64,000 bases of DNA from a bacterium (GCA_041393395.1 JAWKKG010000002.1:14151-78150), one strand, 5' to 3'; positions 1-64,000 are shown, counted from the first letter of the stretch. The notes: generated by a model from the letters alone, not told the origin. Program-made: numbers and translations.

Positions 1-3
1 CTG

Positions 4-540
4 GTGGAGGCGCTGACCGGACTCCTGTTCGCGGGGACGGCGATGCTCGTCACGGATCCGCTCGCGCTCGGGTTCGCGCTCGCGTTCGTGGCCGCGATGG
101 TCGTGGTCACGTTCATCGACCTCGACCACATGATCATCCCGGACGTGATCACGTTGCCCGGAACGTTGATCGCGCTCGGCGCGGCGTTCCTCGGCGCCGG
201 CGTGGAGCCGAAGCAGGCGCTGCTCGGCGTGCTCGTGGGCGGCGGCGGTCTGTTCGCCGTGGCGGCGGGCTATCGCGCGGCCACCGGACGCGACGGGCTC
301 GGCGGCGGCGACGTAAAGCTGCTCAGTCTCGTGGGCGCCTTCCTCGGGCCGGTCGGCGCGTTCCTCACGATCATGGTGGGCTCGATCGCGGGGACGCTCT
401 ACGCGAGCGTGTTCCTGCTGCGTCGCGGCGCCGGTCGCACGGCGGAGCTCCCGTTCGGGACGTTCCTGGCCCCCGGTGCCGTTCTCGTCTACTTCTTCGG
501 CGCGCAGATCGTCAGGGCCTATCTCGGCCTCTTCCCGTGA
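4..540 (+). CDS. pilD: Type IV prepilin peptidase (A24 family), C-terminal ~178 aa; 5' end lies outside the window
   Basis: Polytopic membrane protein carrying the characteristic 'FIDLDHMIIPD' aspartyl-peptidase motif. ORF is open to the window edge. Sits directly upstream of the pilS/pilR-like pair and pilMNOPQ. Confidence 0.75.
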   Translation: MEALTGLLFAGTAMLVTDPLALGFALAFVAAMVVVTFIDLDHMIIPDVITLPGTLIALGAAFLGAGVEPKQALLGVLVGGGGLFAVAAGYRAATGRDGLGGGDVKLLSLVGAFLGPVGAFLTIMVGSIAGTLYASVFLLRRGAGRTAELPFGTFLAPGAVLVYFFGAQIVRAYLGLFP

Positions 541-2423
541 TGCGGACCAAGACGCCGATCACCACTCCGGCGCCCGACCTCCGCCGCGCGCACTCGCCGC
601 GGACGGAGCCCGCGCGCCCGGGACCGGGGCCGGCGGATCCGCCGCGATCCGCGTGGCTTCCCGTGTTCGGCGTGGCAGCGCTGTTCGCGCTCGTGCTGCT
701 CTCGCTGCATCTCGCAGTGCGGCTCAAGGAGTCCCTCGGTCACGAGCTGGCCGACCGCCTGCGCGCCGCGTCCGGCCTGTCGGCCGAGGTGGTGGCCGAG
801 GCAGGCTCGCGCCCGGTACGCCCCGGCGACCCCACGACGTTGCAGCGCCTCGAGGAGATCCGCCGCGCCACCGCGGTGACCGACATCGTGCTCTACGACG
901 GCGAAGGCGGCCTCGTGGGCGGAGTCTACGAGGGTGAGCTCAATCCGGCCGTCCCTCCGCGCGTGCGCATCGCGGCCGGCGCCACCGGCGACGCCGCCAT
1001 GCGCGAGCCCGAACGCGACGCCGCGGGCGGCCTGGTCGTGGTGCTCCCGATGGCGTCCGGAGGCTCGATCGGCGCCGTGCTCGTCCGCCTCGACGCGTCG
1101 CGCGATCGCGGCCTCGCGGCGGCGGAGTTCCTGCTGACGCTCGCGAAGATCCTCGGCGGCACCGTGGCCGCCGCCGGCGTGCTCATTCTCCTGCGGTGGT
1201 CCTCGCGCTCGACCGCGGATTCGCGCGGCGCCCCGGCCAGCACCTCCGACGTGGATCTCGTGCTCGGCACCATGAAAGAAGTGATGAGCACGCTCAAGGA
1301 CAGCGAGTCCGAGTACCGCGACCGCATGACGGCCGCCGTGCAGGACGCCGCCTGGATCCGGCGCACGAACGACCTCATCCTCGAGTCGATCGGGAGCGGG
1401 CTCGTGGCGTTCGATCACGACGGCCGCATCACGATGTTCAACCCGGCGGCCGAGGAGATCTTCGCCACGCCGCGCGGCCGCGCGATCGGGCGCGCCGTGG
1501 ACTCGGTGTTCCCGGAGGGCACGCCGATGGCGTCGCTCGCGCGGGATCTGCTGGATCGCGAGCGCGCGCGCCGGCGGGTGGAGCTCTCGATGCCGGGCGG
1601 CGACGGCGAGCCGCGCTGGCTCGGCATCTCGAGCTCCGTCCTGCGCAACGCGCGGGGTCAGGCGGCCGGTGGCCTGCTGCTCGTCGCCGATCTCACGGAA
1701 ACACGCCGCCTGCGCGACGCGGCGGAGCTGAAGGATCGCCTGTCCGCGATCGGGGAGATGTCCGCGGGGATCGCCCACGAGATCAAGAACGCGCTCCACT
1801 CGCTGCTCGGCTACGCGAACTTGCTGCGCGACGACCACGCCGGGAAGGAACCGCCGCTCGCGGTCGCGGGGATCCTCGAGGAGGTCGGTTCGATCGAGGC
1901 GCTCGTGAAGGGCGTCCTCGAGTTCGGCAAGCCGGCGCAGCTCGCGAAGGAAACGGTCGACCTCGCCGTGTTGCTGCGCCAGGTGGCCGAAGCGGTGCGG
2001 GGCCCGGCCGAGGAGGCCGGCGTGTCGGTGGCCCTGGAGATCGACGAGGTCCCCGCGATCACCGCCGACGCCGAGGCATTGCGTCGCGCATTCCTGAACC
2101 TCGCCCTGAACGCCGTGCAGGCGATGGAGGTCGAGGGCGGATCCCTCACGCTCGCCGCACGTTCGGCCGACTCCACGGAGGAAGGCGACGATCTCGGCGG
2201 GAGTGTCCGCGTCTCCGTCCGCGATACGGGCCCCGGGATTCCCGAGGGCGAGCGGCGCAAGGTCTTCACGCCGTTCTGGACGACGAAGCGCGACGGTCAC
2301 GGCCTCGGACTGGCGCTCGTGCACAAGACGGTCACCGATCACGGGGGCCGGATCCAGCTGCACAGCCGCGCGGGGGTCGGCACCGAGTTCGTGGTGACCC
2401 TGCCGGCGGGAGAGCTCGCATGA
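537..2423 (+). CDS. Two-component sensor histidine kinase, PilS/NtrB-like, partner of the downstream sigma-54 regulator. Domains: 2 TM segments flanking a ~150-aa periplasmic domain, PAS, HisKA, HATPase_c
   Basis: H-box 'EMSAGIAHEIKNALHSLLGYANLL'. N/G boxes 'DTGPGIPEGERRKVFTPFWTTK...GLGLALV'. PAS-like segment (NDLILESIGSGLVAFDHDGRITMFNPAAEEIF). Stop overlaps the regulator start (ATGA). Confidence 0.85.
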   Translation: MMRTKTPITTPAPDLRRAHSPRTEPARPGPGPADPPRSAWLPVFGVAALFALVLLSLHLAVRLKESLGHELADRLRAASGLSAEVVAEAGSRPVRPGDPTTLQRLEEIRRATAVTDIVLYDGEGGLVGGVYEGELNPAVPPRVRIAAGATGDAAMREPERDAAGGLVVVLPMASGGSIGAVLVRLDASRDRGLAAAEFLLTLAKILGGTVAAAGVLILLRWSSRSTADSRGAPASTSDVDLVLGTMKEVMSTLKDSESEYRDRMTAAVQDAAWIRRTNDLILESIGSGLVAFDHDGRITMFNPAAEEIFATPRGRAIGRAVDSVFPEGTPMASLARDLLDRERARRRVELSMPGGDGEPRWLGISSSVLRNARGQAAGGLLLVADLTETRRLRDAAELKDRLSAIGEMSAGIAHEIKNALHSLLGYANLLRDDHAGKEPPLAVAGILEEVGSIEALVKGVLEFGKPAQLAKETVDLAVLLRQVAEAVRGPAEEAGVSVALEIDEVPAITADAEALRRAFLNLALNAVQAMEVEGGSLTLAARSADSTEEGDDLGGSVRVSVRDTGPGIPEGERRKVFTPFWTTKRDGHGLGLALVHKTVTDHGGRIQLHSRAGVGTEFVVTLPAGELA

Positions 2424-3820
2424 GCCGCATCGTTCTCGTGGAGGACCGGGCGAGCACCCGGAAGATGGTCGCGGAGACGCTGAAGCGTCGCGGCTTCGAC
2501 GTGGTCTCGGCGGGGACGGTTGCCGCCGGCAAGGACCTCCTGCGCGAGGAGACGCCGGCCGACTTCCTGCTCACGGATCTCCAGCTTCCCGACGGCTCCG
2601 GCCTCGATCTCCTGGACTTCGCGCTCGAGCGCGACGCGTTGCTCCCCGTGATCGTGATGTCCGCGTTCGGGACGATCGAGATCGCGCTGGAGGCGGTCAA
2701 GCGCGGCGCCTACGACTTCGTTCCGAAGCCGTTCGACACGAATCGACTCGTGGAGCTGGTCTCGCTCGCCGTGACGCGACGTTCCCGGGCCGCGGACGCC
2801 TCCGCGGAGTGGAAGATCGACAGCGAGACGGCGAGCGGGATCGTGGGCACGAGCGAGGCGACGGAGGCGGCAGTCCGCAAGGCGCGCCGCGTTGCGCCCT
2901 CGGATGCCACGGTGCTGCTGCTCGGGGAGAGCGGCACGGGCAAGGAGCTGTACGCGCGCGCGATCCACGAGTGGAGCGGGCGCAAGGACGGCTCGCTCGT
3001 GGTGGTGAACTGCGCGGCGATTCCCGGCGAGCTGATGGAGGCGGAGTTCTTCGGCTCGGAGCGGGGTGCCTTCACCGGAGCGGTGGCGCGCAAGCTCGGC
3101 AAGGTCGAAGTCGCCTCCGGCGGCACGCTGTTCCTGGACGAGATCGGGGAACTGCCCTCCGGCCTGCAGGCAAAGCTCCTGCGCGTGCTGCAGGAGCGGA
3201 CGTTCATGCGCGTGGGTGGCACGGAAGAAGTCCGCGCCGACATCCGCGTGATCGCGGCCACGAACCGGGACCTCCGCCGTCAGGTGGAGGAGGGACGCTT
3301 CCGCGACGACCTGTACTACCGGCTCGCGGTGTTCCCCATCCGCATTCCCTCGCTCGGCGAGCGGCGCGAGGACATCCCGCTGCTCGCGCGTCGTTTCGTG
3401 CAGGAGGAGGCGGCGAAACAGGGACGGGCGCTGACCCTGACGGCGGATGCGGAGGCGCGTCTCGGCGAGGCGGCGTGGCCCGGGAACGTGCGCCAGCTCC
3501 GCAACGTCGTGGAGCGCGCCGTGATCCTCGCGGACGCCGACGAGATCGACGCGAGCTGCTTCGACGATCTGGAGCCGGCGGAACCGGCGCCCGCGGGCGT
3601 GGGCGACGAGCCCCGCGCGGCGAAGTCCGGTGAGGACGGCCGAACGCTTCTCGAGATCGGCCGCGACGCGCAGCGACGCGCGGAGTCGCGCGCGATTCTC
3701 GAGGCGCTCGAGGCGACGGGCGGCAATCGCACCGAGGCCGCACGTCGACTCGGCATCTCCTACAAGACGCTGTGGGCGAAGTGCAAGGAGTACGAACTGG
3801 GGGAGGAGGCGAAGGGATGA
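2420..3820 (+). CDS. Sigma-54-dependent Fis-family response regulator (REC, AAA+ sigma-54 activator, HTH); PilR/NtrC-like
   Basis: REC 'IVLVEDRASTRKMVAETLKRRGFDV...FLLTDLQLPDGSGLDLL'. Walker A 'GESGTGKELYARAIH'. Sigma-54 contact motif 'GAFTGA'. C-terminal Fis-type HTH 'GNRTEAARRLGISYKTLW'. The ORF-track entry 1196..3820 is an artefactual upstream extension; the ATG at 2420 overlaps the kinase stop. Confidence 0.9.
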   Translation: MSRIVLVEDRASTRKMVAETLKRRGFDVVSAGTVAAGKDLLREETPADFLLTDLQLPDGSGLDLLDFALERDALLPVIVMSAFGTIEIALEAVKRGAYDFVPKPFDTNRLVELVSLAVTRRSRAADASAEWKIDSETASGIVGTSEATEAAVRKARRVAPSDATVLLLGESGTGKELYARAIHEWSGRKDGSLVVVNCAAIPGELMEAEFFGSERGAFTGAVARKLGKVEVASGGTLFLDEIGELPSGLQAKLLRVLQERTFMRVGGTEEVRADIRVIAATNRDLRRQVEEGRFRDDLYYRLAVFPIRIPSLGERREDIPLLARRFVQEEAAKQGRALTLTADAEARLGEAAWPGNVRQLRNVVERAVILADADEIDASCFDDLEPAEPAPAGVGDEPRAAKSGEDGRTLLEIGRDAQRRAESRAILEALEATGGNRTEAARRLGISYKTLWAKCKEYELGEEAKG

Positions 3821-5322
3821 AGCAACCGAGACTCGACATCATGACGTTCCTGCTCCTCGCGGGAACGTCCGTCGCCGGGGCCCAGGCGATCTCGGACGTG
3901 CCGGTGCCGGTGGCGGCGAAGGCACGGACGGACTGGGTGCTGGACCACCTCGAGGCGCCCGAGGAGATCGCGCTCGGCACGATCGCGGTCAACGTGTGGG
4001 CGCGGATGCTCCCGCGCGGGCTCGCGGCCCCGCTCGTGTCCGCGACGCTCGTGCTCGAGGACGGCGACCCACCGCAACGTATCCCGATGCGACGCGTGGA
4101 GGAGGGTGCCACGCAGTTCGTCGCCACGCTCGACACGTACGCCTGGGTCGAGGACGCGGCGCACTCGTTCTCGGTGGTCGTGACGGCGGAGGACGGTGAG
4201 GCCAAGGTGGGCCGCGGGACGATCCGCGCGAAGCCGCGCATCGACGCCCGGGACCTGCTCGTGCTCGACGCGAACGGGTTCGCGCACACGTGGATCGGGA
4301 GCGGCGCCGGCGGCTTCACCCCCTCGGGCGAGGTCGACGCCGGCCTCGCGAGCGCGTGCCCGTGGATCGGCGACGTCGATGGGGATGGCCGCCCCGACGC
4401 GCTCGTCCCCACCCGGACCGGTGTCCTGCAAGTCCTGCACAACCGGGGCAACGGAACGCTGAATCTGTCCGCGTCGCACCGGTTCGGCCGCGCGGTGGAG
4501 GCCGCGATCGGTGACGTGGACGGCGACGGCAAGCCCGATCTCGTGACGGTCTCCGCGGATCGCTCGCTCGAGATCCGCGCGCCGTTCGACGCGGAACCGA
4601 TCTTCCAGTCGCTGACGCTCGCGCCGGAACGCCTCGCGCTCGTGGATCTCGACGGCGACGGCGCGGACGAGATCGCGATCGGCTTGCTGGGTTTTGCGGA
4701 TTCCGACGTGGAGATCTGGAGCCGCGAAGACGGTGCGGAACGTCGCTTCGGGGCACGAAAGCGCCTGCCTCCGCCCGGAAACGCGCGCGGAAGGCTGGTC
4801 GCGCTTCGCGGGATCCCGGGCGAGAACGGGGCTCCGGGCCGTCTCGTGGTGGCCGCCGAGCTCGACGGGGAAGGAACGCTTGAGTCCTGGGGAGGCGCTG
4901 CCGATACGGAATCCGGAATGTCCTTCCGGGCGGTCCGGCTGCCCGGGGAGCCGATCGGGGTTCTCCCTGGTCGATTCTCGTCGGCGAAAGATGGGCTCGC
5001 GTCGCTCGTGCTCGTCGCCGATGGGAGAAGGGTGGCGTTGATCGAGGTCCGCGAAACCGGGGAAGTGCTCCGGCGCGGAACTCTCGAGAAAGCGCCGGAA
5101 GTTCTCGGAGCGATCGATCTCGATGGCGACGGGGACGACGACCTGGTGACGGGTGGGGAGGACCTGAGGCTCTGGATCAACGTCCGGGGCGATCAGTTCC
5201 GGGAGGCAGGGGAATCGCCCTACCTCACGGACGCGCCGATCGTGGCGATCGCTTCCGGGAGTCTCGACGAACGGCAACAGCCCGAGCCGGCTCGGAATCG
5301 GCCGCGAGCGACGAAGGAGTAG
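3817..5322 (+). CDS. Secreted FG-GAP / calcium-binding beta-propeller repeat protein (501 aa), embedded in the pilus locus
   Basis: Signal peptide 'MKQPRLDIMTFLLLAGTSVAGAQA'. Four or more Ca-binding-like loops: 'DVDGDGRPDALV', 'GDVDGDGKPDLVTV', 'DLDGDGADEIAIG', 'IDLDGDGDDDLVTGG'. ATG overlaps the regulator stop (ATGA). Ends 6 nt before pilM. Confidence 0.6.
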   Translation: MKQPRLDIMTFLLLAGTSVAGAQAISDVPVPVAAKARTDWVLDHLEAPEEIALGTIAVNVWARMLPRGLAAPLVSATLVLEDGDPPQRIPMRRVEEGATQFVATLDTYAWVEDAAHSFSVVVTAEDGEAKVGRGTIRAKPRIDARDLLVLDANGFAHTWIGSGAGGFTPSGEVDAGLASACPWIGDVDGDGRPDALVPTRTGVLQVLHNRGNGTLNLSASHRFGRAVEAAIGDVDGDGKPDLVTVSADRSLEIRAPFDAEPIFQSLTLAPERLALVDLDGDGADEIAIGLLGFADSDVEIWSREDGAERRFGARKRLPPPGNARGRLVALRGIPGENGAPGRLVVAAELDGEGTLESWGGAADTESGMSFRAVRLPGEPIGVLPGRFSSAKDGLASLVLVADGRRVALIEVRETGEVLRRGTLEKAPEVLGAIDLDGDGDDDLVTGGEDLRLWINVRGDQFREAGESPYLTDAPIVAIASGSLDERQQPEPARNRPRATKE

Positions 5323-5328
5323 GACAGC

Positions 5329-6381
5329 ATGTTCAAATTCGGTCGGGGATCGAAAAGAGTGGTCGGCCTCGACATCGGGTCGAGCTCGGTCAAGGTCGTC
5401 GAGTTCGATCACTCGGGGGAACGGCCCGTCCTGGTCAAGTTCGGTCGCTGCGGTCTGCTTCCGGAAGCCATCGTGGACGGCGAGATCATGGACCGCGACG
5501 TGGTGGTGGATACCATCGCGGAGCTCATGGAAGTGAATGGCATCGCTTCCAAGGAAGTGGTGACCGCGGTCAGCGGTCGCGCCGTCATCGTGAAGAAGAT
5601 CCAGATGACCTCGATGACGGACGAGGAGGCGCGCGAGGCGATCCGCTGGGAAGCCGAGCAGCACATCCCGTTCGACATCGACGACGTGTCGCTGGACTTC
5701 CAGATCCTGAACCGCGACGCGGACCCGGAGAAGATGGACGTGCTCCTGGTCGCCGCGAAGAAGGAGATGCTGGAGGCCCGGGCGGACCTGATTCGCGCGG
5801 CCGGCCTCACCCCGGCCATCATCGACATCGACTCGTTCGCGGTCCAGAACGCGTTCGAGCACAACTACGAGATGCCCGAGGGCGCCGTGACGCTGCTGCT
5901 GAACGTGGGCTGCTTCGTCACGAACGTGAACATCGTGAAGGACGGCGTGCCGTACTTCACCCGCGACCTCTCGTTCGCGGGCAACGCGATCCTCGAGGCG
6001 GTGCAGAAGGACCTCGGCGTGGACTACGACGAGGCCAACGAGATTCTCGAATCGCCGGACGACGATCGCCGCGACGACCTGACCTCCATCGTGGGGCTGG
6101 TCGGCGAGGAGCTCGCGGTCGGCATCGAGAAGTCCCTGTCGTACCTGCGGGCGGCGGGCGAGGCGGACCGGATCGATCGGATCGTCCTCTCCGGCGGCAG
6201 CTCGTACGCGCCGGGACTACGCGAGTCGATCGAGAAGCGGCAGGGGTCGCCGGTCGAGATCGCGAATCCGTTCAAGAACGTGAGCTACGACGACGCGGCC
6301 TTCGGCGACAGCGATCCGGAGAATCTCGGACCGCAGTACATGGTGGCGGCGGGTCTGGCTCTGCGCGCGGGAGGTCAGTGA
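5329..6381 (+). CDS. pilM: Type IV pilus assembly ATPase-like (actin-fold) protein PilM
   Basis: 'VGLDIGSSSVKVVEF...' N-terminus and full-length similarity to PilM, followed by pilNOPQ. Confidence 0.9.
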   Translation: MFKFGRGSKRVVGLDIGSSSVKVVEFDHSGERPVLVKFGRCGLLPEAIVDGEIMDRDVVVDTIAELMEVNGIASKEVVTAVSGRAVIVKKIQMTSMTDEEAREAIRWEAEQHIPFDIDDVSLDFQILNRDADPEKMDVLLVAAKKEMLEARADLIRAAGLTPAIIDIDSFAVQNAFEHNYEMPEGAVTLLLNVGCFVTNVNIVKDGVPYFTRDLSFAGNAILEAVQKDLGVDYDEANEILESPDDDRRDDLTSIVGLVGEELAVGIEKSLSYLRAAGEADRIDRIVLSGGSSYAPGLRESIEKRQGSPVEIANPFKNVSYDDAAFGDSDPENLGPQYMVAAGLALRAGGQ

Positions 6382-6382
6382 C

Positions 6383-6970
6383 ATGATTCGCATCAACCTT
6401 CTGCCGCAGGACGCGCGGAAGTCCCGCCGCGGAGGCGGCGGAGGCTTCACGCTCGACAAGACCAAGGTCGTACCGCTCGTGGTGCTCGCCCTGGTCCTGA
6501 CGGCCTGCACGTCGACCCTGATGATCCAGGGTGCCCGCGTCTCCTCGGCGGAGCGTGAGGTGGCGGCGGCGCGGGCGGAGACCGAGCAGTACAAGAAGAC
6601 CATCGCCCTGATCGACGACATGGTCCGCAAGGAGCAGGAGCTGAACCGTCGGCTCGCGCTCGTGGACACGCTCGACAAGGACCGTTTCAAGACGGTCCGG
6701 GTGATGGACGAAGTGGCGCGGCGGGTGCCGCGGTACATGTGGCTGACCTCGCTCAAGAACGTCACGCCGGATCGGGTCGCGATCGACGGCTACGCGTTCT
6801 CGAACCTGGTCGTCTCCGATCTGATGTCGAGTCTGGAGAAGTCGGAGATGTTCCGGGAAGTCGAATTGAGCGGGGTGAGGCGGAAGGTCGTCGACGGCCA
6901 GAACGCGGTGAATTTCACCGTGACCTCGGGCGTCGATGTCGCCCGCCTCGAACGTGAGAGCGAGTCCTAG
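6383..6970 (+). CDS. pilN: Type IV pilus inner-membrane protein PilN
   Basis: Canonical 'MIRINLLPQ' N-terminus, single TM helix, coiled-coil periplasmic region. Starts 2 nt after the pilM stop. Confidence 0.85.
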   Translation: MIRINLLPQDARKSRRGGGGGFTLDKTKVVPLVVLALVLTACTSTLMIQGARVSSAEREVAAARAETEQYKKTIALIDDMVRKEQELNRRLALVDTLDKDRFKTVRVMDEVARRVPRYMWLTSLKNVTPDRVAIDGYAFSNLVVSDLMSSLEKSEMFREVELSGVRRKVVDGQNAVNFTVTSGVDVARLERESES

Positions 6971-6980
6971 GGAGGCCGGC

Positions 6981-7652
6981 ATGGGCAACATCGATTTCAA
7001 GGATCAGAACGTCCAGATCGCCGGTCTCGTGATCTTCGTGTCCCTGGTGATCGTGTACGTCTTCTTCTTCAGCGCCATGCTCCCGTTCGGGTTCAAGGCG
7101 CGCGGGGAGGAGATCGCGAGGCTGGAGACCGAGTACGAGAAGCTCTCGGCGGATCTCATGAAGGCGAAGCAGACGGCGAGCCGTCTGCCGCAGGTCAAGG
7201 CCGAGTACGAGGCCCTGGCCACGAAGTGGGAAGAGGCGAAGACGCTCCTCCCGACCGAGAAGGAGATGGCGGAACTGCTGTCCCAGGTCACGGTCGCGGG
7301 TCAGCGCTCGGGAGTCGACTTCCTGAACTTCGAGCCGAAGGCCCCGGTCGCGCGGGAGATCTATCTCGAGAACCCGATCGACGTGAAGGTGCAGGGTGGT
7401 TACCACGAGATCGGCCTGTTCCTGGGCCGCATGTCGAACCTCCCGCGCATCGTGAACGTCAAGTCGATCGATCTCAAGAACGTCACGAATCCCGACGACC
7501 CGGAGGCCCCGGATCTCGTGGAGGCGAGCATGAGCCTCGCCGCGTACGTGCTGTCCGACGCCGCTTCGCAGGCGCAGGGTGCCCCGGCCACTCCGGCCGG
7601 CAAGATTCCCCCCGCGCCCGCTCAGCCGAAGGGAGGTCGCGGTGGTCACTAA
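6981..7652 (+). CDS. pilO: Type IV pilus inner-membrane protein PilO
   Basis: Internal ATG of ORF 6936..7652. N-terminal TM (IAGLVIFVSLVIVYVFFF), coiled coil, periplasmic domain. Position between pilN and pilP. Confidence 0.7.
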   Translation: MGNIDFKDQNVQIAGLVIFVSLVIVYVFFFSAMLPFGFKARGEEIARLETEYEKLSADLMKAKQTASRLPQVKAEYEALATKWEEAKTLLPTEKEMAELLSQVTVAGQRSGVDFLNFEPKAPVAREIYLENPIDVKVQGGYHEIGLFLGRMSNLPRIVNVKSIDLKNVTNPDDPEAPDLVEASMSLAAYVLSDAASQAQGAPATPAGKIPPAPAQPKGGRGGH

Positions 7653-8250
7653 GGTGCGAGTTGTCGTCGCCCTGTCGGGCCTCGTGATGATCCTGGCCGG
7701 TTGTGGCGACGGCGGGGTCACCGGGTTCACCGGCGGTACGAGCTCCAAGGATAAGCAGCCGATCCCGCCCGCGGTCAACGCGGCGGCGGGAGTCGGGGTG
7801 GCGCACGCGGCGACGCCGGACGCCAGCCCGTCGATGGAAGGTCCGGCCGCCACGTCGAAGGCGCCCGAGACGATGGACGTGGACGACGTGGACTCGGAGT
7901 CCCCGATCCGTTCCCAGTCCATGCAGTACCGGGCCGACCGGATGCGGGATCCCTTCCTGTCGCTGATCGGCGACTCCGAGGGCTTCGGCGAACTGGTCGA
8001 TCTCTCGGTCGTGACCCTCGTGGGTGTGGTGCTGGGGGAGAAGCCGTTCGCGGTCGTCGAGAACGCCGAGGGCATCAGCTACGTTCTGCACGAGGGGGAT
8101 CGCGTGAAGAACGGGCGGGTGGTCGAGATCCGCGAAGAGGGGATCAAGTGCTCGCAAACGGTGCTGGGCTACACGACGACGGTCCAACTCAAGCTCGAGG
8201 AGCAGAAGAAGGTCGGGACGACCGGAAAGGGCGGAAAGAATGTCGGTTGA
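7642..8250 (+). CDS. pilP: Type IV pilus lipoprotein PilP
   Basis: GTG start gives a lipoprotein signal 'VVTKVRVVVALSGLVMILAGC' (lipobox LAGC). C-terminal PilP-like beta domain. Overlaps the pilO end by 11 nt and the pilQ start by 11 nt. Start codon choice is uncertain. Confidence 0.6.
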   Translation: MVTKVRVVVALSGLVMILAGCGDGGVTGFTGGTSSKDKQPIPPAVNAAAGVGVAHAATPDASPSMEGPAATSKAPETMDVDDVDSESPIRSQSMQYRADRMRDPFLSLIGDSEGFGELVDLSVVTLVGVVLGEKPFAVVENAEGISYVLHEGDRVKNGRVVEIREEGIKCSQTVLGYTTTVQLKLEEQKKVGTTGKGGKNVG

Positions 8251-9520
8251 TCTGATTCCCCGGAAGGGGCTGGCGCTTGGGCTGGCGATGTTCGCGCTCA
8301 CGGCGCTCGCCGGGTCGGCGCAGGCCGCCCGGCCGGAAATCGATACGGCCGGCATGGCCGCCATCGACATCGACGTGCAGGGCGCGACGGTGTCCTCGGT
8401 CCTCCGGATGTTCTCGGAGTTCTCGGGGCGCAACATCATCGCGGGGCCGGAAGTCAGCGGCAAGATCACGGCGAAGCTGGACGGCGTGCCGTGGCTCGTG
8501 GCGCTCGACAACGTGCTCCGCGCGCACGGTTTCGCGTGGGAAGAGACGGCGGACGGCGACATCATCCGCGTGACGACGTCCGAGAAGCTCTCGAACGAGC
8601 GTCTGAACGAGGAAGTCGTCGAGCGACGTCGTGAGGAGTTCCTCCCGCTCGAGACCGAGATCATCAAGGTCTCCTACGCCTCGGCGGAGGAGATGCAGGA
8701 ACCGCTCGAGATCCTGCTGTCCACGCGTGGCAAGATCGAGACCGACGAGCGCACGAACGCGCTCATCGTCACGGACATCGGCACTCGTCTCGGCCGCGTG
8801 CGCGAGATGGCGAAGATCCTCGACTTCAAGACGGCTCAGGTCGAGATCAACGCCGAGCTCGTGGACGTCGACACCCGCGCGATCCGGGACCTCGGCATCT
8901 CGTGGGACGTCACCGGCCTGAACCAGGGCGACGCCAGCGGCAGCGGCAGCGTGGACGCTACCGTGCCGGGAGTCGGCGTGGTGAACTTCAACCTCACCGG
9001 CACCGACGCGGACTTCACGTCGCAGCTCCAGGCGCTGGCCCGGGACGACAAGGCGAAGATCATCTCGAACCCGCGGATCACGACGGCCGACAACAAGGAA
9101 GCGAAGATCATCGTCGGCAAGAAGATCCCGCTGGTGGTCTCGGACGAGTCCGGCAACGCGGTGACCGAGCTCACGACCGTGGGCATCAAGCTCACCGTGG
9201 TGCCGCACATCAACCAGGACGACCGGATCACGCTCGACATGCACCCCGAGGTCTCCGACCTCTCGGCGCAGGCGACGGTCCAGGGCGGCATCATCATCGT
9301 GACGTCGGAAGCGCAGACGCGCGTGATCGTCGAGAACGGCCAGACGGCGGTGATCGGCGGTCTGATCCGCACGAACGAGTCGTCCGTGGATCAGGGCGTT
9401 CCGTACCTGAAGGACATCCCGCTGCTGGGCTACCTCTTCAAGAGCAACAACAAGGTCAAGGAAGAGCGTGAGCTGATGATCTTCGTGACGCCGAAGATCA
9501 TCCGGCCCGAGGACGTCTAG
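8240..9520 (+). CDS. pilQ: Type IV pilus secretin PilQ (short form, 426 aa)
   Basis: Signal peptide, N0/secretin domains, conserved C-terminal secretin motif 'VPYLKDIPLLGYLFKSNNKVKEERELMIFVTPKII'. No N-terminal AMIN repeats are visible. Confidence 0.9.
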   Translation: MSVDLIPRKGLALGLAMFALTALAGSAQAARPEIDTAGMAAIDIDVQGATVSSVLRMFSEFSGRNIIAGPEVSGKITAKLDGVPWLVALDNVLRAHGFAWEETADGDIIRVTTSEKLSNERLNEEVVERRREEFLPLETEIIKVSYASAEEMQEPLEILLSTRGKIETDERTNALIVTDIGTRLGRVREMAKILDFKTAQVEINAELVDVDTRAIRDLGISWDVTGLNQGDASGSGSVDATVPGVGVVNFNLTGTDADFTSQLQALARDDKAKIISNPRITTADNKEAKIIVGKKIPLVVSDESGNAVTELTTVGIKLTVVPHINQDDRITLDMHPEVSDLSAQATVQGGIIIVTSEAQTRVIVENGQTAVIGGLIRTNESSVDQGVPYLKDIPLLGYLFKSNNKVKEERELMIFVTPKIIRPEDV

Positions 9521-9550
9521 AAGGAATCGAATCGAGCCCGAGGCTCGAGC

Positions 9551-9588
9551 GGGGCCGGGAGCCAGGCGCTCCCGGCCCCGTTTCCATT
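9551..9588 (+). terminator. Rho-independent terminator after pilQ
   Basis: Perfect GC hairpin ggggccgggagc-cagg-cgctcccggcccc followed by gtttcc. Confidence 0.5.
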
Positions 9589-9683
9589 CACGCGGCCGAC
9601 GGCGGAGTCCGGGAGCTTCTCGTCGGTGTCTTGGCGAAGTCCGACCGACCCGGTTATCCTGTTCGCCTCGGAGGACCGTCGTC

Positions 9684-10241
9684 TTGCCCTGGATCTCGCT
9701 CATCGGCTTCATGTGCTCGGGAAAGTCTTCCACGGGCCGCCTCGTGGCGCGTCAGCTCGGCTGGCCGCACTTCGACACCGACCGCTTGATCGTGGAGCGG
9801 GAGGGGAAGTCCGTCGCCGAGATCTTCCGCGAGCGGGGGGAGGCGTACTTTCGCGACCTGGAGTACCGGATCGTGGAGGAGCTGCCGCCCGAGCGGGACA
9901 TCGTGGTCTCCACCGGCGGCGGCCTCGTGCTCGTGGAGCCGGCGATGGAGATCCTCCGGGTGCAGGGGCCCGTGTTCTGGCTCAGCGTGCAGCCGGAGGA
10001 CGTCCTGGAGCGAAGCCAGCGACCGTGGGCGGCCAAGCGTCCGATGCTGCGGGAGGGCGAGGACCTGCCGGCTCGCGTGGACCGGTTGATGGCCGAGCGC
10101 GAGCCGCTCTATCGTCGGTGGGGCACTCCAGTGCCCGGCGGCTTCGACCATCCGCGCGAGGCCACGCGTCACATTCTCGCGATCCTCTCGAAGCGACAGG
10201 AGTTCCGCCCGTACTTCGGGTTCGGGGAATCGCCGCGATGA
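9684..10241 (+). CDS. aroK: Shikimate kinase
   Basis: P-loop 'LIGFMCSGKSSTGRLVA', DTD motif. Probable TTG start. aroK after pilQ is a conserved arrangement. Confidence 0.85.
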   Translation: MPWISLIGFMCSGKSSTGRLVARQLGWPHFDTDRLIVEREGKSVAEIFRERGEAYFRDLEYRIVEELPPERDIVVSTGGGLVLVEPAMEILRVQGPVFWLSVQPEDVLERSQRPWAAKRPMLREGEDLPARVDRLMAEREPLYRRWGTPVPGGFDHPREATRHILAILSKRQEFRPYFGFGESPR

Positions 10242-10257
10242 ACGGGGTCGCCGGTCG

Positions 10258-10803
10258 GTGCGGGTGATCGCGGGAACGCTGCGCGGCCGCCGCCTGGTCG
10301 CCCCCGCCGGGCAGGCGACTCGTCCGACGAGTGATCGTGCCCGCGAGTCCCTGTTCAATCTGCTGGGTCCGATCCGCGCCGGCACGCGCGTCCTCGATCT
10401 CTACGCGGGTTCCGGCGCGCTCGGCATCGAGGCGCTGAGTCGAGGCGCCGCATTCGCCCAGTTCGTGGAGCGGGCCCGGCCCGCGATCGCCGCGATCCGC
10501 CGGAACGTGGAAGCGCTCGGCCTCTCGGATCGGGCGCTGATCCTCGCCGTCGACGCCCGTTCCGACGCCGCCTTCGACGGCGGTCCCTTCGATCTCGTGC
10601 TCGCGGATCCGCCCTGGGCGGACCGCCGGGACGAGGAGATCGTGGAACGAGCCGACCGAGTGCTCGCGCCGGGCGGGATCCTCGTGCTCGAGCACCCGGC
10701 GGCCCGCCCCGCCCCCGACGCCCCGGCCGGGCGGGAGCTCTGGAAGAGCCGCAAGTACGGAGACACCGCGCTGTCCCTGTACCGTTCGTCCCCCGACGCC
10801 TGA
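10258..10803 (+). CDS. rsmD: 16S rRNA (guanine966-N2)-methyltransferase RsmD
   Basis: 'VLDLYAGSGALGIEALSRGA' SAM-binding motif and 'DPPW' catalytic motif. GTG start. Confidence 0.8.
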   Translation: MRVIAGTLRGRRLVAPAGQATRPTSDRARESLFNLLGPIRAGTRVLDLYAGSGALGIEALSRGAAFAQFVERARPAIAAIRRNVEALGLSDRALILAVDARSDAAFDGGPFDLVLADPPWADRRDEEIVERADRVLAPGGILVLEHPAARPAPDAPAGRELWKSRKYGDTALSLYRSSPDA

Positions 10804-10887
10804 TCGCTCCCGCGCTGGCCCGCCGCGAGGTCCTGCGGTACCGTTGCCGGCCGGCCCGGGACCCGGGACGGAAAGGAGACCTCGATC

Positions 10888-11370
10888 GTGCGCACCGCGC
10901 TTTACCCCGGCACCTTCGACCCCGTGACCCGCGGCCACGTGGACCTCGTGGAGCGCGGCCTTCGCCTGTTCGACCGGATCGTGGTCGGCGTGGCGGACAG
11001 TCGCACCAAGGGCCCGCTTTTCACCACCGAGGAGCGGGTCGGCCTGTTCCGGGAGGCCGTCGACCGTCTGAAGGGAGTCGAGGTCGTCGCGTTCGACAAG
11101 CTCACGGTGCACTTCGCGCGGGACGTGGAGGCGTGCGCGATCATCCGCGGGTTGCGCGCGGTCTCCGACTTCGACTACGAGTTCCAGCTCGCGTGGATGA
11201 ACCGCAAGCTCGACTCGCAGCTCGAAACCGTGTTCCTGTGCCCGAACGAGAACTGGTCCTACCTGAACTCCTCACTCGTGAAGGAGATCGCGCGACTGGA
11301 CGGCGACTTCGAGGAGTTCGTGACACCAAGTGTTGCCCGCGCCCTGCGCCAGCGCTTCGGGAAAGCCTGA
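10888..11370 (+). CDS. coaD: Phosphopantetheine adenylyltransferase
   Basis: 'ALYPGTFDPVTRGHVDLVERG' (T/HxGH motif). Good SD 'ggaaaggag' upstream of the GTG start. rsmD-coaD pairing is conserved. Confidence 0.9.
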   Translation: MRTALYPGTFDPVTRGHVDLVERGLRLFDRIVVGVADSRTKGPLFTTEERVGLFREAVDRLKGVEVVAFDKLTVHFARDVEACAIIRGLRAVSDFDYEFQLAWMNRKLDSQLETVFLCPNENWSYLNSSLVKEIARLDGDFEEFVTPSVARALRQRFGKA

Positions 11371-11753
11371 TGCCGACGTACCGCTACGAGTGTGCGTCGT
11401 GCGATGCGACGCCCGAGTTCTTCCAGTCGATCAACGAGAAACCGAAGCGCAAGTGCCCGGAGTGCGGCGGCAAGCTCACGCGTCTGATCGGCGGCGGCGG
11501 CGGCGTGATCCTCAAGGGAAGCGGCTTCTACACCACGGACTATCGTTCCGACAGCTACCACTCGGCCGCGAAGGCGGATCGCGCGGAACCGGCTCGCTCC
11601 GGGGAGACGTCGAGCGGCGGGGCGGATTCCGGGAAGACGACGGCGGGCGACAAGGCGAGCGGGAGCGGGAAGACGGGTGGCGACGGGAAGACGACCGCCC
11701 GGAAGCCGACGGGTTCCGCCGCGAAGTCGAAGAAGAAGTCGGACTCGAAATAG
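11370..11753 (+). CDS. FmdB-family zinc-ribbon protein with Gly/Ser/Lys-rich tail
   Basis: 'YRYECASCDATPEFFQSINEKPKRKCPECGG' CxxC...CxxC zinc ribbon. ATG overlaps the coaD stop (TGATG). Confidence 0.7.
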   Translation: MPTYRYECASCDATPEFFQSINEKPKRKCPECGGKLTRLIGGGGGVILKGSGFYTTDYRSDSYHSAAKADRAEPARSGETSSGGADSGKTTAGDKASGSGKTGGDGKTTARKPTGSAAKSKKKSDSK

Positions 11754-11805
11754 CCCCCGCGATCCGGCCGGCGCATTGTCGGGCGAGCCACCTCCGGGAG
11801 GCCAC

Positions 11806-12480
11806 TCAGGCGGGCGGCAGCAGCAAGCCGCGCAGCTCGCCGTAGTCCCGCACGATCCGGTCCCCGTTCTCGCTCGGGGTCGAGAAGAACCCGCCCGCGA
11901 ACAGGACGAACGGAACGCCGTGGGCTCGCGCGGCCTCGCGATCGGAGTCGCGGTCGCCGACCATCACGGCCCGCGTCGGGAAGATCCCCGTCTCGCGCAG
12001 GATCGCGCCGACCATGTCGGCCTTGCTGCCGATGCCGGGGGTGTCCACGCAGTACGCCCCGGCGAGAATCGGGTCGAGCTTGAATGCCTGCACGAACCCC
12101 GCGAGGTAACGTCGGCCGCAGTTCGACGCGAGCGCGAGTTGTCGCCCGGCCGAGTGCAGGTCGTCCATCAGCCGGCGTGCGCCCGGATACATCGCCCCGA
12201 CGCCCTCGCCGAACGCGACTTCCTCCAGGTCCTGGGCCTCGCCCTCGATCTCGGACGCGAGCCCGTGCAACTCCTCCGGGAGCACGAACTGCCAGAACCG
12301 GTCCATCGGCAGACCGATCGCGCCCAGGAACTGCACGTCCTCCGGCACCGGGCGGTCGATCCCGTGTCGCGCGAAGACGGTCGCCACGGCGCGCTTGCCG
12401 AGATCGAGCCAGAAGCGATCGGTGGCGAGCAGGGTGCCGTCGATGTCGAAGATGACGAGCTCGGCGTGCGCGAGGTCCAC
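11806..12480 (-). CDS. HAD-superfamily hydrolase (phosphoglycolate phosphatase-like)
   Basis: Motif I 'VIFDIDGTL'. C-terminal 'MVGDRDSDREAARAHGVPFV' motif IV. GTG start. Confidence 0.8.
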   Translation of the reverse strand: MDLAHAELVIFDIDGTLLATDRFWLDLGKRAVATVFARHGIDRPVPEDVQFLGAIGLPMDRFWQFVLPEELHGLASEIEGEAQDLEEVAFGEGVGAMYPGARRLMDDLHSAGRQLALASNCGRRYLAGFVQAFKLDPILAGAYCVDTPGIGSKADMVGAILRETGIFPTRAVMVGDRDSDREAARAHGVPFVLFAGGFFSTPSENGDRIVRDYGELRGLLLPPA

Positions 12481-12563
12481 GTTCCCTCCCGGGATCCGGT
12501 GCGATCGATGACGCGTGGCCGGCGAGTCTCCCCGGGGGCCGCGGGGGCGTCAAGCCGAGCCGA

Positions 12564-14299
<1,736 letters not shown>

Positions 14300-14303
<4 letters not shown>

Positions 14304-15262
14304 CGCGCGATCGACTCGTTCGCCTCGGAATCTCCGTCTCGCGTCTCGCGCCCGTCACCGCCCGGAAGATCCGCGAGCACTACGGCGGATGGGTGGCGGC
14401 GGTCGAGGCGGCGGACCGGGATCGGGACTTCCCCGAATCCTGGCGAGAGACGTTCCGCGGGGCCGAACGCGCGGGACACGTCGCCATCGAGCGGGCCCGG
14501 GCGGCCCACGCGACCGTGTTGTGGCGAGGAGATGCGGAGTGGCCGGACGGTCTCGCCGGTCTCTCGGATCCCCCGGAGGTCCTGTTCGTGCGGGGCGATC
14601 CGCGTTTGCTGCGGGAACCGTCCGTCGCGATCGTGGGAACGCGCGAGTGCACGCCGGAAGGCGCGGACCTCGCCCGTCGACTCGGGGCGCGACTCGCCGA
14701 GGCGGGCCGCTGCGTCGTGTCGGGTCTCGCGCGAGGCATCGACACGGCCGCGCACGTCGGCGCGCTCGAAGGGGAAGGCGACACGATCGCGGTGCTCGGG
14801 GCCGGAGTCGACGTGCCCACGCCGCCCCGCAACGCCGCGCTCCACGAGGAGATCGCGAATCGCGGAGCGCTCGTCTCGGAGTTCGCCCCGGGGACCGAGC
14901 CGCGTCCCCGCCACTTTCCTCGCCGCAACCGGATCCTCGCCGCCCTCGCGCAGGCGATCGTCGTGATCGAGGCGAGGCTCCGTTCCGGCGCGCTCGTCAC
15001 GGCCCGCCACGGACTGGACCAGGGCAAGGAGATCTTCGTCGTGCCGGGATGGCCGGGATCCCCGCTCGCGGCCGGTCCTTTGGCACTGCTCCGGGACGGA
15101 GCCCGCCCGATCCGCGGGGCGGACGATCTGCTCGAGGACCTGTGCGGGCTCGGTGCCTCGCCCCCGTTCGCGATCGTCGCGGAGGGGGAGGACCGCCCCG
15201 TCGACTCTGCCGAGCAGCGAGCCCTGCGTGAGCTGCTCGGACCGGGTGTCCGCCTTGAGTAG
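14300..15262 (+). CDS. dprA: DNA-processing protein DprA (Smf)
   Basis: 'VAIVGTRECTPEGADLARRLGARLAEAGRCVVSGLARGIDTAAHVGALEGEGDTIAVLGAGVD' Rossmann-like DprA core. ATGA overlap with the upstream gene. Confidence 0.85.
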
Positions 15263-16208
15263 TGCGGGCAAGCGCGCGAAGCACGCACTCGAGACCGTGG
15301 GATTCCGTCTCCTCGTGGGGGCGGTCCGTCGCACGCCGAGGGCCTTCGCACTGTCGCTGGGCTCGGCGCTCGGGCGCTTCGCGTTCGAGATCGGGATCCG
15401 CCGTCGGGTGGCGGTGGACAACGTCCTCGCGCGGCTCGCGCCGGCGGGCGGACGTCGCGCGGCCGTCCGCGTCGCGCGTGAGAGCTACTCGGTGATCGCG
15501 CGCACGTTCGTGGATCTGCTCCGGACCGATGTCGAGCCGGACGCCGTGGTCGGTGCGCTCGTGCCGCGCGAGGATCTGGAGCCGATCCTCGCGGTGTGGC
15601 GGCAAGGGAAGGGCGCGATGTTCGTCTCCGGGCACTTCGGCAACTGGGAACTGCTGTTGAATTCGATTCGACGCCTCGGCGTTCCGGTCGGCGCGATGGC
15701 GAAGGACCAGTCGAACGCGGCCGTGAACGAGATGGTGAAGAGCATCCGCGCGCGCGGCGGGATCACCCCGCTCTCGTCGCGTCGCGATCTGCGGGAAGCG
15801 GTTCGCCTGCTGCGCAGCGGCGGGTACGTCGCCACGCTGATGGACCAGGACGCCGGGCGACGCGGCGAGTTCGTGCCGTTCCTGGGAACCCTGGCGTCCA
15901 CGCCGAGCGGCGCGGTGACGATGGCGGTACGGACGGGCGCCCCGCTCGTGCCCGGCGTGCTCGTGGATCTCGGCGGCTCGTATCGCGCCGCGATCGGCGA
16001 ACCGTGGTGGCCCCCCGCCGCCGGGGAGATGGCGGAAGAGGAAGCGGTGCGGGCCGGCGTGGTGCACTACACGCGCTTCCTGGAGGAGCACGTGCGCGCG
16101 CACCCGGAGAACTACTTCTGGGCGCACCGGCGCTGGAAGACGCGACCGATGGATGCGGGCCCGGACGGACGGGCGGGCCGGCCGTCCGGCGCGAAGGCGG
16201 GCTCGTGA
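15246..16208 (+). CDS. Lipid A biosynthesis (Kdo2-lipid IVA) acyltransferase, LpxL/HtrB family
   Basis: 'FVSGHFGNWELL' HX4D-type acyltransferase motif. Family-wide similarity. GTG/TTG start is uncertain. Confidence 0.75.
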   Translation: MSALSSAGKRAKHALETVGFRLLVGAVRRTPRAFALSLGSALGRFAFEIGIRRRVAVDNVLARLAPAGGRRAAVRVARESYSVIARTFVDLLRTDVEPDAVVGALVPREDLEPILAVWRQGKGAMFVSGHFGNWELLLNSIRRLGVPVGAMAKDQSNAAVNEMVKSIRARGGITPLSSRRDLREAVRLLRSGGYVATLMDQDAGRRGEFVPFLGTLASTPSGAVTMAVRTGAPLVPGVLVDLGGSYRAAIGEPWWPPAAGEMAEEEAVRAGVVHYTRFLEEHVRAHPENYFWAHRRWKTRPMDAGPDGRAGRPSGAKAGS

Positions 16209-17182
16209 CGTCGCCCGTCGTCGCCGTCATCGGCACCGTGAACCGCGACGTGATCGTGACGGCCGAGGGAGCGGAGCACACGAGCCTCGGCGGCATCCTC
16301 TACAACGTGCTGCCGCTCGTGGCGCTGCTGGAGGATACCGGCCTGCGCGTCGCGCCGATCGGCCGCCTCGGCGCCGGGGACCGGGACGAAGCGATCGCGC
16401 TGCTCCGCGGTTTCGCGGCGCTGGATCCGAGCGGTCTGATCGTGGATGCGGCGGGCACGAACGTCTCGCACCTCGATTATCGGGGTGGCGGCGAGCGGAT
16501 CGAGCACGTGGCGATGAACGTCGCGTCGCTGGGCGGTGGTGACCTGGTCGCGGCCGCGCCGGCGCAGGCCGTGCTGGTCAACATGATCTCGGGGCGCGAC
16601 GTGTCCCTCGAGGCACTCGAAGCGTTGCGAGCCACGTGCGATGGGACACTCTATCTCGACGTGCAGGCGCTCGCGCGCACGACGGACACGCCGCGTCGCC
16701 CGCGGGCGGAGCCGGAGTGGGTGCGCTGGGCCGCCGTCTTCGACGTCATCCGCGGCAACGAGGATGAGATCGGCTGGATCGCCGGTACGGGGGGAGACGT
16801 CGAGGCGGGGGTTCGCCGATTGCTTCACGCGGGCGCCGGCGAAGTGCTCGTGACGGCGGGATCGCGCGGGGCCTCACGTTTCGTGCTCGAGGGCAGCGAT
16901 GTGCGTCGCGACGTCGTTCCCGCGGTGCCGGTCGCGCGGGTCGCAGACCCCACGGGTTGTGGCGATTCGTTTCTTTCCGCGGTCGTGGCGGGGCGGCTGC
17001 TCGGCCTCGCACCGCTCGACTCGGTGGCGCTCGGTGCTTGGCTCGCCTCCGAGGTGGCAACGCGGACGGGCCTGTCATCGTTGCGGGAGCTGCGAGGTGT
17101 TCGCAAACGGGCGGCCGCTGCCGACCCCCGCTTCGCGACGCTCCTCCGGGCCCGCGAGGGAACCGGCCGGCCCCCCGGGTAG
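16205..17182 (+). CDS. PfkB-family carbohydrate kinase (ribokinase-like)
   Basis: 'VVAVIGTVNRDV' N-terminus. C-terminal 'DPTGCGDSFLSAVVAG' anion-hole motif. GTGA overlap with the acyltransferase stop. Confidence 0.75.
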   Translation: MTSPVVAVIGTVNRDVIVTAEGAEHTSLGGILYNVLPLVALLEDTGLRVAPIGRLGAGDRDEAIALLRGFAALDPSGLIVDAAGTNVSHLDYRGGGERIEHVAMNVASLGGGDLVAAAPAQAVLVNMISGRDVSLEALEALRATCDGTLYLDVQALARTTDTPRRPRAEPEWVRWAAVFDVIRGNEDEIGWIAGTGGDVEAGVRRLLHAGAGEVLVTAGSRGASRFVLEGSDVRRDVVPAVPVARVADPTGCGDSFLSAVVAGRLLGLAPLDSVALGAWLASEVATRTGLSSLRELRGVRKRAAAADPRFATLLRAREGTGRPPG

Positions 17183-17429
17183 GCCCCGCGGTTCCCACCC
17201 CGGTCGGGCCCTCGGCGCGACCCCGCGGATGCAAACGGTCGAAGTCTTGGCCCCAATCGTCGGTCGAGCAACGGCTTGCGGCGGCGCGCCCGGCCCGTCC
17301 CGCGAGAATTGCGGATCCTGGCGGAAGTTGGCACGAACCTTCCATCGGACCCGGGCGCGACCGGGATCGAGCTCTGCAGCCGAGTCTTTCCCGCGATTCC
17401 GGCCGTGGGCCGGCGAGGTTCGTCGGGAG

Positions 17430-18236
17430 TCAGTGAGAGAGGAGCTTCCGGGGGGGAGCCGCTGGCGATCGATCCGAGCTTCGTTCAGGTTCGGGCATCC
17501 GTCCTTCGGGGCGGATGCCCTTTTTCTTGGTGGCCGCTGCCGGAGCGACGTCCTCGGGCGGCTCGGACGGGCCGGCCAGTTCCGTGAGTCGCGCGAGCAC
17601 CGGGCGGGCGGTCGCGTGGTGCCCGGCCCGCCAGGCGGCGCCCGCGGGGCCGGCGAGGGCGGTCTCCGCGAGGGAGGCCTCGAGCATCCGGGATCCGGCC
17701 AGGAACAGGAAGCCGGCACCCCAGACCCGGGGAAGGTCCTCGAGGAGGAGCGGGGCGTGGGCGGCGTCGGCCAGGAAGGTCACGAGAAAGCCGCCGCCGG
17801 CGGCAAGCCAGATCGGCCCCGGAACGTCGCGCCCGCGCGGCGAGCGCGCGAGGGTCCAGAGCGCCGGCCCGGCCACCGCGACGAACACGAGCCACGCGAG
17901 GCGTTCGGCGGCGGGAGAGTGACCGGACAGTGCGGGAAGCACCCGGAAGCGCTCCTCGAACGCCACGAGGGCGAGGATCCACGCGAGTCGTGTTCGCGCG
18001 CCGTGCTCGGCGGGATTCGAGCGTCCGGCAAGACGCTCGGAGCGCGTCACCACCGTCAGCAGCAGCGCGCTCGCGAGCAAGAGACCCGCCGAGACGGTCG
18101 CGTGCGCGTGACCGAACGCCGGACTGCCGGAATCGAGGATCACGTCGCGAACCACGGACTCGCGGCCGACCCACTGCAGGTATCCGAGCACGCCGGAGTA
18201 GACGGCGAGCAGGATCAGAACGGCCTGGCGGATCAA
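17430..18236 (-). CDS. Hypothetical polytopic membrane protein
   Basis: Several predicted hydrophobic helices (e.g. AVLILLAVYSGVLGYL, GLLLASALLLTVV, LAWLVFVAVAGPALW). No family recognised. Only plausible coding frame in an otherwise empty ~1.2-kb interval. Confidence 0.35.
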   Translation of the reverse strand: MIRQAVLILLAVYSGVLGYLQWVGRESVVRDVILDSGSPAFGHAHATVSAGLLLASALLLTVVTRSERLAGRSNPAEHGARTRLAWILALVAFEERFRVLPALSGHSPAAERLAWLVFVAVAGPALWTLARSPRGRDVPGPIWLAAGGGFLVTFLADAAHAPLLLEDLPRVWGAGFLFLAGSRMLEASLAETALAGPAGAAWRAGHHATARPVLARLTELAGPSEPPEDVAPAAATKKKGIRPEGRMPEPERSSDRSPAAPPRKLLSH

Positions 18237-18419
18237 TCCGGTGTCCTCGCGGGTGGGGGCCTCTTCCCGGATCGGAGCGACTCGCTAGGACCTTGAACGC
18301 GTGTTCGTTCGCGACGATCGGTCCTGGTGAGGATTGATCGATCGTGACAACGATCTCGCCGGACTCCGGATCATCGTCTAGACTGGCCGGCCGGAACTTT
18401 GCTCGACTTCGAGGTGCGC

Positions 18420-19598
18420 ATGTTCGTCACCGATCGCGACCGCTTTCTCTCCCTGTGCGAGGCGATTCGCGCCGAGGGCACGTTCGCCTGGGATACCGAG
18501 TTCATCCAGGATCGCACCTACTGGCCGCGACTCTGCCTCGTGCAGGTGGCGACGCGCGGCGAGGTCGCCGCGATCGACCCGTTCGAGGTCGGAGACCTCG
18601 AGCCGCTCTGGGACCTCGTGACGGATCCCGCGGTGCGGGTCGTGCTCCACGCCGGCGCCCAGGATCTCCAGATCGCGTTCGACGCTGCGGAGCGACCGGC
18701 GAGAAACATTTTCGACACCCAGATCGCGGCCGCGTTCCTCGGCTACGGGGACAGCATCAGCTACGCGGGACTGCTGTCCAAGGAGCTCGGCGTGCGGCTC
18801 TCCAAGCGCGAGACGATGACCGACTGGTCCCGTCGGCCGCTCACGGAGGGCCAGCTCGAGTACGCGCTCGACGACGTCCGACACCTGCTCACGCTCTACG
18901 ACCGGCTGAACTCGCGGCTCGAGGAACTCGGCCGCTCGGAGTGGATCCGCGAGGAACTCGCGCCGTACGAGGACCCCGAGAATTTCCGCCGCGATCCGCG
19001 CAACGCCTGGGTACGCCTCTCCAAGCGCAAGTCGCTGGACAAGAAGGCGCTCGCGGTGCTGCGCGAGGTGGCCGCCTGGCGCGAGGAGACCGCGGCCCAG
19101 CGCAACGTGCCGCGGAACCGTGTGCTCGGCGACGAGATGCTCGTGGAGATCGCGAAACGCGCCCCGCGGGAGGTCCAGGGTCTCTCCGCGATTCGCAACC
19201 TGCCGGAGCGCATCGTGGCGCAGGCCGGGAAGGAGATCGTGTCGCGGGTGAAGGAGGGTCTCGCGATCCCGCCGACCGAGCGACCGGAGCCGCCCCCGCT
19301 GCGCTCGGAGGATCCCGCCCGCGCCCGGGTCGTGGACATCATGGATCTGTTCGTCCAGGTGCGGGCGCGAGAAACCGGAGTTGCGCGCAACGTGCTCGCC
19401 ACGCGACTCGATCTCGACCGCGCGGCCGGCCTCCACTACGGCGAGCGCGACGGCCACGACGCACCCCGCGTTCTTCGCGGCTGGCGCGCGAAGCTCGTCG
19501 GCGACGATCTGCGTCGCCTGCTCGAGGGCGGCATCGTACTCGGCGTGGATCCCAAGACCCGCCTGCCGCGCGTGATGGAGGCGGAGGCCGGCGGGTAG
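18420..19598 (+). CDS. rnd: Ribonuclease D
   Basis: DEDDy exonuclease motifs 'FAWDTEFIQDRTYWPRLCLVQV', 'LHAGAQDL', 'YALDDV'. HRDC region. ATG at 18420 preferred over the TTG at 18399. Confidence 0.85.
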   Translation: MFVTDRDRFLSLCEAIRAEGTFAWDTEFIQDRTYWPRLCLVQVATRGEVAAIDPFEVGDLEPLWDLVTDPAVRVVLHAGAQDLQIAFDAAERPARNIFDTQIAAAFLGYGDSISYAGLLSKELGVRLSKRETMTDWSRRPLTEGQLEYALDDVRHLLTLYDRLNSRLEELGRSEWIREELAPYEDPENFRRDPRNAWVRLSKRKSLDKKALAVLREVAAWREETAAQRNVPRNRVLGDEMLVEIAKRAPREVQGLSAIRNLPERIVAQAGKEIVSRVKEGLAIPPTERPEPPPLRSEDPARARVVDIMDLFVQVRARETGVARNVLATRLDLDRAAGLHYGERDGHDAPRVLRGWRAKLVGDDLRRLLEGGIVLGVDPKTRLPRVMEAEAGG

Positions 19599-19623
19599 CC
19601 CGCGCGGCCTCCCACGGCGAGCG

Positions 19624-21336
19624 CTAGACTCCGACTCCCGAGCGCTGCGCGATCTCGATGGCTTCGCGCACGGCCGGCTCGAGATCCGGGAAGAAGTCGT
19701 TCCGCGCTTCCAGCTTTTCGAGATCCGTGATCGCGTCCGCGGCCGGCTCACGTCCCGTGAGCAGTCGCCGTGCCGCATCGGCGCACGTGGCCACGTTTTC
19801 GGCGTGGCGCCGCAGTCGATCGGCCGCGTAGTCCGGCGCTCCGTTCGTCGTGATCAGGAACGCCCAGTCGGAGGCGCCGAGCAACAGGAACTCCCGCAGC
19901 GCGGCGAGCGCGAAGCGGCGCGCGAGATCTTCCTGCCCCGCCGTGCGGCCGAGTAGATCCCACACCTCGGACTCGGCGGCGTCGATCAGCGACCAGGTCC
20001 AGTCGACGCGCGGATTGCGCCAGACCGCGTGGCCGCCGCCCTCGCCCCACGATCCTTCCGGCAGAGCCAGCACGTGCTCCGGCGGAAACTCCTCGTGGTG
20101 ACGACCGAGCGTGGTCAACGCGATGTCCGGATCGCGTGCGAGTCGCGACAACGCGGCCTCGATCCAGGAGACGCCCTCGAACCACCAGTGTCCGAACAGC
20201 TCCGCATCGTACGGGGCGCAGAGGATCGCGCCGTCGCCCGTGTCCGCGAGAGTGGAATGGACGAGGTGGGCGAAATGGTCCGCGTGAGTCGCGACGCGCT
20301 CGAGCGCTTGAGTCGGCGAGTACAGGGACTTCTGCGCGAGGTCGACGCCGGGCCCCGTGATCCGCCAGTAGCGATGCCCGCCCGTGTCCGACTTCTTGTG
20401 GAAATCGAGGTACTCGGGATCGCCGGGATAGCCGTGGTCGCCGCACCACACCTGGATACCCGTGCCGGGGTCGCGCGAGAAGCACGCGCACCGCGAGGGG
20501 TCGCCGCCCGGCGCCGCGACCTGATACGAGTAGCGCGTGTCGCCCTCCGGCCGGATCGGCCGCACGAGGTCTTCCGCGCGCGCGGCGCGGCGCGCGTCGG
20601 CGAGCCGGTGGGTCCGCTCGGGGTACGAGCCGAGCGCGCGGCCCCCCGAGACGAGCGCCGAGTCCACCACGAACCAGCGAATGCCGGCCGCCCCCACGAG
20701 CTCCTCCACTCCCGGGCGCATCCGCGCGGAACCGTCGCGCCCCCACCACGTGCCGCCCGGGCGATACCCGCACTCGGGCAGCCACATCCCCGTGGGCTCG
20801 CTGCCGAATCGACGGACGTGCGTTCGCCGCGCGAGCACCGCCTGGAGCGCGATGGACTCGTCGCGCGCGGTGAGGGGGAAGTAGAAGTGGGTCGCGCCGC
20901 ACGTCGCGAGCTCGATCACTTCCTGATCCGCGAGGCGACGGAGCTCCCCGAGCAGATCCCCGCCCGAGGAATCGAGGAACCGGAGCGCGTCGCGATAGAA
21001 GTCGCGCCAGTAGGCCGCGAGCTCGGTCCGCCCGGGCTCGTCTTCCCACGTCTTGGCGGCGTCTTCTCCCGCCGTGCGCTCGCGATCCTCCAGATAGTCG
21101 CCGAGCATGGCCGTGAACTTCCCGTGCGCGAGCTGCTCCGCGAGAACGGGACTCACGCTCAGCGTGACGCCGCCCCGCACGCCGGAAGCGGAGAGACGAT
21201 CGAGCGCCCGCACCAAGGGAATCCAGGTCTCCACCGCCGCCTCGCACAGCCATTCCGCGCCGTGCGGCCACCGCCCATGACCGAGCACCCAGGGAAGATG
21301 ACCGTGCAGGAAGAACGAAAAGCTCTTACGCGCCAT
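19624..21336 (-). CDS. Glycoside hydrolase family 57 protein (1,4-alpha-glucan branching enzyme-like)
   Basis: N-terminal 'FSFFLHGHLPWV' GH57 signature and DUF1957-type C-terminal region. Confidence 0.85.
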   Translation of the reverse strand: MARKSFSFFLHGHLPWVLGHGRWPHGAEWLCEAAVETWIPLVRALDRLSASGVRGGVTLSVSPVLAEQLAHGKFTAMLGDYLEDRERTAGEDAAKTWEDEPGRTELAAYWRDFYRDALRFLDSSGGDLLGELRRLADQEVIELATCGATHFYFPLTARDESIALQAVLARRTHVRRFGSEPTGMWLPECGYRPGGTWWGRDGSARMRPGVEELVGAAGIRWFVVDSALVSGGRALGSYPERTHRLADARRAARAEDLVRPIRPEGDTRYSYQVAAPGGDPSRCACFSRDPGTGIQVWCGDHGYPGDPEYLDFHKKSDTGGHRYWRITGPGVDLAQKSLYSPTQALERVATHADHFAHLVHSTLADTGDGAILCAPYDAELFGHWWFEGVSWIEAALSRLARDPDIALTTLGRHHEEFPPEHVLALPEGSWGEGGGHAVWRNPRVDWTWSLIDAAESEVWDLLGRTAGQEDLARRFALAALREFLLLGASDWAFLITTNGAPDYAADRLRRHAENVATCADAARRLLTGREPAADAITDLEKLEARNDFFPDLEPAVREAIEIAQRSGVGV

Positions 21337-21682
21337 GAGCGTCGCTCGCGGCGTGAGGAGCGACCGGCGACGTGGGAGCGAACCCGATCGGCGTGTTCTC
21401 GTCGCGCCCCGGGAGCTTGATGGTCCCGTGCTTGTCCTCGAACGCGGACAAGTTCCGCTCCAGCAGCTCCTGGAAGGCCTTCGCGTGTTGCGGCGTCATC
21501 ACGACACGCGCATACACCTTTCCCTTGCGGACCCCGGGCAGTGCGCGCGCGAAGTCGAGCACGAACTCGGAGGGCGAGTGGGTCACGAACATCAGGTTCG
21601 AGTACTGCCCCTCGGCGACCTCGTCCGGCAGCTCCACCTGGAACTGGGGCGCCGGTGTGCGTGGCGGCGGATTCTGGCTCAT
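21326..21682 (-). CDS. DUF3467-family small protein
   Basis: 'YSNLMFVTHSPSEFVLDFA...VYARVVMTPQHAKAFQELLERNLSAFE' conserved core. Overlaps the GH57 start by 11 nt. Confidence 0.65.
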   Translation of the reverse strand: MSQNPPPRTPAPQFQVELPDEVAEGQYSNLMFVTHSPSEFVLDFARALPGVRKGKVYARVVMTPQHAKAFQELLERNLSAFEDKHGTIKLPGRDENTPIGFAPTSPVAPHAASDAHGA

Positions 21683-21754
21683 GCTTCCTCCCTCAGGCGC
21701 GGCACGATACCCGGGCGGGGCGGAACCGGCAACGCGGCTTCCCCCCGCCGACGT

Positions 21755-23500
21755 TCATCGCAGGAGCAACACCTTGCCGGTGCCGTGGATCCCGTTGCGG
21801 ACGCGAAAGAAGTACATCCCGGCCGGAACCGGCGCTCCCGCGTCGTTCGTTCCGTCCCAGCGCGCCGCGCGACCCGCGTCGACCAGCGACGACGCGTCCA
21901 GCGTGCGCACCCGGCGACCCGTCGCGTCGTGCACGGTGATGATCACGTCGTCGGGCGCGGAACCCTCGAACGTGAGCTGCAGCGACACGCCCGACAGTCG
22001 AGCGGGCAGCCACGGGTTCGGCGTGGCGTACGGGAGCGCGACCTCGATCTCCGTGTTCGTCACCGTGAAAGTCGCCGATGCCGAAGTCGCCCCCGACGAG
22101 TGCACCACGACCTCCACTCCGCTCTCCGATTCATCGAAGAGATGCGAGTTCGGCACGCTCGACTCGTCGAACACGCTCTGCGCGCCCGGCCACGGATCCG
22201 TGATCCCCGTGGTCAGTGCGAGGTCCGCGTCCTGGGGCTCCAGCGTGAGCAGGCCACCGCCGTCGGCGTAGGCGGACGCGCGATTCGTCACGCGGCCCTC
22301 GTCCACGTGGTACAGAAGCACCCCGCTCCCGGGAAGTCCCGCGTCCCACCCGGTGGGGGTGCGCATCTCGGCGAGGAAGAACTCGCCCGATCCGGGATCC
22401 CCGCTCCGCCAGTCCACGTCGCCGGGATTGGAGCGGAGCTGCACCGCGCTGCCGCCGGTCGCGATCGGTGTCAACGTTCGCGACGCGGTGATCGTCCGGC
22501 CGGGATCGGCCGCCAGCACTTCCGGCAGGTTCCAGTCCAGGTAAGCCCGGGACCACGCGGAGAACGAGCCCGGCAGCGCGCCCGGGGCCGCCGTCTCCGC
22601 GACGCCGCGCACTCGATTCCAGGTGCCGTAGTCCATGAGGTCCCATTGGCCCACGCGGTCCTCGAAGGTCTCCGTGTCGTAGAAATCCGGCAGCCCGAGG
22701 ACGTGACCGAACTCGTGGCAGTAGACGCCGATCGTGGCGATCGAGTCCGCCCACAGGGGCGCCACGGTCGGGCGCACGAGCTGGAGCTCGGGGCAGGTGA
22801 AGTAGTCGGCGACGCGAGGCTGACCGGAGCCGAAGTTCCCGTCGACCACGGACCACTTGTGGGAGTTGATCGCGAAGAGATCGGTCTCCGGCGTCAGCGC
22901 GGACGAGACGGCCCACTCGTAGCCCTGACCCGAGTGGATCACGAGAAGCGCGTCCACCACGCCGTCTCCGTTCGCGTCGTAGTCGGAGAGGTCGAGGCCT
23001 CCGGTCACGGCCGCCTGCACCGCATCTTCCGTCATGCGCTGGCCGTTGTTCGGATACGGGCCGACGCCCGCGCCGTTCGTGCCGCCGGAATAGAAGGACT
23101 GGGTCTCGGGCAGCGTGACCCAGCCCCAGACGTCGCCGGTGACGGACAGCGCTCCGTCCGACAGGTCCTCGTAGAAGCGGCGGAACGTGAAGCCCGTGGT
23201 TCCGAACAGGTGGCTCTCGAAGCGCGCGGGCGCGATGCGGGCGGGGCGGTCCGGATACTGGGCGAGGATCACGAGCAGGTGGACGCTGCCGGTCGGGTCG
23301 ACGGTCGCCCGGCTGGTGCCGCGTGCAATGACGGGCGGGACGGAACGCTCGGCCGGGAGGGCCGCGAGCTCGCGAAAAGGAGCCGCCACGCAATCCGGGA
23401 CCCCATCTCCGGGATCCGCGATCGCTCCACGCGCCGAGCCGGGCCCGAGCCCGAGCCCCAAGAGCATCACGACGAGAGTCCTCGTGTGGCGTGCCGTCAT
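21755..23500 (-). CDS. Secreted M6-family (immune inhibitor A-like) zinc metalloprotease with T9SS-type/FlgD-Ig-like C-terminal sorting domain
   Basis: Signal peptide. Zincin 'HEFGHVLGLPDFYD'. C-terminal ~80 aa 'DVIITVHDATGRRVRTL...WDGTNDAGAPVPAGMYFFRVRNG...KVLLLR'. Confidence 0.8.
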   Translation of the reverse strand: MTARHTRTLVVMLLGLGLGPGSARGAIADPGDGVPDCVAAPFRELAALPAERSVPPVIARGTSRATVDPTGSVHLLVILAQYPDRPARIAPARFESHLFGTTGFTFRRFYEDLSDGALSVTGDVWGWVTLPETQSFYSGGTNGAGVGPYPNNGQRMTEDAVQAAVTGGLDLSDYDANGDGVVDALLVIHSGQGYEWAVSSALTPETDLFAINSHKWSVVDGNFGSGQPRVADYFTCPELQLVRPTVAPLWADSIATIGVYCHEFGHVLGLPDFYDTETFEDRVGQWDLMDYGTWNRVRGVAETAAPGALPGSFSAWSRAYLDWNLPEVLAADPGRTITASRTLTPIATGGSAVQLRSNPGDVDWRSGDPGSGEFFLAEMRTPTGWDAGLPGSGVLLYHVDEGRVTNRASAYADGGGLLTLEPQDADLALTTGITDPWPGAQSVFDESSVPNSHLFDESESGVEVVVHSSGATSASATFTVTNTEIEVALPYATPNPWLPARLSGVSLQLTFEGSAPDDVIITVHDATGRRVRTLDASSLVDAGRAARWDGTNDAGAPVPAGMYFFRVRNGIHGTGKVLLLR

Positions 23501-23727
23501 CTTCCCCTCCCGTGACCGCCTGTCGTCACGATACGCCCGCGACGCGAAGGCCGCCAGGACACCTCCGGATCATCGGTCCCGGGGGCTGCGCGGCCGAGCG
23601 GGTCGGGCCGCCTTGACGGTACTTTCCCGCCGGTGATAGCTTGCGGGGTCTTTTGCGGCCGTTTTGCCCGTTGAAATGCCCTCGTCGGGACGTTCCCGGG
23701 ATCCCCGCGGCCCTTTGGGAGACCCGC

Positions 23728-24774
23728 ATGACGCCTCCGCTCCTGAGTCCGGGCGAGTTCCGGGAGCTCGCGGCCCGGTTCGCCGAGCGTCCGATCGTCG
23801 TCCTCGGCGACGTGATGCTCGACGAGTACGTCTGGGGCGAGGCGAGCCGGATCTCCCCCGAGGCGCCCGTCGCGATCGTCGAGGTCGAGCGGGAGACGCT
23901 CCGGCTCGGCGGCGCGGCGAACGTCGCGCGGAACATCGCGTCGCTGGGCGGCCGCGTGGAGCTGCTCGCGCTCGTGGGGGAGGACGCCCGGGCGGAGTCG
24001 CTCGCCGAGGCCCTGGAGGCGGAAGGCATCGCGGCGAACGGCCTGCTCGCGGATCCCGATCGCCCCACCACGCTGAAGACCCGCATCGTCGCCTCGCGCC
24101 AGCAGATCGTGCGCGTGGACCGCGAGAGCCGGGCTCCGTTGACCGGCAAGCTCCGCGAACGCTTCGTGGACTCGCTGATGGCGCGACTCGATACCGCCGG
24201 CGGCGTGCTCGTCTCGGACTACGGCAAGGGTGTGGTGGATCTGCCGATGATGGAACTCGTCGCGCGGGAGGCGCGGGCGCGCGAAATCTTCGTCGCCGTG
24301 GATCCGAAGGAGTCGCACTTCTATCTGTATCGTCACGTCTCGATCGTGACGCCGAACGTGCACGAGGCGTCGCGGGCCGCGCGACTCGAGATTCGCGGCA
24401 CGAGAAACCTCGAGGAGGCAGGACGCAAGCTGCTCGCGGAGCTGGAATCGGATGCGCTGCTGATCACGCGCGGCCCCGAGGGCATGTCGCTTTTCCGCAC
24501 GGATCGCGAGACCACGCACATTCCGGTGATGGCACGCGAGGTCTACGACGTCACGGGCGCCGGTGACACGGTGATCGCCACGCTCACGCTGGCGGCGGTG
24601 GCCGGCGCGTCCCTGGAGCACGCGGCGGCGCTGTCGAACGCGGCGGCGGCGGTCGTGGTGGGTGAGGTCGGGACGGCGGCGGTCACGCCGGACGAGCTGG
24701 AGATGTCCCTTTCGTTCGGATATCCGAAGCCGTCGGAGCGCGCCGGGGCTCGCGAGAGGGAGAAGGCGCGTTGA
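23728..24774 (+). CDS. D-glycero-beta-D-manno-heptose-7-phosphate kinase (HldE domain I / RfaE1, PfkB fold) as a separate gene
   Basis: 'VVLGDVMLDEYVWGE', 'VTGAGDTVIATL'. Confidence 0.85.
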   Translation: MTPPLLSPGEFRELAARFAERPIVVLGDVMLDEYVWGEASRISPEAPVAIVEVERETLRLGGAANVARNIASLGGRVELLALVGEDARAESLAEALEAEGIAANGLLADPDRPTTLKTRIVASRQQIVRVDRESRAPLTGKLRERFVDSLMARLDTAGGVLVSDYGKGVVDLPMMELVAREARAREIFVAVDPKESHFYLYRHVSIVTPNVHEASRAARLEIRGTRNLEEAGRKLLAELESDALLITRGPEGMSLFRTDRETTHIPVMAREVYDVTGAGDTVIATLTLAAVAGASLEHAAALSNAAAAVVVGEVGTAAVTPDELEMSLSFGYPKPSERAGAREREKAR

Positions 24775-25295
24775 ACGCGGAGGGCTCCCCGAAGGTCGGA
24801 GCGCTCGCGGAGATCGTGGCGTGGCGGAAGGTCGCCTCGGATCACGGCGAGAAGGTCGTGCTCACGAACGGCTGCTTCGACCTGATCCACCGCGGGCACG
24901 TGGAGTTGTTGCGCGAGGCGAAGGCACAGGGTGATCGCCTCGTGGTGGCGCTGAACGACGACGACTCCGTCCATCGCCTCAAGGGGCCGACCCGGCCGCT
25001 CGTGCGCCAGGAGGATCGGGCGGAAGTCGTGGCGGCGCTGGAGATGGTGGATCGTGTCGTCTTCTTCGGGGAGGACACGCCGGCCCGCGTGATCGAGGCG
25101 ATCCGCCCCGACGTGCTGGTCAAGGGCGCGGACTACGAGCTCGGCGAGATCGTCGGCCGGGACTTCGTGGAGAGCATCGGAGGGCGCGTTCACCGCGTGG
25201 CCCTCCGCGAAGGACGTTCCACTCGGGGCATCGTGCAGATCGTGCTGGAGAGGTTCGGCGCCCGCGCGCCGGAGGTCGGAAAGGAGAACCGATGA
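24771..25295 (+). CDS. D-glycero-beta-D-manno-heptose-1-phosphate adenylyltransferase (HldE domain II / RfaE2) as a separate gene
   Basis: Cytidylyltransferase fold 'VLTNGCFDLIHRGHVELLREAK'. TTGA overlap with the kinase stop. Confidence 0.85.
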   Translation: MNAEGSPKVGALAEIVAWRKVASDHGEKVVLTNGCFDLIHRGHVELLREAKAQGDRLVVALNDDDSVHRLKGPTRPLVRQEDRAEVVAALEMVDRVVFFGEDTPARVIEAIRPDVLVKGADYELGEIVGRDFVESIGGRVHRVALREGRSTRGIVQIVLERFGARAPEVGKENR

Positions 25296-26452
25296 ACCTT
25301 CACGAGTACCAGGGGCGCGACCTGTTCGCCTCCTACGGCATCCCGGTCCTGCCGGGCGAAGTCGCGACCACTCCCGCGGAGGCGAAGGACGCGGCGAAGC
25401 GTCTCGGCGGGCACGTGGTGGTGAAAGCCCAGGTCCACGCCGGTGGCCGCGGCAAGGCCGGCGGCGTGAAGCTGGCGGACAACCCGGATCAGGCGGCCGA
25501 CGTCGCGCAGGCGATCCTCAAGCTGAAGATCAAGGACCTTCCGGTCCGCAAGGTGCTCGTCGCGAAGGCGTCGGAGATCAAGAGCGAGGCCTACTTCGGC
25601 ATCACGCTCGATCGCGCCGCGCGTCGGCCGGTGGTGATCGTGTCGGCGGCGGGCGGCGTGGATATCGAGGAGGTCGCGGCGAAGACACCGGACAAGGTGA
25701 TCCGTCATCACGTGAATCCCAAGACGGGACTCACGGAGGCGGAGGCGCTCGACATCGCGGGACGGGTGTACTCGAACGCCGATCATGCGAAGCAGGCGGC
25801 GGACATCCTTCTCAAGCTCTGGAAGGTGACGAGCGAGAAGGACACGTCGCTCGTGGAGATCAACCCGCTGGTCGTGGACGGCCACGACAAGGTGCTCGCA
25901 CTCGACTCGAAGGTCGTGCTGGATGACAACGGCCTGTTCCGCCACCCGGATCTCGAGGAGCTGCGCGATCCGGACAGCGAGACGAAGTGGGAGCGGATGG
26001 CGCGCGAGATGGGACTGTCGTACGTGAAGCTCGACGGAAACGTCGGCTGCTGCGTGAACGGCGCCGGGCTCGCGATGGCCACGATGGATCTCATCAAGTA
26101 CTACGGCGGCGATCCCGCGAACTTCCTCGACATCGGCGGCAGCAGCTCGCCGGAGAAGGTCCTCACGGCGATGAAGATCATCCTCGCCGACAAGAACGTG
26201 AAGTCGATCGTGTTCAACATCTTCGGCGGGATCACGCGCTGCGACGACGTCGCGCGCGGAATCGTGGAGGCCGTGAAGAAGGGCAAGATCGAGCACCCGA
26301 TCGTGGTCCGGCTCACGGGCACGAACGAGGAAGAGGCGCGCAAGATCCTGGACGAATCGGACGTCGAGGTGACGCCGGCGAAGACGATGGACGAAGTCGT
26401 GCAGCTCGGCATTCGCGCCGCGCTGCGTAGCAAGATCGACAGCGTGAGCTGA
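25292..26452 (+). CDS. sucC: Succinate--CoA ligase [ADP-forming] beta subunit
   Basis: '[19 protein letters not shown]', ATP-grasp, '[18 protein letters not shown]'. Confidence 0.95.
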
Positions 26453-26464
26453 CGGAGGACGAGC

Positions 26465-27337
26465 ATGGGAATCCTGGTAAACAAGGACACGAAGCTGCTC
26501 GTCCAGGGCATCACCGGTCGAGACGGCTCGTTCCACACCGAGAAGATGATCGAGTACGGCACGAACGTCGTGGGTGGTGTGACGCCGAAGAAGGGTGGCC
26601 AGCAGATCTTCGGCAAGCCGGTGTTCGACACGGTGAAGCAGGCCGTGGCGGAGACGGGCGCGAACGCGACGGTGATCTACGTTCCGCCGGCGTTCGCGGC
26701 GGGCGCCGTGATCGAGGCGATCGAGGCGGGCATCCCGTTCATCACCTGCATCACCGAAGGCGTTCCGGTGAACGACATGGTGAACGTCTGGGCGGCGGTC
26801 GAGGGATCCGGCTCGCGCCTGCTCGGTCCGAACTGTCCGGGCGTGATCACGCCGGGCGAGTGCAAGGTCGGCATCATGCCGGGCCACATCCACCAGCCGG
26901 GCAAGGTCGGGGTGGTGAGTCGCAGCGGCACGCTCACGTACGAGGTCGTGGATCAGCTGACGCGCGTGGGTCTCGGCCAGTCGAGCTGTGTCGGCATCGG
27001 CGGCGATCCGATCATCGGCACGAAGTTCATCGACGTGCTGGGCCTGTTCGAGAACGATCCGCAGACCGAGTACATCGTGATGATCGGCGAGATCGGCGGA
27101 TCCGACGAAGAGATCGCGGCGGAGTTCATCCAGGAGAAGGTCACGAAGCCGGTCGTCTCCTTCATCGCCGGTTCGTCGGCGCCTCCCGGCCGCCGGATGG
27201 GCCACGCGGGCGCGATCGTGTCGGGCGGCAGCGGGAAGGCCGAGGACAAGGTCGAGGCGCTCACCAAGGCCGGGGTGAAGGTCGCGGTTACGCCGACCGA
27301 GATCGGCAACCTGGTCGCGAACATGGTGTCGGTATAG
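26465..27337 (+). CDS. sucD: Succinate--CoA ligase alpha subunit
   Basis: '[16 protein letters not shown]', phosphohistidine loop '[10 protein letters not shown]'. Confidence 0.95.
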
Positions 27338-27509
27338 CTTGACCGACCGCAACGGGGCGCCGGGCCGGGATCTCCCGGCCCGCCCCCGAGGCGACAGAAT
27401 AGACGGATCGAGAGGAGAGGTCTCGGATCGGCCGGCCCCCGCCGGGCACCGCAGGCCCGGAATCCCGTATTGCTCGGGCCCCCGTGGGTCGCGAGGGAAG
27501 GAGTCGAAC

Positions 27510-27938
27510 GTGGCCGTCGAGCGGACCCTGCTGATCATCAAGCCGGACGCGGTCCGGGCCGGAAACATGGGCAACATCCTCGCGATGCTGGAGGGCGAGG
27601 GGGGCTTCAAGGTCCTGGCTCTGCGGATGGAGCATCTGAACAAGGACTCGGCCGGCAAGTTCTACGCCGTCCACAAGGAGCGCCCGTTCTACGGAGAGCT
27701 CGTGGAGTTCATGACCTCGGGCCCGTGCGTGCCGATGGTCCTGGAGCGGGAGAACGCGATCCTGGGTCTCCGCGACTTCATCGGAGCCACCGACCCGGCC
27801 GAGGCCCGAGAGGGCACCGTGCGGAAGCGCTACGCCGGCAGCAAGGCGGAGAATGCCGTCCACGCGTCGGATTCCCCGGAATCGGCGGCCACGGAGATCC
27901 CGCACTTCTTCCCGGAGATGACGGCCCGCGTCGGCTGA
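27510..27938 (+). CDS. ndk: Nucleoside diphosphate kinase
   Basis: '[12 protein letters not shown]', '[12 protein letters not shown]' (active-site His). GTG start preceded by 'ggaaggag'. Confidence 0.9.
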
Positions 27939-28054
27939 CCCGGCGAGGTCCGGCCCGAATCCCGGCCTCCGGTCGCCCCCCCAGGGGCCGGCCGGAGGCC
28001 GCGGATCTTCCCGGGGGAGCGTCGTTTCCGCCCTTTTCCACCGTCCCTTCCGGT

Positions 28055-28083
28055 TTGACACGAATGGAACCTGTCCGTAATCT
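28055..28083 (+). promoter_or_regulatory. Near-consensus sigma70-like motif TTGACA-17 nt-TAATCT straddling the yceD start codon
   Basis: -35 TTGACA at 28055-28060 and -10-like TAATCT at 28078-28083, separated by a 17-nt spacer. The yceD ATG (28064) lies inside the spacer. Confidence 0.25.
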
Positions 28084-28648
28084 CGTCGCCGGATCGACCC
28101 GGGTCGATCTGCGTGCGCTGCAGGAAGGCACGTATCCGCTGATTCTCGAAGAGAGCGCGGCTTCCCTCGAGATCGATCCGGCGTCGTCGCTCGCGATGAC
28201 GGAGTTCCGGTTCGAAGGGGAACTCGTGTGGCTCCACGAGGATCGTCGGGTTCGTGGCTTGCTGTCCGGAACCCTGTCGTCGGTCTGCGACCGGTGTCTC
28301 GGAAAGTTCACGCGGGAGATCGGAGCCGAGGTGGAAGCCCGGATCCGGATCCCGACGACGGCGTCGGCTCCGCCGACTTCCGTCGACCGGGGGACTCCGG
28401 AGGTGAGTCCGGAGGAATTCGTGGCGGTCGAGCCGGATCAACCGGAGCTCGATCTCGCGGAGACCTTCCGGTCCGCCGTCCTGCTCGAGGTCCCCATCAA
28501 GAACGTGTGTCGTGAAGACTGTCGCGGTCTGTGCCCGGTGTGCGGGACGAACCGCAACGAAACGTCCTGCACCTGTGTGACGGAGAACACGGACCCGCGC
28601 TGGGATGCGCTCAAGGGACTCCGTTTCGATCCGCACCGCGAGGAATGA
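28064..28648 (+). CDS. yceD: DUF177 / YceD family protein (large-subunit rRNA accumulation), upstream of rpmF
   Basis: C-terminal Cys cluster 'CREDCRGLCPVCGTNRNETSCTC'. Conserved yceD-rpmF-plsX synteny. Confidence 0.8.
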   Translation: MEPVRNLVAGSTRVDLRALQEGTYPLILEESAASLEIDPASSLAMTEFRFEGELVWLHEDRRVRGLLSGTLSSVCDRCLGKFTREIGAEVEARIRIPTTASAPPTSVDRGTPEVSPEEFVAVEPDQPELDLAETFRSAVLLEVPIKNVCREDCRGLCPVCGTNRNETSCTCVTENTDPRWDALKGLRFDPHREE

Positions 28649-28651
28649 ACG

Positions 28652-28837
28652 ATGGCTCTTCCCAAGTATCGAATCGGGCGGACGCGCCGCCTCAAGCGGC
28701 GTTCCCACCACGCGCTCGGCGTACCGGCGAGAAACCAGTGCCCCGAGTGCGGCCAGACGAAGCAGCCGCATCGCGTCTGCATGCACTGCGGCTACTACGC
28801 CGGCCGCAAGGTCATGGCGGGCAAGGACGACGCGTAG
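28652..28837 (+). CDS. rpmF: 50S ribosomal protein L32
   Basis: 'MALPKYRIGRTRRLKRRSHHAL...CPECGQTKQPHRVC..CGYY'. Confidence 0.95.
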   Translation: MALPKYRIGRTRRLKRRSHHALGVPARNQCPECGQTKQPHRVCMHCGYYAGRKVMAGKDDA

Positions 28838-28882
28838 TCACCCTTCACGGGCGGACGCCCTACGGGGCGCGGGGTTGACGGG

Positions 28883-29905
28883 ATGAGGATCGTGGTCGAC
28901 GCGATGGGCGGAGACAACGCGCCCGCCGTCGAGGTGGAAGGCGCGCTCGAGGCCCTGCGTCACGCGGAGTCGGATCTCGCCATTTGCCTCGTGGGAGACG
29001 AGACGTCGATCCGGCGGGAGCTCGATCGCCTGGGCTTCCGCGGGGACTCCCGTCTCACGGTGGAGCACGCCCCCGAGAAGATCGACATGGGGGGCGAGGA
29101 TCCGGCCCGGCAGGTGCGCAAGAAGAAGGGCGCCTCGATCACCGTGGCCACGCGACTCCTGCGGGAGGGGCAGGCCGACGGTCTCGTGAGCGCCGGCAAC
29201 ACGGGCGCCGTGGTCGCCTCCGCGCTGCTCACGCTCGGCCGCATCCGCGGTGTGCGTCGCCCGGGAATCGCCACCGTGCTGCCGAGTCCGAGCGGCGGCG
29301 CCGTCATCCTGGACGTCGGCGCGAATTCCGATTGCTCCCCGCGCAACCTGCTCCAGTTCGCGACCATGGGAGCGATCTACGCCCGCAAGGTGCTCGGCCG
29401 GACCGAGCCGCGGGTCGGCCTCCTCAACATCGGGGAGGAGAAGTCGAAGGGGAACAAGGTCGTGCAGGAAGCCCACAAGCTCCTCGAGGAGAGTTCGCTC
29501 CGTTTCGTCGGCAACGTCGAGGGGCGGGACATCTTCCACGGCGCCACCGACGTGGTCGTGTGCGACGGCTTCGTCGGCAACGTCGTGCTGAAGTTCTCGG
29601 AGAGCGTGATCTCGCTGATCACGAATCTCGCGAAGGAGGAGATCGGGCACGATCTGCGGGGCAAGCTGGGTGCGCTGATGCTGCGTCCCTCGTTCCGCAA
29701 CATCTCGCGCGTCCTGAGCTACGACGAGTACGGCGGCGCGCCCCTTCTCGGTATCGACGGAATCGTCATCATCGCGCACGGCAAGTCCACGGTGAAGGCG
29801 ATCCGCAATGCGATCCTCGTGGCGGTGCGCTTCGCCCGGGAGCGTATCAACGACACGATTCGCGATGAACTGCAGGAGCAGAGCCTTGGCCAAGTACCTG
29901 CCTGA
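28883..29905 (+). CDS. plsX: Phosphate acyltransferase PlsX
   Basis: 'MRIVVDAMGGDNAP', 'GNTGAVVASALL'. Confidence 0.95.
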   Translation: MRIVVDAMGGDNAPAVEVEGALEALRHAESDLAICLVGDETSIRRELDRLGFRGDSRLTVEHAPEKIDMGGEDPARQVRKKKGASITVATRLLREGQADGLVSAGNTGAVVASALLTLGRIRGVRRPGIATVLPSPSGGAVILDVGANSDCSPRNLLQFATMGAIYARKVLGRTEPRVGLLNIGEEKSKGNKVVQEAHKLLEESSLRFVGNVEGRDIFHGATDVVVCDGFVGNVVLKFSESVISLITNLAKEEIGHDLRGKLGALMLRPSFRNISRVLSYDEYGGAPLLGIDGIVIIAHGKSTVKAIRNAILVAVRFARERINDTIRDELQEQSLGQVPA

Positions 29906-30884
29906 TCCCGCGGTCGGCATCGTCGGGATCGGATCCGACGCGCCGTCGCGCCTCCTGACGAACCAGGACCTCGAGAAGATCGTCGACACTTCGGACGAGT
30001 GGATCGTGGAGCGGACGGGGATCCGCAAGCGGCACATCGCGGACGAGAACACGACGACGCGCACGCTGTCGACGAACGCCGCGCGCCGCGCCCTGGACGA
30101 CGCCGGCGTCGACGCGGCCGACGTGGACCTCGTGATCGTGGGCACGGCCACGCCGGACATGTACTTCCCGTCCACGGCGTGCCTCGTGCAGAGCGACCTG
30201 GGGGCGCACAAAGCGGCCGCGTTCGATCTCTCCGCGGCGTGCTCCGGCTTCATCTACGGGTTGAACGTGGCGGCCGGGATGATCCGCAACGGGACGCACG
30301 AGACCGCGCTGGTGATCGGGGCGGAGACGCTCACGAAGATCGTGGACTTCGAGGACCGCGGAACCTGCGTCCTCTTCGGCGACGGGGCCGGCGCCGCGGT
30401 CGTGCGTCGCGTGGAGAAGGGAACCGGCATCCTGGCGACCCGCATCCAGTCGGACGGCGATCAGGGCGAGATGCTGAAGCTTCCCGCGGGCGGATCGCGC
30501 CAGCCGGCGACGCACGAGACCGTCGATCAGCGCCTGCACTTCATCAAGATGAACGGCAACAACGTCTTCAAGTCCGCGGTGCGGGCGATGTCCGACGCGC
30601 TGCTGGCGGGCCTCGAGGATGCCGGGCTGACCGCGGACGACGTGGACCTGTTCATTCCGCACCAGGCGAACATCCGGATCATCGAGGGTGTGGCGAAGCG
30701 CGCGGCGATCCCGATGGATCGCGTGTTCGTGAACGTGGAGGAGTGGGGCAACACGTCCGCGGCGTCGATCCCGATCGCGATCGACGAGGCGCGACAGTCC
30801 GGGCGCCTGAAGGCCGGCCAGACGGCGGCGTTCGTCGCGTTCGGCGCGGGCTTCACCTGGGGCTCGGCCGTGGTGAGGTTCTAG
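29865..30884 (+). CDS. fabH: 3-oxoacyl-ACP synthase III
   Basis: Catalytic Cys in 'DLSAACSGFIYGL'. 'HQANIRII' His. 'AFGAGFTWGSAVV' Asn region. Start codon uncertain: ATG 29865 overlaps plsX by 40 nt, and a later TTG is also possible. Confidence 0.85.
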   Translation: MNCRSRALAKYLPDPAVGIVGIGSDAPSRLLTNQDLEKIVDTSDEWIVERTGIRKRHIADENTTTRTLSTNAARRALDDAGVDAADVDLVIVGTATPDMYFPSTACLVQSDLGAHKAAAFDLSAACSGFIYGLNVAAGMIRNGTHETALVIGAETLTKIVDFEDRGTCVLFGDGAGAAVVRRVEKGTGILATRIQSDGDQGEMLKLPAGGSRQPATHETVDQRLHFIKMNGNNVFKSAVRAMSDALLAGLEDAGLTADDVDLFIPHQANIRIIEGVAKRAAIPMDRVFVNVEEWGNTSAASIPIAIDEARQSGRLKAGQTAAFVAFGAGFTWGSAVVRF

Positions 30885-30893
30885 GAGGTTCGC

Positions 30894-31829
30894 ATGGCGA
30901 AGACCGCCTTTCTGTTCCCGGGCCAGGGAAGTCAGTACGTCGGAATGGGGAAGAGCCTCGCCGAGGCGTACCCCGAGACGCGCGCGTGGTGGAACCGCGC
31001 CGACGAGATCCTCGGGTTCGACTTTACGCACCTGTGCTTCGAGGGCCCCGAGGAAGAGCTGAAGGAGACCCGCAATACGCAGCCGGCGCTGTTCGTGAAG
31101 AGCTGGGCGGCATGGAGTGCGGTGCGCGACTCGCTCTCGGCCGACTGGATGGCCGGACACAGCCTGGGTGAGTACTCGGCCCTGGCCGCGGCCGGCGCGC
31201 TGTCGTTCGACGACGGTCTCCGTGCCGTCCGCAAGCGCGGCGAGCTCATGTGGGATTCCGGCGTCTCACGGCCGGGAACGATGGCGGCGATCCTCGGGAT
31301 GACTCCCGCCGACGTCGAGGCGCTGTGCGAGGAGGCGAGCGCCGCCGGGCTCGTGCAGCCGGCGAACCTGAACTGTCCGGGCCAGATCGTGGTGTCGGGC
31401 GAGGTCGCCGGGGTCGAGCGCGCGGTGGAGCTCGCGCCCGAGCGCGGGGCCAAGAAGGCGGTGCGGCTCGCCGTGTCCGGCGCGTTCCACTCCGCGTTGA
31501 TGGAGGATGCGCAGCGCGATCTCGCCGCGTTCCTGGCCGAGCTCGACATCCGCGACGCCCAGGTGCCCGTGGTCTCGAACGTCCACGCCCGCCCGGTCAC
31601 GGCGGCGGCCGAGATCCGGCAGAACCTCGTGGACCAGATGACCTCGCCCGTCCGCTGGGAGGAGTCGATGCGCTTTCTCCTGGACTCGGGCGTGACCGAG
31701 TTCTACGAGATCGGGGCGGGAAAGGTCCTGCGGGGTCTCCTGCGCTCGATCGAGCGTTCGGCGAAGTGCACGAACGTGGGGCCGGCGGAGTCGATCCCGG
31801 AAGCTCTGGCGCAGGGAGGGATCGCGTGA
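30894..31829 (+). CDS. fabD: Malonyl CoA-ACP transacylase
   Basis: '[14 protein letters not shown]', active-site '[10 protein letters not shown]'. Confidence 0.95.
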
Positions 31830-32554
31830 GCGTCGCGCTCGTCACGGGAGCTGCCCGCAACATCGGGCGGGCGATCGCGGTGCGCCTCGCGCGCGACGGC
31901 TTCGACGTCGCGTGCACGGGTCGCAGCGAGGAATCGCTCGCCGAGACGGTCCACGACGTGCGGGCCCAGGGCCGCCAGGCGCTCGCGATCGCGGCCGACG
32001 CATCCGATCCCGAGGCCCCGAAGGCCGCCGTGGAGCGCGCGGTCAAGGAGCTCGGTTCCCTCGACGTGCTCGTGAACAACGCCGGCATCACGAAAGACGG
32101 TCTGGTGGCGCGCATGAGCGAGGAGGACTTCGAGCGCGTGCTCGACGTCAACCTGAAGGGCTGCTTCCGCTTCTGCAAGGCGGCGGCCCGGCCCATGATG
32201 AAGCAGCGGTCCGGCCGCATCGTGAACATCACGTCGATCATCGGCGTGCGCGGGAACGAAGGGCAGTCGAACTACGCGGCCTCGAAGGCGGGGATGATCG
32301 GGTTCACCAAGAGTCTGGCCCGCGAGCTCGCGGCGCGGAGCATCCTGGTCAACGCGGTCGCGCCCGGATACATCGTCACGTCGATGACCGAGTCGCTGTC
32401 GGACGACGTGAAGGAGGCAATGTTCCGGTCGATTCCGCTCGGACGGTTCGGTTCGCCCGAGGACGTGGCGGGGGTCGTCTCGTTCCTCGCGTCGGAGGAC
32501 GCCGCGTACGTCACCGGTCAAACACTGATCGTCGACGGCGGCATGGTCACCTGA
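31826..32554 (+). CDS. fabG: 3-oxoacyl-ACP reductase
   Basis: '[15 protein letters not shown]', 'NNAGI', 'YAASKAG' SDR catalytic tetrad. GTGA overlap with fabD. Confidence 0.9.
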
Positions 32555-32631
32555 GGCAGAACAGCATCGAAGGTGGAGCCGCTCGGACGAGGGGCTCGCA
32601 GGAAGCAACAACCACCGGAGGAGAGGGAAGA

Positions 32632-32880
32632 ATGGATTCTCCGAATTACGAGAAGGTTCGGGACATCATCGTGGATCAGCTGGACGTGGAGGCCGAGCAG
32701 GTCACGGCGGACGCCTCGTTCATCGAGGATCTCGGCGCGGACTCGCTCGACACGGTCGAGCTCGTGATGGCGCTCGAGGAGAACTTCGACATCGAGATCC
32801 CGGACGAGGACGCGGAGAAGATCAAGACCGTCCGCGACGCCGTGAGCTACATCGACAAGAACGTGAGCGCCGCGAACTAG
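32632..32880 (+). CDS. acpP: Acyl carrier protein
   Basis: 82 aa with the '[17 protein letters not shown]' phosphopantetheine-attachment Ser. Confidence 0.95.
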
Positions 32881-32937
32881 TTCCGGCGCCATCCGAGCGG
32901 TCGCCGGCCTCGGCCGGCGGAAGCGATTGGGAGCGAC

Positions 32938-34188
32938 ATGAGCGACAAGCGACGGGTGGTCGTCACCGGAGTCGGGGCGATCACTCCCATCGGCAACACG
33001 GCGCCGGAGTTCTGGCAGGCCGCGAGCACGGGTTCGTGCGGCGCGGGGCCGATCACCCGGTTCGACCCGACGGATCATTCCGTGAAGTTCGCCTGCGAGG
33101 TGAAGGACTTCGACGAGTCCCGGGCCGGCGACCGGAAAGAAGCCCGCAAGATGGATCGCTTCACTCAGTTCGCGATGGTCGCCGCCCTGGAGGCGGCGGA
33201 GGACGCGGGCATCGCTCCCGGCGACGGCATCGACGCGAACCGCTTCGGCGTGCTGATCGGATCGGGAATCGGGGGCATCCAGACCCTCGAGGACCAGAAG
33301 GAAGTCCTCATGGAGAAGGGACCGGGCCGGGTGAGCCCGTTCTTCGTTCCCATGATGATCGTGAACATGGCCACCGGTCTCGTGGCGATCCGTCTCGGCG
33401 CGAAGGGCCCGAGCAACGCCACCGTGACCGCGTGCGCCTCCGGAGCGAACGCGATCGGCGACGCATTCCGCGTCATCTCGTACGGCGACGCCGACGTGAT
33501 GATCGCCGGCGGCGCCGAGGCTCCGATCACCCAGATCGCCGTGGGCGGCTTCGCCAACATGAAGGCGCTGTCGACCCGGAACGACGATCCGATGCACGCG
33601 AGCCGTCCGTTCGATGCGGACCGCGACGGCTTCGTGATCGGAGAGGGAGCGGGAATCGTGGTGCTCGAGGAGCTGGAGCACGCGAAGCGACGGGGAGCCC
33701 GCATCTACTGCGAGCTCGTGGGCTACGGCTACAGCACGGACGCCCATCACATGACCGCGCCCGCCCCCGGAGGAGAAGGTGCCGTCCGGTCGATGCAGGC
33801 CGCGATCCGCGACGCCGGGGTGTCCCCGGCCGACGTCACCTACCTGAACGCGCACGGGACCTCGACGCCGTTGAACGACAAGTACGAGACGGCCGCGATC
33901 AAGACCGTGTTCGGCGAGCACGCCACGCGACTCGCCGTCAGCTCCACGAAATCCATGACCGGGCATCTGCTCGGCGCAGCGGGGGGAATCGAGTTCGTGC
34001 TCCTCGCCTACGCGCATCGCGATGGGCGAGTCCCTCCGACCATCAACTACAAGACCAAAGACCCCGAGTGCGATCTCGACTATGTGCCGAACGAGGCACG
34101 CGACCTGAAAGTGAATGTCGCCCTGACGAACTCACTCGGCTTCGGCGGTCACAACGTGACGTTGGCGACCAGGAGTCATGAAGGATAA
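32938..34188 (+). CDS. fabF: 3-oxoacyl-ACP synthase II
   Basis: Active-site Cys '[16 protein letters not shown]'. His motifs '[10 protein letters not shown]', 'GHLLGAAGG'. Confidence 0.95.
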
Positions 34189-35923
34189 TCAGACGAACGC
34201 GATCCAGGGAGCGGTCTCGGTTCTCGAGAAGCTCTTCTTCGGAACGCGCAAAGGACCGTCGGGGGAGCGTTCCCGGCTGCTGCGGAAGCTCCAGAAGCGG
34301 ATCGGTGTCCGCTTCACCGACATCTCTCTGCTCGAACAGGCGTTGACCCACCGCTCGTACTCGCACGTCACCGCGCAGACGCGCAACGACTCGAACGAGC
34401 GCATGGAGTTCCTCGGGGACTCCGTGCTCGGGCTCTCCGTCAGCCAGTTCCTGTATCTGCAGTTCCCGGAGCGCTCGGAAGGAGCGCTCTCCAAGATGAA
34501 GTCGCTGCTCGTGAGCCGGAAGGTGCTCTCCACGATCGCGAAGGAGGTCGGACTCGGCGAGTTCGTGCTCCTGTCCGGCGAGGAGTCGGAGATGGGCGGT
34601 CGCGACCGCACGTCGATCCTCGCGGACTCGTTCGAGGGCGTGATCGGCGCGATCTATCTCGATCAGGGCTACCGGACCGCGAACCGGTTCATCCAGAAGT
34701 TCCTGCTCGCGAACATCCACGAGATCCTGAAGGACGACGATCACACGAACTTCAAGTCGCTGCTCCAGGAGTACGTCCAGTCCAAGCGGCTGTCGCATCC
34801 CGTCTACCGTGTCCGCAAGGAAGAGGGACCGGAGCACGAGAAGGAGTTCGCGATCGACGTCGTGGTCAAGGGCGAGGTCTGGGGCACCGGTCGCGGCAAG
34901 AGCAAGAAGGACGCGGAGCAGAACGCGGCCCGCGCGGCGCTCGAGAAGCGACAGGGCAAGGTTGCCGGACGTCGCGGCGGGAACGGCGGCAGCTCGCCTC
35001 CCGAGAACGGTGACGCCGGCGAGAGCGCTCCGACCCGCGGTCGCGGGCGCCGGCGCGGACGCGGCGAGGCCACCGAGGTGCAGGCCGAGGCGCGATCCCG
35101 TGGTGATCATGGAATCGTCGCGTCGCGAGAGAAGCTGCGCGAGGCTCGTCAGGCCGAGGAGGACAGTCGTCGGCGCGGGCGCGATCGTCGTCCTTCGCGG
35201 CGTGGTCGTGCGGAATCGGAGGCCGCGGACAGCGAGGCGCCGGTCGAGGCGATGGAGAACGGCGGTCGGGGACGCCGGGCGGAGGGCGACAGCGACTCGC
35301 GGCCGCGTTCCGAGCGTCGGCGTCGGCGACGGCGGCGCGGCGGGGGCGGCGGTGCCGACGACGTTTCGCCGGGTGAGACGATGACGGCGGGGACCGGAGC
35401 CGCCGCTTCGGTGGTCGCGGCCTCGGACGTCGATGCCGGAACCGAACGGGAGACCCCGGCGAGGGACGAGTTCGAATCGCGACCGGTCGTCGAGAGCGAA
35501 TCGCGGGCGGAGTTGCGCGAGTCCGAACGGGTCGAGGCGCTGGCGCGTCCGGCACCGGAACGGGAGCGCCGCGAGCCCGAGGCTTCGAGCGAGACGGAGC
35601 GCCCACGCCGGGTCGAGCCGGCGCGGTTGGAGACCGCGGAAGAAGTGGAGTCCGAGCCCGCGGCGGAATCCTCCGAGCCGGAAGGCTTCGTGCGGCGCCG
35701 TCGTACCCGGCGGGAGTCGCGCCCGACGCCGTCCGGGGGAGGCGGTGCGGAGCGTCCTCCCGTGTCGACTGCGGTCGAGCCTCTCGACCCGGCGTCGTCG
35801 TCTTCGGACGGGGACGAGGCGGAGGTCGGCTCGACCGCGTCGGTAGACGGTGGGACCGGCGAAGAGTCCGCCGGATTCACGCGACGCAAGCGACGTCAGG
35901 TGCGCGGACTCCGCCGCCGCTAG
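34178..35923 (+). CDS. rnc: Ribonuclease III with a ~330-aa Arg/Glu/Gly-rich low-complexity C-terminal extension
   Basis: RNase III signature '[12 protein letters not shown]' and a dsRBD ending near residue ~250, in the conserved position after fabF. The same frame then continues open for ~330 more codons with a GC3-rich coding pattern. Confidence 0.8.
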
Positions 35924-38193
35924 ACGTTCGTCCCGGCGGGCGGCGGCGTCGCGTTCCGGCGCCGTCGCCCGCGCAGCGTCCCCCCGAGCAGCAGCAGCAT
36001 CCCGGCCGCTGCGGCCGCGCCCAGCATCGCGTCGGCGAAGTCGGAAGCGTTCGCCCCCGCGTGCGCCGCGACCGGCGGCAATGCCTCGTCTCTGCCGCGC
36101 ACCACGAACGCGCCCCACAGGAACGGATCGTTCAGGTCGGAGCGTCCCGAGAGGATCATCGCGCCGCGCGCCCGGCGCAACGCCTCCGACGGACGATCGC
36201 CTGCCGCGAGACGCTCGTGCAGTGCGGCCATCAGCTTCCCGATCGCGCGATCCTCGACCTTCCACAGCGCGCCGATCACCGAGCCCGCGCCGGCGTCGAG
36301 GAATGCGGACGAGAGAACGCCCACCGACGTGCGCCCCGCGACGTCCGAGAGTCCGGTCTCGCAGCCGGAGAGCACCACGATGCGTGCCGGGACATCGATG
36401 CGGCGGATCTCTGCCGGCTCGAGTCGACCGTCGCCGTCCTCGGCGGGAGCGAGAAGTACGGCGGGGGACCGGGGATCCGTGTGCGCGGCGAGGTGCAGGA
36501 TCGCGGGAGGGGGGCGATCGCGAACCCGCGCCTCCGTCGCGTCGGCGCCCAGCCACACCTCGACCTCGGAACCCGTGCGCGCGATCGCGTCCGCCTCGTC
36601 ACGCGCGCCGGGCAGCGGAACGAGCGGGGACGTCGGGCCGAGCACCGGGTCCGCCAGGACGCGGACGGCGCGGGTCGTGTTCGCGTCCGAATCCGGGGGC
36701 GGCCCCGAGACCGTCGCGTCCACGAGCGACCGGACGATGCCGAGGGGGCCGGCCCCGGTGGGAAGCACGGCGAACGGCAGGGCCTGGAGGGGACCGTCCG
36801 GCTCGAGCAGCATGCGGCCGTGCGACTGTTCCGCGTCGGCGGGAAACAAGCGCCCGACGAGGACCCGCCCGACGTCGTCCCGCTCGGTGGCGCGCGACGG
36901 GTCGGCGAGGAGGCCGCGGAACAGCAGGATCCACTCGCGCAGCTCGTCGGCCGCGCCGCAGTCGCGGGCGCGGTGGAGCGGGGCGGAGGATCCCGGCCAC
37001 TCCGCGAACGCGAGCACGCGCTCGCTGCCCCAGAACCAAGCGATCGCGAGGTCGTCTCCCTCCCGGGTGATTGCTCCGTGGGGATCCGCCCCGCGCACCC
37101 GGCGCACCCACTCGCGCGCCTCGTCGAACCGGGCCGGCTCCACGTCGAAGGCAGCGCCGTCCGTCGACGCCGGAAACCAGAGGTCGAGCGCCGTCTCGAC
37201 CCATGAGCGCGCGACCCGACACCGTGCGTCCGTTTCCGCGACGCCGCTCGCCTCCTCGATCCACGCGCGCGCCTGCGCGAGACACACGCCGATCCGGCGG
37301 GCGGCTTCCAAGCGATCGCCTCCGGCGACGGCATCGAGCGCGGCGCGCTGTTCCACGTCGGCGCGATCCCGCGCATCCCGCGCGAGGGTCCGGGCCCGCG
37401 TCGTCGCGTCGTGCGCGTCTTGCGGTCGTCGCGCCTTGGTGCAGGCTTCCGCGAGCGCGAGTCGGGCGCGACGCTCGATCGCGAGCGCCGTGTCCGCGCG
37501 CGCGCCGTCGGCGACGCGAGCGAGCGCGGCCGCGGCCTCGCGCGGGCGCCCGCGGTCGAGGTCGAGGAGGCCGCGCACGAATCCGATCTCCAGCTCCTCC
37601 CGGGGTGACGGCTTCGCGCGTTCGGCGACGTCGAGTGCCCGCTCCGCCGCGTCGAGGTGATCGGTGAGCCGGCGGGCGTCGGCCACGATGCGCCATGCGC
37701 GCGCCTCGGTCGCGCCGTCATCCGCCGCGCGCGCGCGTTCCGCGGCCCGCAGCGCGATCGCCTCGGCCGCTTCCCAGCGACCTTCCCGCAATCGGTGCTG
37801 CGCCTGGTTCGTGAGGACGAACCCGGCCGTGTCGTCCGGCACGTCCGTCGTCAGCGCGCCGGTCGCCATCTCGAGGAGCAGCGCGGCCTCGGCGTGATTG
37901 CCGGCCCGCGAAGCTTCCGCCGCCGCGTTGGACAGATGCAGTGCACGATCGCCGGGCTCGTCGGTGGCCTCCGCCGCGCGCCGGAACAGTCGCGTCGCGT
38001 CGCCGTGCTGGCCCGCGCGCGAAGCGGCAAGTGCGCGCGCGGCCCACGAACTCGCGTCGTCGCGCAACGTGTCGGCGGGGGCATCGCTCGCGTCGACGCG
38101 CTGCGCGAGGGCGGCCGCCGGACCGAGGATTCCGGGGCCCGGCCCGAGCGTGAGCGCGAGAAGAAGGAGAATCAGGGTGTGACGGCCGACCAC
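35920..38193 (-). CDS. Secreted TPR-like repeat + CHAT (caspase-like) domain protein with C-terminal hydrophobic segment and RRRR tail (757 aa)
   Basis: GTG start gives the signal peptide 'VVGRHTLILLLLALTLGPGPGILGPAAALAQ'. N-terminal Ala/Arg-rich helical repeats (TPR-like). C-terminal CHAT with His/Cys dyad contexts 'AILHLAAHTDP' and 'IVVLSGCETG'. Ends '...[32 protein letters not shown]'. The upstream 361 codons of ORF 35920..39276 are the antisense of the anti-sigma/sigma genes and are rejected. Confidence 0.65.
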   Translation of the reverse strand: MVGRHTLILLLLALTLGPGPGILGPAAALAQRVDASDAPADTLRDDASSWAARALAASRAGQHGDATRLFRRAAEATDEPGDRALHLSNAAAEASRAGNHAEAALLLEMATGALTTDVPDDTAGFVLTNQAQHRLREGRWEAAEAIALRAAERARAADDGATEARAWRIVADARRLTDHLDAAERALDVAERAKPSPREELEIGFVRGLLDLDRGRPREAAAALARVADGARADTALAIERRARLALAEACTKARRPQDAHDATTRARTLARDARDRADVEQRAALDAVAGGDRLEAARRIGVCLAQARAWIEEASGVAETDARCRVARSWVETALDLWFPASTDGAAFDVEPARFDEAREWVRRVRGADPHGAITREGDDLAIAWFWGSERVLAFAEWPGSSAPLHRARDCGAADELREWILLFRGLLADPSRATERDDVGRVLVGRLFPADAEQSHGRMLLEPDGPLQALPFAVLPTGAGPLGIVRSLVDATVSGPPPDSDANTTRAVRVLADPVLGPTSPLVPLPGARDEADAIARTGSEVEVWLGADATEARVRDRPPPAILHLAAHTDPRSPAVLLAPAEDGDGRLEPAEIRRIDVPARIVVLSGCETGLSDVAGRTSVGVLSSAFLDAGAGSVIGALWKVEDRAIGKLMAALHERLAAGDRPSEALRRARGAMILSGRSDLNDPFLWGAFVVRGRDEALPPVAAHAGANASDFADAMLGAAAAAGMLLLLGGTLRGRRRRNATPPPAGTNV

Positions 38194-38972
38194 TCGAACC
38201 GGCCGGGCGCGGACGAGACTTCCGATCCGTCCTCGCGTCGGGCGCGCACGATCCAGTGCAACTCGTGCGCCCCCTCGCCGAAGCGCTGCGAGATCTCCGC
38301 GCCGGGCAACAGCCAAGATGCCTCCTCCGTGGGGCCTAGCTCCGCGACGGTCGTTCCCGCCACGTCGACCAGCACGACGTGATACGAACGGGCGCCGGCG
38401 ACCGGCCCCCACGCGAATCGTACGTCGCCTCGGAGGTTCTCGTCTTCCTTCGGGGTGATCCGCTCGATCTGTTGCGCGCTCGCCGACGCGTGGGGATTCG
38501 TGCGCAGCTCCGCGCCGCGCTCCGGAGTGGACTCGCGGAGCACGAGCGCCACGAGCAACGTCGCCGCGGCGGCGCCGAGGAGGGCCGGGGTGGGTGAGGC
38601 GAGGAGCTCGCGCATCCGCCGGAAGATCCCGGGATCCTGCGAGCGCGACGACGGGACGCCGGCCGCCCGCACCTCGCGCAGCAACTCGCTCGGCGGGGTC
38701 GCGGCGAGGTCCGGCACGTCCTCGAGCGCCGCGCGGAGCTCGCCGAAGGCGCGGGCGAGTGCGGGATCCTCGGTGAGGCGACGCCGAGCCCGCGCGGCGT
38801 CCTCTCCGGAGAGCGTGCCGTCCAGCAGGCCGAGCAGCTCCTCGTCCAGCTCGTCGAGCTCGGCCGGGGTGCCGTCGCCGGAGGAGCGGGTCGCATCGCT
38901 CCAGGCGGACAGCAGGAAGGCCGTCTCGGGAAAGTCGCGCTCGGGAGATCGATCGTCGGGTCGGGTCGTCAT
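38172..38972 (-). CDS. Membrane-anchored anti-sigma factor: N-terminal anti-sigma domain, 1 TM, periplasmic C-terminal domain
   Basis: 'ELDEELLGLLDGTLSGEDAARARRRLTEDPALARAFGELRAALED' RskA/ChrR-like anti-sigma N-domain lacking Cys. TM 'ALLGAAAATLLVALVL'. ~120-aa periplasmic domain. ATG overlaps the ECF sigma stop (ATGA). Confidence 0.6.
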   Translation of the reverse strand: MTTRPDDRSPERDFPETAFLLSAWSDATRSSGDGTPAELDELDEELLGLLDGTLSGEDAARARRRLTEDPALARAFGELRAALEDVPDLAATPPSELLREVRAAGVPSSRSQDPGIFRRMRELLASPTPALLGAAAATLLVALVLRESTPERGAELRTNPHASASAQQIERITPKEDENLRGDVRFAWGPVAGARSYHVVLVDVAGTTVAELGPTEEASWLLPGAEISQRFGEGAHELHWIVRARREDGSEVSSAPGRFEWSAVTP

Positions 38973-39721
38973 GGTTCCCTCTCGTCCGGATCGGACACGC
39001 CCGCGGCGGCATTTTGAAACAGGGCGGCCCGAAACGTCTCCGCCGCCTCGGAGAAGGCCCGTTCGTCCCAGTCGGCCGACTCGCGGGCGCGAGCGAGGGC
39101 GGCACACTTGCCGAGCGCCTTGCGGAGCCGGTACGCCGCGTCGTTCGTGTCGCGCGCGCCGATCGCCTCGGCGAGCTCGCGGAGTTTGAGGCCACCGGCG
39201 AAGCGCAGGGTGAGGATCTCGCGATCCGCGGGCTCGAGTGCCGCCAGTGCGTCGCGGGCGGCGTGCCGGCCGACACCCACGGCCCAGGTCTCCCGCCGCG
39301 TCGTGGCCGCGAGGTCCTCCTCGGCCCGGGCCTCGCCCTCCAGCCGCTCCCGCGACGTCGCCTCCACGCCCTTGCGCCGGTAGAGACGGAAGCGCTCCGT
39401 CTTCACGACCCGGAACAGGTAGGTGCGGAAATCGCAGCGGCCCTCGAACGCCCGGAGCCGCCGGAAGTCCTCCGAGCGGAGCCGCTCGAACACTCCGCGG
39501 AATACCTCCGCGGAGAACTCCTCGGGGTCCGGGTGACCCTGCGCGAACTTCAGCGCCAGGGACCAGACGAACTTGGAGTATTTCTCGACAAAGAGCTGCC
39601 AACCTTTTGCGGGATCGGTGGTTAGCATTCCTTGGATGTCGGAGAACTCGAGCCCGGACCGGGAGTCCTCGAGCCGCGCGAGTCGGTCCAGAAATTCCCG
39701 GACGGGGCGTTCCTGAGCCAT
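38969..39721 (-). CDS. ECF-type RNA polymerase sigma-70 family factor with C-terminal extension
   Basis: Region 2 'FVEKYSKFVWSLALKF...FRTYLFRVVKTERFRLYRRK'. Region 4 'LEPADREILTLRFAGGLKLRELAEAIGARDTNDAAYRLRKAL'. ~45-aa extra C-terminus. Confidence 0.75.
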   Translation of the reverse strand: MAQERPVREFLDRLARLEDSRSGLEFSDIQGMLTTDPAKGWQLFVEKYSKFVWSLALKFAQGHPDPEEFSAEVFRGVFERLRSEDFRRLRAFEGRCDFRTYLFRVVKTERFRLYRRKGVEATSRERLEGEARAEEDLAATTRRETWAVGVGRHAARDALAALEPADREILTLRFAGGLKLRELAEAIGARDTNDAAYRLRKALGKCAALARARESADWDERAFSEAAETFRAALFQNAAAGVSDPDEREP

Positions 39722-39901
39722 ACGCGGGCCTCCGGTCGATCGCCGCGGCGAGGGTATCATGCGATCCGGGTGCGGTCACCCGAGGAGCCGCCGCGGCGAT
39801 CCTCCCGCTTGCCCATCAAGTCGATGCCGGGAAACGTCGATCCTTTGTCAGGATTGGGCGGCTTTGCCGGGAGCCCGGGGCAGGCGAGGAGTGGGGGCGT
39901 G

Positions 39902-42900
39902 ATGGCCGGAATCCACGAGAGCGGCGCGGGCTCGCGGTCCTCGTTCGAGGATTCGCTCGCGTTCCTCGTGTTGTTCTCGGAAGAGCTGCTCGATCTCGTG
40001 CCCGACGGGATCGGCGTGCTGGATGAGCAGCTCCGCGTGCGCGCGGCGAACCACGCGTTCCTCCGCGCGTTCGAGTTCGACTCCCTCGAGTCCGCCCGCG
40101 GCGTTTCCCTCGCCGAGGATCCCCTGATGCGCGTGCCGCTGCCCGACTGGCGCGACGCGCCGCTGCGCGAGATCGTGCCGGAGCTGCTTGCACGGGACGA
40201 GTCGGTCTCGCTGAACGCGGTGGAAGTACGGCATCCCGCGAGCGGCGAGCTTCGAACGTGGTCCCTGAAGGTCGTCCCCTGGGATACGGAGGACCCGCGC
40301 TTCCGGCGGCTGCTCCTCTGGGTCCACCCCTGGACCGACCGCCGGCCGGCGGATGCGTCGCCGGCACCGGACGTCACGTCGCCTGAGTTCCCGGCAGAGC
40401 ACCTCGCGCCCGACGCGGAAGGGCTCGCCCCGCCGGCGGAGCACCCCGCGCCCGACGCCGACGAGCCCGTCCCGCCGGCGGAGGTCTCCGCGCCGGGCGG
40501 CGCGGCGTCGGAGGAGACGTCCCCGGAGGATGCCGCCGAGCTGTTCCGCCTGACGAACCTCACCGCCCGCCTGCTCGAGACGTTGCCCGTGGGGATCGCG
40601 GTCCTCGACGGAGCGAGGCACGTGAAGGCGGCGAGCCACCGGCTCGAGACTCTCTTCGGCCGGGCGTTTCGCCGACACGGCCCGGGAGACCGCCACCTGT
40701 TCGCCGTGTTCCCGGAGCTGCGGGATCCGGCGTTCGACGCGTGGCTGGCCGGATCCCCCACCGATCGATTCTCTCACCCGGCGATTCCGCCGGGAGACCC
40801 CACTGTCCGATTCGAAGTCGAGGTCCAGTCCACGGGCTCCGTGGACGATGAAGGAACCGAGACCTTACTCGTCTTCCACGAGGTCGAAGCCATGCAACCC
40901 ACGCCGTCCGCGCCCGAACCGACGGTCGGAGGCCCGACTCCGGTCGGCCCCGCCGCCATTCTCGCCTCCGACAACCTCGGCCGCTGGCCGCAAGCGCCTT
41001 CCGATCGGCTGCTGATCGTGGAAGCCGACTCCTGGACGCGGATGGTGCTGTCGGACGCGCTCCGCGAGGGCGGATTCGAGGATCTCGTGTTCTGCGAGAA
41101 CCCGGCCGCGGTGTTCGACACCCAGGATCCGGCCGCATTCGCCGTGATCCTCGTGGGGCTCGACGGCGACACGAGCGGACTCCGTGCGCTGTGCGAGAGA
41201 CTCGTGCGCGACGCCGCGCGCGTTCCGGTGCTCGGCATCACGGATCGTACGGCCGAGGACGCGTTCGAGGTCGTGGGAGACGCGGCGCTCGCCGGCGTGC
41301 TGCCCGGCCTGCGGGGCAAGGAGCTGCGCGAGGTCGTGGCCGGCCTGATGCGGCGGGGCGCCGCGGAAGACGCGGCCGGATTCCCGGCCGAAGACGTCGC
41401 GCCGGATCTGACCATGGCGGCGGAGGGTGCGGAGAAGGCGGACGCGTTCGAGGTCGTGGTGCTGGGCGCCGGCGACGCCGACGTCTCCGTGCTGCGCATG
41501 CTCTACCGCGTGCCTCACGTGCGCGTGCGATTCGTGTTCGATCCGGATCCGGGCGCGTTCGGACTCTCGCTGTCCCAGAATCTCGGCATCCCGGCGATCT
41601 CGGGCGGCGTCTCGCTCGAGTTCCAGAACCCGCCCGCCGCCGTGGTGCTCGCGCGGTCCGGACTCGAGGAGCACCTCGCGCCGCTCGGTCTCGCGGAGGT
41701 CCCGCGCGTCACGCGTGACGAGCTGGAGCTGTTCCTCGTCGATCCCGCGTCGTACCTGGACGTCGAGAACGGCGCGGAGCGGGAGGCCGACGCCGGGGAA
41801 GCGGCGACGGAAGCCGTCGTCACCGAACCCGCCCGCGACGACTGGAGGGAGGACTCGCGTCCCGAAGACGAGCCCGTCGAGCCGACGGCCGACTGGGACA
41901 CGGCGGGCGACGACGGAACCGATCACGCACGGGCCGAGGCGCCCGCGACGGACACGGAGCCGAGCGCGCCCGCCGACGCATTCGAGGACTGGACCTCCGC
42001 CTTCGAGACGACGTCCGCTCCCGATCCCGCGCCGCCCGCGGAGGCGACGAACGAGCCGGCGCCGGAGCCGCCGCCCGCGGCCGCCGCGGCGCCGCGTCCC
42101 GCCCCGGCGATTCCGCCGGCCCCGGCGGCTCGTCCGCGCCCGACCACGCCGCTGCCCGCGCCGCCGCCGAAGCGCCCGGAGCTCGGCGCGTTCGCGGACC
42201 CGTTCTCCCCGGACTTCGCGGTCAGCGCGGGGCTGCCGGAGGACGACGAACCGGTGCGTCCGAACGCCCGGGTGGAATCGCTGCTCGAAGCGCTCGAGCT
42301 GCTGCTGGACTTCGACCGCTTCTCGTCCCACGTGCTGAAGCTCGCGCTCGATCTCACGAACGGCGCGTCCGGCAGCCTGATGCTCCTGCAGGAGGATCGC
42401 CGCGCGCTGCGGATCATCGCGGCGGCCGGTCTCTCCGACATCGTCGTGCAGAAGACCCGGCAGCGAGTCGGCGAGGGGATCGCGGGCCGCGTCGCCGCGG
42501 ACGGCGAGCCGCTCCTCCTCGTGGGCACGATCGGTGATGAACGCTTCCGCCAGCGGAGCGAGCGCAAGGAGATCCGCTCTTCGGTGTGCGCGCCCGTGAT
42601 CGCCGAGGGGCAGGTCATCGGCGTGCTGAACATCAACTCCGATCCGACGAATCACCCGTTCGACGAGACGCAGCTTCGCACCGTGGCGGCGCTCGGTCGC
42701 CAGCTCGGCAGCCCGCTCGATCGCTCGCGCCAGCTGCGCCGGATGCGCGGCCGTTCCTTCGAGCTGTCCGTGCGCGCGGAGATCGAAGCGATCGCGTCGT
42801 CGCAGGACGACATGGTCAGTCGCATGCGGCGGATCACGGCGCGCCTCGTGCAGATGCTCGACATCGACACCTGCGCGATCTGGCTGCTGGACGAGGCGCG

Positions 42901-43780
42901 CCACGGCCTGACGCTGCGCGCCGTCTCCGGTGTGACCGTGGCGTCGATGGATGCGGTGACGGTGCCGGTGGGCACGGGACTCGTGGGCTGGGTCGCGAAC
43001 AACCTGCGACCGCTCGTCCTGCGGAACTCGGCCGACGACCCGAACGACGCCACGCGCCTCACGAGCACCGGCGTGCCGATCCGCTGGCACACGGAGCTCG
43101 TGGGCGTGCTGGCCGTGGAGTCGACCTCGAAGAACACGACCGACGACGATCGACTCGGTCTCCTCGCCTCGGTGGCATCCGTGATCGGCGAGCAGATCGG
43201 CGTCTCGCGCGCGTACGAGGACTCGGAGCGGAAGGTCACGATGCTGTCGGCCCTGTCCGAGCTCGGGGTGGCGTTCGCCGCGGCGCAGGAGAGCTCGAAC
43301 CTCGCGAAGCTCGTCACGTTCTCGGCGTCGACCGTGCTCGAGTCCGACGTCGCCACGATCCGGTTCCGGCGCGTGGACGCGCCGAACCCCACCGGCACCC
43401 ACGACTTCGAGCTGCTCGCCTCCCACGGCGGGTCGATCGGGGGCGTGGGCGATCCGCTCGGGGATCTCGAGGAGTACATCACGCGTGAAGTGATCGCGAA
43501 GCGGAACCCGTGCCGCGACGCCGACCTGCCGCTGCAGGACATCGAGCCGCTCATGCAGCGGTCGAACGTCGCGTCGTTCCTCGGCGCGCCGATGATGTCC
43601 GGGCGGGACCTCGTGGGCGTGGTGGTGGTGTACCGCGTGCAGGACGCGATCGGACGCAACGTCGGCTATCGCGACGAGGAGATCGAGATCGCGATGCGTC
43701 TCGCCGACTACGCCGCGGCCGCCGCGGCCCGGTTCGTCGGCGCGACGGAGCCGGACGACGACTACGACGCGCAGCACTAG
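39902..43780 (+). CDS. Large multidomain signalling protein: 2x PAS-like, REC receiver, ~130-aa Pro/Ala-rich linker, 3x GAF; no recognisable output domain (1292 aa)
   Basis: PAS-like 'LLDLVPDGIGVLDEQLRVRAANHAFL' and 'LLETLPVGIAVLDGARHVKAASHRLE'. REC 'LLIVEADSWTRMVLSDALREGGFEDLVFCENPA...VILVGLDGDTSG'. Linker 'PAPEPPPAAAAAPRPAPAIPPAPAARPRPTTPLPAPPPKRP'. GAF segments with 'GIAGRVAADGEPLLL', 'GTGLVGWVANNLRPLVL' and a third C-terminal one. ATG 39902 chosen because upstream ORF sequence overlaps the divergent sigma gene. Confidence 0.75.
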   Translation: MAGIHESGAGSRSSFEDSLAFLVLFSEELLDLVPDGIGVLDEQLRVRAANHAFLRAFEFDSLESARGVSLAEDPLMRVPLPDWRDAPLREIVPELLARDESVSLNAVEVRHPASGELRTWSLKVVPWDTEDPRFRRLLLWVHPWTDRRPADASPAPDVTSPEFPAEHLAPDAEGLAPPAEHPAPDADEPVPPAEVSAPGGAASEETSPEDAAELFRLTNLTARLLETLPVGIAVLDGARHVKAASHRLETLFGRAFRRHGPGDRHLFAVFPELRDPAFDAWLAGSPTDRFSHPAIPPGDPTVRFEVEVQSTGSVDDEGTETLLVFHEVEAMQPTPSAPEPTVGGPTPVGPAAILASDNLGRWPQAPSDRLLIVEADSWTRMVLSDALREGGFEDLVFCENPAAVFDTQDPAAFAVILVGLDGDTSGLRALCERLVRDAARVPVLGITDRTAEDAFEVVGDAALAGVLPGLRGKELREVVAGLMRRGAAEDAAGFPAEDVAPDLTMAAEGAEKADAFEVVVLGAGDADVSVLRMLYRVPHVRVRFVFDPDPGAFGLSLSQNLGIPAISGGVSLEFQNPPAAVVLARSGLEEHLAPLGLAEVPRVTRDELELFLVDPASYLDVENGAEREADAGEAATEAVVTEPARDDWREDSRPEDEPVEPTADWDTAGDDGTDHARAEAPATDTEPSAPADAFEDWTSAFETTSAPDPAPPAEATNEPAPEPPPAAAAAPRPAPAIPPAPAARPRPTTPLPAPPPKRPELGAFADPFSPDFAVSAGLPEDDEPVRPNARVESLLEALELLLDFDRFSSHVLKLALDLTNGASGSLMLLQEDRRALRIIAAAGLSDIVVQKTRQRVGEGIAGRVAADGEPLLLVGTIGDERFRQRSERKEIRSSVCAPVIAEGQVIGVLNINSDPTNHPFDETQLRTVAALGRQLGSPLDRSRQLRRMRGRSFELSVRAEIEAIASSQDDMVSRMRRITARLVQMLDIDTCAIWLLDEARHGLTLRAVSGVTVASMDAVTVPVGTGLVGWVANNLRPLVLRNSADDPNDATRLTSTGVPIRWHTELVGVLAVESTSKNTTDDDRLGLLASVASVIGEQIGVSRAYEDSERKVTMLSALSELGVAFAAAQESSNLAKLVTFSASTVLESDVATIRFRRVDAPNPTGTHDFELLASHGGSIGGVGDPLGDLEEYITREVIAKRNPCRDADLPLQDIEPLMQRSNVASFLGAPMMSGRDLVGVVVVYRVQDAIGRNVGYRDEEIEIAMRLADYAAAAAARFVGATEPDDDYDAQH

Positions 43781-43789
43781 GGGCCTCGC

Positions 43790-44668
43790 TTGGAATCGAA
43801 CCTCACGCTCGCCGAACGCACGCGGCGTCGACTCGATCGGGTCGACGACGTTCCGACGTTGCCTCCCGTGCTGCTCATGGTGTGGGAGCTCACCGGCCGC
43901 TCGGACTCGTCGGCGGCGGATCTCGCGCGCGCGATCGGCTCGGATCCCGGACTGACGGGGGCCGTGCTCCGTCTCGCGAACTCCGCGTACTTCGGCTTCC
44001 CGCGCAAGATCGGCACCGTGAAGCAGGCGATCGTCGTGCTGGGCTTCGACACGGTGCGCAGTCTCGCGACCGGCGCCTCCGTGATGCGCGCGCTCGGACC
44101 GAGCTCGCCGAGCGGCATGGATGCAGGCGAGTTCCTGCGTCACTCCATGGTCACCGCGATGGCCGCGCGTCTGCTCGTGGAGCGTCGCTGGCGGGAGCTC
44201 GCCGGATCGGCGTTCTGCGGCGGGGTGCTGCACGATCTCGGCAAACTCGTGATCGCGGAGTACCTCGCCGAAGCGAACGCGGAGATCGGTTCCCGCGTGG
44301 CGGGCGGTGCCTTGCGCGAGGACGCCGAACGCGAGACGCTGGGGATGACTCACGCGGAGATCGGCGGCTGGTTTGCGGACCGCTGGAGCCTGCCGGAAGA
44401 GCTGGCCGCCGCGGTGAGATGGCACCATGATCCGGCCGGAGCCGGCGATCGCGAACGCTTCGCGGCCGCGGTTCACGTGGGAGACGTGCTGGCCCATCGG
44501 GTCGGCGCGGGCGGGAGCGGACGGACGGAGCCGCCTGCCCTCCGTCCGGAGGCTTGCACGATTCTCGGCCTCCCCGCGGACGAGCTCGGGGAGTGGACGG
44601 AACGCGTGGCTGCCCTGACGGTCGAGATGCCGTCGGCGGAGGCCGCGCTCGGCCTGGGGGCGAAATGA
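43790..44668 (+). CDS. HDOD (HD-related output domain) protein
   Basis: 'VPTLPPVLLMVWEL...LAQAIGSDPGLTGAVLRLANSAYFG...IGTVKQAIVVLGFDTVRSLA' HDOD signature. TTG start 10 nt after the upstream stop. Confidence 0.7.
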   Translation: MESNLTLAERTRRRLDRVDDVPTLPPVLLMVWELTGRSDSSAADLARAIGSDPGLTGAVLRLANSAYFGFPRKIGTVKQAIVVLGFDTVRSLATGASVMRALGPSSPSGMDAGEFLRHSMVTAMAARLLVERRWRELAGSAFCGGVLHDLGKLVIAEYLAEANAEIGSRVAGGALREDAERETLGMTHAEIGGWFADRWSLPEELAAAVRWHHDPAGAGDRERFAAAVHVGDVLAHRVGAGGSGRTEPPALRPEACTILGLPADELGEWTERVAALTVEMPSAEAALGLGAK

Positions 44669-44922
44669 GCGACTCGACCTCGGCGACGCCGCCACCGGCG
44701 TCGGATGATCGGGCCACCCGGATGGGAGAGGAGGCCCGCCGCATCGGACACGATCTCAACAACGTGCTCGGCGTGATCGGCGGCCGAGCCGAGCTCCTCC
44801 GCATGCACCTGGACCGTGGCAACGTGGACGGCGCCCGCAAGGGCGTCGACGTCATCCTGGAGCAGATGGACCGGCTCCGGCAGCTCTCCGACGAGATCCG
44901 CGACCTCCGCCACACGGAATGA
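44665..44922 (+). CDS. Stand-alone histidine-kinase dimerisation/phosphoacceptor (HisKA/DHp) domain protein, 85 aa, no ATPase domain
   Basis: 'MGEEARRIGHDLNNVLGVIGGRAELL' H-box-like helix followed by a second helix 'VILEQMDRLRQLSDEIRDL'. ATG overlaps the HDOD stop (ATGA). Confidence 0.5.
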   Translation: MSDSTSATPPPASDDRATRMGEEARRIGHDLNNVLGVIGGRAELLRMHLDRGNVDGARKGVDVILEQMDRLRQLSDEIRDLRHTE

Positions 44923-45136
44923 TCCGGCCCCGGCCCCGGGGCAATCTCCGGGAGGCCGGGCCCGCGGCGGCACGTCGCCGCGCCGCCGGGGTCACCGGGC
45001 GAAGACCCGGACCACCATCGGCGTCATCTTGACCGCCCCGGAACCGCTCGGTACCCTCCCGGGGCTTCTTTCCCGCATCCCGTCACGAGGCCCCATCGGG
45101 GCCGATTGCCCGTTCGGGCGCTCTGCAAGGGGGTAG

Positions 45137-46153
<1,017 letters not shown>

Positions 46154-47386
46154 ATGAGTCCGTCCCCGTCGACTCCGGCCGGCTCCAAGAAGCAGACGCT
46201 CGCGGACCTGCCCGACGTGCACGGCAAGCGCGTGCTCGTGCGCTGCGACCTGAACGTTCCGCTGAAGGACGGAAGGGTCGCGGACGACACGCGCATCGTG
46301 GCGAGCCTGCCCACGATCCGCCGCCTCGTGGAGGCGGGCGCCAAGGTCGTGCTGATGTCGCACCTCGGTCGTCCCAAGGGACAGGCGAAGCCCGAGCTGA
46401 GCCTGGCCCCGGTGGCCAAGGTGCTCGCGGCGGCGCTCGGGCGGCCGGTGCGGATGGCGCCGGACTGCGTCGGTTCCGCCGTGACGTCGCTCGTGGCGGG
46501 AATGAAGGACGGAGACATCGTGCTCCTCGAGAACCTCCGGTTCCACCCGGAGGAGGAGAAGAACGACCCCGGGTTCGCGCGGCGTCTCGCCGAGCTCGGG
46601 GATCTCTACGTGAGCGACGCGTTCGGCACGGTCCATCGCGCGCACGCGTCGACCGCGGGGATCCCGGCGCTGATCCGGCCCGCGGTTGCGGGGCTACTGC
46701 TCGAGAAGGAGCTGGAATACCTCGGCGGCGTCACGTTCAATCCGGCGCGGCCGTACGTCGCGATCCTCGGCGGCGCGAAGATCAGCGGCAAGATCGACGT
46801 GCTCGAGAACCTCTTCGGTCGCGTCGACACGATCCTGATCGGCGGCGCGATGGCGAACACGTTCTTCCGCGCGCAGGGCTTCGAGACCGGCAAGAGCCTG
46901 GTGGAGGAAGATCGGCTGGCTCTCGCGAAGGAGCTGCTCGCGCGCGCGAAGAAGGAGAACGTGGCGCTCGAGCTGCCGGTGGATTGCGTGGTCGCGACCG
47001 AGATGACGGAGACGGCGACCACGGAGACGTGCGCGGCCGACGCGATGCCGGCCGATCGCATGATGCTCGACGTCGGACCCCGGACGGTCGCGCGCTACCG
47101 CGAGATCATCGTCGCGGCGCGGACCGTGCTGTGGAACGGTCCGATGGGCGTGTTCGAGATGAAGCCGTTCGCGGCCGGCACGATCGGAGTCGCGAACGCG
47201 CTGGTGGAGGCGACGGGCAAGGGCGCCATCACCGTGGTCGGCGGGGGCGACTCCGCAGCCGCGATCGCTCAGGCGGGGCTGACCGAGAAGGTGAGTCACG
47301 TCTCCACGGGCGGCGGGGCGTCGCTCGAGTTCCTCGAAGGCAAGGTGCTGCCCGGCGTGGCCGCGCTGTCGGAGGCGAACGCGTGA
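46154..47386 (+). CDS. pgk: Phosphoglycerate kinase
   Basis: 'RVLVRCDLNVPL', 'HLGRPKG', C-terminal 'VSTGGGASLEFLEGKVLPG'. Confidence 0.95.
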   Translation: MSPSPSTPAGSKKQTLADLPDVHGKRVLVRCDLNVPLKDGRVADDTRIVASLPTIRRLVEAGAKVVLMSHLGRPKGQAKPELSLAPVAKVLAAALGRPVRMAPDCVGSAVTSLVAGMKDGDIVLLENLRFHPEEEKNDPGFARRLAELGDLYVSDAFGTVHRAHASTAGIPALIRPAVAGLLLEKELEYLGGVTFNPARPYVAILGGAKISGKIDVLENLFGRVDTILIGGAMANTFFRAQGFETGKSLVEEDRLALAKELLARAKKENVALELPVDCVVATEMTETATTETCAADAMPADRMMLDVGPRTVARYREIIVAARTVLWNGPMGVFEMKPFAAGTIGVANALVEATGKGAITVVGGGDSAAAIAQAGLTEKVSHVSTGGGASLEFLEGKVLPGVAALSEANA

Positions 47387-48138
47387 GGACTCCGCTCGTG
47401 TGCGGGAACTGGAAGATGTACAAGACGCCCTCCGAGGGGCGGACGCTGGCGCGTGAGATCTCGAACGGACTCCGGGGTGCCCCGGGGAAGGTCGAGGTGG
47501 CCGTGTGCCCGCCGTACCCCGCGATTCCGGCCGTGGCGGAGGCCCTGAAGGGCTCGCCGGTGGCCTGGGGCGCCCAGAACTGTGCCGCCGCACCCGAGGG
47601 GGCGTTCACGGGCGAGGTGGCCGTTCCCATGCTTGTTGACCTCGAATGCCGTTTCGTTATACTCGGCCATTCGGAACGTAGGCAGTTTTTCGGGGAAACC
47701 GATCCGGGCGTCCGCGAGAAGGCGGAAGCCGTTCTCGGGGCGGGACTTACGCCGATCGTGTGTGTCGGCGAGAGTCTCGAGCAGCGAGAAGCGGGGCGCA
47801 CGGAGGAGGTCGTCGATCGGCAGCTCCGCGAGGGGCTGGCCGGACTGCCGGGACCGGAGGTCGGGCGATCGGTGATCGCCTACGAGCCGATCTGGGCGAT
47901 CGGCACGGGGCGCACGGCGACCCCGGACATGGCGGAGGCGGTGCACCGGCGCATCCGGGTGACGCTCTCCGGGTTGTTCGGGGAATCGGTGGCGGTCGCG
48001 ACCCGGGTCCTGTACGGCGGCAGCGTGAAGCCGGACAATGCGCGCGAGCTGTTCGCGCAACCGAACATCGACGGGGGTCTGATCGGCGGAGCGTCCTTGT
48101 CCGCGGGCTCCTTTCTCGACATCGTGAGGGCGGCATGA
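47383..48138 (+). CDS. tpiA: Triosephosphate isomerase
   Basis: 'VCGNWKMYKT', 'ILGHSERR', 'AYEPIWAIGTG'. GTGA overlap with pgk. Confidence 0.95.
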   Translation: MRTPLVCGNWKMYKTPSEGRTLAREISNGLRGAPGKVEVAVCPPYPAIPAVAEALKGSPVAWGAQNCAAAPEGAFTGEVAVPMLVDLECRFVILGHSERRQFFGETDPGVREKAEAVLGAGLTPIVCVGESLEQREAGRTEEVVDRQLREGLAGLPGPEVGRSVIAYEPIWAIGTGRTATPDMAEAVHRRIRVTLSGLFGESVAVATRVLYGGSVKPDNARELFAQPNIDGGLIGGASLSAGSFLDIVRAA

Positions 48139-48611
48139 TCTACGGAATCATTCTCGGAATCCACGTGCTCGTGTGCATCCTGCTCGTGCTCGTGGTCCTG
48201 ATGCAGTCCTCGAAGGGCGGCGGCCTCGCGGGCGGCGCGTTCGGCGGTGGCGCGGAGTCGACGGTGTTCGGCGGTCGCGGCGCGGCCACGGTGCTGTCGA
48301 AGGCCACGACCGTGTTCGGCATGACCTTCATGGTCACGTCGCTCACGCTGACGTTGCTGAGCGCCTCGCGCACCGGTCGCAGCGTCCGGAGCGTCGTGGC
48401 GGAGGATGCCGCGTCGGCCGGGCTTCCGGTTCCCACGCAGACGGCGCCGCCGACCGGCACCGCGATGCCGGGGGCGGAGACCACGATGCCGGCCGGCCCG
48501 GAGGCGGGTCCGGTGTTGCCGGTGAATCCGACGCCGGCGCAGGGCTCGGAGTCCACGCCCGGCACGGATGCGCCGGCGGAGGAGACGACCCCCGCGCCGT
48601 CGGGAGAGTGA
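48135..48611 (+). CDS. secG: Preprotein translocase subunit SecG with Pro/Thr-rich C-terminal tail
   Basis: 'ILGIHVLVCILLVLVVLMQSSKGGGL' SecG TM1/Gly loop. ATGA overlap with tpiA. Confidence 0.85.
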   Translation: MIYGIILGIHVLVCILLVLVVLMQSSKGGGLAGGAFGGGAESTVFGGRGAATVLSKATTVFGMTFMVTSLTLTLLSASRTGRSVRSVVAEDAASAGLPVPTQTAPPTGTAMPGAETTMPAGPEAGPVLPVNPTPAQGSESTPGTDAPAEETTPAPSGE

Positions 48612-48620
48612 CCTTGTTTT

Positions 48621-48705
48621 TGCCCGGGTGGTGAAATTGGTAAACACGCACGGTTGAGGGCCGTGTGGGGCGACCCTTGCGGGTTCGAATCCCGCCTCGG
48701 GCACC
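48621..48705 (+). tRNA. tRNA-Leu (anticodon GAG), class II with long variable arm
   Basis: Acceptor GCCCGGG/CTCGGGC. Anticodon stem CACGG/CCGTG with loop TTGAGGG. T-arm GCGGG-TTCGAAT-CCCGC. Encoded CCA. secG followed by a tRNA-Leu as in many bacteria. Confidence 0.85.
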
Positions 48706-48711
48706 ATTCGA

Positions 48712-48750
48712 AGGCCGCCGCGAACGTTCGCGGCGGCCTGTTTCTTTTTC
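48712..48750 (+). terminator. Rho-independent terminator after tRNA-Leu
   Basis: Perfect inverted repeat ggccgccgcgaacg/cgttcgcggcggcc followed by tgtttctttttc. Confidence 0.7.
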
Positions 48751-48778
48751 GGCCGCTTTCACCTTCCGGAGGTGCCGC

Positions 48779-50212
48779 ATGAGCACGACCGAAACGCGCA
48801 GGCTCTCGATCCCCGGGTGGATCGGAACGGGGGAGATGCGTCCCCTCCGGTCGCCGTTCTCCGGCGAAGTGCTCGCGGAGGTCGAGCAGGCGCCGGCCGA
48901 CGCGCTCGAGACCGCCATGGCCACTGCCCACGAGGCGTTCCTCGCGAACCGCCGCACCCCGGGCTGGCTGCGTCGCGAGTGGCTGGAGCGCGCCGCCGAC
49001 ATGGTGCGCGAGGAGGCCGAGCAGCTCGCGCTCGGCATCGCGCGGGAGGGCGGCAAGCCGCTCGCGGATGCGCGGGTGGAAGTGGCGCGCGCCGTGAGCA
49101 CGATCCGCCTCGCCGCGGAGGAGGCGACGTCACTCGGCGGCGAAACGTTGCCCATGGACAAGGCGAAGGGACCGGAGAACCGGATCGCGTTCACGATCCG
49201 CGAGCCCATGGGCGTGGTCGTGGCGCTCTCCGCATTCAATCATCCGGTGAACCTCATCGCGCACCAGGTCGCGCCCGCACTCGCCGGCGGCAACACCGTG
49301 GTGGTCAAGCCGGCGAGCACCACGCCGCTGTCTGCAATCCGGATGGTGGAGATCTTCCGCGAGGCGGGCTTCCCGCCCGAGTCCGTGATCTGCACGCCGT
49401 GTCCCGGCGCAGCGGCGGAGCAGCTCGTGCGCGACCCGCGCACCCGCTTCGTGACGTTCATCGGGAGCGACTCGGTCGGCTGGCATCTGCGCTCGATCAT
49501 GAATCCGGGCGCGCGCTTCTCGCTCGAGCACGGGGGCGAGGCGGCCGTGGTCGTGGCCAAGAGCGCCGACGTCGATCGCGCGATCCCCGCGCTCGTGAAG
49601 GGCGCGTTCTACCACGCGGGACAGGTGTGCATCTCGGTGCAGCGAATCTACGCGCACGCCTCTCTGCGCGAGGAGCTCGAGACGCGCCTCGTGAAGGCCG
49701 CCGCGAAGCTCACGGTGGGCGATCCCACGGACGCGGACACGGACGTCGGGCCGATCATCACTCCGGACGAACGGCAGCGCGTGGCCGACTGGGTCGGCCG
49801 GGCCGTGGGGCGCGGCGCGAAGCTCCTGCTCGGCGGCAACGAGCTACCCGGGCAGTGCTACGAGGTCACCGTGCTCGCGGATCCGCCGGAAGACTCCGAG
49901 GTCGTCACGCACGAGGTCTTCGGTCCGGTGGTGTCGGTGCTCGAGTTCGAGCAGGAGGACGACGTGATCGAGCGCGTGAACCGCTCGCGGAATCCCTTCC
50001 AGGCTGCGGTGTTCGCGCAGGACGTGGACGCCGCGTTCCGCCTTTCGCGCCGGATCAACGCGAACGCGGTCGTGGTGAACGATCACTCCGCGTTCCGCGT
50101 GGACTGGATGCCGTTCGGCGGCCGGGAGAACGCCGGCTTCGGGATGGGCGGAGTCCGTTACGCGGTGCACGAGATGACGCGGGAGAAGCTGATCGTTCTG
50201 AATCTGCGGTAG
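48779..50212 (+). CDS. NAD(P)-dependent aldehyde dehydrogenase family protein
   Basis: 'FTIREPMGVVVALSAFNHPVNL', 'GGNTVVVKPASTTP', catalytic Cys 'YHAGQVCISVQRIY', 'EHGGEA' Glu region. Confidence 0.85.
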   Translation: MSTTETRRLSIPGWIGTGEMRPLRSPFSGEVLAEVEQAPADALETAMATAHEAFLANRRTPGWLRREWLERAADMVREEAEQLALGIAREGGKPLADARVEVARAVSTIRLAAEEATSLGGETLPMDKAKGPENRIAFTIREPMGVVVALSAFNHPVNLIAHQVAPALAGGNTVVVKPASTTPLSAIRMVEIFREAGFPPESVICTPCPGAAAEQLVRDPRTRFVTFIGSDSVGWHLRSIMNPGARFSLEHGGEAAVVVAKSADVDRAIPALVKGAFYHAGQVCISVQRIYAHASLREELETRLVKAAAKLTVGDPTDADTDVGPIITPDERQRVADWVGRAVGRGAKLLLGGNELPGQCYEVTVLADPPEDSEVVTHEVFGPVVSVLEFEQEDDVIERVNRSRNPFQAAVFAQDVDAAFRLSRRINANAVVVNDHSAFRVDWMPFGGRENAGFGMGGVRYAVHEMTREKLIVLNLR

Positions 50213-50291
50213 GCGGTTGCTATCGAACGAGGGGCGAACGGATTCCTTCCCCGGCTTGCGACGACGGGTCCAATCGCGCTACTCTCGGTTC

Positions 50292-51023
50292 ATGACCCTT
50301 CGAAGAATTGGCCGGTGGGGCCATCGATTCCTCGGCCCGATCGCTGTCGGCGCGTTCGCGATGGGCACTCCGGCCCTCGGTCTGCAGGTACAGCGGATCC
50401 AGCCACGCCTCGACGACCCCTGGCGCGACGGTCCCCCGGTGACTCTGTCCTACTACAACCTGTGTACCGGTTGGGTCTGGCACTGGAACCACCTCGAGTT
50501 TCGGGAGGGGGAGGTGGTGGGGACGACGCTCGAGGTTCCCTCCGGCTACGATGCCCTCGTGGGACAGTGGACGTACTTGGCCTACGGACTCGCGGGGCGC
50601 GGGTTCTGTGTCTGCTCGGTGGCCTCGGTGGACGGCGGCGTGGCCGACTCATTGCTGGCGACCACCTACTTCGTGCCGGAAGCGGGCTGGAACTTCATCA
50701 ACTGGGACGTTCCCGTTTCGGGAGAGATCTCGGTCTGGGTCGAGGGGCCCTACATCGACTACTTGGGGGGAGTCGTCACCGAGAATCCGGGTTTCGGTCC
50801 TGATGGTTCCGGGCCTGCGTGTGGCACCTGCTACCCGATCGGGCGGCCAACGCGGTCGCGCTACTCGTTCGGCGGGTACCCGCCCCCACAGGGAGCGGAG
50901 TTTCAGGACGGAAGCGGCTGCAGCGCCGAGTTGATCTGGGACTTCGTGCTCGCGTCTCCGACGACGGACGTGCCCGGCGTCGAGTCCACGAGCTGGAGTC
51001 GATTGCGAACGATATTCCGCTAG
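50292..51023 (+). CDS. Hypothetical secreted Cys/Trp-containing protein
   Basis: Signal peptide 'MTLRRIGRWGHRFLGPIAVGAFAMGTPALG'. No family recognised. Coding-like GC3 pattern. Confidence 0.45.
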   Translation: MTLRRIGRWGHRFLGPIAVGAFAMGTPALGLQVQRIQPRLDDPWRDGPPVTLSYYNLCTGWVWHWNHLEFREGEVVGTTLEVPSGYDALVGQWTYLAYGLAGRGFCVCSVASVDGGVADSLLATTYFVPEAGWNFINWDVPVSGEISVWVEGPYIDYLGGVVTENPGFGPDGSGPACGTCYPIGRPTRSRYSFGGYPPPQGAEFQDGSGCSAELIWDFVLASPTTDVPGVESTSWSRLRTIFR

Positions 51024-51068
51024 CCGCCTTGTTCGCCGGCCCGGGGGCCCGCGCCGCCCCGAGCGCCC

Positions 51069-52391
51069 CTACCTCGCCTCCTCGAGCAGCTTCCGCACGC
51101 GCGCCATGCCCTCGCGGATCTCGTCCACGCTCACGGCGCCCACGGACACGCGCACCCAGCCGTCGCCCGCCGGACCCTCGAGCCCGAACGCTTCGAACGG
51201 CACGACGGCGAAGCCCGCGCCGAACAGCAGCGCCTGACGCAGATCCTCGTTCGAGCGGATCGTGCGTCCCGCCACCGTCTTGCCGGCGAGGTCGAACCGC
51301 ACCGAGAGGTAGATCGCGCCCTGCGGCTCCACGAAGTCCACCGGAAGCCCGGCCGCCTGCATCTCCACGAGCGACTCGTGGATGAGCCCGAGCCGCGCCT
51401 CGAGCGCCTCGATCATCCAGCGCCGGTGCGCGTGAACCGCGTCGCGGTCCCGCAGGAAGCGGGCGAGCGCGACCTGTTCCGGGCGAGGCGCCCACGCGCC
51501 GTAGTGCCCGGCGAGCTCCGCCATCTTCGCGATGAGCTTCGGCGCGGCCGCCGCCCAGCCGACACGGAGACCGGTGCCGCAGAAGCCCTTGCTCACCGCA
51601 TCGAGCAGCACGGTCCAGGGGGCGATCTCGGGCACCAGGCCGACCGGCGTGTGATGCTCGACGCGTCCGAACACCTGCGAGTGATAGACCTGATCGTACA
51701 CGAGCCACAGCGGCGCCTCGCCGGCCTTCGCACGCCGGACGTTCTCCTCCACGATCGCCTCGCAGATGCCCGTGAGCGGAGCGCGCTTGATGCACGTGCC
51801 CGTGGGGTTGAGTGGCGAGTTCAGACACAGGAGCCGCGCCTGCTTCAGGTACGGCGCGAGGTCGTCGCGATCGAGGTGGAAGTTCTTCTCGGGCGTCACC
51901 GGGAGCGGCACGCCGCGCCCGCCCGACATCCGGACGTAGTGGTGGTTGTTCCACGACGGCACCGGGTAGAGGACGAGGTCCCCCGGATCCACGAGTGCCA
52001 TGTACGCGGAATAGAGCAGGGGACGGGCCCCGCCGGCGACGAAGAACGACTCCAGCGGATAATCGAGCCCGAAATCCAGCCGCAGGTGATCGCGCAGTGC
52101 CGCGCGCAGATCCTGGACACCGGCGACCGGCGGGTAGTTGGTCTCCCCGGCCGCCAGCGCCTCCTCGATGAGACCGCGGTACCGGGCCGGGACCGGGAAC
52201 TGATCCGGACGGAAGTCTCCGACCGTCAGGTTCAGGACCCGGTCGCCGCGGGCGGCCATCTCGCGGATGTCGCCGGCGATACGCAGGATGCTCGATCCCT
52301 CGACCGCTTCCGCGTAGCGCGACAGGCGGCTCGCGGGCGCCTTCGCGAGAACCTCGGACAGTTCCGGGTGCAATCGCGTGCTCCCCTCCAT
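51069..52391 (-). CDS. PLP-dependent aminotransferase, class I/II (aspartate aminotransferase-like)
   Basis: 'ETNYPPVAGVQDLRAAL', 'LCLNSPLNPTG', PLP-Lys region 'LLDAVSKGFCGTGLRVGW'. Confidence 0.8.
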   Translation of the reverse strand: MEGSTRLHPELSEVLAKAPASRLSRYAEAVEGSSILRIAGDIREMAARGDRVLNLTVGDFRPDQFPVPARYRGLIEEALAAGETNYPPVAGVQDLRAALRDHLRLDFGLDYPLESFFVAGGARPLLYSAYMALVDPGDLVLYPVPSWNNHHYVRMSGGRGVPLPVTPEKNFHLDRDDLAPYLKQARLLCLNSPLNPTGTCIKRAPLTGICEAIVEENVRRAKAGEAPLWLVYDQVYHSQVFGRVEHHTPVGLVPEIAPWTVLLDAVSKGFCGTGLRVGWAAAAPKLIAKMAELAGHYGAWAPRPEQVALARFLRDRDAVHAHRRWMIEALEARLGLIHESLVEMQAAGLPVDFVEPQGAIYLSVRFDLAGKTVAGRTIRSNEDLRQALLFGAGFAVVPFEAFGLEGPAGDGWVRVSVGAVSVDEIREGMARVRKLLEEAR

Positions 52392-52408
52392 CGACTTCAC
52401 CTCCCCGT

Positions 52409-53014
52409 CTATTTGCGCGTCGGCGCGATACCCATCTTCTCGATCGTCACTCGACCCTCCGCGAGGCGGTAGACGTCGCCGGTCTTCTCGCAACTGGCCC
52501 GGCCGTCGGCGCCGAACGCGAGTCGCGTCCCGTAGCGCCCGACCCAGCCGAGCGGCTTCGCGGGGCTTCCGACGACGAGCGCGAAGTCCGGCACGTCGCG
52601 CGTGACCACGGCCCCCGCGCCGACCATCGCGTGGCGGCCGATCGTGACTCCGCACACGATCGTGGCGTTCGCCCCGATGGAAGCGCCCTCGCGGATCCGC
52701 GTGGACTTGAACTCCGTCTCGGGGTCCTTCTTGAACGCGGCCCGCGGCAGGAAGTCGTTCGTGAAGCAGGCGTCCGGTCCGAGGAACACGTAGTCCTCGC
52801 AGGTGACCTTGTCCCACACGGAGACGCCGTTCTTCACGGTGCAGAAGTTGCCGAGCACCGCGCCCGACTCCACGAACGAGCCCTCGCCGATGTTGCAGCC
52901 GCGCCCGACGACCGCCCCCTTCATCACGTGGGCATGGGCCCAGATGCGACTCCCGGCCCCGATCTGTTCGGACTCGCACATGCCTTTCGCGTGCACGAAG
53001 ACGTCTTCGCCCAC
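52409..53014 (-). CDS. Left-handed beta-helix (hexapeptide-repeat) acetyl/acyltransferase
   Basis: Hexapeptide repeats 'IGAGSRIWAHAHVMKGAVVGRGCNIGEGSFVESGAVLGNFCTVKNGVSVWDKVTCEDYVFLG'. GTG start preferred. Immediately upstream of the aminotransferase. Confidence 0.7.
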   Translation of the reverse strand: MGEDVFVHAKGMCESEQIGAGSRIWAHAHVMKGAVVGRGCNIGEGSFVESGAVLGNFCTVKNGVSVWDKVTCEDYVFLGPDACFTNDFLPRAAFKKDPETEFKSTRIREGASIGANATIVCGVTIGRHAMVGAGAVVTRDVPDFALVVGSPAKPLGWVGRYGTRLAFGADGRASCEKTGDVYRLAEGRVTIEKMGIAPTRK

Positions 53015-53253
53015 TCGGATCCCCTCCCGGGTGCAAAGTGACGGTCCAGGATACGGGGGGACTCCGGGGTCTGGCAACGTCGCCTCGGGAGGGGCTCCTC
53101 GGGTCCGCCGGGGCGGCTCCCGGGTCGACGGGTCCGGCGGCCCCTCCGGGAGAGGGCGTCCCTTTCCGCCGGGACGACCCTTTGGTACCCTCGAAAGCAC
53201 TCGGATCGAACCCGGAACCCGCCGAAACAGCGGAAAACCCACCCGGAGGACCT

Positions 53254-54471
53254 ATGTCGACGCAGATGACGGACCGCTACATCGATCTCGCGGAGCGGTA
53301 CTCGGCCCACAACTACCATCCGCTTCCCGTGGTGATCGAGCGGGCCCAGGGCGTTTGGGTGCACGATCCGGAAGGCCACAAGTACATGGACATGCTCGCC
53401 GCCTACTCCGCGGTGAACCAGGGGCATTGTCACCCGAAGATCCTCGCGGCGCTGAAGAAGCAGGCCGAGCGCGTGACGCTCACGTCGCGCGCGTTCCACA
53501 ACGACCAGTTCGGCCCGCTGTGCGAGCTCCTCCACGACATGACCGGCTACGACAAGGCGCTGCTCATGAACTCCGGCGCCGAGGCGGTGGAGACCGCGAT
53601 CAAGATGGCGCGCAAGTGGGGCTACCAGAAGAAGGGCGTGGCTGCGGATCGCGCCGAGATCGTGGTCTGCGCGGGCAACTTCCACGGCCGCACCACCACG
53701 ATCGTGGGCTTCTCGTCCGACGAGCAGTACCAGGAAGGATTCGGCCCGTTCACGCCGGGCTTCAAGATCATCAAGTACGGCGATCCCGCCGCGCTCGAGG
53801 CCGCGATCACGCCGAACACGGTGGCGTTCCTCGTGGAGCCGATCCAGGGCGAGGCCGGCATCATCATCCCGCCGGACGGTTACCTGAAGCGCTGCGAGGA
53901 GATCTGCCGCAAGAACAACGTGCTGCTGATCTGCGACGAGATCCAGAGCGGTCTCGGCCGTACCGGCAAGCTCTTCGCCTACGAGTGGGAGGGAGTTCGA
54001 CCGGATGCGCTCATCGTGGGCAAGGCGCTCTCCGGCGGTTTCTATCCGGTGTCCGGCGTCCTCGCGAACGACGACGCGATGCTCGTGTTCCACCCGGGCG
54101 ACCACGGCTCGACGTTCGGCGGCAACCCGCTCGGCTGCGCCGTCGCGAAGGCGGCGCTCGAGGTGATCCGCGACGAGAAGCTCGTGGAGAACTCGCAGGC
54201 GCGCGGCGAGCAGCTCGCGTCGGCGCTGCGCGCGCTTCCGCAGGACAACGTGCGCGAGATCCGCGCTCGCGGCCTGTGGATCGGGATCGAGATCAAGCGG
54301 GAGTGCGGTTCCGCGCGTCCGTACTGCGAGGACCTGATGTCCAAGGGCATCCTCGCGAAGGAGACGCACGAGCAGGTCGTGCGTATCGCGCCGCCGCTCG
54401 TGATCACCAAGGAAGAGGTGGACTGGGCGGTGGAGCGCATCGCGCAGGCGCTGGCCGTGAATCACGGCTAG
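53254..54471 (+). CDS. rocD: Ornithine aminotransferase (ornithine--oxo-acid transaminase)
   Basis: 'NYHPLPVVIERAQGVWVHDPEGHKYMDMLAAYSAVNQGHCHP', 'LLICDEIQSGLGRTGK' PLP-Lys motif. Confidence 0.85.
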   Translation: MSTQMTDRYIDLAERYSAHNYHPLPVVIERAQGVWVHDPEGHKYMDMLAAYSAVNQGHCHPKILAALKKQAERVTLTSRAFHNDQFGPLCELLHDMTGYDKALLMNSGAEAVETAIKMARKWGYQKKGVAADRAEIVVCAGNFHGRTTTIVGFSSDEQYQEGFGPFTPGFKIIKYGDPAALEAAITPNTVAFLVEPIQGEAGIIIPPDGYLKRCEEICRKNNVLLICDEIQSGLGRTGKLFAYEWEGVRPDALIVGKALSGGFYPVSGVLANDDAMLVFHPGDHGSTFGGNPLGCAVAKAALEVIRDEKLVENSQARGEQLASALRALPQDNVREIRARGLWIGIEIKRECGSARPYCEDLMSKGILAKETHEQVVRIAPPLVITKEEVDWAVERIAQALAVNHG

Positions 54472-54652
54472 GGACAAGGGACAGTCCGCATGAACCGAGC
54501 GGGCCGGCTCCGGGAGGAGCCGGCCCGTGTTCGTTTTCGGGCATGTCGTCGCTCGGGCGGTCGGCGATATCGAGTTGCAGGCGGGATGTCCGCGGGTCTA
54601 CGCTCGCAATACACCTCCCCGGATCCAAGTCCCCGAGCCCCGAGGTGATGCC

Positions 54653-55369
54653 GTGAAGAACCCGGCTTCCCGAATACTCGCCGCTGTCGGCCTGGTGTTT
54701 CTCTGCGCCGCGCTCGCCGATGCGAGCACGATCTTCGTCTCGCAGGATCGCTCCACGTCGGTGTCGGGCGAGATCCACAACGCGAACACGGGACAGACCA
54801 CGAGCGACCAGATGTCGGAGTCCGCACCGGACGTTTCGCCGTTCCTGAGCAACGTCAGTGTAGGCGTCGGCGGCGACGCCTCGCTCGCGTTCGTCCGGGC
54901 GATTCAGAACTCCTTCCTCGAACCGGACTCGATCTCGACCGACGGCAGCTCGTTTGCTCTCCTGCTCGTTCCGACCGACTCCACGGCCGTCACGTCCTAC
55001 GGAGTCGCGATGTCGAACTTCGACGTGACGTTCGAGCTCACCGGCACGGCAGCTTTCACCCTGACGGGTCAGCTGCAGTGCGTCTTCGCCGGGGAAGCCG
55101 CGGCGACACTCACCGGACCGGCGGGCGTCGTCTATGACGTTACAGCCACGACGGAGACGGTGCTCGTCGATGTGGCGGGCACGCTCATCCCGGGACAGTA
55201 CCGCCTCGAGGTCCACGCCCTCGTGGAAGGGACCGTCCCCTTGGATGCCCCGAATGGGGCGTTTCAGGCGCTCTACGAAATCGTTCTCGCGCTCCAGCCG
55301 ACGGTATCGGTGCAGCCGGCGAGCTGGGCGGGGGTCAAGAGCGCCTATCGCTCCGGTCCGGATCGCTGA
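54653..55369 (+). CDS. Secreted hypothetical protein, tandem paralogue A
   Basis: GTG start gives signal 'VKNPASRILAAVGLVFLCAALADAS'. Clear homology along the mature length to the next gene: SQDRSTSV.GE..NAN.GQT, ESAPD, FDV.FELTG.AAF, PGQY.L..H, PTVS..PASW..VK.AY. Confidence 0.55.
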   Translation: MKNPASRILAAVGLVFLCAALADASTIFVSQDRSTSVSGEIHNANTGQTTSDQMSESAPDVSPFLSNVSVGVGGDASLAFVRAIQNSFLEPDSISTDGSSFALLLVPTDSTAVTSYGVAMSNFDVTFELTGTAAFTLTGQLQCVFAGEAAATLTGPAGVVYDVTATTETVLVDVAGTLIPGQYRLEVHALVEGTVPLDAPNGAFQALYEIVLALQPTVSVQPASWAGVKSAYRSGPDR

Positions 55370-55434
55370 CCGATGGGTCTCGCGAAGGCCCGTGTTCGTT
55401 CCGGGCAACCCAAGCGTGCGCGGAAGGAGAAGTC

Positions 55435-56142
55435 ATGAAACGATTCATCGCAGCCGGCGTCGCCATCGTCGCGCTGCTCGGAACGGTGGGCAGCCCTCGT
55501 GCGAACACGATCATCATCTCGCAGGACCGCTCGACGTCGGTGTACGGCGAGGTGTTCAACGCGAACTCGGGACAGACCTGGACGATGCAGGACGCCGAGT
55601 CGGCGCCCGACCAGGGACTGTTCGACAGCTCACTGAGTGTGGGACCCCAGGGTGACGGGGCTCTGGCGATGGCTCAGGCATTTCAGACGTCGAGCCTCGC
55701 CGTGGACAGCCTCTCCGCCATCGGGTCGACGTTTCTTCTGCTCGCGACCCAGCCGGATTCCTCGGCTGTGGCGGTCTCGGGAAGCGCGACCGCGACCTTC
55801 GATGTCGTGTTCGAGCTGACGGGAGCGGCGGCGTTCGCGCTGGCCGGCCACGTGTCGGCGGGGTTGTCGAGCACCACCGACCTCACGCTCAATGGCCCCG
55901 GTGGGCTCGTGTACGAGGCGCATCCGCACCAGGAGAACGTGTTCTTCGACGAAGCCGGGGTCCTCGGTCCGGGTCAGTACCAGTTGCAGCTCCACGTCGT
56001 GAGCGAAGGGAGCACGCAAGGAGTCACGCTGATCTTCGGGGCGGGATACGACCTGCTGCTCACGCTCGAGCCGACGGTCTCGCTGGAGCCCGCGAGCTGG
56101 TCCTCCGTGAAGGGCGCCTACCACGACGGGGCCGTTCGCTGA
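55435..56142 (+). CDS. Secreted hypothetical protein, tandem paralogue B
   Basis: Signal 'MKRFIAAGVAIVALLGTVGSPRA'. ~45% identical to paralogue A over ~210 aa. Confidence 0.6.
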   Translation: MKRFIAAGVAIVALLGTVGSPRANTIIISQDRSTSVYGEVFNANSGQTWTMQDAESAPDQGLFDSSLSVGPQGDGALAMAQAFQTSSLAVDSLSAIGSTFLLLATQPDSSAVAVSGSATATFDVVFELTGAAAFALAGHVSAGLSSTTDLTLNGPGGLVYEAHPHQENVFFDEAGVLGPGQYQLQLHVVSEGSTQGVTLIFGAGYDLLLTLEPTVSLEPASWSSVKGAYHDGAVR

Positions 56143-56161
56143 CCGGAGGCAGCATCGCTCG

Positions 56162-57076
56162 CTAGGGTCGCGATTCGGTTCGGGGCGCTGCGGCCAGCGG
56201 CGCCCCCGCCGGGTCCGCCGCCCCCGCGGATCCCACCTCCGACAGCGCCATCCCGGCGAGAATGATCGCGCCGCCGACCCACGCGGTGGGCGGCAACGAC
56301 TCCCGGAACACGAGCCACGCGAAGAACGACGCGAACACCGGCTCCGTCGCGAAGATGAGCCCCGCGCGCGTGGGATCGATGGCTGGCTGGAACCGGAGCT
56401 GCAGCCAGGTGGTGGCGACCGTGCCGAGCAGCGCGGTGACGAGCAGCGCCACGACGAGCGGAGCGGTCAGCCGGAAGTGCGGCTCCTCCAGCAGCGGGGC
56501 GCCCCCGAGCGCGAGACCGGATGTCACGACGAGCTGGGACACGAGCAGTCCGCCGGCGTGGAAACGATCGCCCACGCGCCCCACGAGCACGACGTGCAGC
56601 GCGAACAGCACCGCGCACGCCACGGTCCAGCTGTCGCCCGCGGTCCAGCCGCCGGCCGCCGGGGCGGTGAGCAGCCACATCCCCGGCAGGGCCACCACCA
56701 GTCCCAGAACGGAGAGCGGGCGTGGCTTCCTCCCGAGGACGAGTGCCGCCCACAGCGGCACGATCGCCACGTTCAGTCCGGTGAGGAACGCGGAGCGGGA
56801 GGGGCTGGTCGTGGTGAGGCCGATCGTCTGGGCGGCGAACCCGAGCGCGTACACGATCCCGAGCGGGATCCCGGCCCGGAGCGCGGCCCGGGTGCCCCGA
56901 CCGCGCCGGAGGAACGGCAGCGCGGCCACGGAGGCGATCACGAAGCGGGCGCCCAGAAACAGCAGCGGGGAGCTGTCCGCGAGGCCGGTCTTCACGGCTG
57001 CGAACGTGGTTCCCCAGAGGATCGCCACGCCCAGCAGCGCCAGGGGAGCCCAGGGATTCCGACGCGACCCGACCAT
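56162..57076 (-). CDS. EamA/DMT-family transporter (10 TM, duplicated EamA domains)
   Basis: 'LLGVAILWGTTFAAVKTGL' ... second EamA repeat 'LIFATEPVFASFFAWLVFRESL'. The internal Met of ORF 56162..57310 was chosen as start. Confidence 0.75.
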   Translation of the reverse strand: MVGSRRNPWAPLALLGVAILWGTTFAAVKTGLADSSPLLFLGARFVIASVAALPFLRRGRGTRAALRAGIPLGIVYALGFAAQTIGLTTTSPSRSAFLTGLNVAIVPLWAALVLGRKPRPLSVLGLVVALPGMWLLTAPAAGGWTAGDSWTVACAVLFALHVVLVGRVGDRFHAGGLLVSQLVVTSGLALGGAPLLEEPHFRLTAPLVVALLVTALLGTVATTWLQLRFQPAIDPTRAGLIFATEPVFASFFAWLVFRESLPPTAWVGGAIILAGMALSEVGSAGAADPAGAPLAAAPRTESRP

Positions 57077-57170
57077 CGTGGTATAGTAGCGGCCCGTACC
57101 ACGCACCGGCTTCCCCAAAGTGAACCGGCCTCCGTCCGGGGCCGTACCCAACCCGATTCGAGGTCCACCG

Positions 57171-59597
57171 ATGCGACCAGTCCGGTCCCGCTGCTTGATT
57201 CCGTCTTGCCTGGGGCTGCTGGCCCTGGCTTCCTCGGCGTCGGCGCAGTCCGCCGTCCCCCCGTACAACGTGACCCTGCTCGCGAATCTCGACGAACACA
57301 CGGGCGTCAACGACTGCTGGGGCTATTCCGCGCCGGGCGTGGAGATCGCGATCTACGGGCACCAGAGCGGGACGGCGTTCGTCGACGCGACCGACCCCGA
57401 GAACGCCGCCGAGTACTGGAGTCTCGCCGGCCCGACCTCGATCTGGCGGGACATCAAGACGTACCAGCACTACGCCTACATCGTCACCGAGGGGACGGGG
57501 TTCGGCACCGGGCTCCAGATCGTGGATCTCGCGAACCCGCTAAGCCCGGTCCACGTCCGCACCTACACGGACGGGTCATTCTCCTCCGCGCACAACATCT
57601 GGATCGACGAAGCTGCCGGCATCGCCTACGCGTGCGGCGCGGCGCCGGGCGGCGGCATGCACGTGCTCTCGCTCGCGGATCCGGAGAACCCCGTGGAGCT
57701 GGACTTCTTCGACTCGTACTACATCCACGACCTGTTCGTCGGAGGCGGGCGAGGATACGCCGGCGCGATCAACTCGGGTTCGCTGCGGATCATGAACACC
57801 ACGAACCCCGCGAACATCACCACGCTCGCGAGCCACTTCTACAACGGCGCGAACACGCACAACGCGTGGCCGAACGTGGCCGGTACGCACGTCTGCACGT
57901 CGGACGAGGTGGGCGGCGGCCACTTCAAGATGTGGGACATCACGAACCTGTCCTCCATCTCGCTGACCTCGGAGTGGCGTCCGCCGGATCATCCGATCAG
58001 CATCATCCACAACATCCTGAACAAGAACGACCTCGCGTACATCTCCTGGTACGCGGCCGGAGCGCGCATCCTCGACGTCACGGATCCGTACGAGCCGGTC
58101 GAGGTCGGCTTCTACGACACGAGCAACCGCGAGGGCGGCGGCTTCGAGGGCTGCTGGGGCGTGTACCCGTTCCGGGGCGACGACGTCTTCTACGCGTCGG
58201 ATCGGCAGAACGGCCTGTTCATCCTCCGCTTCGACGGCGACTTCGCCGGCGAGATCCAGGGCACGGTGCGCAATCTCGCCACCAGCGCGCCGCTGGATTC
58301 CGCGCACGTGCGCATCCTCGGCACGGAGTTCGACTACCCCACGGACGGTGCGGGGACCTACTCCGGACTCATCTCCGGCGGCTCCTACCAGGTGGTCACG
58401 ACGCGGTTCGGCTACCAGCCCGACACGGCGAACGTGGTCATCCCGCCGAACGGCGTGCTCGTGCACGACGTGGACCTGCAGGCGATCCCGAACGGGACGG
58501 TGGAGATCACGCTGCTCTCCGCGCGGGACGGGCAGCCGATCGTGGGCGCACGCGGCTTCGTCTTCGACTCGCCGATCGTCGATCTGGAGACCGACGCGAA
58601 CGGTCAGGTGACGATCCCGGGCCTCCCGGCCGGCATTCCCTGGACGGCGCGCTTCGGCAAGTTCGGTTTCGAGCTCACCGACGTGCAGGTCGTGCCGGCG
58701 GTCGGCACGACGACTCCGGTGAGCGCGAACGCGAACCCCGGTTTCTTCGACGACTTCCAGGCCGATCAGGCCTGGGTCAGCGGCGCCCCCGGCGACGACG
58801 CCACCGACGGGCTGTGGGAACGGGCGATTCCGTTCGGCAGCTACTGGCTCGGACCGGTCGGCCCGGACGTGGACGCGTCCGGCCTCGACACCGGCTACGC
58901 CTGGGTCACCGAGAATCACACGCCCTCGTTCGTCGGCACGTCGGACGTGGACAACGGCCGCACGACGCTGCTCTCGCCGGTGTTCGACGCGAGCGGCTTC
59001 GGAACGGTGGGGCTCCGGTACCAGCGCTGGTTCTCGAACCGCGCGCCGTCCCAGAGCGACGACGAGTTCCGGACCGACGTCAGCACGGACGGCGGCTCCA
59101 CCTGGACGAACCTCGAGACGCTCTCGTTCGGGACGGACTCCTGGGCGGAGGTCACGATCGACCTGAGCTCGGTGGTCACCCCGACGGCCACGATGCAGCT
59201 GCGTTTCGTGGCCGAGGACCTCGGAGCCGATCAGTACGTCGAGGCGGGCGTCGACGAGGTCGCCCTGCTCTTCGGCGCCACCGACGCACCGGGGGAGATC
59301 GCCGCGGGCTCGCTCTCGTCGCTGTCGCTTTCGGCTCCCGTGCCGAATCCGGCCCGGGATCGGCAGGAGATCCGATTCGACGTCCCGGCCGCGGGGCCGG
59401 CGATGCTCGCCGTCTACGACGTCGGCGGCCGCCGGGTGGCCACTCTCCTCGGCGGCAGCCGGGTGGCGGCCGGCCGGCAGTCCGTGACCTGGTCCGGCCG
59501 GGACGACGCGGGACGGGAGGTCGCGCCGGGCGTGTACTTCGCGAAGCTGGAGGCGGCGGGGGAGGTCCGGACCCGGAAGATCACCCGGATCCGCTGA
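57171..59597 (+). CDS. Secreted LVIVD-repeat beta-propeller ('choice-of-anchor B'-like) protein with CarboxypepD_reg-like domains and T9SS-type/FlgD-Ig-like C-terminal sorting domain (808 aa)
   Basis: Signal 'MRPVRSRCLIPSCLGLLALASSASAQS'. LVIVD-like blades (IVDLANPL, HVLSLADPE, ILDVTDPY). 'GTVRNLATSAPLDSAHVRILG' and 'GTVEITLLSARDGQPIVGARG' regulatory-like beta-sandwich domains. C-terminal CTD 'PNPARDRQEIRFDV...LAVYDVGGRRVATL...WSGRDDAGREVAPGVYFAKLEAAGEVRTRKITRIR'. Confidence 0.75.
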   Translation: MRPVRSRCLIPSCLGLLALASSASAQSAVPPYNVTLLANLDEHTGVNDCWGYSAPGVEIAIYGHQSGTAFVDATDPENAAEYWSLAGPTSIWRDIKTYQHYAYIVTEGTGFGTGLQIVDLANPLSPVHVRTYTDGSFSSAHNIWIDEAAGIAYACGAAPGGGMHVLSLADPENPVELDFFDSYYIHDLFVGGGRGYAGAINSGSLRIMNTTNPANITTLASHFYNGANTHNAWPNVAGTHVCTSDEVGGGHFKMWDITNLSSISLTSEWRPPDHPISIIHNILNKNDLAYISWYAAGARILDVTDPYEPVEVGFYDTSNREGGGFEGCWGVYPFRGDDVFYASDRQNGLFILRFDGDFAGEIQGTVRNLATSAPLDSAHVRILGTEFDYPTDGAGTYSGLISGGSYQVVTTRFGYQPDTANVVIPPNGVLVHDVDLQAIPNGTVEITLLSARDGQPIVGARGFVFDSPIVDLETDANGQVTIPGLPAGIPWTARFGKFGFELTDVQVVPAVGTTTPVSANANPGFFDDFQADQAWVSGAPGDDATDGLWERAIPFGSYWLGPVGPDVDASGLDTGYAWVTENHTPSFVGTSDVDNGRTTLLSPVFDASGFGTVGLRYQRWFSNRAPSQSDDEFRTDVSTDGGSTWTNLETLSFGTDSWAEVTIDLSSVVTPTATMQLRFVAEDLGADQYVEAGVDEVALLFGATDAPGEIAAGSLSSLSLSAPVPNPARDRQEIRFDVPAAGPAMLAVYDVGGRRVATLLGGSRVAAGRQSVTWSGRDDAGREVAPGVYFAKLEAAGEVRTRKITRIR

Positions 59598-59623
59598 TCC
59601 GGCGACCGTGCGCTCGAGAGAAC

Positions 59624-59659
59624 GGGCCGGCCCCCGCGAGGAGCCGGCCCGTTTCCGTT
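59624..59659 (+). terminator. Hairpin terminator after the LVIVD/CTD gene (convergent intergenic region)
   Basis: gggccggc-N11-gccggccc followed by gtttccgtt. A second palindrome ccgtaccgggcggtacgg lies at 59661-59678. Confidence 0.45.
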
Positions 59660-59692
59660 CCGTACCGGGCGGTACGGAATCGTGCGACGTCG

Positions 59693-60055
59693 TCAGGAAT
59701 TCGACGGGACCGGGATCGGCTCCCGCGGCCCCTTCTCTCCGCGCGTGAAGTGCTCCACCGTGTCCTCGCCGAGCCGCCAGGACCACTGCACTTCCTTGCC
59801 GTTCAGGAGGCCGGGGAAGTCCACGAGCCCGCGCTCGAAGTCCCGGAGATGGCAGCCGATCTCGTTCAGTTCCTGGATGAACTCCGCGAGCTCGCGCATG
59901 ATGCGATCGTGCTCGGGGGAGGAGTTGCCGTACTCCTCGCGGACCTTCACGAGGTCCTGCCAGCGCTCGGCCACGTCACCGACGATCGAGCGCACGAGCG
60001 GAAGCGCGCGATTCGCTTCCTCGACCGAAAAGATCACCTTGTTCTTCGTCGCCAT
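59693..60055 (-). CDS. Small conserved hypothetical protein (120 aa) downstream of korB
   Basis: 'MATKNKVIFSVEEANRALPLVRSIVGDV...' C-terminal part of ORF 59693..61054 after the korB stop. Coding-like composition. Confidence 0.45.
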   Translation of the reverse strand: MATKNKVIFSVEEANRALPLVRSIVGDVAERWQDLVKVREEYGNSSPEHDRIMRELAEFIQELNEIGCHLRDFERGLVDFPGLLNGKEVQWSWRLGEDTVEHFTRGEKGPREPIPVPSNS

Positions 60056-60075
60056 CGCACCCCTCCGCACACAGG

Positions 60076-61122
60076 CTATCGGCCGTTCCGGCCCCCATCT
60101 TGAACTTCCCAGACGTCGCCTTCCTCGAGCAGGGCCGCGAGATTCCCTGCGCCCTCGGCGTCCTGCGCGCGTCCGATCTGCGCACGGATCTCGGTCTCCA
60201 GCGTGGGGCGATGGACGGCGCGGAACACGCCGATCGGTACCGGGAAGTCCGGCGACTCCATGCGGCTCAGCTGGAACGCGCGCGACGGACGCTCGCGCGT
60301 CTCGTCGTGCACGAGGAGATCGGCCTCGGTGATCCCGTCCTCGCCGAGGCGCACGACCTCCAGCCCCTCGTCGCGGAACACCAGTCCGCGGTCGCGATCC
60401 TTGCCGAAGATCATCGGCTGACCGTGCACGAGTTCGATCTGCGCGTCCGAGCGGACCTCGCGCTCGGTCATGGTCTTGAAGGCGCCGTCGTTGAAGATGT
60501 TGCAGTTCTGGTAGATCTCCACGAACGACGTCCCGCGATGCTCCGCCGCGCGGCGGATCGTGTCGCGCAGGTGCGCGCCGTAGACGTCGACACTGCGCGC
60601 GACGAACGTCGCGTCCGCGCCGAGCGCCAGGCTGATCGGATTGAACGGCGGGTCCACGGTGCCGTACGGCGACGACTTCGTGCGCTTGCCGAACTCGGAC
60701 GTGGGGGAGGCCTGCCCCTTGGTGAGACCGTAGATCCGGTTGTTGAACAGCAGCACGACCACGTCGAGGTTCCGGCGGAGCAGGTGGATCAGGTGGTTGC
60801 CGCCGATCGAGAGCGCGTCGCCGTCGCCGGTCACCACCCACACCGACAGATCCGGATTCGCGACCTTCACGCCGGTCGCGATCGCGGGTGCGCGCCCATG
60901 GATCGTGTGGAAGCCGAACGTGTTCATGTAGTACGGGAAGCGGCTCGAGCACCCGATGCCGGAGACGAACACGAACTTCTCGCGCGGGATGCCGAGATCG
61001 GGCAGCACGTTCTGGACCGCGGACAGGATCGAGTAGTCCCCGCACCCCGGACACCAGCGCACTTCCTGGTCGGAGACGAACGCCTTCTTGTCGAGCGGCT
61101 GTCCTTCCGTCGTCGTCGTCAT
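60076..61122 (-). CDS. korB: 2-oxoglutarate:ferredoxin oxidoreductase beta subunit (TPP-binding)
   Basis: 'WCPGCGDYSIL', 'GIGCSSRFP', 'VVTGDGDALSIGGNH' TPP motif. Confidence 0.9.
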   Translation of the reverse strand: MTTTTEGQPLDKKAFVSDQEVRWCPGCGDYSILSAVQNVLPDLGIPREKFVFVSGIGCSSRFPYYMNTFGFHTIHGRAPAIATGVKVANPDLSVWVVTGDGDALSIGGNHLIHLLRRNLDVVVLLFNNRIYGLTKGQASPTSEFGKRTKSSPYGTVDPPFNPISLALGADATFVARSVDVYGAHLRDTIRRAAEHRGTSFVEIYQNCNIFNDGAFKTMTEREVRSDAQIELVHGQPMIFGKDRDRGLVFRDEGLEVVRLGEDGITEADLLVHDETRERPSRAFQLSRMESPDFPVPIGVFRAVHRPTLETEIRAQIGRAQDAEGAGNLAALLEEGDVWEVQDGGRNGR

Positions 61123-61123
61123 G

Positions 61124-62977
61124 TCAGCTCTTCTCCGCTTCCTCGATCGCGGCGACGATCTCGGAGCTCTTGAACGGCTTGCCCTGGATCTTGGTCACGG
61201 CCTTCGCGTCCACGAGATAGCGACCGCGCAGCACGAACGCGAGCTGGCCGAGGTTCAACTCGGGCACGATCACGCGCTCGTAGCGCGACAGGATCTCGCC
61301 GAGGTTCTTCGGGAACGGGTTCAGATGGCGCAGGTGCACCCAGGCCACCTGCGAGCCGCGCGCGCGCACCGTGCGCAACGCGCTCCGGATCGCGCCGTAG
61401 GTGCTGCCCCAGCCCACGACGAGCACCTTGCCGCGTTCCGGTCCGTCGACCGCGGCCTCGGGAATGTCGTTCGCGATGTTCGCCACGCGCTCGGCCCGGA
61501 GCTCGCTCATCCGTTCGTGGTTCGCGCCGTCGTAGTTCACGTGCCCGGTCCGGTCCTGCTTCTCGAGCCCGCCGATGCGATGTTCGAGCCCCGGCGTGCC
61601 GGGCACGGCCCACGGTCGGGCCAGCGTGCGGGGATCGCGATCGTAGGGGAGGAAGCCCTCCGGATCGGTGCGGTACTTCACGGGGATCCTCGGCAGGTCG
61701 TCCACCGACGGAAGCGCCCACGGCTCCGCGCCGTTCGCGAGGTAGCCGTCCGAGAGGAGGATCACCGGCGTCATGTACGTGAGCGCGATGCGCACCGCCT
61801 CGATCGCCACCCAGAAGCAGTCGCCGGGCGACGACGCGGAGACCACCGGAATCGGCGCCTCGCTGTTGCGGCCGTAGAGCGCCTGGAAGAGGTCCGCCTG
61901 CTCGGTCTTCGTGGGCAGCCCGGTGGAGGGGCCGCCCCGCTGGATGTCCACCGCGACCAGCGGGATCTCCGCCGCCACCGCGAGGCCGAGCGCCTCGGTC
62001 TTGAGCGCCATGCCGGGGCCGCTCGTCGTGGTGATCGCGATCTTCCCGGCGTAGGCGGCGCCGATCGCCACGCACACGGCGGAGATCTCGTCTTCCGCCT
62101 GGAACGTGACGACGCCGAATCGCTTGTAGCGCGAGATCTGGTGCAGGACGTCGCTGGCCGGCGTGATCGGGTAGCCGGCGAGGAACAGCGGAATCCCCGC
62201 GCGATCGCTCGCCGCCACGAAGCCCAGCGCGAGCGCGGCGTTGCCGTTCAGGTTGCGGTAGCGTCCCGGCGGGAACGTCGCGGGAGCGACCTCGTACGTC
62301 GTCTGGAAGAGACGCGTGGCGTCGGCGTACGCGACGCCGCCCTTCAGCGCCGTGACGTTCGCCTGGACCACGTCCGGACGCTTGCCGAAGTACCGCTCGA
62401 GCCAGGCCTCCGTCGGCTCGGTCGGACGGTTGTACAGGTAGTACATGATCCCGAGCGCGAAGAAGTTCTTGCAGCGATCGACCTGCTTGCGCGGCAGGTC
62501 GAGGCTCTCGAGCGCCTTGCGCGTGAGCGTGGTGAGGGGGACCGAGACCAGCCGATAGCCCTCGAGCGAACCGTCTTCCAGCGGATTGGAGTCGTAACCC
62601 GCGAGCTTGAGGTTCTTGTCCGCGAAGTTGTCCGAGTTCACGATCAGGAGACCGTTCAGCGGAAGGTCGCGGAGATTCACGCGGAGCGCGGCCGGATTCA
62701 TCGCCACGAGCGCGTCGGGCTCGTCACCGGGCGTGTCCACGTCGTGGCTCGCGAAGTTGATCTGGAAACCCGAGACGCCCGGCAGCGAACCGGCGGGGGC
62801 GCGGATCTCGGCCGGGAAGTCGGGGAACGTGCTCACGTCGTTCCCCAGGATCGCCGCCGTGTTCGTGAACTGGTTCCCCGTCACCTGCATGCCGTCGCCG
62901 GAGTCACCGGCGAAGCGCACGACGACGCGGTCCACCTTCTCGCGCTGGATCTCGGGACTCCGGGTCTCGGTGGTCAT
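61124..62977 (-). CDS. korA: 2-oxoglutarate:ferredoxin oxidoreductase alpha subunit
   Basis: 'VVVRFAGDSGDGMQVTGNQF', 'GYPITPASDV', 'VVGWGSTYG'. 617 aa. Stop 1 nt before the korB start. Confidence 0.9.
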   Translation of the reverse strand: MTTETRSPEIQREKVDRVVVRFAGDSGDGMQVTGNQFTNTAAILGNDVSTFPDFPAEIRAPAGSLPGVSGFQINFASHDVDTPGDEPDALVAMNPAALRVNLRDLPLNGLLIVNSDNFADKNLKLAGYDSNPLEDGSLEGYRLVSVPLTTLTRKALESLDLPRKQVDRCKNFFALGIMYYLYNRPTEPTEAWLERYFGKRPDVVQANVTALKGGVAYADATRLFQTTYEVAPATFPPGRYRNLNGNAALALGFVAASDRAGIPLFLAGYPITPASDVLHQISRYKRFGVVTFQAEDEISAVCVAIGAAYAGKIAITTTSGPGMALKTEALGLAVAAEIPLVAVDIQRGGPSTGLPTKTEQADLFQALYGRNSEAPIPVVSASSPGDCFWVAIEAVRIALTYMTPVILLSDGYLANGAEPWALPSVDDLPRIPVKYRTDPEGFLPYDRDPRTLARPWAVPGTPGLEHRIGGLEKQDRTGHVNYDGANHERMSELRAERVANIANDIPEAAVDGPERGKVLVVGWGSTYGAIRSALRTVRARGSQVAWVHLRHLNPFPKNLGEILSRYERVIVPELNLGQLAFVLRGRYLVDAKAVTKIQGKPFKSSEIVAAIEEAEKS

Positions 62978-63023
62978 TCTCTTCCGTTTCCGTTCGGTCG
63001 GGGTGATGGGCGGCGCGGCCCCG

Positions 63024-63989
63024 TCAGTCGGCGGCGACCTTCTCGGGAATCTCCATGGGCTTGCTGCGGATCGGCTTGGGGACGAGCGGCTCTCCCTCGC
63101 GGCCCGCGATCTCGGTGACCTCGAGGAAACGTCGGCACAGTTCCTGGGATGCGGACTCCTCGGTCGCCGGTTCGAAGCGGTCGATGAAGGCGATCCCGCC
63201 GGCCATCATGCCGTGGCCACCGGCCTTTCCTTCCTTGCCGACGATCTTCATGATCTTGCGGCCCGCGTGGCCGGAGCGATCGCGCGTACGCAGCGAGAGG
63301 TAGCAGATGCCCTCGCGGTGGCCCACGCAGAGTGCCCACCGGGTCGACTCCAGCCGCAGGATCATGTCGCAGAACTCGGCGCAGAAATCCGGATTCGAGA
63401 CCTCGCCGAGCCGCGTGAACGTCACGTCGCCGAACAGGGTCGTGCGGGAGAGGGCATAGCCCATCTGCCCGAAGTACTCCCGCGGGACGCCCGCGTTCTC
63501 GATCTCGTAGATGCGCCGGAAGTCGACCATCGGCATCAGCGCCAGGTACGCCTCGCGGTCGGCCTTCGACGCCTCTCGCGTGAGCGCCTGCGTCTCCGTG
63601 CGGATGCCGTAGAAGAGCGCGGTCGCGAGGTCGGCGTCCGGCTTCGCGCGCGCGGCCTTCAGGTACTCGTACATCATCGTCGCCGTGGCCCCGAACCGGG
63701 TCCGCACGTCGTGGAACTTCACCGGGCGTGTCTCCCGACGAAGCGGATGGTGATCGAGCACCGCGAGCGGACGCTTGCCGGCGGGCAGGGAGTTGTTCCC
63801 GGTGCGCGGCTGGGTGTCCACGAGCGCGAACTGCTGATAGCTCGCGATGTCGAGGTCGGTGAGCGGCTTGATGTCGGCCTTTACCGCCTTCACCAGGGTG
63901 CGGTTCTCCGCCCGCCCCACGATGCCGCCGTACCCGATGTCCACGGACAGCTTCTTGACCCGCTTCTGCAGGAGATGCTTCAGCGCCAT
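63024..63989 (-). CDS. DHH/DHHA1-family phosphoesterase (NrnA-like); N-terminus may extend beyond the window
   Basis: 'LAVLDHHPL' DHH motif. DHHA1-like C-terminus 'GKEGKAGGHGMMAGG'. The ORF begins 11 nt from the window end, so the true start is uncertain. Confidence 0.6.
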   Translation of the reverse strand: MALKHLLQKRVKKLSVDIGYGGIVGRAENRTLVKAVKADIKPLTDLDIASYQQFALVDTQPRTGNNSLPAGKRPLAVLDHHPLRRETRPVKFHDVRTRFGATATMMYEYLKAARAKPDADLATALFYGIRTETQALTREASKADREAYLALMPMVDFRRIYEIENAGVPREYFGQMGYALSRTTLFGDVTFTRLGEVSNPDFCAEFCDMILRLESTRWALCVGHREGICYLSLRTRDRSGHAGRKIMKIVGKEGKAGGHGMMAGGIAFIDRFEPATEESASQELCRRFLEVTEIAGREGEPLVPKPIRSKPMEIPEKVAAD

Positions 63990-64000
63990 GGCGGCCGCGA

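What the first reader, a model, noticed from the sequence alone, without database searches (positions are those of the whole stretch)
54653..56142. Tandem pair of paralogous secreted proteins of unknown function
Two adjacent same-strand genes (215-235 aa), each with its own signal peptide, are ~45% identical over their whole mature length. Conserved blocks: 'I(F/I)(V/I)SQDRSTSV.GE..NAN.GQT', 'ESAPD', 'FDV.FELTG.AAF', 'PGQY.L.LH' and 'PTVS..PASW..VK.AY'. I recognise no domain family.
Tandem duplication of a secreted module with rapid divergence is typical of surface, adhesion or host/phage-interaction proteins. The pair sits between an ornithine-aminotransferase locus and an EamA exporter.
Basis: seen in the sequence. 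Interest (0 to 1): 0.55.

Follow-up and report, generated by a model that had tools for sequence, protein, structure and literature searches.

The report
Secreted paralogue pair with unrecognised C-terminal tag
Two neighbouring genes encode exported beta-sandwich proteins from a large unnamed family whose members carry interchangeable cell-surface anchors, and here the anchor slot holds a short tail (…S-W-x-x-V-K-x-A-Y…) that ends hundreds of unrelated secreted proteins in Eisenbacteria and allied phyla and is absent from the domain libraries and papers searched.

Summary
Gene A (54653-55369) and gene B (55435-56142) are same-strand tandem paralogues, 47% identical (E 2e-63). Each has a signal-peptide-like N-terminus. 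Both copies are kept in the only close relative found.

In homologues the same domain is followed by different C-terminal modules:
- T9SS type A/FlgD_ig domains
- PEP-CTERM and variants
- dockerins
- a short tail, as in A and B

That tail has the consensus P-[VT]-[PS]-x-E-x-x-[ST]-W-G-x-I-K-x-[LM]-[YF]-R-COOH. A third, unrelated secreted protein in the window also ends with it. All 120 matches sit at ORF ends, on at least 61 unrelated protein bodies. Most are from Eisenbacteria, with Ignavibacteria, Latescibacterota, Fibrobacteraceae and Hymenobacter also present. No library model or paper covers the tail.

My best reading is surface-displayed binding modules carrying a candidate new C-terminal sorting or anchoring tag. 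That function is inferred, not shown.

The parts
54499..54528 (+). Terminator-like hairpin after the upstream aminotransferase gene. It suggests that A and B form their own transcription unit.
   Evidence: 13-bp stem, 11 of them G-C pairs, followed by a T-rich tail. This is a consensus match only.
54653..55369 (+). Gene A: 238-aa secreted paralogue (stop codon included).
   Evidence: It equals public protein P0003. The orthologue in L001 is about 96% identical.
54653..54724 (+). Gene A predicted Sec signal peptide (residues 1-24, cleavage after ALADA).
   Evidence: Read from the sequence. The cleavage site is inferred.
54725..55297 (+). Gene A beta-sandwich domain (residues 25-215).
   Evidence: Alignment to B, profile hits and the model of B.
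55298..55366 (+). Gene A C-terminal tail, PTVSVQPASWAGVKSAYR, plus 5 extra residues (SGPDR).
   Evidence: It matches the extended tail consensus at positions -7, -6, -4, -1, 0, +4, +7 and +8.
55435..56142 (+). Gene B: 235-aa secreted paralogue (stop codon included).
   Evidence: P0001 is 100% identical and P0002 is 96% identical.
55435..55503 (+). Gene B predicted Sec signal peptide (residues 1-23).
   Evidence: Read from the sequence. Model pLDDT is low for residues 1-22. The cleavage site is inferred.
55504..56070 (+). Gene B beta-sandwich domain (residues 24-212): 12 strands.
   Evidence: pLDDT 96-99 over residues 30-210, strands E25-42 through E199-213.
56071..56139 (+). Gene B C-terminal tail, PTVSLEPASWSSVKGAYH, plus 5 extra residues (DGAVR). 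It is modelled as a linker followed by a short helix (residues 222-230).
   Evidence: The last 106 nt of A and B form the longest DNA repeat between the two genes, at 73% identity.
50292..51023 (+). A third protein, unrelated in sequence and secreted-looking, that carries the same tail (…VPGVESTSWSRLRTIFR-stop, tail at 50970-51020).
   Evidence: Its homologues P0153 and P0154 end in VESLSWGRLRRMFR and VEASSWGRIKTLYR.
57120..59597 (+). Context: a neighbouring choice-of-anchor B protein with a T9SS type A / FlgD_ig C-terminal domain. It shows that this genome also uses that sorting domain.
   Evidence: TIGR04312 at 1.5e-53, TIGR04183 at 24.5 bits against a cut-off of 23, and PF13860 at 34 bits.

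Best explanation
A and B are lineage-specific tandem duplicates. Each encodes a Sec-exported, single-domain protein built from four pieces: a signal peptide, a ~190-residue 12-strand beta-sandwich, a short P/T/S/E linker, and a 10-residue basic amphipathic tail. The beta-sandwich belongs to a large, uncurated family that behaves like a 'choice-of-anchor' domain. It sits right after the signal peptide in most of the listed members. It is followed, in different lineages, by interchangeable C-terminal modules: a T9SS type A/FlgD_ig domain, PEP-CTERM and variants, GC-type dockerin, two unnamed Cys-containing modules, or the short tail. I therefore infer that the domain works outside the cytoplasmic membrane, on the cell surface or in the matrix, as a non-catalytic binding module. 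I also infer that the tail (consensus P-[VT]-[PS]-x-E-x-x-[ST]-W-G-x-I-K-x-[LM]-[YF]-R-COOH) does the job the other anchors do. On this view it is a portable C-terminal sorting or retention tag, read by a conserved partner in Eisenbacteria and other FCB-group (Fibrobacterota-Chlorobiota-Bacteroidota) bacteria. What is shown: the paralogy, the family, the fold class, the alternation of anchors, and the tail's strict C-terminal position, portability and taxonomic range. What is inferred: export, surface location, binding function, and the tail acting as a sorting signal.
For: Paralogy and conservation: A and B are 47% identical, E 2e-63, and both copies occur in the same synteny in relative L001.

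Family: 286 representative clusters have E<=1e-3 and 20 have E<=1e-10, and for most listed hits the best match covers the bulk of the domain (profile positions ~10-215).

Anchor alternation among the 150 best members: 24 FlgD_ig, 21 TIGR04183 T9SS type A, 13-14 PEP-CTERM (plus VPLPA, VPDSG and IPTL variants), 11 Dockerin_1 with 8 GC-type dockerin, and 18 short tails. On a rough NJ tree of the domain, the tail versus non-tail state changes at least 9 times.

Tail position in the window: the motif has only 3 matches in the six-frame translation, and all three lie within 6 residues of the stop of ORFs longer than 260 aa.

My base-composition estimate of chance is about 1-2 matches. All 120 matches end ORFs.

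Tail-bearing ORFs: 133 of them fall into 61 unrelated body clusters. Of these, 82% have signal-peptide-like N-termini, against 11% of other ORFs. 128 of 133 stop exactly after the R. Positions not fixed by the search pattern are also conserved: -8 P, -7 V/T, -6 P/S, -4 E, +6 L/M.

Independent tails: 14 further tails that do not match the search pattern were found in the same loci, against 11 internal matches in 1.85 million translated residues.
Against: No experiment or co-occurring machinery links the tail to secretion or anchoring. It has no hydrophobic transmembrane segment and no cleavage motif like the known CTERM signals. It is far shorter than any known T9SS domain (40-82 aa in PMC11969387).

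The tails of A and B are degenerate. G+1 is S or A, I+3 is V, and 5 residues follow the Y-R/H. In the close relative, gene A has lost its stop codon and carries 23 residues more than the window's A. So a free C-terminus may not be needed here, or these tails are decaying.

The signal peptides were judged by eye or by a crude heuristic. Most taxonomy labels are submitters' names for metagenome-assembled genomes (MAGs).
Confidence: 0.6

Rival explanations
1. The tail is a passive membrane- or envelope-binding amphipathic helix. It would act as an in-plane anchor, like the C-terminal helix of E. coli PBP5/6 (own knowledge), and not as a signal read by dedicated sorting machinery.
For: It is modelled as a short helix detached from the domain. 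In a helix, W0, I+3, L/M+6 and Y/F+7 fall on one face, with K+4 and R+8 alongside (geometry inferred). It has no transmembrane segment and no obvious cleavage site.
Against: At about 9 residues (2.5 turns) it is very short for an anchor. W, G, I, K and the terminal R are nearly invariant across phyla and across at least 61 unrelated bodies, and the chain ends exactly after R in 128 of 133 cases. That degree of conservation is more than a lipid-binding helix should need and looks like recognition by a protein. W, G, I, K and R were partly fixed by the search pattern, but the 14 independently found tails and the family tails show the same residues.
Confidence: 0.2
2. The tail is a minimal type IX secretion signal. 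It would mimic the last strand (motif E) of a T9SS C-terminal domain and be handled by PorV/PorU-type components.
For: The taxonomic range is essentially the FCB group that uses T9SS: Eisenbacteria, Ignavibacteria/Kapaibacterium, Latescibacterota, Krumholzibacteriia, Zixiibacteriota, Fibrobacteraceae, Caldithrix and Hymenobacter. The same genomes are full of FlgD_ig/T9SS type A proteins. In this family the tail alternates with T9SS domains. T9SS domains here also end in [KR]-h-x-h-h-[RK]-COOH. In P. gingivalis the last 22 residues of Hbp35 were the part absolutely required for secretion and attachment of GFP (PMC11969387).
Against: The tail lacks motifs B and D, which the same paper finds conserved even in the shortest known T9SS domains of 40-55 aa. 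TIGR04183 and PF18962 do not match A or B or canonical tail proteins. The tail is predicted helical, not a beta-strand. No T9SS component was examined here.
Confidence: 0.15
3. This is the first reader's view: fast-evolving surface proteins engaged in host or phage interaction, duplicated and diversifying under positive selection.
For: The two are tandem duplicates at only 47% identity. Orthologue dN/dS is higher than for the neighbouring housekeeping gene: 0.57 and 0.24, against dN = 0. Weak fold resemblance to phage tail-fibre tips and Bdellovibrio fibre domains appears among many other hits.
Against: dN/dS is below 1 for both. The pair is stable in synteny between the two genomes. Composition is not atypical and no mobile-element genes are nearby. 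Other family members looked at are single-copy in unrelated contexts. There is no phage or defence context.
Confidence: 0.1
4. The conserved 3' end reflects a nucleotide-level element (a terminator or regulatory RNA) rather than a peptide tag.
For: The 3' 106 nt is the longest DNA repeat between A and B.
Against: Conservation follows the reading frame. Positions +2 and +5 vary freely in amino acid while W, G, I, K, Y/F and R are fixed, and the motif always ends at a stop codon in frame. The three tails in the window have different DNA. No terminator-like site lies there.
Confidence: 0.02

Closest known systems
NCBIfam 'choice-of-anchor' domain families (e.g. TIGR04312 choice-of-anchor B, present next door at 57120-59597)
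   Same: A secreted N-terminal domain whose homologues carry different C-terminal sorting or anchoring signals (T9SS, PEP-CTERM and others) in different lineages.
   Different: No named choice-of-anchor model, and no other NCBIfam or Pfam model, matches this domain. The set of anchors also includes a short tail that is not itself a curated signal.
T9SS type A C-terminal sorting domain (TIGR04183 / PF18962 / FlgD_ig-like)
   Same: It occupies the same C-terminal slot in homologues, has the same taxonomic neighbourhood, and ends in hydrophobic residues followed by a basic residue at the C-terminus.
   Different: It is a folded beta-sandwich or sheet of 40-100 aa with motifs B, D and E, cleaved by PorU (PMC11969387). 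The tail is about 10-17 aa, is predicted helical, and has no motif B or D.
PEP-CTERM/exosortase and related CTERM signals (TIGR02595, VPLPA-, VPDSG-, IPTL-CTERM)
   Same: A short, portable C-terminal tag on many unrelated signal-peptide-bearing proteins, found in paralogue-rich sets and used by other members of this same family.
   Different: Those signals consist of a motif, a transmembrane helix and a basic cluster. The tail has no transmembrane helix.
NF038126 FxDxF family PEP-CTERM protein
   Same: Some PEP-CTERM members of this family give weak matches, with a best E-value of 3e-9 at 37 bits.
   Different: All matches are below the 50-bit cut-off and mostly cover the last strand plus the PEP-CTERM region. 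A and B do not match at all.
Jelly-roll / beta-sandwich binding modules (GOLD, CBM51/61/16, CUB, PPC, collagen-binding domain; Bd1399 DUF2807)
   Different: Only about 90-130 of ~190 residues superpose, at 5-15% identity. Foldseek TM is at most 0.3. No ligand-binding residues could be compared.

Membership tests
Any curated Pfam / NCBIfam domain family | Score above the curated cut-off for a model covering the ~190-aa domain. | tested here: not met
   Searches give only Big_1 at 16 bits (cut-off 34.9) for A and nothing for B. Across 150 family members, only C-terminal anchor models match.
'Choice-of-anchor'-type domain (as a concept) | Homologous secreted domain found with two or more different C-terminal sorting signals. 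| tested here: met
   T9SS type A in 21-24 members, PEP-CTERM in 13-14 plus variants, dockerin in 8-11, and short tails in 18 of 150.
Named NCBIfam choice-of-anchor families (A, B, ...) | HMM match to one of those models. | tested here: not met
   no match for A, B or any of the 150 members' N-terminal domains.
T9SS cargo (type A CTD) | C-terminal domain matching TIGR04183/PF18962, with motifs B, D and E. | tested here: not met
   Searches give no match for A or B. The region after the beta-sandwich is only 23 residues.
T9SS cargo (type A CTD) | Dependence on PorV/PorU/SprA for export. | not testable with these tools
   This needs genetics or a whole-genome inventory. Only 64 kb of the genome is available.
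PEP-CTERM / exosortase substrates | PEP motif plus transmembrane helix plus basic cluster at the C-terminus. | tested here: not met
   A and B end in …SWxxVKxAY(R/H)xxxxR with no hydrophobic stretch.
Proposed 'TWGxIKxxYR-COOH' tail class (defined here) | Motif P-[VT]-[PS]-x-E-x-x-[ST]-W-[G/small]-x-[IVL]-K-x-x-[YF]-R at the C-terminus of a protein that bears a signal peptide. | tested here: met
   A and B match at -7 V, -6 S, -4 E/Q, -1 S, W, +3 V, +4 K, +7 Y and +8 R/H.
Proposed 'TWGxIKxxYR-COOH' tail class (defined here) | Chain ends exactly one residue after the aromatic residue (128 of 133 canonical cases). | tested here: not met
   A and B carry 5 further residues. The relative's A carries 23 more residues than the window's A.
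Carbohydrate-binding / jelly-roll binding modules | Close structural match and a conserved ligand site. | tested here: inconclusive

The most novel reading that the evidence does not exclude
The 10-17-residue tail …P-[VT]-[PS]-x-E-x-x-[ST]-W-G-x-I-K-x-[LM]-[YF]-R-COOH is a previously undescribed C-terminal protein-sorting signal, read by dedicated machinery, in the FCB superphylum. It is most abundant in Eisenbacteria and is also present in cultured Hymenobacter. It would mark a new class of secreted or surface cargo. The pathway could be a minimal form of T9SS targeting or an entirely separate export or attachment route. A and B would be two of its cargoes.
Probability: 0.4. Interest if true: 0.8.

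Novelty: new variant of a known kind. Interest (0 to 1): 0.6.

Why it matters
C-terminal sorting tags such as LPXTG, PEP-CTERM and T9SS domains have each led to a dedicated secretion or attachment machinery, and they are what allow surface proteomes to be predicted from sequence. A new tag would have several uses:
- It would let hundreds of 'hypothetical proteins' in the uncultured Eisenbacteria, Latescibacterota and Ignavibacteria be assigned to the cell envelope.
- It would point to an unknown recognition partner.
- It is testable, because the tail also occurs in cultured Hymenobacter.

Separately, the ~190-residue beta-sandwich is a widespread family (at least 286 clusters) with no database model. 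It could be curated at once as a new choice-of-anchor-type domain.

Tried and rejected
- The word-index protein searches with B alone and with the 150-sequence profile returned only the query itself and the one close relative (plus one repeat protein, P0006). They even missed paralogue A. The exhaustive profile search was needed.
- The first AlphaFold run on a 3-sequence alignment was unusable (pLDDT 37.5). I discarded it in favour of the 150-sequence run.
- The search for related loci with the 18-sequence tail subfamily failed because the alignment was too divergent.
- The metagenome scan with the close alignment found only one distant, dockerin-type, single-copy relative. Copy-number variation among close strains therefore could not be assessed beyond one relative.
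- afdb50 was unavailable.
- Foldseek against the PDB gave no meaningful match.
- Enzyme assignment is rejected: there is no family match and no catalytic-type conserved residues. The nearly invariant residues are R32, F63, Q84, S86, G97, F126, L177, G180 and Y182.
- Lipoprotein status is rejected: neither signal peptide contains a lipobox.
- A mobile-element or phage origin is rejected.
- Literature searches for the motif strings, for Eisenbacteria with T9SS or sorting, and for new sorting signals in FCB phyla found nothing relevant.
- The neighbour-gene clustering around tail genes revealed no shared candidate machinery. It showed only conserved synteny of one small Ignavibacteria family, and many T9SS-domain proteins.

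Full report
**1. The observation**

The window is about 66-70% G+C around the finding, with no compositional break. Gene A (54653-55369, GTG start, 238 aa) and gene B (55435-56142, ATG start, 235 aa) lie on the + strand, 65 nt apart. Each is preceded by a Shine-Dalgarno-like sequence. BLASTP between them gives 47% identity over 233 residues, E 2e-63.

Both N-termini look like Sec signal peptides: a basic start, then a hydrophobic core, then A-x-A or P-R-A. Neither has a lipobox. A terminator-like hairpin follows the aminotransferase gene, so A and B probably form their own transcription unit.

**2. Conservation of the pair**

The word-index search found only the query itself and one relative. 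The query's public copy is P0001, from an unclassified MAG on a 1.16-Mb contig. The relative is P0002, 96% identical, from a MAG labelled 'Gemmatimonadetes bacterium'. The relative's 6.5-kb contig (L001) has the same gene order: aminotransferase, A, B, EamA, then a choice-of-anchor-B/FlgD_ig protein. So both copies are conserved, and the duplication predates the split of the two genomes.

Nei-Gojobori estimates between orthologues give dN/dS of 0.57 for A and 0.24 for B, from about 22 substitutions each. The aminotransferase fragment has dN = 0 and dS = 0.20. This indicates purifying selection that is weaker than on the housekeeping neighbour.

In the relative, gene A's stop codon is replaced. 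The protein therefore runs on into B's start codon and is 23 residues longer than the window's A.

A third paralogue, P0007 (29% identical), lies alone on another contig of the same relative. Other family members examined are single-copy in unrelated contexts. The tandem arrangement is therefore lineage-specific.

**3. The family**

Neither Pfam nor NCBIfam matches A or B. An exhaustive HMMER profile search of 1.84 billion cluster representatives found 286 proteins with E<=1e-3 and 20 with E<=1e-10. For most listed hits the best match covers the bulk of the domain, roughly profile positions 10-215. For most of them the domain also begins right after the signal peptide in the hit. Residues shared across the family include S-Q-x-R near the first strand, A-P-D-F-G-P-F, Q-x-S, F-D-V-x-F-E-L, G-P-x-G and L-x-P-G-x-Y-x-L.

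The C-termini, in contrast, differ. Library scans of the 150 best members give these counts:

| C-terminal module | Members matching |
|---|---|
| FlgD_ig | 24 |
| T9SS type A (TIGR04183) | 21 |
| PEP-CTERM (plus VPLPA-, VPDSG- and IPTL-CTERM variants) | 13-14 |
| Dockerin_1 | 11 |
| GC-type dockerin | 8 |
| Short tail of the A/B type (by regex) | 18 |

Two further recurrent Cys-containing C-terminal modules have no model.

On a rough neighbour-joining tree of the domain, the tail versus non-tail state changes at least 9 times. At about 25% identity the tree is only indicative. This is the behaviour NCBIfam calls 'choice-of-anchor', but no named model covers this domain. The only hint is a sub-threshold match of some PEP-CTERM members to NF038126, and that match mostly covers the last strand plus the PEP-CTERM region.

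**4. The fold**

With the 150-sequence alignment, AlphaFold2 gives pLDDT 91.3 and pTM 0.82. Residues 25-213 form 12 beta-strands. Residues 214-221 are a linker, and residues 222-230 (the tail) form a short helix with pLDDT around 70-76.

The domain is therefore a beta-sandwich of the general kind used by non-catalytic binding modules, without a close solved relative. The assignment of a binding function is inference.

**5. The tail**

A regex for [ST]W..[VILM][KR]..[YFW] matches only three times in the six-frame translation of the whole window. Each match lies within 6 residues of the stop codon of a long ORF. The three ORFs are A, B and an unrelated Cys-rich secreted-looking protein at 50292-51023 that ends …VESTSWSRLRTIFR. 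Homologues of that third protein end in VESLSWGRLRRMFR and VEASSWGRIKTLYR.

I then scanned the 596-Gb species-representative genome collection with a DNA pattern for [ST]-W-G-x-I-K-x-x-[YF]-R-stop, using high-GC codons. My own base-composition estimate puts chance at about 1-2 matches. All 120 matches end ORFs, and except where the 8-kb stretch cuts the ORF short or it is very short (about a dozen cases) these ORFs span 89-1376 aa from stop to stop.

In those loci:
- 133 tail-bearing ORFs fall into 61 unrelated body clusters.
- 82% have signal-peptide-like N-termini, against 11% of other ORFs.
- 128 of 133 end exactly after the R.
- Positions not constrained by the search pattern are conserved: P at -8, V/T at -7, P/S at -6, E at -4, and L/M at +6.
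- 14 further tails that do not match the search pattern occur in the same loci, against only 11 internal matches in 1.85 million translated residues.

Tandem pairs or arrays of tail-bearing paralogues recur in L019, L027, L053, L075 and L093, and L099 has five tail genes.

The record titles are dominated by Candidatus Eisenbacteria/Eiseniibacteriota. Also present are Ignavibacteria, Kapaibacterium, Melioribacter, Latescibacterota, Krumholzibacteriia, Zixiibacteriota, Fibrobacteraceae, Caldithrix, Chlorobiota and two cultured Hymenobacter strains. This is essentially the FCB group.

No Pfam or NCBIfam model touches the tail of canonical examples, even at E<=10. Public annotations, including RefSeq, call these proteins 'hypothetical'. 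Full-text searches for the motif strings and for related topics found nothing.

**6. Interpretation**

The tail has these properties:
- It is confined to the extreme C-terminus.
- It is portable across unrelated proteins that bear signal peptides.
- It is separated from the body by a Pro/Thr/Ser/Glu-rich linker.
- It is taxonomically restricted.
- In this family it occupies the slot that T9SS, PEP-CTERM or dockerin modules fill in homologues.

These are the hallmarks of a sorting or anchoring tag. I commit to that reading at about 0.6 for the whole package. It is a candidate only: no experiment, machinery or cleavage site is known.

The main rivals are:
- A passive amphipathic anchor (0.2). 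This is disfavoured by the near-invariance of W, G, I, K and the terminal R.
- A minimal T9SS signal (0.15). The taxonomy is attractive, and in Hbp35 the last 22 residues were the part absolutely required for secretion of a GFP reporter (PMC11969387). However, motifs B and D are absent, and they persist even in the shortest known T9SS domains of 40-55 aa.

A and B are atypical members of the tail class. Their tails are degenerate and are followed by 5 extra residues, and by 23 more than that in the relative's A. Either a free C-terminus is not essential, or these copies are drifting.

**7. Novelty**

The tandem pair on its own is ordinary. What is new is twofold: an uncurated but widespread choice-of-anchor-type beta-sandwich domain, and an apparently undescribed C-terminal tail class. 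I rate the finding as a new variant of a known kind, namely C-terminal sorting tags and choice-of-anchor domains, with moderate to high interest. The absence of prior description rests on the libraries and papers that could be searched here.

Noticed in passing
window 50292-51023 (+): An unrelated Cys-rich, secreted-looking protein (about 243 aa) ends with the same tail (…VPGVESTSWSRLRTIFR). Its only homologues (P0153 at 49% identity, P0154 at 38%) also end in SWGRLRRMFR and SWGRIKTLYR. No Pfam or NCBIfam match.
   Followed up: partly
L011, L013, L016, L020, L024, L025, L030, L083, L086, L103, L115 and about 20 more loci: A conserved family of about 135-150 aa pairs an Fn3-like domain with the tail (…VSHNVSGIKRTWGMIKEMFR). 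It occurs in Ignavibacteria, Kapaibacterium, Melioribacter, Caldithrix, Zixiibacteriota, Chlorobiota and cultured Hymenobacter (WP_400193615.1, WP_354584305.1, both annotated 'hypothetical'). Neighbours recurring across many of these loci include a TonB-dependent-receptor-like protein, an ABC ATPase-like protein and an HExxH-motif protein; these labels are from reading the sequences, not from a family scan.
   Followed up: partly
family members P0009, P0032, P0051, P0060, P0066, P0097, P0106; and P0025, P0052, P0062, P0075, P0077, P0089, P0098, P0100, P0130, P0131: Two further recurrent C-terminal modules have no Pfam or NCBIfam model. One reads …VVPTDG.TEGSYG..S.G.ER.P...AC.PQ.LG.P.CP. The other reads …STWNFQ.WYRD....GFNLSD.L.V.F.P. 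They may be additional unnamed anchor or sorting domains.
   Followed up: no
L001 1326-1442 compared with window 55367-55369: In the close relative, gene A's TGA stop codon is replaced by a sense codon. The protein gains 23 residues and ends at the TGA that overlaps B's ATG. This could be a real read-through variant or a sequencing error.
   Followed up: partly
window 54522-54535 and 55387-55400: An exact 14-nt repeat, GGCCCGTGTTCGTT, lies upstream of both A and B. The first copy is the 3' arm and tail of the terminator-like hairpin after the aminotransferase gene. It could be a remnant of the duplication unit or a shared regulatory site.
   Followed up: no
window 57120-59597 (+) and 21755-23569 (-): The first is a large secreted protein with a FlgD_ig / T9SS type A C-terminal domain and a choice-of-anchor B domain (TIGR04312, 1.5e-53). 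The second was not scanned; its C-terminus (…GMYFFRV…KVLLLR) only looks like such a domain by eye. At least the first shows that this genome uses this sorting domain alongside the short tail.
   Followed up: partly
L004, L048, L072, L091 (Alphaproteobacteria/Hyphomicrobiales), L060, L081 (Patescibacteria), L118 (Didemnitutus): Most of these contigs (all but L060) carry the Ignavibacteria-type small tail family yet sit in bins labelled as unrelated phyla, and several also share the conserved neighbour genes seen in Ignavibacteria/Kapaibacterium loci. These are probably mis-binned or mislabelled contigs.
   Followed up: no
L122 2463-4630: The third paralogue, P0007, sits next to two Peptidase_U49-like genes and a FlgD_ig protein in the relative MAG. 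This context is not seen elsewhere.
   Followed up: no
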